Source of the DNA: Alphaproteobacteria bacterium
GTDB lineage: Bacteria; Pseudomonadota; Alphaproteobacteria; UBA828
Direction of reading: 5' to 3'
NCBI GenBank assembly: GCA_963422645.2
Contig: CAXXVO010000022.1
Span: 1-32,797 of the forward strand
DNA length: 32,797 nucleotides
A program made the translations under genes and the position numbers. Shown piece by piece: positions 1 through 32,797 of the stretch (positions are counted from its first letter, which is position 1; every line of letters starts with the position of its first letter). Under the pieces are notes generated by a model that was given only the letters and a program-made list of their open reading frames with translations, made no database searches and was not told where the DNA came from.

Positions 1-75
1 CCACTCAAGCCGGTTCAGTCGAATGAACCCGTGAACGGGATCCCGAATCTCATACGGCTCTAACGGATCACTCAC
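1..75 (-). CDS. HD-domain dNTP triphosphohydrolase-like protein (SAMHD1/YdhJ-like), 5' end only, runs off the left edge
   Basis: Manual translation from GTG at 75: VSDPLEPYEIRDPVHGFIRLNRLEW. IRDPVHGFI is the typical N-terminal motif of this family. Not in the ORF track. Confidence 0.75.
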   Translation of the reverse strand, partial: MSDPLEPYEIRDPVHGFIRLNRLEW

Positions 76-135
76 GCTACTTTCCAAAACAGCATCTGTT
101 GGCCATGATTGTTCCCGTTTTGTGCTAAAGTCAAG

Positions 136-151
136 GTACTAGATATTGGGG
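136..151. promoter_or_regulatory. Candidate NrdR box upstream of the HD-domain gene
   Basis: GTACTAGATATTGGGG (reverse complement CCCCAATATCTAGTAC) resembles the NrdR consensus acaCwAtATaTwGtg. It lies between two minus-strand TTGAC hexamers (129-134, 168-173). No clear second box. Confidence 0.4.
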
Positions 152-554
152 TTACAGCTATCATAATCGTCAATTTGTGGCAATCCGCGTCGAACTGTTG
201 CTAAGCGTGGAATTTCAACCCCCAGAATCGCGCATGCTCAATCCGATACTGTGTCGACCAGCGTCGAACCTACGAAGTGAATGACAATGGAGAAGGCTGG
301 GGACGAGGTGGGGGCGACCGATGTAATCGGGTGTGAGCGGGATCCCCCGTCCGCATTCCCTTGACTCCCCGGACCATGGTGCAGCGTACAGGGTAGGGCG
401 CTCGCGACAGGATCGCGCCATGACGTGCGCGTGCAAACAGGCCGGGGCAGGCGGAGGTGCTCCTGCTCTTGCACCAGCAACCCGATTTTGCCGCGCTCGC
501 GACCCTTCGGGCGCGGGCGACATGGTGTCCGCGCGACGCACCGCGTGCGGGACG

Positions 555-617
555 TCCCACTTATCCCACCTGTCCCACTTATCCCACTTGAATCCCACTT
601 ATCCCGCGAATCCCACC
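555..617. repeat. Tandem ~9-bp TCCCAC-core repeat array (7 units)
   Basis: TCCCAC at 555, 564, 573, 582, 593, 611 and TCCCGC at 602. Confidence 0.9.
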
Positions 618-762
618 AAAAATTTGTGCGGGGCCAGCCCACTTGCGCCTCTCTCGTGCCCGAGCGGAGCGCGGGCGCCTGACGCGGGCCGTGACCCTGG
701 TGGGAGGTGCGGGTTAGGCTGCGGCGCGCTTGGATCGATGGGCAGAGGACGGAGCGGGGGCG

Positions 763-1764
763 ATGGAGAAGCTGCGGGTCGGAGTCATCGGGGTCGGTTG
801 GTTCGGGACGGTGCATTGCCGGGTCATTGCGGGCCACCCGGAGCTTGAGCTCGCCGCCCTTTGCGACGCGTCGGAAGAGCGCCTCGCGGAGATGGCGCGC
901 GAGCACGGCGTCGCCCGCACCTGCACCGACTATCGGGAGCTCGCCGAGGACCCGGAGATCGACGCGCTCGCGGTCGTGACACCCTGGGAGCACCACGCCG
1001 CACCCGTGCTCGCCGGGCTCGCGGCCGGCAAGCATGTCCTTGTCGAGAAGCCGATGGCATCGACGCTGGAGGATTGCCGGCGCATGTGCGACGCCGCGCG
1101 CGAGGGCGGCCCCATCCTGATGGTGGGCCACGTCTGCCGCTTCAACCCGCGCTACGTCTCCGCCAAGCAGGAGATCGACGCAGGCCGGATCGGCAAGGTG
1201 GTCGCGATCAACGCCCGTCGCAACGTTCCGGCGCAGTGGGTCACCGGCCAGCTCCAGACCATCGGCCCGGTCCTGCATACCTGCTCCCACGATACCGACT
1301 TGATGCTCTGGCTGACCGGCTCCAGGGTCGTGCGCGTCTACGCGCAGACCGTCAACACGCTCGGCCTGCCGCACGACGACGTGGCGCAGGTGATGTACCG
1401 CTTCGACAGCGGCGCGAGCGCCATCTACGAGGGCGCCTGGAACATGCCGGACAAGACGCCCTTCGATCTCGACGAGCGCATGTCGGTGATCGGCACCGAG
1501 GGCTTCATCCACATCCAGGACACCTTCCCCAGTATCGGCATCTGCACCAAGGACGGCTTCCGCAGCCCGGACACGACCTACTGGCCGGAGCTGCACGGCA
1601 TCACGGGCGGCACGCTGCGCGACGAGTGGTCCTACTTCGCCGACTGCGTCCGCGAGGGCAGGCGGCCCGCGGTGATCAAGCCGGAGGACGGGATGGAGGC
1701 GGTGCGCACCGTGCTCGCCGCCTATGAATCATCGACCAGCGGCGCGGTGGTGACGCTCGACTGA
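763..1764 (+). CDS. Gfo/Idh/MocA family oxidoreductase
   Basis: GVIGVGWFG Rossmann motif, HVLVEKPMA, VGHVCRFNP, HDTD; ATG 763 follows GGAG. Confidence 0.92.
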   Translation: MEKLRVGVIGVGWFGTVHCRVIAGHPELELAALCDASEERLAEMAREHGVARTCTDYRELAEDPEIDALAVVTPWEHHAAPVLAGLAAGKHVLVEKPMASTLEDCRRMCDAAREGGPILMVGHVCRFNPRYVSAKQEIDAGRIGKVVAINARRNVPAQWVTGQLQTIGPVLHTCSHDTDLMLWLTGSRVVRVYAQTVNTLGLPHDDVAQVMYRFDSGASAIYEGAWNMPDKTPFDLDERMSVIGTEGFIHIQDTFPSIGICTKDGFRSPDTTYWPELHGITGGTLRDEWSYFADCVREGRRPAVIKPEDGMEAVRTVLAAYESSTSGAVVTLD

Positions 1765-1938
1765 CGCGCGCGGCGCCCCCGGCACGCCGAGCAGCTCGGC
1801 TGTCGCCGAGTCCGGAGCGTCGCCTGGCGCCGAGCGCCCTTCCGCCCGCGCGGCATCTGCGCCATGATCCCGGCCTCGCGCCGAAAGGCGCGGCAACGGA
1901 TGAGCGCCGCAAGGCACGGCACGGATGGGGAGAGGGTC

Positions 1939-2703
1939 ATGGCCAAGATACTCGTAATCGTTCCCTTCGCCTTCGACGAGAAGGGGCTCGCAAACCGGCG
2001 CTCGCAGCTGGATTCGGTCTCGTTCGGCCCGGATATCGAATTCGAATTTCGGGGCGTCAAGGCGGGGCCCGCGCTGCTCGACTGCTACCACGACTACAGC
2101 ATGGCCGACATCTCGCTCTTCGAAGCGGGCCTCACGGCCCAGGACGACGGCTACGACGCCGTCTGCATCGACACCATGAGCGATTCGGGCATGAACGCCA
2201 TGCGCTCGGTGCTCGACATTCCGGTGATCGGGCCGGGGCGGGCCTCCTTCATGATGGCGCTCATGTTCTGCAACCGCTTCTCGGTGGTAACCCAGTGGGA
2301 CGGCTGGATCCCGCTCTACAAGAAGAGCAGCGTCGAGTACGGCGTCGCCGACCGGCTCGCGTCCGTCCGCTCCATCAACGTGATGCCGGACGTGGAGAAC
2401 CTGCTCGGCGGCAAGGAGGAGGTGGTCTTCCCCAAGCTGGTGGAGTGCGCCACGCGCTGCATCGAGGACGACGGCGCCGAGCTGATCCTACTCGGCTCCA
2501 CCACCATGCACCAGGCGCACGGCCACATGGCCGAGAACCTGCCGGTACCAGTCATCAACCCCGGCCCGCTCACCTACAAGCTCGCCGAGTGCGTGCTGGG
2601 ACTGGGGCTCAGCCACAGCCGCAAGGCCTACCCCAGCCCAACAGTGCCGAAGCCCGCCATGGTCCATGCCATGATGGATGGCGCTGCGACCGTCGGCGAC
2701 TGA
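1939..2703 (+). CDS. Asp/Glu/hydantoin racemase family protein
   Basis: DGYDAVCIDTMSDSG, DIPVIGPG, ILLGSTTM, PVPVINP motifs; GGAGAGGG RBS. Confidence 0.85.
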   Translation: MAKILVIVPFAFDEKGLANRRSQLDSVSFGPDIEFEFRGVKAGPALLDCYHDYSMADISLFEAGLTAQDDGYDAVCIDTMSDSGMNAMRSVLDIPVIGPGRASFMMALMFCNRFSVVTQWDGWIPLYKKSSVEYGVADRLASVRSINVMPDVENLLGGKEEVVFPKLVECATRCIEDDGAELILLGSTTMHQAHGHMAENLPVPVINPGPLTYKLAECVLGLGLSHSRKAYPSPTVPKPAMVHAMMDGAATVGD

Positions 2704-2721
2704 CGAGAGGAGACGCAGGGG

Positions 2722-3513
2722 TTGGCCGGACGGCTGGAAGGCCGCGTCGCGCTCGTCACCGGCGCCGGGAAGGGCCTCGGCGCGGCAATGGCGCGCGGGA
2801 TGGCGGCGGAGGGCGCGCTGGTCGCGGTCAGCGATATCGACACGAAAGGCGGCACGGCGCTCGTGGCGGAGCTTGAGGCGGAGGGCCACGAGGCGATGTT
2901 CATCGCCCTCGACGTGACCAGGGAGGCCGACTGGGAGGCCGCGATCCCGGCCGTGATCGACCGCTTCGGCGGCCTCGACATCCTGGTCAACAACGCAGGC
3001 ATCGTCGTCGTCGAGCCGGTCGAGGTGGCCACGCTGGAGAGCTGGCGCAAGACCATGTCGGTCAACCTCGACGGCGTCTTCCTCGGCACCAAGCACGGTA
3101 TGGCCGCGATGCGCGCAGGCGGCTCGATCATCAACCTCTCGTCGATCATGGGCTTTACGAGCACGCCGGAGCTCACTGCCTACAGCGCATCCAAGGGAGC
3201 GGTCAGACTCTTCACCAAAGGCGCGGCGCTGGATGGCGCCAAGGATGAGCGCCGCATCCGGGTGAACTCGATCCATCCCGGCTACATCCATACTGAGATG
3301 ATGGAGGCCACCTGCTACAGCGAGTACGGCAGCCTGGAAGCGGGGCTCGCGGCGATCGCCAAGCGGCACCCGATCGGGCGCGTGGGCCAGCCGCGGGATA
3401 TCGCTAACGGCGCGATCTTCCTCGCGTCCGAGGAATCGAGCTTCATCACCGGCACGGAGCTCGTGATCGACGGCGGCTATTTGGCCGTGGGCGGCTACGA
3501 CGTCCAGCCGTAG
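2722..3513 (+). CDS. Short-chain dehydrogenase/reductase, copy 1 (TTG start)
   Basis: TGAGKGLG, NNAG, YSASK, NSIHPG; AGAGGAG RBS 9 nt upstream. Confidence 0.93.
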   Translation: MAGRLEGRVALVTGAGKGLGAAMARGMAAEGALVAVSDIDTKGGTALVAELEAEGHEAMFIALDVTREADWEAAIPAVIDRFGGLDILVNNAGIVVVEPVEVATLESWRKTMSVNLDGVFLGTKHGMAAMRAGGSIINLSSIMGFTSTPELTAYSASKGAVRLFTKGAALDGAKDERRIRVNSIHPGYIHTEMMEATCYSEYGSLEAGLAAIAKRHPIGRVGQPRDIANGAIFLASEESSFITGTELVIDGGYLAVGGYDVQP

Positions 3514-3569
3514 GCCTGCGCACGACGGCCCCGGCGACCGGCGACGATTGACGAGAGGAGATGCAGGGA

Positions 3570-4361
3570 ATGGCAGGACGACTGGAGGGCCGCGTCGCGC
3601 TCGTCACCGGCGCCGGCAAGGGCCTCGGCGCTGCAATGGCGCGCGGGATGGCGGCGGAAGGCGCGCCTGTCGCGCTCAGCGATATCGAGGAGGAGGGCGC
3701 CAAGGCGCTCGCGGCGGAGCTCGAGGCAGGCGGCGCCGAGACCATGTTCATCGCCCTGGACGTGACCAAGGAGGCCGATTGGGAGGCCGCGATTCCGGCC
3801 GTGATCGATCGCTTCGGCGGGCTCGACATCCTCGTCAACAACGCGGGCGTCGGCATCGTCGAGCCGCTCGACGAGGTCACGCTGGAGAGCTGGCACAAGA
3901 CCATGTCGGTCAATGTCGACGGCGTCTTCCTCGGTACCAAGCACGGTATGGCCGCGATGCGCGCGGGCGGCTCGATCATCAACATCTCGTCGATCCTGGG
4001 CTTCACGAGCCGAGCGGCGCTGTCGGCCTACAGCGCGTCCAAGGGGGCGGTCAGGCTCTTTTCCAAGGGGGCGGCGCTGGACGGCGCCAAGGACGAGCGC
4101 CGCATCCGGGTGAACTCGATCCACCCCGGTTACATCCATACCGAGATGATGGAGGACACCTGCTACCGCGACTACGGCGGCCTGGAAGCGGGGCTCGCGG
4201 CGCTCGGCAAGCAGCACCCCATCGGCCGCGTGGGCAAGCCGGAGGACATTGCCAACGGCGCGGTCTTCCTCGCGTCCGAGGAATCGAGCTTCATCACCGG
4301 CACGGAGCTCGTGATCGACGGCGGCTATCTGGCAGTGGGCGGCTACGACGTCCAGCCGTAA
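3570..4361 (+). CDS. Short-chain dehydrogenase/reductase, copy 2
   Basis: Same motifs; colinear paralog of copy 1 at an 848-bp offset. Confidence 0.93.
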   Translation: MAGRLEGRVALVTGAGKGLGAAMARGMAAEGAPVALSDIEEEGAKALAAELEAGGAETMFIALDVTKEADWEAAIPAVIDRFGGLDILVNNAGVGIVEPLDEVTLESWHKTMSVNVDGVFLGTKHGMAAMRAGGSIINISSILGFTSRAALSAYSASKGAVRLFSKGAALDGAKDERRIRVNSIHPGYIHTEMMEDTCYRDYGGLEAGLAALGKQHPIGRVGKPEDIANGAVFLASEESSFITGTELVIDGGYLAVGGYDVQP

Positions 4362-4415
4362 GCGGAGCAGCACACAGCCCCTGTCGTAATTTGTCAGGGG
4401 GATCGCAAAGAAACA

Positions 4416-4527
4416 CCCCACCTCCCCCTGTCCCCCTCCCCCCGAAGGGCGGAGGGGGAACGCAACGGCGACGACCTTATCTCCCTCTCTTCCCCTGAGG
4501 GGAGGAGAGGGCCGGGGTGAGGAGGGG
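4416..4527. repeat. Bipartite palindromic REP-like element, copy A
   Basis: CCCACCTCCCCCTGTCCCCCTCCC..GAGGGGGAACG, spacer, CTCCCTCTC..GAGAGGGCCGGGGTGAGG; a reverse-complement copy lies at 18407-18517. Confidence 0.85.
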
Positions 4528-4556
4528 CCCAGTCCGAAGCAAGCAAAGGTGTTGAC

Positions 4557-5573
4557 ATGAACGCGGCCATCAATCGCCAGGTCAGGCTCGCGGCGCGGCC
4601 GGAGGGCATGCCGAGGGTAAGCGACTTCTCTCTGGCCGAGGAGCCGGTGCTCGAGCCTCGCCGTGGCCAGGCGCTGGTGCGCGTGCTCGCGCTCTCCCTC
4701 GACCCCTACATGCGCGGGCGCATGAGCGCGGCCAAATCCTACGCGGCGCCGGTCGGCATTGGCGACGTGATGACCGGGGGCGCGGTGGGCGAGGTCGTGC
4801 GCTCGGAGGCCGCGGGCCTCAAGGAAGGCGACCTGGTGGAGGGCATGTTCGGCTGGCAGGAGTACGCGCTCTGCTCGCGGGGCACGGCGCGGGTTCTGCC
4901 GGAGTCTCCCTATCCGCCCTCCTACGCGCTCGGCATCCTCGGCATGCCCGGCGCCACCGCGTACTTCGGCCTACTGGAGGTAGGCCGCCCGCGCCCCGGC
5001 GACACGGTGGCGGTCTCCGCGGCCTCGGGCGCCGTCGGCGCGGTGGTGGGGCAGATCGCCAAGATCGGCGGCTGCCGCGTGGTCGGCACGGTCGGCAGCG
5101 ACGAGAAGGCGGCCTACATCACCGAGCAGCTGGGCTTCGACGCCGCGATCAACTACCGCACCGCCAACGACCTCGGCGCCGCGCTCGACGAAGCCTGCCC
5201 CGACGGCATCGATGTCTACTTCGACAACGTGGGCGGGCCCGTGACCGACCGGGTGATGAACCGCCTCGCCTTCAAGGCGCGCGTGGTGGTCTGCGGCAAC
5301 ATCCACCACTACACGCTGACCGAGGCCTATGTTGGCCCGAGCCACCTGCGCTCGATCCTGATCAACCGGGCGCGGGTCGAGGGCTTCCTCGTGCTCGACT
5401 GGCTGGAGCGCTATCCCGAGGCCTTCGCGCGGCTCACGGCGTGGCTCGACGACGGCTCCATGACCTATAGGGAGCACGTTATCGAAGGCCTGGAGAACGC
5501 GCCGGAGGGGCTCGGCATGCTCTTCGAGGGGCGCAACTTCGGCAAGCTCGTGGTCAAGGTGGCGGAGCGCTGA
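4557..5573 (+). CDS. NADP-dependent oxidoreductase (CurA/YncB/prostaglandin reductase-like MDR)
   Basis: LSLDPYMRGRM, GMPGATAYFGL, SAASGAVG, YFDNVGG, GRNFGKLVV. Confidence 0.92.
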   Translation: MNAAINRQVRLAARPEGMPRVSDFSLAEEPVLEPRRGQALVRVLALSLDPYMRGRMSAAKSYAAPVGIGDVMTGGAVGEVVRSEAAGLKEGDLVEGMFGWQEYALCSRGTARVLPESPYPPSYALGILGMPGATAYFGLLEVGRPRPGDTVAVSAASGAVGAVVGQIAKIGGCRVVGTVGSDEKAAYITEQLGFDAAINYRTANDLGAALDEACPDGIDVYFDNVGGPVTDRVMNRLAFKARVVVCGNIHHYTLTEAYVGPSHLRSILINRARVEGFLVLDWLERYPEAFARLTAWLDDGSMTYREHVIEGLENAPEGLGMLFEGRNFGKLVVKVAER

Positions 5574-5577
5574 AGCC

Positions 5578-6669
5578 ATGGCCCAGACGGGGGTAAGCGC
5601 GCCGGAAGCGACCGTCTGCGCCCTGATCGAGGACATCTTCGGGGCGCTGGGCTTCACCGCCCAGGAGCGCGCGGTGCTGACCGAGACCCTGCTGGAGGCG
5701 AGCCGCGCGGGCTATCACTCCCACGGGGTGATGCGCATCCCCACCTTCGCCGAGGACACCAGGGCAGGGATGATCGCGCCGGCGGTGGCGCCCGTGGTGG
5801 TACACGAGACCGCGGCGGCGGCGATGATCGATGCGCGGCGCTGCCTCGGCCCTGCCTCCTGCGTCTTTGCGGTGGAGCAGGCCAGCGCCAAGGCGCGGAC
5901 CCACGGCATCGGCTGTGCGGCGGTGCGCAACGGCAATGACGTGGCCCGCCTCGGCGCCTACGTCGGCGGGCCTGCGCGGGAAGGCCTGATGACCCTGCTG
6001 CTGGTGAACGACGCCGGCGGCGGCGCCTGCGTCGCGCCCTTCGGTAGCGCGGCGCCCTTCCTCAGCACCAACCCGCTCGCCTGCGGCATCCCGCGCGCGC
6101 CGGGCAAGCCGCCGCTGGTGATCGACCTCTCCACCTCGGTCGTGGCGCTGGGCAAGATCAGGATGGCCGCGAACCAGGGCGAGGCCGTGCCGAAAGGCTG
6201 GCTGATCGACCGCGAGGGCCGGCCGACCACGGAGCCTGGCGGCTTCTTCGAGACGCCACGCGTGGCCTCGCTGCTGCCTTTGGGCGGCGCGGCCGACGGC
6301 CACAAGGGGTTCCTGCTCAGCCTGATCGTCGAGGCCTTCGCGGGCGCGCTCGCCGGGGCCGGCATGAGCCGCGGCAACGAGAACGAGGACCAGGGCAACG
6401 GCCTCTTCGTGCTCGCCGCCGATCCGCCGGCGCTCGGCATGGGTGCGGAGTTCGTGCGGACGATGGAGGAGTTCGTCGCGAGCCTGCAGGCCTTGCCGCC
6501 TGCCGAGGGCAGCGCGGGCGTGCGCCTCCCCGGTGCGCGGGCCGGTGGGGGCCCGGGGGTTCCCTTCCCCATCGATGGCCCCACCTGGGCGCGAATCAAG
6601 GTGATTTTGGACGCGCTCTCGCTCGGCGACGACTACGGCCTGACGCCGGCGGCAGGCGGGGAGCAATAG
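5578..6669 (+). CDS. Ldh2 (type 2 malate/lactate/sulfolactate dehydrogenase) family oxidoreductase
   Basis: GYHSHGVMRI, STNPLACGIP, DLSTS, GHKGFLL, VRLPG. Confidence 0.88.
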   Translation: MAQTGVSAPEATVCALIEDIFGALGFTAQERAVLTETLLEASRAGYHSHGVMRIPTFAEDTRAGMIAPAVAPVVVHETAAAAMIDARRCLGPASCVFAVEQASAKARTHGIGCAAVRNGNDVARLGAYVGGPAREGLMTLLLVNDAGGGACVAPFGSAAPFLSTNPLACGIPRAPGKPPLVIDLSTSVVALGKIRMAANQGEAVPKGWLIDREGRPTTEPGGFFETPRVASLLPLGGAADGHKGFLLSLIVEAFAGALAGAGMSRGNENEDQGNGLFVLAADPPALGMGAEFVRTMEEFVASLQALPPAEGSAGVRLPGARAGGGPGVPFPIDGPTWARIKVILDALSLGDDYGLTPAAGGEQ

Positions 6670-6675
6670 CCTGCC

Positions 6676-7527
6676 GTGAGCGATCCGGGCGACGAAGCGG
6701 CGCGGCAAGAGCGGGCGCGGGCCTGGTTCGAGGGGCTGCGGGACGACATCTGCGCCGCCTTCGAGGCGATCGAGGACGAAGCCGAGACCGCAGGCGCCCG
6801 CCCCGGCCGCTTCGAGCGCAAGCCCTGGGAGCGGCCCGGCGGCGGCGGCGGCGTGATGTCGCTGATGCGGGGCCGGGTGTTCGAGAAGGTGGGCGTCAAC
6901 GTCTCGACCGTGCACGGCACGTTCTCCGAGAGCTTCCGCCAGAAGGTGACGGGCGCTGCGGAGGACGGCTGCTTCTGGGCAAGCGGCATCTCCGTCGTGG
7001 CCCACATGCGCTCGCCGCTGGTGCCGGCGGTCCACATGAACACCAGGCATATCGTCACCAGCACTTGGTGGTTCGGCGGCGGCACCGATCTCACGCCCGC
7101 CTATCCGGACGAGCGCGACACGGCGGACTTTCACGCGGCGCTCAGCCAAGCCTGCGCGCGCCACGATGCCGACTACTATCCGCGCTTCAAGGCGTGGTGC
7201 GATCGCTACTTCCACCTGCCTCACCGCGAGGAGGCGCGCGGCGTCGGCGGCATCTTCTACGACGACCTCAACACAGGCGACTGGGAGGCGGACTTTGGCT
7301 TCACCCGGGATGTCGGCCGCGCCTTCCTCGATATCTATCCGGCGATCGTGCGCCGACGTAAGGCAGAGCCCTGGACCGAGGAAGAGCGAGCGCACCAGCT
7401 TGCCCGCCGCGGCCGCTACGTCGAGTTCAACCTGCTCTATGACCGGGGCACGCGCTTCGGGCTGGAGACCGGCGGCAACACCGAGGCGATCCTGATGTCG
7501 CTGCCGCCCGAGGTGCGCTGGCCCTGA
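6676..7527 (+). CDS. hemF: Oxygen-dependent coproporphyrinogen III oxidase
   Basis: [39 protein letters not shown]. Confidence 0.96.
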
Positions 7528-7581
7528 GGGTCAGCCGGCACGGCTCTTGCCGGGCTCGTGGCGCCCTCGTAGCGTATTCAG

Positions 7582-8874
7582 ATGCAAGAGGCGGGAAACG
7601 AGAACAAAGCGCTCGCCGCAGTGCTGCGCGGCAGGCGAATCCTGCTCGTGATCGCGGGCGGGATTGCCGCCTACAAGTGCCTCGACCTGATCCGGCGGCT
7701 CCGGGAGAAGGGCGCAGAAGTGCGCTGCATCCTGACCCGTGCCGGCGCCGAGTTCGTTACCCCGCTCTCGGTCGAGACCCTCGCCGGGCAGACGGTTTAC
7801 ACCGACACGCTCGCGCTCACCGCAGACAGCGAGATCGCCCACATCAGGCTGGGGCAGGAGGCCGATATCGTGGTGGTGGCGCCCGCGACCGCCGATATCC
7901 TGGCCAGGATGACCCACGGCATCGCCGACGACCTCGCGACATCGACCCTAATCGCGGCGGACAAGCCGGTGCTCGTGGCGCCCGCCATGAACACGCGCAT
8001 GTGGCAACACCCCGCGACCGAGCGCAACCGGGCGCGGCTCGAGGCCGACGGCGTCAGCTTCGTCGGGCCAAACGACGGCCCGCTGGCGGAGGGCGAGAGC
8101 GGCCCCGGCCGCATGGCCGAGGTGACGGAGATCGTGGCCGCCATCGTTGAAGTCCTGGGCGGCGCCCGCCCCGGACCCCTCGCCGGCCTGCGGGTGCTGG
8201 TCACCAGCGGCCCGACCTACGAGCCCATCGACCCGGTGCGCTTCCTCGGCAATCGTTCCTCCGGCAAGCAGGGCCACGCCATCGCCGCCGCCTGCGCCGA
8301 GGCGGGCGCCGATGTGCTGCTCGTCTCGGGTCCGACCGCCGAGGCGCCGCCGGCGAGAGTGGAAACGGTGCGGGTCGAGACGGCCGAGGAAATGCGGGCC
8401 GCCTGCGAGCAAGGCCTGCCGGCCGACGTCGCCGTCTGCGCGGCTGCGGTCTCGGACTGGCGCGCGGCGGCGCCCCAGGAGCAGAAAATCAAAAAGCCCC
8501 GAGGGAGCAAGGGCCGTGGCGATGCTGGGCTCACCTTGGAACTCGCGGAGAACCCGGACATTTTAGCCTCGCTCAGCGCCGCGGGCCCGAAGCGCCCGCG
8601 TCTTGTGATCGGCTTCGCCGCCGAGACCGAGGACGTCGTAGCCAACGCCGCCGCCAAGCTCACGGCCAAGGGCTGCGACTGGATCCTGGCCAACCAGGTG
8701 GCGGAAGGCGCGGTCTTCGGCGATGATGAGAACCTCGTGCGCCTCCTCACGCGCGCCGAGGATGGCGGGGCGCCGGCGGTCGAGCAGTGGCCCCGCATGA
8801 GCAAGGCCGAAGTGGCAGCGCGGCTGGTCCAACGCATCGCGCAGGCGCTCGCAGAAGACACAGAGGGGGCATGA
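7582..8874 (+). CDS. coaBC: Phosphopantothenoylcysteine decarboxylase/phosphopantothenate-cysteine ligase
   Basis: [45 protein letters not shown]. Confidence 0.96.
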
Positions 8875-9347
8875 GCGCGCCGGTCGAGGTTAGAGTCCAG
8901 CGCCTGGCCCACGGTCGCGACCTGCCGCTCCCCAGCTACGCCAGCGCCGGCAGCGCCGGCCTCGACCTCTACGCTGCAACAGGCCCGCTCACGCTTGCGC
9001 CGGGCGCGCGCGCCCTGGTCGGAACCGGGCTGGCACTGGCATTACCGGAGGGCTTCGAAGGCCAGATCAGGCCGCGCTCCGGCCTCGCGCTCAAACACGG
9101 CGTGACCGTGCTCAACGGCCCCGGCACCATCGATTCCGACTATCGCGGCGAGATCGGCGTGCTGCTGGTCAACTGGGGCGAAGACCCGTTCGTGGTGGAG
9201 CGCGGCATGCGCATCGCCCAGCTCGTGATCGCGCCGGTGGTCCGGGCGCATCTGGTGGAGGGCGAGGTGCCGCCGAGCGACAGGGGCGCGGGCGGCTTCG
9301 GCTCGACCGGGCTCGGCCCGACAAGCGACGGCAACCCAAGACCATGA
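8871..9347 (+). CDS. dut: dUTP diphosphatase
   Basis: [32 protein letters not shown]; ATGA overlap with coaBC stop. Confidence 0.96.
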
Positions 9348-9436
9348 GCGAACGCCGTTGATCGCGTTCGGCGCGCATTGCACAATGCCCTGCCGGCGCC
9401 GAAGCGCGCCGGGCCGGTCACGAAAGGGGGGCAGGC

Positions 9437-9736
9437 ATGAGGTTAAGTCGCAGAGGTCGGTTTGGAGTTGGGGCCGTGCTGCCCATAATGTTCGTCGCAG
9501 GCTTGGCGGTCGCGGCGTTCACGGGCCATGTCGGCGAGGTTCGCGCGGACGACCATCAGCTTGAGCTGGTTTCGATCGAGGCGGGAAGCGGCAAGACTCA
9601 GTCTTGCGCCGGCACTATCGCCGCGGACGGCTCGTGCCTCGAACAGACCGACGCCACGTACGTTGCGTCCACCGTGCTCGACGAGGGCGCAACCCCGAAG
9701 GTCAAGGCGGGCAGCTGCGCGAGAGCCGCCAAGTGA
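9437..9736 (+). CDS. Small hypothetical exported protein
   Basis: Basic N-terminus, hydrophobic stretch and V-R-A cleavage-like site; fills the dut-cysK gap. Confidence 0.5.
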   Translation: MRLSRRGRFGVGAVLPIMFVAGLAVAAFTGHVGEVRADDHQLELVSIEAGSGKTQSCAGTIAADGSCLEQTDATYVASTVLDEGATPKVKAGSCARAAK

Positions 9737-9853
9737 CACGCCAGGCGGTTGGCTGCGGCTGGCCGCATTAGTGCGTCTGCTCGGGGGTCCTCGCTGGCCT
9801 GAGCGGTGGCGGGGCGAGCGCAGGGCTGCATGAGCGAGCGATCCGAGCGGACC

Positions 9854-10855
9854 ATGGCACGAGACCATCCGGACGAGGCTGCCGCCCCCGCTGTTACGGC
9901 GCCGCTGCCGGCGGTACGCGGCCGCATCTACGACAGCATCGCCCAGACCATCGGCTCGACCCCGCTGGTGCGCTTCAACCGCCTGCCGGCAGAAGCCGGC
10001 TGCGTCGCCGAGATCGTCGGCAAGCTCGAGTTCTTCAACCCCCTTGCTTCGGTCAAGGACCGCATCGGCGTCTCCATGATCGAGGCGGCGGAGGCGGAAG
10101 GCAAAATCGAGCCCGGCCGCTCGGTGCTGGTCGAGCCGACCTCGGGCAACACCGGCATCGCTTTGGCCTTCGTGGCGGCGGCCAAGGGCTACCGGTTGAT
10201 CCTCACCATGCCGGAGAGCATGTCCATCGAGCGCCGGCGCATTCTCCTCTTTCTCGGGGCAGAGCTTGAGCTTACCCCTGCGGCCAAGGGCATCCCCGGC
10301 GCTCTCGCGCGCGCCGAAGAGCTGGTGGACGAGATCGACGGTGCCGTGATGCTTCAGCAGTTCGAGAACCCGGCGAACCCGGCGATCCACCGGGTCACCA
10401 CCGCAGAAGAGATTTGGCGCGATACCGGCGGTGCGCTCGACGCCATCGTTTGCGGGGTCGGCACCGGCGGCACGGTGACCGGCATCGGCCAGGTGCTCAA
10501 ACCCCGTCTGCCGGCGCTCAAGCTGATCGGGGTCGAGCCCGAGGCGAGCGCCGTGCTTTCCGGCGCGCCCGCGGGGCCGCACAAGATTCAGGGCATCGGC
10601 GCGGGCTTCGTGCCGGGCGTGCTCGACCGCTCGGTGCTCGACGAGCTGATCCAGATCAGCGACGAGACCGCCTTCGAGACCGCCCGGCGGCTGGCGCGGC
10701 TGGAGGGTATCCCGGTGGGCATCTCCTCCGGCGCCGCCATCGCCGCAGCGCTCCAGGTCGGCGCGCGCGACGAGATGGCGGGCAAGCGCGTGCTCGTCAT
10801 CGTGCCCTCCTTCGCCGAGCGCTACCTATCGACCGACCTCTTCGCGGGGCTTTAG
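9854..10855 (+). CDS. cysK: Cysteine synthase A
   Basis: [14 protein letters not shown] lysine, [28 protein letters not shown]; exact start uncertain. Confidence 0.95.
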
Positions 10856-10864
10856 GACGCCACC

Positions 10865-11680
10865 ATGTTCAACGAACGCCAGCTCGAGCGCTACGCCCGC
10901 CACATCCTGCTGCAGGAGGTGGGCGGCCCCGGCCAGCAGAAGCTGCTGGACTCGAGGGTGCTGGTGGTTGGTGCGGGCGGGCTCGGCTCGCCGCTCATGC
11001 TCTATCTCGCGGCGGCCGGGGTCGGCACCATTGGCGTGGTCGACGACGACGCGGTGGCGCTCTCCAACCTGCAGCGGCAGATTGCCCACACGGAGGCGCG
11101 GATCGGCCATCCCAAGACCGAGAGCGCAGCCGAGACGGTGGCGCGGATCAATCCGGACGTGAGGGTCGAGTGCCACCCGGTGCGGTTAGGCCCGGACAAC
11201 GCCATGGACCTGATCGAGCGCTACGATCTGGTCGCCGACGGCAGCGACAACTTCGCGACGCGCTTCCTCATCAACGATGCGTGCTACCTGTCGCAGACGA
11301 CTCTGGTCTCGGCCTCGATCCTGCGCTTCGACGGCCAGCTCGCGACCTTTAAGGCCCATCTTGGGGGCGACAATCCCTGCTACCGCTGCATCTTCCCCGA
11401 GGCGCCGCCGCCAGGGCTGATCCCGTCCTGCGCTGAGGGCGGCATCCTGGGTGCCGTCGCGGGCTCCATGGGCTCGCTGCAGGCGACCGAGGTGCTGAAG
11501 GAATTGCTGGGAATCGGCGAGAGCCTGTCCGGCAGCCTGATCGTCTACGACGGGCTCGCCGCGATCTTTCGCAAGATCAAGGTGAAGCCCGACCCGGCTT
11601 GCGCGCTCTGCGGCGAGCGGCCCAGCATCGTCGACCTTTCCAACGCTGAAAGCACCGACGCGGATTACTGCGCGGCCTGA
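10865..11680 (+). CDS. moeB: Molybdopterin-synthase adenylyltransferase (MoeB/ThiF family)
   Basis: ERYARH, GAGGLG, SNLQRQ, CYRC, CALC; no rhodanese domain. Confidence 0.88.
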   Translation: MFNERQLERYARHILLQEVGGPGQQKLLDSRVLVVGAGGLGSPLMLYLAAAGVGTIGVVDDDAVALSNLQRQIAHTEARIGHPKTESAAETVARINPDVRVECHPVRLGPDNAMDLIERYDLVADGSDNFATRFLINDACYLSQTTLVSASILRFDGQLATFKAHLGGDNPCYRCIFPEAPPPGLIPSCAEGGILGAVAGSMGSLQATEVLKELLGIGESLSGSLIVYDGLAAIFRKIKVKPDPACALCGERPSIVDLSNAESTDADYCAA

Positions 11681-11693
11681 GCGCCGCGCGGGT

Positions 11694-11841
11694 TAGAGCG
11701 TATCCGTTTAACACGGAAACGCTCTGCTTCTTTGTCGCTCACGGCAGCCGGCCTGCGTCCGGCGCCTGCGCGGGCGCGCCGCATTCGCGGCGGGCCGCGG
11801 TCGCGGCTTGTCGCGCGTCCGTCAAAGACGGACGCGCTCTA
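11694..11841. repeat. ~148-bp palindromic MITE-like element with TAGAGCG...CGCTCTA termini
   Basis: Terminal inverted repeats plus terminal hairpins AGAGCGTATCCGT-ACGGAAACGCTCT and GCGCGTCCGTC-AAA-GACGGACGCGC. Confidence 0.75.
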
Positions 11842-12846
11842 GCCTTCGACGCTGAGGACCCGGATCATCTCGTCGCGGCTGAAGCGCGGCACCGCGCCGC
11901 CTCCCTTGAAGCTGACACCACTCCCCTCTACGGCTCTGGCGACCGGTGCACAGGAAAAACCCTCCGCCCTAAGGCTCGCGAGTGCTTCCTCGGCGGCGTC
12001 GGCGGGAAAGGCCGCGAGCAGGGCGCCGGAGGCGAGCAGCCCCCAAGGGTCGATCCCGAGCGCCTCCGCCATGATGCGGCCCGGAGCGTACCAGAGCACG
12101 GCGTCGGCCGAGACCGAGAGCCCGACGCCCGCCGTCTCCGCCATCTCGTAGAGCCCGGCGGAAAGCCCGCCCTCGGTCGGGTCGTGCATGGCCGAGGCTC
12201 CGAGCGTCGTGGCGCGGAGCGCCGCGTCCACCACCGAGATGCCGGGGTCGGTCAGCGCGCCTTCAGCTTCCGCCAGCGTCGCGGCGGCGACCTTGCCCTC
12301 AAGCTGTGTCCGCGCCTCGGCCGCGAGCACCGCGGCGCCCTCCACCGGCGCCGGGCCGATCTGCACCACCACGTGCCCCGGCTCCACATCGGCGGTGCTG
12401 GCGAAATTGCCGTCTTGCCGGAGCCCCATCATGTGGCCGGCGACCACGGTGCGGCGGACCGCGTCGGTGATCTCGACGTGGCCCCCCACCAGCACGGCGT
12501 CGAGATCCGCCAGCGCCTCGTGCATCCGCCGGTAGAGGGCGCGCACTTCGTCCGCCGTGATCCCCGGAGGCAGCAGGACCGTCGCGGTGAACCAGCGGGG
12601 CCTCGCGCCCATGACCGCGATGTCGTTCGCGTTCACCAGCACCGCGTGGGCGCCGACATCCTGCCCGGTGAGCGTCACCGGGTCGCTGGCCGCGATCAAA
12701 GCGCCGCGCTGCACGGCGACGACGCCTGCATCTTCGCCAACTCTGGGCGGCAGAAGAAGCTCCGGCGGCACGGGCCGCCCAGTGACCAGCACCTCTGCCA
12801 GCAGCGCCGCCGGCAACTTACCGACCTCGAGAACCTCGTCGCTCAT
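11839..12846 (-). CDS. AIR synthase (PurM/HypE/ThiL-like) family protein
   Basis: GKLP, GEDAGVV, DPVT, NANDIAVMGARP, GGHVE, MHDPTEGG. Confidence 0.85.
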   Translation of the reverse strand: MSDEVLEVGKLPAALLAEVLVTGRPVPPELLLPPRVGEDAGVVAVQRGALIAASDPVTLTGQDVGAHAVLVNANDIAVMGARPRWFTATVLLPPGITADEVRALYRRMHEALADLDAVLVGGHVEITDAVRRTVVAGHMMGLRQDGNFASTADVEPGHVVVQIGPAPVEGAAVLAAEARTQLEGKVAAATLAEAEGALTDPGISVVDAALRATTLGASAMHDPTEGGLSAGLYEMAETAGVGLSVSADAVLWYAPGRIMAEALGIDPWGLLASGALLAAFPADAAEEALASLRAEGFSCAPVARAVEGSGVSFKGGGAVPRFSRDEMIRVLSVEG

Positions 12847-13054
12847 TCCACAGTGCTCGCACGCTTAGCCGCCACCGATGACGACGGCAGCGGCATGTAA
12901 CAGACAGGGAGAGAATGTACCACCACTGCGCCCTCGCGTGCTTGCCTGCGGCACGGGATGGGCGCATTCTGGCGCCAGTTCGCAGAGGGCGCGCGTAGCG
13001 ACTGCGCGACGGTCCCTCGGGTGCGGGCGCTCCCCCTCTTTAGGAGTCTCGACC

Positions 13055-14383
13055 ATGGCGTATCCCGATCCGCACTCGCGTTCTGCCGCGCTTGGCGAGA
13101 GGGCGCGCGCGGTGTTCCCCGGTGGCGGCACGCGCGGCCTCACTCAGCTTTCGCCCTATCCGATTTACGCGCGCGAGGCCCAGGGCTGCCGCGTCACCGA
13201 CGTGGACGGCGTAGAGCGGATCGACTTCATCAACAACTACACGGTCCAACTCTTCGGTCACTCGCACCCGGCCATCGTCGAGGCGGTGGTGAAGCAGGCC
13301 GAGCGGTTCATGTCGCTCACGCTGGCGACCGAGAGCGAGATCGAGCTTGGCGAGCAGATCTGCGGCCGGGCGCCGTCGCTCCAGCACATCCGCTTCACCA
13401 ACACCGGCACCGAAGCCGTGATGCACGCCATCAAGGGCGCCCGCGCCTTCACCGGACGGCCCAAGATCGCCAAGTGCGAGGGCGTCTATCACGGCGCCTA
13501 CGACTATGCCGAGGCGAGCCTGGATCCGGACCCGCAAAGTTGGGGGACCGACCGCCCGCGCCCGGTGGGCTACGCCAAGGGAACACCCGCCGGGCTGCTG
13601 CAGGATGCGGTGATCATCCCCTTCAACGACGTGGCGCAGACCCGCGCAATCCTGGAGCGCCATGCCGACGAGCTTGCCGCCGTTCTGATCGACCTCGCGC
13701 CGGCCCGCTGCGGCGGCGCGCCGATGAGCCCGGCCTATATCGAGATGCTGCACGAGTTCCGCCGCTCGTCCGGCGCGCTCATCATCGACGACGAGGTGAT
13801 CACCTTCCGCCTGCACGAGGGCGGCGCCCAGACCCTTTATGGGCTCGAGCCCGACCTCACCACTCTCGGCAAGGTGATCGGCGGAGGCTTGCCGATCGGC
13901 GCGGTGGCGGGCACCGCCGAGGCGATGGCGGTCTACGACAGCAGCACGGGCAAGGCCGCCTGCCCGCACTCCGGCACGTTCACGGCCAATCCGCTCTCCA
14001 TGGCCGCAGGGGTGGCGGCGATGCGCATGTTCACGGCTGAGAACGTCGAGCGGCTGAACGCGCTCGGCGAGAGCGCCCGCGTCAAGCTGCGCGAGGCCTT
14101 CCGCATTGCAGGCTGCGAGGGACAGGTCACCGGCGAGGGCTCGCTCATCCTCTTCCACATGAGCGACGAGGCGCTCACCGATTACCGCGCGGTCTACCGT
14201 GCCGGTACCGACGGGCGCGCGCGCAAGCTGGACGGGCTGTTCCGCGCTCTGCTCAACAACGGCGTCGTGACCTCGACCTCCGGCATGGCATGCCTTTCCA
14301 CCCCGATGGAGGAGGCGGAGATCGACCATCTGGCCGACGCCGTGCTGGCGAGCCTGCGGACGGTCGAGCGCGAGGCTGCCTGA
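13055..14383 (+). CDS. Class III PLP aminotransferase (GSA-aminomutase-like)
   Basis: RFTNTGTEA, YHG, DEVITFR, TLGKVIGGG, SGTFTANP; TAGGAG RBS before ATG 13055. Confidence 0.9.
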   Translation: MAYPDPHSRSAALGERARAVFPGGGTRGLTQLSPYPIYAREAQGCRVTDVDGVERIDFINNYTVQLFGHSHPAIVEAVVKQAERFMSLTLATESEIELGEQICGRAPSLQHIRFTNTGTEAVMHAIKGARAFTGRPKIAKCEGVYHGAYDYAEASLDPDPQSWGTDRPRPVGYAKGTPAGLLQDAVIIPFNDVAQTRAILERHADELAAVLIDLAPARCGGAPMSPAYIEMLHEFRRSSGALIIDDEVITFRLHEGGAQTLYGLEPDLTTLGKVIGGGLPIGAVAGTAEAMAVYDSSTGKAACPHSGTFTANPLSMAAGVAAMRMFTAENVERLNALGESARVKLREAFRIAGCEGQVTGEGSLILFHMSDEALTDYRAVYRAGTDGRARKLDGLFRALLNNGVVTSTSGMACLSTPMEEAEIDHLADAVLASLRTVEREAA

Positions 14384-14412
14384 GCACTGCACGGCGCCAG
14401 CCGCCCTGCGCC

Positions 14413-14748
14413 ATGAGCCAGCGCGTCCTCTGCCGCCTGGACGAGATTCCCGATCCGGGCTCCAAGGGCTTCGACTTTCGTGAGGGCGCCGACCTGCGCT
14501 CGGTCTTCGTGGTGCGTTCAGGCGGCACGGTGCGGGCCTACGAGAACTCGTGCCCGCACACCCTGGGTCCGCTCGACTGGGTGCCGGACCAGTTCCTCAC
14601 CCGCGAGAAGGACATGATCCTCTGCGCCACCCACGGCGCGCTTTTCCGCATCGAAGACGGGCACTGCCTCTCCGGCCCCTGCGTCGGCGAGAGCCTCACG
14701 CCGCTCCATGTCTCGATCGAGGGCGAGTCGGTCGCCGTCACGCTCTAA
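14413..14748 (+). CDS. Rieske [2Fe-2S] ferredoxin-like protein
   Basis: NSCPH and CATHGALF motifs, GPC. Confidence 0.9.
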
Positions 14749-14810
14749 CCGTATATAATCCCGCCGCGCCGAGACGGTCGGCCGATCCAGCAGGGAGGCG
14801 TTGCGCCACG

Positions 14811-16754
<1,944 letters not shown>

Positions 16755-16796
16755 GCGGCGCGCGGATGCTTCGCTCGCCGCTGTCGGCCTGGAATC

Positions 16797-18317
16797 ATGT
16801 CTGACCCCACTAACATCCACGCGCTGCTGGAGCGGGGCGGGCGGGACGATATCGCCATCGCGGCGCCGGAGCGTGAGCCGCTGACCTATGGCGGCCTCCG
16901 CGACCAGGTCGGGCGCACGGGCGACGCGCTTGCCCAAGCCGGGATCGGGCCGGGCGATCGGGTGGCCATCGTGCTCCCCAACGGGCCGGAGATGGCGACG
17001 GCCTTCCTCGGCGCGGCGGCGCACGCCACGGCGGCACCGCTCAATCCCGCCTATCGGGTGGACGAGTTCGCCTTCTACCTCGAAGACCTGCGGGCCAAGG
17101 CGCTGATTCTGGAGGCCGGCACCGAGAGTGCGGCCATCGAAGCGGCGGCGCGTGTGGGAGTCCCGATCATCCCGCTTGCGGCGGAGACCGGCGCTGGCGC
17201 CGGCTGTTTCAGCCTCGATTTCTCGTCCGGCGCCCGCGAGGCACGCAACGACGGCGAGACGGACGATGCGGCGCTGGTGCTTCACACCTCTGGCACCACG
17301 TCCCGGCCCAAGATCGTGCCGCTCACCGGTGCTAACCTCTGCGCCTCAGCCCGCAACATCGCCGACTGGATCTCGCTCGAGCCCGGCGATCGCTGCCTCA
17401 ACATCATGCCGCTCTTCCACATCCACGGGCTGATGGCGGGCGTGATGGCTTCGCTCCACGCCGGCGCCTGCGTGATCTGCACGCCGGGCTTCAACGCGCT
17501 CCGCGTCTTCGCCTGGCTCGACGAGATGGTGCCGACCTGGCTCACGGCCGTCCCCACCATGCACCAGGCGATCCTCGCGCGGGCTGCCCGCAACAGGGAG
17601 ATCGTCGCGCGCCGCCGGCTCCGGCTGCTGCGCTCGTCGTCGTCCTCGCTGCCGGCGCCGGTGATGGGCGAGCTCGAGGCGACCTTCGACGCGCCGGTGA
17701 TCGAGTCCTACGGCATGACCGAGGCCTCCCACCAGATGACCAGCAACCCGCTGCCGCCCGCCGAGCGCAGGCCGGGCGGGGTGGGCATCGCCGCCGGGCC
17801 GCAAGTCGCGATCATGGACGAGGCCGGCGCCTTGCAGCAGCCGGGCACCGAGGGCGAGGTGGTGATCCGCGGCCCGAACGTCACCCATGGCTACGAGAAC
17901 AACCCGGAGGCCAACGCGACGGCGTTCGCGCACGATTGGTTCCGTACCGGCGATCAGGGGGTGATCGATCAGGCCGGGTATCTGACGCTCACCGGCCGGC
18001 TCAAGGAGATCATCAATCGGGGCGGCGAGAAGATCGCGCCGCGCGAGGTCGACGACGTGCTGATGACCCACCCGGCGGTGGCCCAGGCGGTCGCCTTCGC
18101 CGTGCCGCACCAAAAACTCGGCGAGGACGTAGCGGCGGTGATCGTGCTGCGCGAGGGCGCCGAGGTGGGGGAGCGGGAGCTCCGCGCCTTCGCCGCCGAG
18201 TCACTCGCGGACTTCAAGGTCCCGCGCAGGATCCTCTTCCGCGACGAGATCCCCAAGGGCGCCACCGGCAAGCTCCAGCGCATCGGCCTCGCCGAGAAGC
18301 TGGGCATCACGTCGTGA
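16797..18317 (+). CDS. Acyl-CoA synthetase, oxalate-CoA ligase-like
   Basis: HTSGTTSRPKIVPL, LFHIHGL, RSSSSSL, YGMTEASHQM, INRGGEK, PKGATGKLQR. Confidence 0.85.
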   Translation: MSDPTNIHALLERGGRDDIAIAAPEREPLTYGGLRDQVGRTGDALAQAGIGPGDRVAIVLPNGPEMATAFLGAAAHATAAPLNPAYRVDEFAFYLEDLRAKALILEAGTESAAIEAAARVGVPIIPLAAETGAGAGCFSLDFSSGAREARNDGETDDAALVLHTSGTTSRPKIVPLTGANLCASARNIADWISLEPGDRCLNIMPLFHIHGLMAGVMASLHAGACVICTPGFNALRVFAWLDEMVPTWLTAVPTMHQAILARAARNREIVARRRLRLLRSSSSSLPAPVMGELEATFDAPVIESYGMTEASHQMTSNPLPPAERRPGGVGIAAGPQVAIMDEAGALQQPGTEGEVVIRGPNVTHGYENNPEANATAFAHDWFRTGDQGVIDQAGYLTLTGRLKEIINRGGEKIAPREVDDVLMTHPAVAQAVAFAVPHQKLGEDVAAVIVLREGAEVGERELRAFAAESLADFKVPRRILFRDEIPKGATGKLQRIGLAEKLGITS

Positions 18318-18406
18318 GGGTCGAGCCGTGACCCTGTTGGCGACGGTGCTCCGCGTTTGCGGCAGCGGCATGGGAATCTTTCTCCGCTACGGGGGAACGC
18401 AATCGC

Positions 18407-18517
18407 CCCCACCTCACCCCGGCCCTCTCCGCCCCCGGGGGCGGAGAGGGAGAGTAGACGGTGCCGACCACGTTCCCCCTCCGCCCTTTAGGGGGGAGGG
18501 GGACAGGGGGAGGTGGG
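18407..18517. repeat. Bipartite palindromic REP-like element, copy B (inverted relative to copy A)
   Basis: Reverse complement matches both arms of 4416-4527 with a different central spacer. Confidence 0.85.
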
Positions 18518-18580
18518 CGTCGTTCGCGCGTCGTCGCGCCGGACATAGACGCACCGCCCGTCGATGAGCGAGGTCGTGCC

Positions 18581-19627
18581 GTGAAGATCTGCATCGTCGG
18601 CGCAGGCGCCATCGGCGCCTACTTCGGGCTGGAGCTTGCGCTGGGCGGGGCCGATGTCTCGCTGATCGCGCGCGGGCCGCATCTCGCGGCCATGCAGGCC
18701 GCCGGCGTGCGCGTGCGGGCCGGGGGCGAGGAGCGCCGGGCCCAGATTCGCGCGACCGACGACCCGGCCGAGCTCGGCCCGCAGGATGCCGTCATCATCA
18801 CGCTCAAGGCGCACTCGGTGTCGGGCATCTGCGAGCGCCTGCAGCCGCTGCTGGGCTCGGAGACCGCGGTGGTCACCGCGTCCAACGGCATCCCCTGGTG
18901 GTACTTCCACAAGCTGGAGGGTCCCTACGAGGGCCGGCGCATCGCTGCCGTGGACCCCGACGGCACCCAGTGGGACCTGATCGGGCCGGAGCGCGCCATC
19001 GGCTGCGTCATCTTCGCGGCGGGCGAGATCGTCGAGCCCGGCGTGATCGAGGTCTCCGCCCACCTCAGCCAGAAGCGCCTGCCCTTCGGCGAGCCGGACG
19101 GCACGCGCAGCGAGCGCGTGCAAGCGCTGAGCCGGGCCTTCATCGCCGCCGGCTTCAAGTCGCCGGTGCGGCCCGACATCCGCTCCGACATCTGGGTCAA
19201 GCTCTGGGGCAACCTCGCCTTCAACCCGGTGAGTGCGCTGACCGGCGCCACGCTGGAGGACATCGCCCGCGACGCCGGCACCCGCGCCGTGGTGCGCGCC
19301 ATGATGGCGGAGGGGCAGGCGGTGGGCGAGGCGCTCGGCGCGCGCTTCGCCATCGACGTGGACAAGCGCATCGAGGGCGCCGAGCAGGTCGGCGCGCACC
19401 GCACCTCGATGCTTCAGGACTTGTCGCTGGGCCGGCCCATGGAAGTCGAGGCCCTGGTCGGCGTAATCAGCGAGCTCGGCCGCCTGGTCGGCGTCCCAAC
19501 GCCCAGCATCGACATGGTCTACGCCCTGGTGAAGCAGCGCGCCATCGAGGCGGGGTGTATGACGGGGAGACGAGCCGGCAACTGCACTTTTAGATCAAGA
19601 TCACCACTAACCCCATCTTGTTTCTAG
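18581..19627 (+). CDS. panE: 2-dehydropantoate 2-reductase family protein (PanE2/oxalyl-CoA reductase-like)
   Basis: GAGAIG, NGIPWWYF, WVKLWGN, TSMLQD; GTG start; C-terminal tail runs into AT-rich DNA. Confidence 0.85.
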   Translation: MKICIVGAGAIGAYFGLELALGGADVSLIARGPHLAAMQAAGVRVRAGGEERRAQIRATDDPAELGPQDAVIITLKAHSVSGICERLQPLLGSETAVVTASNGIPWWYFHKLEGPYEGRRIAAVDPDGTQWDLIGPERAIGCVIFAAGEIVEPGVIEVSAHLSQKRLPFGEPDGTRSERVQALSRAFIAAGFKSPVRPDIRSDIWVKLWGNLAFNPVSALTGATLEDIARDAGTRAVVRAMMAEGQAVGEALGARFAIDVDKRIEGAEQVGAHRTSMLQDLSLGRPMEVEALVGVISELGRLVGVPTPSIDMVYALVKQRAIEAGCMTGRRAGNCTFRSRSPLTPSCF

Positions 19628-19643
19628 CCTATGAGACCATGCC

Positions 19644-20708
19644 CTAGTGCGAGTATTCGTTGTCCAATTCAATGGAGTGAATGATGGTCTCACCAGATGA
19701 TTTCGAATAGGACAAAGCTAGGCTGATTGGCGTCTCAATCGTTTGGCTGACCGCCGCCACCCATTCATTCCAGTCGCGATCAATGACAAATAAGTCTTTA
19801 TGTTCGCGCATATAGAGGTCAAATTTTTCAATAAATCCACTTGCTTCTATTTCGACGGATCCGGATAGCATAATGAGGTACTCACCAACTTCCACCTTTT
19901 TGATTTCCCAATCCTCTATAGCAACACTGTGCACAGCATCAATTGTAACTTCGTTTTCGAATTGTAAGCCTTCTATTCCATAAGCCGAATACGAAGACAG
20001 GTACTCCTCGACTTCTTCGCGGGCTCTAGCTAAAAGGTTTCCTAAATTGAACTCCGGGATATACGCGGGATCAATGCGTTCCAAGAGAGGTGAAATCCTT
20101 TCGCCAAAAAAATCGCGCAGACCCGTGTAGACCGTTACCATTTTGCCTTGGTTGCGAATACCTTCTACCAAATGAGCATGCAGAACCCACTCTCGATCCT
20201 TCTTCTCGCAAAAATCTTTGACGTTATTAGTTAAGAAGTATATTTCTATAGTGCCCTCAGATAACTCATTAATTTCTGAAGCGATGCTATTCCACAACAA
20301 GTAATCCTTAAATCCTGCTCCATTCTCTTTGAAGGGCTTCTTGCGTTCATATGAGGCCCTCACGATTTCCTCGGGCCTCAACTCCGGATATGGCAGAATT
20401 TCCACTCCATAATTTCGCAAAATTTCCTCAAACCAACTTGAAAATAATACTTGTTCCTCTAGGAAATTTGTATCCGTAATCAGACCTTTGCCGGCCAACT
20501 TGTTTATATCTTCTCTCAGCTTGCAAAATTGCTCATGTTTATTCTCTAGCGCAAGCCTAAATTGTCCTGAAGTCTCGTCCAAAACTATCTGCGGAATTGA
20601 TAAACGCAAGCCTAAGAATCGCGACGACTTTAGGAGTGAAGAGGCAATTGAAGAGCGAAGGTAATTTTCTCCAATTACAATGCTTGTGTCAAGAAAAATA
20701 ATCATCAC
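19644..20708 (-). CDS. PIN-like domain protein (DUF4935-like), AT-rich
   Basis: IFLDTS, IPQIVLDE, KPF..GFKDYLLW, FLTNNVKDF acidic PIN motifs; composition far more AT-rich than neighbours. Confidence 0.78.
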   Translation of the reverse strand: MMIIFLDTSIVIGENYLRSSIASSLLKSSRFLGLRLSIPQIVLDETSGQFRLALENKHEQFCKLREDINKLAGKGLITDTNFLEEQVLFSSWFEEILRNYGVEILPYPELRPEEIVRASYERKKPFKENGAGFKDYLLWNSIASEINELSEGTIEIYFLTNNVKDFCEKKDREWVLHAHLVEGIRNQGKMVTVYTGLRDFFGERISPLLERIDPAYIPEFNLGNLLARAREEVEEYLSSYSAYGIEGLQFENEVTIDAVHSVAIEDWEIKKVEVGEYLIMLSGSVEIEASGFIEKFDLYMREHKDLFVIDRDWNEWVAAVSQTIETPISLALSYSKSSGETIIHSIELDNEYSH

Positions 20709-20921
20709 AAGTGTTCCCTATCGGAAACGTGGATGGGCGAAATTCAAAGACTATCCGTAACTGCCCAGGTACCCCCTCTCTCTTATGGAACAAGCCAGTT
20801 CCTTTTGCGTCAACGCCCCCACGCCGCGGGGGTGCCTACTCTCTTGAGCGCGAGAGGATGATGAACGCCGCGTCGCGAACAAGATGAGAGGACAGCGATA
20901 CTCAGGATGAGCCGGAGAAGT

Positions 20922-22460
20922 TCAGGAGCGCAGTATAGGGATCAGCTGCATCGGTTCCGGGTGCGCCAGGATTTGCAGGATGTTCCAGCCTTGCTTTCGA
21001 GCGGTGACGATGACGCTGCGCATTCCGGCGAAGTTGCAGGCGCCTTGCAGGGAGCGGAAGCCGCCTGAGATCTTCTCATGCACTTTGTTCATACGGATGT
21101 CACGCTCCGCCTCGTTATTCGTGAACGGCGTGCGCAGGTCGGTGAGGAAGCGCAGGCAGCCCTCCTTATGCTTTTGAAGGCGGCGCGCGAGGTTGTGGCC
21201 GATGCGGCGTTTCTTTCGCCCTCGCTTTGCGATCTGGAGCGGCGGTTGGGCCTCATGGAAGGCGATGGCTTCTTCGAGGATACGGTCCCATGCCCTTGAG
21301 ATGCGGGCCACCAGGGAGGCGGGGACTTGACGGTCTTTCTCACGGGCGAAGCGGGCGGCCCTGCGCGCGCGCTGAAGCAGGCGGTGCATGCTCGCCGCCC
21401 ATTCCTCCTTCTCGATGTCGATCAGGGCCTGGAGTTCGCGCAGGTGATGTGCGTTGCAGGCGCCGTGGCGGACGCCCTTGATGGTGAAGTAGGGGGCGAA
21501 GTCGTCGTGGACGAGGATGCCTTTCAGGTTCTTTTCGACATCGCCGCGTCCCTCGCCGATGCGCAGGACGGTGAGCAACGGGGTGCACAGCACATGGAGC
21601 CAGCGGGTACGGGCGGCGATACGCAGGCCGGTCTCGTCGAGGTGCTTGACCGGCGCCTGCGTGCGGATCAGATCGGCGACATGGTCGAGGAAGCCCTCGA
21701 AGCGCTGCGCTGTGCGCCGGCCCATGGCGGCGATCGTGGCAGTGGAGATGGACACCGCGAAGATGTCGCTCATGAGTTCGGCCAGACGCTTCTCGGGCAC
21801 GAACTGGGCGTACAGCAGGTAACTCACCCAAGCGGTGATGCGAGGGCCGTACTGGACCGGGGCGGTGACGCCCGGCGGGAAGGCGGCTCGTGTCAGCGTG
21901 CCGCATGCGCCGCAGAGGCAGCGATGGGCGCGGTGTTCGGTGACCTCGAGAGGCTGCGGCTCGGGTACGTCGAAGACCTGCCGACAGGCGGGCGCGCCTT
22001 GCCGGTCGGCGTCCGAGAGCTCGACGCCACAGCCGGAACAGGTGGAGGGGTGGTGATCGACGACACGGTCCGGGCTGTCGCTCCGCGCGAGGGTGGTTCC
22101 CTTGTGGCCGGGCTGGCCGCCACTGGGCCCGCCGGACTTTCCGCGCTGGCTTTGGGTGCGCCTCTGGGCTCCGCTTTTCTTCTTGAGCCCGTCGCTGGCG
22201 GGGGGCTTGCTGCTTGTGGTGCTGTTGAGGGCCGCGCTGCGCTCGAGTTCGGCGATGCGCTCGCGCAGGGCCGCGTTCTCCTGCTCGAGTGCGGCATTTT
22301 CCCGGGCGAGCGCGGTGGCTGATCGCAGCAGCCCCTGCCCCCATTCCCGGACGGCAACGACGACAGTGGTTGCGAGGGATGATGGCTCGAGAAGCTCCTT
22401 CAGGCAGCAGAAGGCCTCGTTACGGGCGGCGAGGTCTTCGTGCCAGTGCGACACCGTCAC
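20922..22460 (-). CDS. IS66 family DDE transposase
   Basis: Coiled coil, SSKPPASD, GGQPGHKG, CxxC zinc finger, HLDETG, CNAHHLREL, FTNNEAERDIR; GTG start overlaps MTase stop (GTGA). Confidence 0.93.
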   Translation of the reverse strand: MTVSHWHEDLAARNEAFCCLKELLEPSSLATTVVVAVREWGQGLLRSATALARENAALEQENAALRERIAELERSAALNSTTSSKPPASDGLKKKSGAQRRTQSQRGKSGGPSGGQPGHKGTTLARSDSPDRVVDHHPSTCSGCGVELSDADRQGAPACRQVFDVPEPQPLEVTEHRAHRCLCGACGTLTRAAFPPGVTAPVQYGPRITAWVSYLLYAQFVPEKRLAELMSDIFAVSISTATIAAMGRRTAQRFEGFLDHVADLIRTQAPVKHLDETGLRIAARTRWLHVLCTPLLTVLRIGEGRGDVEKNLKGILVHDDFAPYFTIKGVRHGACNAHHLRELQALIDIEKEEWAASMHRLLQRARRAARFAREKDRQVPASLVARISRAWDRILEEAIAFHEAQPPLQIAKRGRKKRRIGHNLARRLQKHKEGCLRFLTDLRTPFTNNEAERDIRMNKVHEKISGGFRSLQGACNFAGMRSVIVTARKQGWNILQILAHPEPMQLIPILRS

Positions 22461-23122
22461 GTGTCTTCGGCCTCGACGGCCATCATGGCGGCGAGCACGG
22501 CGAGGCGTTCGCCCGGCGGCAAGGCCTGGTAGCGCCGGCCCCAGTTGGCTGCCTTGCGCTTGATGCGCTGGCGGTCGGTGAAGTTCCGGCCTGCGTGGCT
22601 GGCCCAATGCATCCGGTCGGGGGCGTAGTTGAACCAGACGACCTCGGTTCGCACCAGACCCTGGGTCGTGACCTGCAGCGCCAGCCGGCGCCATCCCGCC
22701 AGCACCTCGTCATAGAGCGCCGACGGATGGCCCGAGATCATGACCTGGCAGGGCAGAGCCTTGAGCAGCGCGAGAAGCGCGACGTGGCCGGCCTCCTCGT
22801 ACTCGAAGCGGTAGCGCTGCGCCGAGCGGCGGGTCGCGTGCAGATAGGGCGGATCGCTGTAAACCAGCTCCGGGCCCAGGAACGGGAACGAGGCCAGGAA
22901 GTCATGGGCACAGCCGTGAACCAGATCGACCGGGTAGTCGCAGACGAAGGCCTCGAGCGCCTGCGCATCGCGGTCGATGCCGATCGAACGCACGGCCGGC
23001 GGCTTGCGCTTCATCAGCGCCCCGCCCCCAAGGTGGCTTTCGATGTAGACGGAGTGCGGCGGCATCAGCGCAATCAGCGCTTGGCACAGACCTGCTGTCG
23101 CCTTCGAGCCGAAATACCCCAT
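22457..23122 (-). CDS. DNA adenine (N6) methyltransferase, Dam/D12-like, compact
   Basis: N-terminal YFGSK, SAM-binding YIESHLGGGA, GID, catalytic YSDPPY, MISG, RTEVVWFNY. Confidence 0.88.
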   Translation of the reverse strand: MGYFGSKATAGLCQALIALMPPHSVYIESHLGGGALMKRKPPAVRSIGIDRDAQALEAFVCDYPVDLVHGCAHDFLASFPFLGPELVYSDPPYLHATRRSAQRYRFEYEEAGHVALLALLKALPCQVMISGHPSALYDEVLAGWRRLALQVTTQGLVRTEVVWFNYAPDRMHWASHAGRNFTDRQRIKRKAANWGRRYQALPPGERLAVLAAMMAVEAEDT

Positions 23123-23519
23123 GGACCGCTCCCGTCACGCGAGAGAGCAGTCCATAGTCCCGCAACTCTATGAGGTCAAGAACCAATCGCGGTGGCAGAA
23201 CCAGGCCGCGGCCGCCGCCATAATCACCGTCCTCAACTCAGGATTGGGGTACCTGGGTAGTTACCAAATTGTCGCCGGAAGCAGAACTCGCAAACAGGAA
23301 ATTAGTGCGGCACCGGTGGCCCTAACACTAGGCAAAGTGGACGCGTCGATGTACATGGCGGCGATAGGAGAATCGTCCCACGATGAGGCGAAAATCTGCC
23401 TGCGATGCGTCGCCTGAAGCGCCGTTTGCTGCAAGAGACTTCGTGCGCGGCGCGTCGAGTCGCGGCACGAAGTGCGGATGACGTAGGACGAGCGTAGAGA
23501 GGCCGAAAGGAACCGGCGA

Positions 23520-24233
23520 ATGGCCGATGGCCGCGACGACCAGACACTCTCCATCGGTGACGCCGTGCGCTTCAGCCATCGGGGGCAGACGATACACGGC
23601 CACCTCCTCCGAAGGCAGGGGCGGCGCCGACTCGCGACGGTCATCGACGCAAGCGAGACGCTTTGGAAGGTGTCGGAGGCGGCGCTAACGCCTTCCGGCC
23701 GCGCCCGCCGCGCGACGATGGTGACACCGCAAGACGCGGCGCGCGCGCGGTGGCGGGTGGGCGATCGGGTGACGTTCGCAAGCACCGACGGGGCACTTCA
23801 GGGCAAGATCGTGAAGCTCAACCCGACCCAGGCCAGAGTGCGTGCGGGCCGGAGCCTCTGGAACGTGCCCTACGCGGGCCTGAGCGACGCGGGCACCGGC
23901 AAAGAGCGCCTGAGGAACGGTGCGGAGCGTCTGAGCCACATCGCCGCGACGGCCCGCGGGCTGATGGACGAGCACGGTCTCGACACCTGGACCTTCGCCT
24001 TCCTCGAAGCCGAGCGTCGCCTCGGCGACTGCCACTTCCAGGACCGCATGATCCGCGTCGGTCGCGCCCACGCGCTCGACGCCGGCGAAGCCGAGATCAG
24101 GGACACGATCCTGCACGAAATCGCCCATGCGCTGGCCGGCCCCGAAGCCCGCCACGGCGCGCAGTGGAAAGCCATCGCCCGCCGCATCGGCGCTACTCCG
24201 AGAGCAAGCGTCTACGAACGCCGAGGGCGGTGA
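23520..24233 (+). CDS. SprT-like zinc metalloprotease with two N-terminal SH3/KOW-like repeats
   Basis: RRLGDC, DTILHEIAHALAG, HGAQWK; N-terminal IGDAVRF.. and VGDRVTF.. repeats. Confidence 0.8.
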   Translation: MADGRDDQTLSIGDAVRFSHRGQTIHGHLLRRQGRRRLATVIDASETLWKVSEAALTPSGRARRATMVTPQDAARARWRVGDRVTFASTDGALQGKIVKLNPTQARVRAGRSLWNVPYAGLSDAGTGKERLRNGAERLSHIAATARGLMDEHGLDTWTFAFLEAERRLGDCHFQDRMIRVGRAHALDAGEAEIRDTILHEIAHALAGPEARHGAQWKAIARRIGATPRASVYERRGR

Positions 24234-24378
24234 GAGCGGGCTGACGTCGCGTTTGACATCGCGCCGCTGACCAAGCGTGTACTCCTTCGTGCTGACTGAG
24301 GGGCCGAGGAATGTGGCCCCGCTTCCGCCGGCACGGCTCGCCTCCATGCCGAAGGTGCATTGCGCGGCCAGGAGCCGC

Positions 24379-25000
24379 CTACCGTGGAAACGAAGCCCCG
24401 TTGATGTCGATGACGGTGCCGGTGGCATGGCGGGCCGCGCCCGAGGCAAGGAAGGCGACGATGTTCGCCACCTCTTCGGGCGGGATCAGTGTGCCGAGCG
24501 CGTTCTCGCCGAGCGGGCCGCGATCGCCGGTCTCGTTGATGTAGTCCCACGACATGTCGGTGCCGACCCAGCCCGGCGCCACCGCGTAGGAGAGGATGCC
24601 GTCGCCGCCGTGGTTCCGGGCAAAGGTGTGGCTCAGCGCGTTGAGGGCGCCCTTGCAGGCCGCGTAGGAGCCGAGCAGCGGCTTCTCGCCCCGGTGCGCG
24701 GCTCGGCTCGAGAGGTGAATCAGGATGCCGCCCTCGCCCCGCGCCTGAAAATGCGCGACGGCGCGCGTGGCAAGCTCCGCAGGCGCCAAGAGATTGATCT
24801 GCAGCGTGCGCTGCCAGACCGCGCGCCACGCCTCGGGCCAGGCGTCGTCTTCGGCAAAGGCGGGCTCCGCCTCGTAGGCCCCCGCGTTGTTGACCAGCAC
24901 GTCGATCCGGCCCCGCCAGTCCAGCGCCTGCTGCCAGAGGACCTGCGGAGCGTCCTCATCGGAGAGATCGGCCCCCACCAGGTGGCAGCGCTCGGGCGCC
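24379..25000 (-). pseudogene. SDR oxidoreductase, 5'-truncated by IS21
   Basis: IDVLVNNAG, YAACK, APGWVGT, INGAS present; Rossmann TGxxxGxG missing; frame abuts the IS end at 25001. Confidence 0.85.
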
Positions 25001-25202
25001 TGTCAATCGGCTTTCAATACTGACCCCCGATCGGCGTGCAAAATTGACCCCCCTGAGTGGCACGGCGGAGGTTGTCCCGGTAGCCAATAGGGGGGACCCG
25101 CGCGGCTTCGTGTGGCGCCCTGCGCTACGCGGAGCGAAGCCGCGTGGGGGGTCCCTGTTGGCCCACCGGGGCAACCGGGCCGCAAGGGAGGCCGGCGGCG
25201 GG

Positions 25203-25931
25203 TCAGGAGCGGTTCTTGAAGCGCCAGCTCTCGTTGCCGGTCTCGATGATCTCGCAATGATGGGTGAGGCGATCGAGCAGCGCTGTGGTCATCTTGGGGT
25301 CGCCGAAGACGGATGGCCATTCGCCGAAGGCGAGGTTTGTGGTGATGACGATCGAGGTGCGCTCGTAGAGCCGGCTCATCAGATGGAAGAGCAGCTGCCC
25401 ACCGGCCTGGGCGAAGGGCAGGTAGCCGAGCTCGTCGAGGATGACGAAGTCGCGGCGGACGAGCTGGTCTGCAGTGCGGCCCTGGCGTCCGGCGCGAAGC
25501 TCGGCCTCGAGGAGGTTGACCAGGTCGACGACGTTGTAGCACCGGCCGCGCGCGCCCTTGCGGATGCAGGACCGCGCGATGGCGACGGCGAGATGGGTCT
25601 TGCCGGTACCGGTGCCGCCGACCAGCACGATGTTGCGTTTGCCCTCGAGGAAGCCGCCGCCGGCGAGCTCCTGGATCAGGGGCTCGTTGACCGGCGAGGC
25701 GGCGAAGTCGAAGTCGGCCAGCTCCTTGACCGTCGGCAGCTTGGCGGAGGCCATCTGGTACTTGATCGAGCGGGCCCTCTTGTCGGCGATCTCGACCTGC
25801 AGCAGCGTACCGATGATCTGTTGCACCGGATGGCGGCGCTTGAGCCCGTCGGCAAGGATGTCGTCGTAAGCGGCGCGCATACCTGCGAGCTTCAGCTGGG
25901 TCATCATCTCCAGCACATCATGACGCTCCAT
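25203..25931 (-). CDS. istB: IS21 helper ATPase
   Basis: [36 protein letters not shown]. Confidence 0.96.
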
Positions 25932-27432
25932 GACCGGCCTCCCTCAGGCTGTCGTAGCGCTGACAGTCGGCTACCGGCTTGTGGCGAAGCTGCAGGCCCT
26001 CGGGCGTCGGGATGATTGCCGGCGGTGCCGGCTGGCGCTGCCGGGCGAGGATGTTGAGCACCACGTCGGCGCTGCAGGCACCGCAGTCGAGCGTCTCGGC
26101 ACAGGCCGCCTCAACCGCCTCCAGTCCGTCCTCCAGCACCGCCGCGAGCACCTTGACGAACTGCCGGTCGCCGTCGTCGTGGCCCGCGAGCCGGGTTCGC
26201 AGGCGGCCGAGCGCGTTGGGCAACTGCCAGTCCTTGAAGGGCGCGCCATTGCGTAGCGCGCCGGGCTTCCGCGTCAGGATCGGCACGTAATGCCACGGAT
26301 CGTAGACGAACCGGCCGCGCCCGAAGCTGCGGGGGTGCTCGGCAACGGTCTCGCCGTCCTGGCGGATGACGATCCGATCGGCATAGGCCCGCACGTCCAC
26401 CGGCCGGCCGACGGCGCGGGCCGCGACGCTGTACTGGTTGTTGTCGAAGCGCACCAGACAGGTCTTCGAGACCGACACCTCGCTGGCATGGAAGCCGTCG
26501 AAGGGGCCGCGATACGCCATCAGGAAGGGCTGCTCCTCCTCGAACACCTGCCACACCGTCTTGCCCGGGATTGTCGGATGCGGATGCTTCTTGGCGTCCT
26601 CGATGCACCGATCCATCAGCCACTCGTTGATCTCGGCGTAGGAGCGGCCCCGCGGGATGGGCACGAACAGGCGGCCGCGAAGGTCACCCACCTGCTTCTC
26701 GACCTGCCCCTTCTCCCAGCCAGCCCCTGGCGTGCACGCCACAGGCTCCACCAGATGGTGCGAGCACAGCTCCTGGAAGCGGCGGTTGTAGTCCCGCTTC
26801 TTGCCCACGAAGATCGTGCTCACCGCCGTCTTCATGTTGTCGTAGATGCCCCGCCGGCAGACCCCGCCGAAGAAGCGGAAGGCACGCTCGTGCGCCTCGA
26901 AGACCATCTCCTGGCTCTCGCGGGGAAAGATCTGGACCAGATACATCCGGCTGTGGCACAGCCGCATGTGCGCCGCCTTCACCCTGGTCGTCGCGCCCGA
27001 CAGACGCGCGTACTCGTGGCTCCAGTCGAACTGGTAGGCCTCGCCGGGATCGAAGATCAGCGGCACATAGGCCTGCGCCGGCGACAACAGCCGCCACCGG
27101 CGCCGCCAGGCCCTGGCATAGCGGCGAACCGCGTCATAGCCGCCCTTGTAGCCCAGCGACACAAGGTCTTCATGAATCCGCAGAAGAGACAGCCGATCCT
27201 TGCGTGCCTTCTTCTCGTTGGCCTTCAGCTGGCGCTCAAGCTCCTCCACCCACAGCCCAAGCTTCGGCATCGGCTGGATCTTGCGCTCGTAGCTGTGCGA
27301 GGTCGCATCGCCCCGCACCACCTTGCGTATCGTGTTCTTGGAAACCCTCAAATCCCGGGCGAGCTTCTTGATCGGAACGCCCTTCACCAGATGATCCCGA
27401 CGGATCTTCGCGATCGTTTCCACAACCAGCAT
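25918..27432 (-). CDS. istA: IS21 transposase
   Basis: N-terminal [32 protein letters not shown]. Confidence 0.96.
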
Positions 27433-27594
27433 CTCCCCCACCACCCCGTCCGTCCAAACGACGAGGTGTGTTCATGGACACAAATCCAAGGGGGTCAATT
27501 TTGGACGCCGATCACCCCCAATAGGGGGTCACTTTTCCACGCTTAACAACAACCCAGCGAAAAACCGCCTGAAACAACCGAAATGTATCAGAAT

Positions 27595-27792
27595 TCAAGG
27601 AGTTCCCGGCACGCTGCCCAGAACAGCCAGCATCACGAGGTCAGGAAGTCTGAAAATATAGAAGCTGAAAATCAGGATAACGATGACCGGGCCGACCAGG
27701 AAGAGCAGCAGCACCACGCTGAGCGGCGTGACCTGCAGCGCCGAGCTGTAGCGCTTGAGGTAGGGGGTCAGCGCGGCAACGGCGGCGTTCAT
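27595..27792 (-). pseudogene. ABC transporter permease, N-terminal fragment
   Basis: One TM helix (LQVTPLSVVLLLFLVGPVIVILIFSFY) downstream of a binding-protein gene, then unrelated sequence and an early stop. Confidence 0.65.
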
Positions 27793-29228
27793 CGTGTGAG
27801 CCGGCCCGTCTCAGGCGGCGGCGCCGGACGAAGAACGCGCTGGCGCGTCGCTCCGCCCGGACATCCCCGCTGGCGTCCCCGCCACGCGCCGAAGAACCAG
27901 CATCGCGGGGGCTGCAAGGTCAAACGTGATCACGGTCACAACCGAAGGCACACCGCTATGCAGTTAGGAACTCGTTCCAGCGCTGGATGACGTAGGCGTT
28001 CTCGTCCATCGTCGAGTTCCAGACGGCGACCCGGCCCATGCGGTTCCTCCAGGAGCCGCCGTCGCGCACGCTGCCCGCCTTCTCCATCACGTTGCCGAAG
28101 GGATCCTTGACCTCGTTCACGGCAGGCTTGCCCTCGAACCAGAAATCCCACTCGTCGGCCGGCAGATGCTGCTTGGTCTGCTCGGGCGTTGGCATGTAGT
28201 AGCCCTGGCGCGCGAAGAAGGCGCCAGCCGGTCCCGAATAGTACCAGTTGAAGAAGTCGTAGACCGCGCCCAGCCGCTTTCCTTCCACATACTTGGAAAG
28301 CAGGAAGCCGATGCCCCAGGAGCGATAGCCCTCATTCAGGTCGCTGTAGATGCAGGGCACGCCTTGAGAGCGGACCGCGGTCACCGCCGGCGACCACATC
28401 GACTGGATCACCACCTCGCCGGAGAGCATCAGGTTCACCGATTCGTTGAAGGTGAGCCAGAACGAGCGGAAGTGACCCTTCTGCTTGAGCTCGATCAGGT
28501 ATTCGATGGTCTGGTCGATCTCGTCCCGAGTCATGTTGCCCTTGTTGACGTAGGTCATCATGCCCTGAGCCTCGATCGCCATGGCGAGGTCCATGAGGCC
28601 GATCTGCGGGAAGCCCTGGAGCGCCGCCCGGCCCTCGAACTCGGGATTGATGAATTCGGCCCAGGACTCGATGGGCCGGCCGATCAGGTCGGGGCGGATG
28701 CCGAGGGTGTCGGCGTTGTGGTTGGTCGGCAGACAAGTCAGCCACTGGGTCTCAGGCTCGGCGAAATCGCGGGTGTCGGGGCCGGAGGTGTACTGCACCT
28801 GGGTCGGGTGCTGCCCCTGGCCGTACCAGGCGTCCGGCCAGATCTTGCCGTCCTTCTTGTAGAGCCCGATGGTCTGATCCCAATAGCTCAGTTTCGTGGT
28901 GTCGATGCCCTGGAAGTTCCCGGTCGGCCAGATGCCGTTGAACTGCTGATAGGCCGGCTCGACCGTGTCGAAGGAGCGCGGCTGCGTGGCGGCGCGCTGG
29001 CCTAGGGTGTTGAAGTCGACCACCGTCTGCAGGAGCTGGAACCCGAGCGCCTCCTCGGCCATCTCTTCCAGCTGCTTTATGTGCGACACCGCAGACCCCA
29101 GCATGTTGAGCTCGATGTCTGCAATGTCCTGGGCCCAGACGGTGGGGAAGCCGCCGAGGGTCGTTGCGGCAACGGCCGCTGCACCGCCCTTCAGGGCCGT
29201 GCGCCGAGTGATAGAAGGAAGAAGCTTG

Positions 29229-31116
29229 GTAACTGCCCAGGTCGTCTGATTTGTCATTTTGGGCCAGTGGATTGAGGCGTTTCTCGTTCGGAGTTGGTGG
29301 AAAGGGCTTGACGGGAATTTCGGGAAATGACTCAACAACGACATGAGCAATCCCGAGTCGCCGCGCGGCCCTTCGACGGGAGCAGCGCCCGAAACGCCCG
29401 CGCAGAAGATCGCCCGCCTGGAGGAGGAGAACGCCCGGCTTCGGGAGGAAAATGCCTGGCTTCGGCAGCAGAACGCGCGGCTGGAAGAGCAAGTCGCGCG
29501 TCTCGTCGAGCGCATCGAGGAGTTGGAGCGCCGTCTCGGCCTCAACAGCGGCAACAGCGGCAAGCCGCCTTCGAGCGATGGGCTGAGGAAGCCGAATTCG
29601 AAGCGGCGAACCCGAAGCCTGCGCGGCAAATCGGGCCGCAAGCCCGGTGGCCAGCCCGGCCACAAGGGCAAGACGCTGCGCCGCGCCGATCACCCGGATC
29701 GGGTGAAGGATCACGTCCCGGCTTCCTGCAAGGGATGCGGTTCGCCGCTTTCGGACGCGGCCAGGGCGGGAACGCCCGTCGCCCGCCAGGTGTTCGATCT
29801 GCCCGAGCCGAGCCCCCTGGAGGTGACCGAGCACCGGGCGCATGCCAAGTGCTGCGGGCATTGCGGGACGGTGACCCGGGCGGCGTTCCCCGACGGGGTG
29901 TCGGCGCCGGTGCAGTACGGCCCGCGCATTGCCGGGGTGGCGGTCTACCTTCAGCACGCTCACTTCCTGCCGGAGGATCGGCTGTCGCAGGTGATGGCCG
30001 AGCTCTTCGGCGCGCCGGTGACGGCTGCGACGTTGGCGACGATGAGCGAGAGGGCGGCCGAGCGGCTGCGGGACGCGGCCTTGCACATACAGGACCTGGC
30101 GGCGGGCACGGCGCGGGTGAAACACATGGACGAGACCGGCTTGCGGATCGGCGGTCAGACGCAGTGGCTTCATGTGATCTGCACGCCGCTGCTGGCGGCG
30201 TACCGGGTCAGCGGCAAGCGCGGCGCCCTGCTCTCGGGTGTCTCCGGCATCGTCGTGCACGATCACTGGAAGCCGTACTTCGCGATGGAAGGGGTGGAGC
30301 ACGGCCTGTGCAACGCCCATCACCTGCGGGAGTTGCAGGCGCTGGTGGACATCGAAGGGGAGGCTTGGGCCCGGCGGATGCAGCAGCTCCTGCGCCGAGC
30401 CAATCGCGCCGCCCGCATCGCGCTGGACAAGGATATCGCCGTTCCGGCGAGGCTTGTGGCGCTGATCGAGCGCCGATACGACGAGATCATCGCCGATGCG
30501 CTGGCCTTTCACGAGAGCCAACCACCGTTCTCGCCTGGCAAGAGGAAGAAGCGCCGGAAGCGAAGGATCGGTCACAATCCGGCCTTGAGGCTGCGCGACC
30601 ACAAATGCGCGGTGCTCCGGTTCCTGATCGACCTCGAGGTCGGGTTCACGAACAACGAGGCCGAGCGCGACCTTCGGATGATGAAGCTGCGCCAGAAGAT
30701 CTCCGGGGGCTTCCGGTCCGCGCAGGGGGCCGAGAACTTCGCCATCCTGCGCAGCGTCATCACCACCGCCAGAAAGCAGGGCTGGAATATCATCGAAGCC
30801 CTGACCAGCCCATCGGATCGGCTCATCGCCACCGTCAAGTGCGCGTAAGCTCACCTGGCACGGGTTCTCCAACAGCGGAGCCATTCTCATAAACGATCAT
30901 GGTCGACGCCGTGCTGGACCACCCCATAGAATGAAAATCGGTGCCCGTCGCGCGGGCGGACTTCGGGCCACATCGGGGTAGCTTACCGGTCGCAGTCCGC
31001 AAGAGGGGCATCGTGAGCTGTGAAACCCGGCGACCCCAGAGGAGCACACGGGCGTCGCGTGGGTAGCGTTGTGCCGAATCCCAGAGAATTTTCACAGCAA
31101 GAACCTGGGCAGTTAC
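29229..31116 (+). mobile_element. IS66-family (single-transposase, ISBst12-like) insertion sequence
   Basis: Perfect 14-bp TIRs GTAACTGCCCAGGT; 8-bp target duplication GAAGCTTG at 29221-29228 and 31117-31124. Confidence 0.96.
29343..30848 (+). CDS. IS66 family DDE transposase
   Basis: SGKPPSSD, GGQPGHKG, CxxC, HMDETG, CNAHHLREL, FTNNEAERDLR. Confidence 0.95.
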   Translation: MSNPESPRGPSTGAAPETPAQKIARLEEENARLREENAWLRQQNARLEEQVARLVERIEELERRLGLNSGNSGKPPSSDGLRKPNSKRRTRSLRGKSGRKPGGQPGHKGKTLRRADHPDRVKDHVPASCKGCGSPLSDAARAGTPVARQVFDLPEPSPLEVTEHRAHAKCCGHCGTVTRAAFPDGVSAPVQYGPRIAGVAVYLQHAHFLPEDRLSQVMAELFGAPVTAATLATMSERAAERLRDAALHIQDLAAGTARVKHMDETGLRIGGQTQWLHVICTPLLAAYRVSGKRGALLSGVSGIVVHDHWKPYFAMEGVEHGLCNAHHLRELQALVDIEGEAWARRMQQLLRRANRAARIALDKDIAVPARLVALIERRYDEIIADALAFHESQPPFSPGKRKKRRKRRIGHNPALRLRDHKCAVLRFLIDLEVGFTNNEAERDLRMMKLRQKISGGFRSAQGAENFAILRSVITTARKQGWNIIEALTSPSDRLIATVKCA

Positions 31117-31396
31117 GAAGCTTGCTCGATCGTGGCTTTTTCATCGCGTCGTCTCCCGACAGCTATTGCTGCGCGCTGACGCCTGCGGACCGCTACGGCC
31201 CGCGGCCGCGCTCTTGCCTCCCTCGCGGCCGGCTCGGCCTAGTCAGGTGCGCCGTTCCTTTTCTGCCGGCACTCTTGCATCGCCATGCGCGATCCCGACC
31301 GCAATTGGAGGAAGTATTCTCTAGCGGGTCCTGCCTTGCAAGCCACTTGAGGCTGAGGTCGTAGCCAATTCCAGTCGGGCGGGTTAGAAGCGGACC

Positions 31397-32797
31397 GTGG
31401 CTGGGAAGACCTCATACCGCCCCGTCGTCCTTTGCGTGCTGGACGGATGGGGGCATCGGGCCGAGACCGAGTACAACGCCATCGCGCTCGCCGAGACGCC
31501 GGTGTGGGACCGTCTCACCGCCGCGCGCGCTTACGGCCTGCTCGCCACGGCCGGTGCCGCCGTCGGCCTGCCCGAAGGCCAGATGGGCAACTCCGAGGTC
31601 GGCCACATGACCATCGGCGCGGGTCGGGTAATCCCACAGGACCTGCCCCGCATCGACGACGCCGTGGCGGACGGCTCGCTCGCGCGCAACCCCGCCCTCC
31701 TCTCGCTCATCCGACGGCTGCAGGAGAGCGGCGGCCGCTGCCACCTGATGGGGCTGGTCTCGCCGGGCGGCGTCCATTCGCACCGGGATCACGTCGCAGC
31801 GCTCGCGCGGATCGTGAGCGGCGCGGGCCTGCCTGTGGCGATCCACGCCTTTCTCGACGGCCGCGATGTGCCGCCGCGCTCGGCCATCGACGACCTGCCC
31901 ACGTTTGAGGCGGCTCTTGGCGACCTTCCGAATGTCCGGATCGCGACGGTCGCCGGCCGCTACTATGCCATGGATCGGGACCGGCGCTGGGAGCGGACCG
32001 CGCGGGCCTACGACGCGGTGGTCTCCGGAGAAGGCCGACCAGCGACGAGCGCAATCGAAGTCGTGCGCGCGAGCTATGCGGAGGACATCGGCGACGAGTT
32101 CGTCGCGCCCGCGGTGATCGCCGGTTGCGAGGGAATGGCCGACGGCGACGGGCTGATCATGGCCAACTTCCGCGCCGACCGCGCACGCCAGATCATGACG
32201 GCGCTGCTCGACCCGGCCTTCGACGGCTTCGCGCGCACGCGCCAGGCAAGCTTTGCCGCAGCCTGCGGCATGTGCAGCTACTCAGAGAGCCTGGATCGCC
32301 TGGCCGGCACACTCTTCCCGCCCCTCGCGGTGACGGACCACCTGGGCGAGATCGTCTCGCGCGCCGGGCTGCGGCAGCTACGCGTCGCCGAGACGGAGAA
32401 GCACGCCCACGTCACCTTCTTCCTCAACGGCGGCGAGGAGAAGGAGATGCCGGGGGAGGAACGGGTGCTCGTGGCCTCGCCCAAGGTCGCGACCTACGAC
32501 CTGCAGCCCGAGATGTCGGCGGCGACGGTCACCGACCGCGTGGTGGAGGCGATCGCAGGCGGCCGCTTCGACCTGATCGTGGTGAACTACGCCAACACCG
32601 ACATGGTAGGTCACAGCGGCAACCTGGATGCAGCGATGGCGGCGGTCGCGGCGGTGGACCGGTGCCTGGACCGGCTCGCCGGGGCCGTGGAGGAATCGGG
32701 CGGCGCGTTGCTGATCACCGCCGATCACGGCAACGCCGAGCGGATGCGGGGCGCTGACGGCACGACCCCCCACACGGCCCACACCGACGGTCCCGTC
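31397..32797 (+). CDS. gpmI: 2,3-bisphosphoglycerate-independent phosphoglycerate mutase, runs off the right edge
   Basis: Manual translation: RPVVLCVLDGWG, GQMGNSEVGH, GRYYAMDRD, AETEKHAHVTFF, DMVGHSG, TADHGNAE, HTAHT. Confidence 0.96.
   Translation, partial: MAGKTSYRPVVLCVLDGWGHRAETEYNAIALAETPVWDRLTAARAYGLLATAGAAVGLPEGQMGNSEVGHMTIGAGRVIPQDLPRIDDAVADGSLARNPALLSLIRRLQESGGRCHLMGLVSPGGVHSHRDHVAALARIVSGAGLPVAIHAFLDGRDVPPRSAIDDLPTFEAALGDLPNVRIATVAGRYYAMDRDRRWERTARAYDAVVSGEGRPATSAIEVVRASYAEDIGDEFVAPAVIAGCEGMADGDGLIMANFRADRARQIMTALLDPAFDGFARTRQASFAAACGMCSYSESLDRLAGTLFPPLAVTDHLGEIVSRAGLRQLRVAETEKHAHVTFFLNGGEEKEMPGEERVLVASPKVATYDLQPEMSAATVTDRVVEAIAGGRFDLIVVNYANTDMVGHSGNLDAAMAAVAAVDRCLDRLAGAVEESGGALLITADHGNAERMRGADGTTPHTAHTDGPV

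Follow-up and report, generated by a model that had tools for sequence, protein, structure and literature searches.

The window analysed here, a stretch of 32,797 nucleotides, contains an insertion sequence in which a gene resembling a DNA adenine methyltransferase stands directly ahead of the transposase, raising the question of what such a gene does inside a transposable element. The element, of the IS66 family, is complete, occupying positions 20757–23264 (2,508 bp) and encoding two genes, both on the minus strand. Its features are as follows.

20757–20775, no strand: terminal inverted repeat at the transposase-distal end, GTAACTGCCCAGGTACCCC, 19 nt
20922–22460, minus strand: IS66-family DDE transposase, 512 aa, GTG start (PF03050, DUF6444, zf-IS66, NF033517)
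22457–22460, minus strand: GTGA overlap of the transposase GTG with the TGA stop of the upstream gene, read directly from the sequence
22457–23122, minus strand: Upf31-family protein, 221 aa, with a Dam-like Rossmann fold, SAM-binding motifs, DPPY and a C-terminal two-helix domain
23129–23133, minus strand: Shine-Dalgarno-like GGGAG, 6 nt ahead of the ATG at 23122, inferred from reading the sequence
23151–23179, minus strand: promoter-like layout, −35 TTGACC (23179–23174), 17-nt spacer, −10 TATGGA (23156–23151)
23153–23172, no strand: operator-like inverted repeat (dyad) CATAG-N10-CTATG, reaching across the promoter spacer into the first bases of the −10
23246–23264, no strand: terminal inverted repeat at the promoter-proximal end, reading inward GTAACTACCCAGGTACCCC

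The two 19-nt arms begin with GTAAC and match at 18 of 19 positions in an inverted-repeat search (95% complementary), and each of the genome's 36 full-length copies, which are at least 99.7% identical, begins and ends exactly at the positions corresponding to 20757 and 23264. Perfect 8-bp target duplications, each at a distinct site, flank 22 of these copies; the copy in the window has none (flank GACTATCC versus CAAATTGT). The Upf31-like gene is intact in all 36 copies, with no copy lacking it, and the transposase gene is intact in 34. The first-pass annotation had described a mobile unit with an integral DPPY gene and had suggested looking for further copies with different flanks; the copies bear out the description, and their number rules out a one-off deletion junction as the origin of the gene pair. 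Short-read contigs (run X1) end at 20757 and 23264, and among these contigs, which stop at the element ends, no circle junction or excision joint was seen. A second lineage of the element is present in the same genome, with a first gene 86–88% identical and with its own target duplications, and the distribution within the genus is patchy (6 of 20 genomes carry the element).

IS66-family elements have terminal inverted repeats and 8-bp target duplications; the classical type carries tnpA and tnpB upstream of tnpC, and the ISBst12-like subgroup carries the transposase only. Both the inverted repeats and the 8-bp duplications are present here, and the transposase matches the IS66 DDE domain PF03050 (4.4e-41; cut-off 23.1 bits) and NF033517 (3.6e-86, 289.7 bits against a cut-off of 180), so that boundaries and profiles agree with the earlier reading of an IS66 element with 19-bp inverted ends and exactly two genes. 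The tnpA and tnpB genes of the classical three-gene type are absent, and we assign the element to what we take to be the single-transposase, ISBst12-like type of IS66, with which it shares GTAA ends, 8-bp duplications, the absence of tnpA/tnpB and the DDE_Tnp_IS66, zf-IS66, DUF6444 and NF033517 matches. Unlike that type, it has a further gene between the left end and the transposase, encoding 221 aa and preceded by its own promoter and candidate operator, and its transposase has a 50-residue N-terminal extension that begins inside the stop codon of the upstream gene.

The open reading frame of the transposase is listed as running up to an upstream ATG; the conserved start was taken to be the GTG at 22460. 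The first ~50 residues after this GTG are conserved as protein, in this sub-lineage only. The overlap with the upstream TGA that the first-pass annotation had pointed out as coupling is evident here, and all 61 related IS66a-type junctions compared from other genomes retain GTGA, an arrangement that couples the transposase translationally to the Upf31-like gene. Coupling is looser elsewhere, with a gap of ~20 nt in the L086 type and of 68 nt in the DDE_5 type. A complex prediction for the 221-aa protein with transposase residues 1–200 returned no answer (score 0.00), which is evidence neither way.

The 221-aa protein aligns over residues 1–218 with Upf31 of plasmid pBP136 (45% identity, 63% positives, E 8e-68), and we place it in the Upf31 family on this full-length similarity. 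Its AF2 model (pLDDT 92.7) has E. coli Dam and DpnM as top Foldseek matches (TMq 0.50–0.55) and ends in two helices (181–199 and 203–220; domain 181–220), giving a predicted architecture of a Dam-like domain followed by a C-terminal helical, putative dimerisation domain, as in the Upf31 family. Upf31 itself (upf31.0) likewise has DPPY, the Dam-like fold and the C-terminal helical domain. DPPY occupies residues 90–93 of the 221-aa protein, in the context VYSDPPYLH; across 47 diverse family members G5, G32, D90, P91 and P92 are invariant, and conservation at K7, G34 and Y93 is 90% or higher. By sequence, the protein carries the SAM-binding and DPPY motifs of D12-class (Dam) methyltransferases, and it matches the phrog_56 (2e-17) and PADLOC MTase_II (5.6e-22) profiles. 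It has no Pfam hit, with none to PF02086 at E ≤ 0.01, scores under the curated Dam threshold of TIGR00571 (22.1 bits; cut-off 114.85), has no PDB match by sequence and is smaller than Dam; the host genome also encodes two canonical PF02086 genes. The dN/dS of the gene (0.08–0.35, 55 pairs) is as low as, or below, that of the transposase (0.22–0.30, 10 pairs). Among longer family forms, a 317-aa representative, probably produced by a deletion, has residues 1–126 joined to an IS66 DDE domain; the remaining ones are fusions with C5-methylase, MerR or integrase-SAM domains.

Upf31 of the IncP-1beta plasmid pBP136 is the closest relative of the 221-aa protein to have been studied. [quoted passage not shown] The same source reports that Upf31 represses its own promoter (xylE activity falling from 4.76 to 0.09 units), that repression requires the C-terminal domain, that a 68-bp region of upf31, equivalent to the promoter region of the element, is an active promoter, that the likely operator is an inverted CAGCATCG repeat, and that KorB is a proposed partner of Upf31; the words ‘transposase’ and ‘insertion sequence’ are absent from the published paper (Elg et al., msaf062). 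The first-pass designation of the element's gene as a DNA adenine methyltransferase is thus upheld in part: the Dam fold and the SAM/DPPY motifs stand, and the scores under Dam cut-offs, together with a homologue that lacks detected methylation, speak against the activity.

The region ahead of the gene points in the same direction as the reporter result. The dyad, which was identified here before comparison with the published upf31 operator, occurs once in the window (0 expected, 100 shuffles). In an alignment of 16 elements from three IS types, with a mean column identity of 44%, its half-sites do not vary and TTGAC is conserved throughout. The promoter-plus-dyad pattern lies just upstream of the gene at 84 of 91 loci, and CATAG-N10-CTATG is also found upstream of plasmid homologues. 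Like the element, upf31 of IncP-1 has an inverted repeat of 5-N10-5 geometry inside its own promoter, its half-site being a one-base variant of CATAG; an inverted-repeat operator in the gene's own promoter thus appears to be a trait of the Upf31 family that the candidate operator of the element shares. Unlike upf31, which is a stand-alone plasmid backbone gene, the gene of the element lies inside an IS, with CATAG as its half-site and a transposase coupled downstream. A consensus promoter scan of the element did not list the TTGACC/TATGGA site because TATGGA lacks the final T; IS66b-type elements have TTGACA-17-TATGCT. With two mismatches allowed, the window gave 3 matches to the dyad versus 4.4 expected, and only the promoter site lies inside the element, which has no second operator. 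No methylation-type motif common to the termini of the three element types was seen on inspection by eye.

The first-pass annotation had suggested searching related metagenomes for the gene pair, and the pair is widespread. Among 80 loci from other genomes, drawn from several phyla, an Upf31-like gene precedes an IS66 transposase at 70 and an unrelated DDE_5 transposase at a further 7 (7 of 7 such loci), so that the gene order, directly upstream and on the same strand, is found at 77 of the 80 with two transposase families. The IS-linked Upf31-like proteins form one clade (support 100/99) within which the DDE_5-linked ones are nested; for the gene-bearing IS66 transposases a single clade is rejected (AU p 9.4e-5). 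The 221-aa protein has 3,707 homologues, and conjugative plasmids make up most of the records in which its relatives lie (134 of 196). An assignment of the Sphingobium plasmid gene to an IS1380 (ISSp1) element was rejected, since on three other plasmids the same gene has other neighbours downstream. Other IS families are said to carry methyltransferase passengers; our search of the literature, with ISfinder and REBASE outside its scope, found no publication on an Upf31-like gene carried by an IS66 or IS701-type element.

Together, these results lead us to regard it as probable that the locus is an active, high-copy IS66 element carrying a portable autorepressor cassette governing expression of its transposase. 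The cassette would consist of a sigma-70-type promoter, with the dyad operator CATAG-N10-CTATG lying across its spacer and −10, and of the 221-aa Upf31-family protein with its Dam fold and C-terminal helical domain. We infer a single transcript, operator binding, repression and an effect on transposition: the left-end promoter would produce one transcript containing both genes, translation of the transposase would be tied to that of the first gene through the GTGA overlap, and the Upf31-like protein, probably as a dimer, would bind the operator and shut the promoter. Given one transcript, coupling and promoter shut-off, transposase synthesis would come under trans-acting negative feedback, high upon entry into a naive cell and lower as copies accumulate. 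Such a promoter-plus-repressor unit would work ahead of any transposase. Regulation by promoter autorepression at the conserved dyad, and not Dam/IS10-style methylation, is the most likely mode, since the 45%-identical Upf31 showed no methylation and repressed its own promoter. Several observations count against this reading: the repression was measured on a plasmid protein of 45% identity in E. coli, the TATGGA of the window copy failed the consensus scan, and, with at least 36 copies in one genome, feedback evidently did not stop a large expansion. The second IS66 of the window, which lacks the gene, has ~50 full-length matches, so an element of this kind can proliferate without the cassette. 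A protein that only binds DNA would, moreover, hardly be expected to keep its SAM and catalytic motifs invariant or nearly invariant, which points to an enzymatic or SAM-dependent step.

A different, rather unlikely, reading makes the protein a functional SAM-dependent adenine methyltransferase that acts solely on adenines within its own dyad. By methylating them, among them the A in second place of the −10, it would switch the IS promoter on or off, with replication as the reset; the result would be a self-contained Dam/IS10-like circuit functional in any host. We hold it no likelier that, in its fullest form, the mechanism is a self-contained epigenetic controller that binds the dyad, methylates the operator adenines including that in the −10 of the promoter driving both genes, imposes a heritable on/off state on each copy that is reset by replication or entry into a new cell, and owes its independent capture by at least three lineages of transposase to a host-independent timing like that of Dam and IS10. 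In 47 diverse members, motifs X, I and II and DPPY show no or almost no variation, the Dam-like fold is modelled with high confidence, each half-site contains a conserved A (CATAG; CATCG in IncP-1) and the downstream half-site overlaps the −10, all of which would suit such a switch. The absence of a methylation signature for Upf31 in ER2796 argues against it (Elg et al., msaf062), although that result would be compatible with operator methylation because a genome-wide SMRT motif search, the approach given in the paper's methods, would miss a 20-bp site absent from the test genome. The reporter result is already explained by autorepression through binding only. As the action at the dyad, binding is better supported than methylation.

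Less probable again is a conventional orphan m6A methyltransferase, a passenger that would modify a short motif genome-wide and either protect the IS-bearing DNA from restriction after horizontal transfer or change the host methylome. The matches to phage and defence methyltransferase profiles fit such a role, as do the preponderance of conjugative-plasmid relatives, a setting in which anti-restriction genes are common, and the occurrence of the element in several phyla, consistent with frequent transfer. The protein nevertheless falls under the curated Dam cut-offs, is smaller than Dam with a TMq of about 0.5, belongs with a homologue that showed no methylation in two assays (Elg et al., msaf062), and would be added to a host that already has two canonical PF02086 genes; the conserved promoter dyad is also left unexplained. 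Of the three roles that the first-pass annotation had offered, self-regulation of transposition is the best supported, and restriction protection and methylome change the least. We consider it very improbable that the cassette is a hitch-hiker that represses itself only, the transposase being expressed from its own internal promoter or start and the gene, with no role in transposition, persisting only through its position inside the inverted repeats. In favour of this, the window contains a second IS66 at 29229–31116 (1,888 bp), confirmed as having no Upf31-like gene upstream, as the first-pass annotation had noted, whose transposase (29343–30848, 501 aa) is 60% identical to the 512-aa transposase; it shares the terminal 14 bp with the gene-bearing element and is more abundant. 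The looser coupling in the other types tends the same way. Against it stand the intactness of the gene in 36 of 36 copies, its low dN/dS relative to the transposase, the constant gene order in 77 of 80 loci across two transposase families, the GTGA at every one of the 61 junctions, and independent captures by distinct lineages of transposase, which would imply that the element gains from the gene.

In IS10/Tn10 and IS50, host Dam controls transposition through a GATC site. As there, the proposed autorepressor cassette has a site overlapping the −10 of the transposase promoter that would set timing, with activity favoured after entry or replication; unlike there, where a host methylase acts at GATC, the element carries its own Dam-fold protein and the site is a 20-bp dyad. 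Repressors encoded by insertion sequences are exemplified by IS1 InsA and the Tn5 inhibitor. The present regulator differs from these in having a methyltransferase fold, in not being a product of the transposase gene, and in forming a discrete cassette that occurs in IS66 elements of two lineages and also in a DDE_5 (IS701-like) family. Transporter IS (tIS) elements are described as carrying between their ends a passenger gene unrelated to transposition (PMC3129680, PMC9330008). The element resembles both tIS and IS-encoded repressors in having a second gene within its inverted repeats, here one that probably lowers transposase expression, and the coupling and the promoter operator suggest that the Upf31-like gene is a regulator of transposition, not an unrelated tIS passenger.

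The system poses the question of why a DNA-binding repressor would retain a SAM/DPPY pocket, for which base flipping, SAM as a co-repressor and single-site methylation are candidates. It also ties Upf31, an unexplained plasmid protein, to the biology of insertion sequences, with a concrete prediction. If the autorepressor reading is true, thousands of transposase-adjacent ‘DNA adenine methylase’ genes would be re-read as regulators and counts of orphan methylases in metagenomes corrected, and transposition would have a new form of control: a portable promoter–operator–repressor cassette built on a methyltransferase fold and found in unrelated IS families across several phyla.

The two-gene insertion sequence in the window was delimited from its ends, open reading frames and profile matches, and comprises the following features.

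20757–23264, genes on the minus strand: 2,508-bp IS66-family element
20757–20775 and 23246–23264: terminal inverted repeats of 19 nt, 18 of 19 positions matching
22457–23122, minus strand: first gene, a 221-aa ORF with VYSDPPYLH
20922–22460, minus strand: second gene, a 512-aa transposase ORF with a GTG start

The 512-aa product is an IS66-family transposase (PF03050, 4.4e-41, plus DUF6444 and zf-IS66; NF033517, 3.6e-86), and its GTG shares bases with the TGA of the 221-aa ORF, reading GTGA in the window. The 19-nt inverted ends enclosing two genes and the start–stop overlap had both been reported in the first-pass annotation, whose description of the element holds in all details save one point on the flanks of the window copy, where there is no target duplication (GACTATCC at 20749–20756 and CAAATTGT at 23265–23272). 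The element is directly adjoined by a gene for a 354-aa PIN_12-domain protein (PF16289, 7e-24; 19644–20708, minus strand), which has no PADLOC match; this stretch, at about 46% G+C compared with 61–73% in the remainder of the window, looks like foreign DNA.

The window's genome, of 5.9 Mb in 23 contigs, contains 36 full-length copies of the element at 99.7% identity or above; counting the many fragments, there are 76 left and 62 right ends. Two checks proposed in the first-pass annotation, for duplications at other sites and for loss of the methylase-like gene, are answered by these copies: 22 of the 36 have perfect 8-bp direct repeats, each site different, and the 221-aa ORF is intact in all 36 (the transposase in 34). 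The element is a genuine insertion sequence, and an active one. The missing duplication at the window copy is attributed to recombination between IS copies; its right flank, CAAATTGT, is identical to the sequence bordering the left side of a partial copy on another contig (C14:145404), and the copies at C6:391794–394300 and C9:531722–534228 have reciprocally exchanged 8-bp flanks (ATGTATTC/GACTCTCC and GACTCTCC/ATGTATTC). Such swapped flanks are signatures of inter-copy recombination rearranging the genome. Another lineage with this two-gene layout is multicopy here as well (about 20 copies of ~2,434–2,461 bp, for example at C8:733609–734268, C8:847084–849544 and C11:32097–34557); its first gene starts with GTG and is 86–88% identical to the 221-aa gene, several copies have their own 8-bp duplications, and two have an internal TAG. 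Matches were found in six of 20 congeneric genomes and were close in only three, a patchy distribution that fits a horizontally acquired element. A third element of ~2.5 kb, encoding an HTH and Transposase_29 (PF21804) protein in two frames (locus L101, C18:2800–8000, about 2189–4700), sits at bases 433–438 of the 2,508-bp element, within the transposase gene, in at least nine copies, and also at a few other nearby positions; the repeated insertion point suggests target preference or spread of a composite.

The 221-aa protein has neither a Pfam match at E ≤ 0.01 nor a sequence match in the PDB, and scores below the cut-off of the Dam model TIGR00571 (22 bits; cut-off 114.85). It does match phage and defence methyltransferase profiles (phrog_56, 2e-17; PADLOC MTase_II, 5.6e-22), and an exhaustive search returned 5,660 clusters at E ≤ 0.001. 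When 47 diverse members are aligned, G5, H23, G32, D90, P91, P92 and H113 are invariant and K7, G34 and Y93 nearly so. The confident AlphaFold model (pLDDT 92.7, pTM 0.87) predicts a Rossmann core and, C-terminal to it, two long helices (181–199 and 203–220), with E. coli Dam and DpnM as its closest structural matches (E about 5e-7 to 1e-6, TMq 0.50–0.55). The genome separately carries two canonical D12-class adenine methyltransferase genes (PF02086, above cut-off; 283 codons; C16:163107–163820 and C8:99660–100373), which are unrelated to the IS. In a plasmid collection, relatives occur in 196 records, all below 60% identity and 134 of them conjugative, including upf31.0 of IncP-1 plasmids.

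The closest studied relative is Upf31 of pBP136 (Elg et al., bioRxiv 10.1101/2024.02.05.579024; Mol Biol Evol 2025, msaf062), to which the 221-aa protein is 45% identical over residues 1–218 (E 8e-68), DPPY and C-terminal domain included. According to the preprint, pBP136 carrying upf31 did not restore GATC methylation of a dam- strain, and Upf31 expressed in methylase-free E. coli gave no modification by SMRT sequencing; Upf31 repressed its own promoter (xylE, 4.76 to 0.09 units), for which its C-terminal domain (residues 173–225) was needed, and its likely operator is a pair of inverted CAGCATCG repeats (Elg et al., bioRxiv 10.1101/2024.02.05.579024). The published paper (msaf062) makes no mention of transposases.

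Independently of Elg et al., we aligned the sequences that precede the gene in 16 elements, covering all three element types (two IS66 kinds and one with a DDE_5 transposase). Mean column identity was 44%, yet TTGAC was invariant or nearly so, as were (C)ATAG and, after a variable stretch of ten bases, CTAT(G). In the window, the corresponding sites read as follows.

23179–23174, minus strand: −35, TTGACC
23172–23168, minus strand: upstream half of the dyad, CATAG
23157–23153, minus strand: downstream half of the dyad, CTATG
23156–23151, minus strand: −10, TATGGA
23133–23129, minus strand: Shine-Dalgarno-like GGGAG
23122, minus strand: start codon ATG of the 221-aa gene

The −35 to −10 spacer is 17 nt; as a counterpoint, a consensus promoter scan leaves this promoter-like site out, its −10 being without the final T. 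CATAG-N10-CTATG occurs once in the window, where chance predicts no occurrence, and 84 of 91 loci have a single combined promoter and dyad pattern, immediately 5' of the gene. Stand-alone plasmid homologues in Xanthomonas, Lichenicola and Photobacterium are preceded by the same dyad, and the upf31 promoter has the same geometry but with half-sites CAGCATCG / CGATGCTG, the repeat named by Elg et al. The putative operator is therefore a trait of the gene family, and it entered insertion sequences together with the gene. Upstream of two plasmid homologues (L091:3860–3990 and L095:1416–1470) a dyad of this type is doubled in tandem, which hints at cooperative binding.

The arrangement extends well beyond this genome. 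A large protein collection contains 3,707 homologues at E ≤ 0.001 (the best 120 all at least 70% identical), and a one-genome-per-species scan gave 142 relatives, of which the best 80 were fetched. These 80 loci come from Alphaproteobacteria (often many copies per genome), Tectimicrobiota, Chloroflexota, Binatia, Planctomycetota, Acidobacteriota, Bacillota, a CPR bacterium and Gammaproteobacteria. At 70 of them the gene is directly followed by an IS66 transposase, several with inverted repeats around both genes; nine of the 70 (L081–L089) have a first protein still ~70% identical and a transposase merely 26–31% identical. Seven have an unrelated DDE_5 transposase (PF13546, IS701-like) as the next gene, both lying inside their own inverted repeats, AGCTCGACTTTGT..., and the last three are broken up by other insertions. 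The IS-linked first proteins all group in a single clade (support 100/99), and the DDE_5-linked ones branch from within it. The gene-bearing IS66 transposases do not form one clade, as gene-less relatives (the sister IS66 of the window and three checked plasmid elements) fall between them; a single-clade constraint was rejected (AU p 9.4e-5, with the caveat of the long branch L084). It follows that the gene was either transferred between transposase lineages or lost on several occasions. Purifying selection acts on it (dN/dS 0.08–0.35, 55 pairs) no less strongly than on the transposase (0.22–0.30, 10 pairs), GTGA is retained at every one of 61 junctions in the sub-lineage of the window's element, and the first 50 residues of the transposase are conserved as protein. 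Three DDE_5-type elements (L070:3449–6225, L073:3456–6226 and L090:3587–6125) have an extra small divergent ORF of ~100 aa between left end and cassette, with a weak, below-cut-off DUF3024 match (E ~0.002). In a 317-aa database representative, P0163, residues 1–126 of an Upf31-like protein are joined to an IS66 DDE domain (PF03050, 1.4e-18), probably through internal deletion of a gene-bearing element rather than as a designed fusion.

The sister element, which shares its terminal 14 bp (GTAACTGCCCAGGT) with the 2,508-bp element, gives the comparison without the gene.

29229–31116: sister IS66-family element, 1,888 bp
29343–30848, plus strand: its 501-aa transposase, 60% identical to that of the 2,508-bp element

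As the first-pass annotation had noted, it has no upstream gene; there is no dyad either. With about 50 full-length matches it is the commoner element in the genome, and its copies often harbor the 2,508-bp element, with 8-bp duplications. The cassette is not required for transposition, and we infer that it modulates it.

Judged from sequence and by analogy with Upf31, the left end probably carries a promoter–operator–repressor cassette whose autorepression feeds back on the transposase. Simple binding does not explain the invariant SAM and DPPY motifs; these would suit a methylation switch restricted to the operator, and the published SMRT negative would in our reading miss a 20-bp site absent from the test genome, although we regard such a switch as rather unlikely. 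SAM-dependent, base-flipping recognition is another possible account of the motifs. A restriction-evading, genome-wide orphan methylase, close to one of the roles raised in the first-pass annotation, is least consistent with the data, given the sub-threshold Dam score and a studied homologue for which Elg et al. report no methylation; we consider it distinctly improbable. A self-regulating hitch-hiker without effect on the transposase is very unlikely, as it fits poorly with the conserved coupling and with the selection acting on the gene.

Additional genes inside IS elements are familiar, as are repressors encoded by an IS. In the literature searched, no IS66 or IS701-type element is described as bearing the 221-aa gene; a methyltransferase-fold autorepressor cassette common to several IS families appears to be a new form of these known kinds, and may already be listed in ISfinder or REBASE. 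Under the favored autorepression, transcription from the left-end promoter would yield a bicistronic message, and the transposase would be translated by coupling at the conserved GTGA. The Upf31-like protein, as its homologue and the conserved operator suggest, would occupy the dyad and silence the promoter, the outcome being trans-acting negative feedback on the transposase. Expression would burst on the element's entry into a cell without the protein and be damped as copies build up, and such feedback would explain how the cassette works ahead of unrelated transposases.
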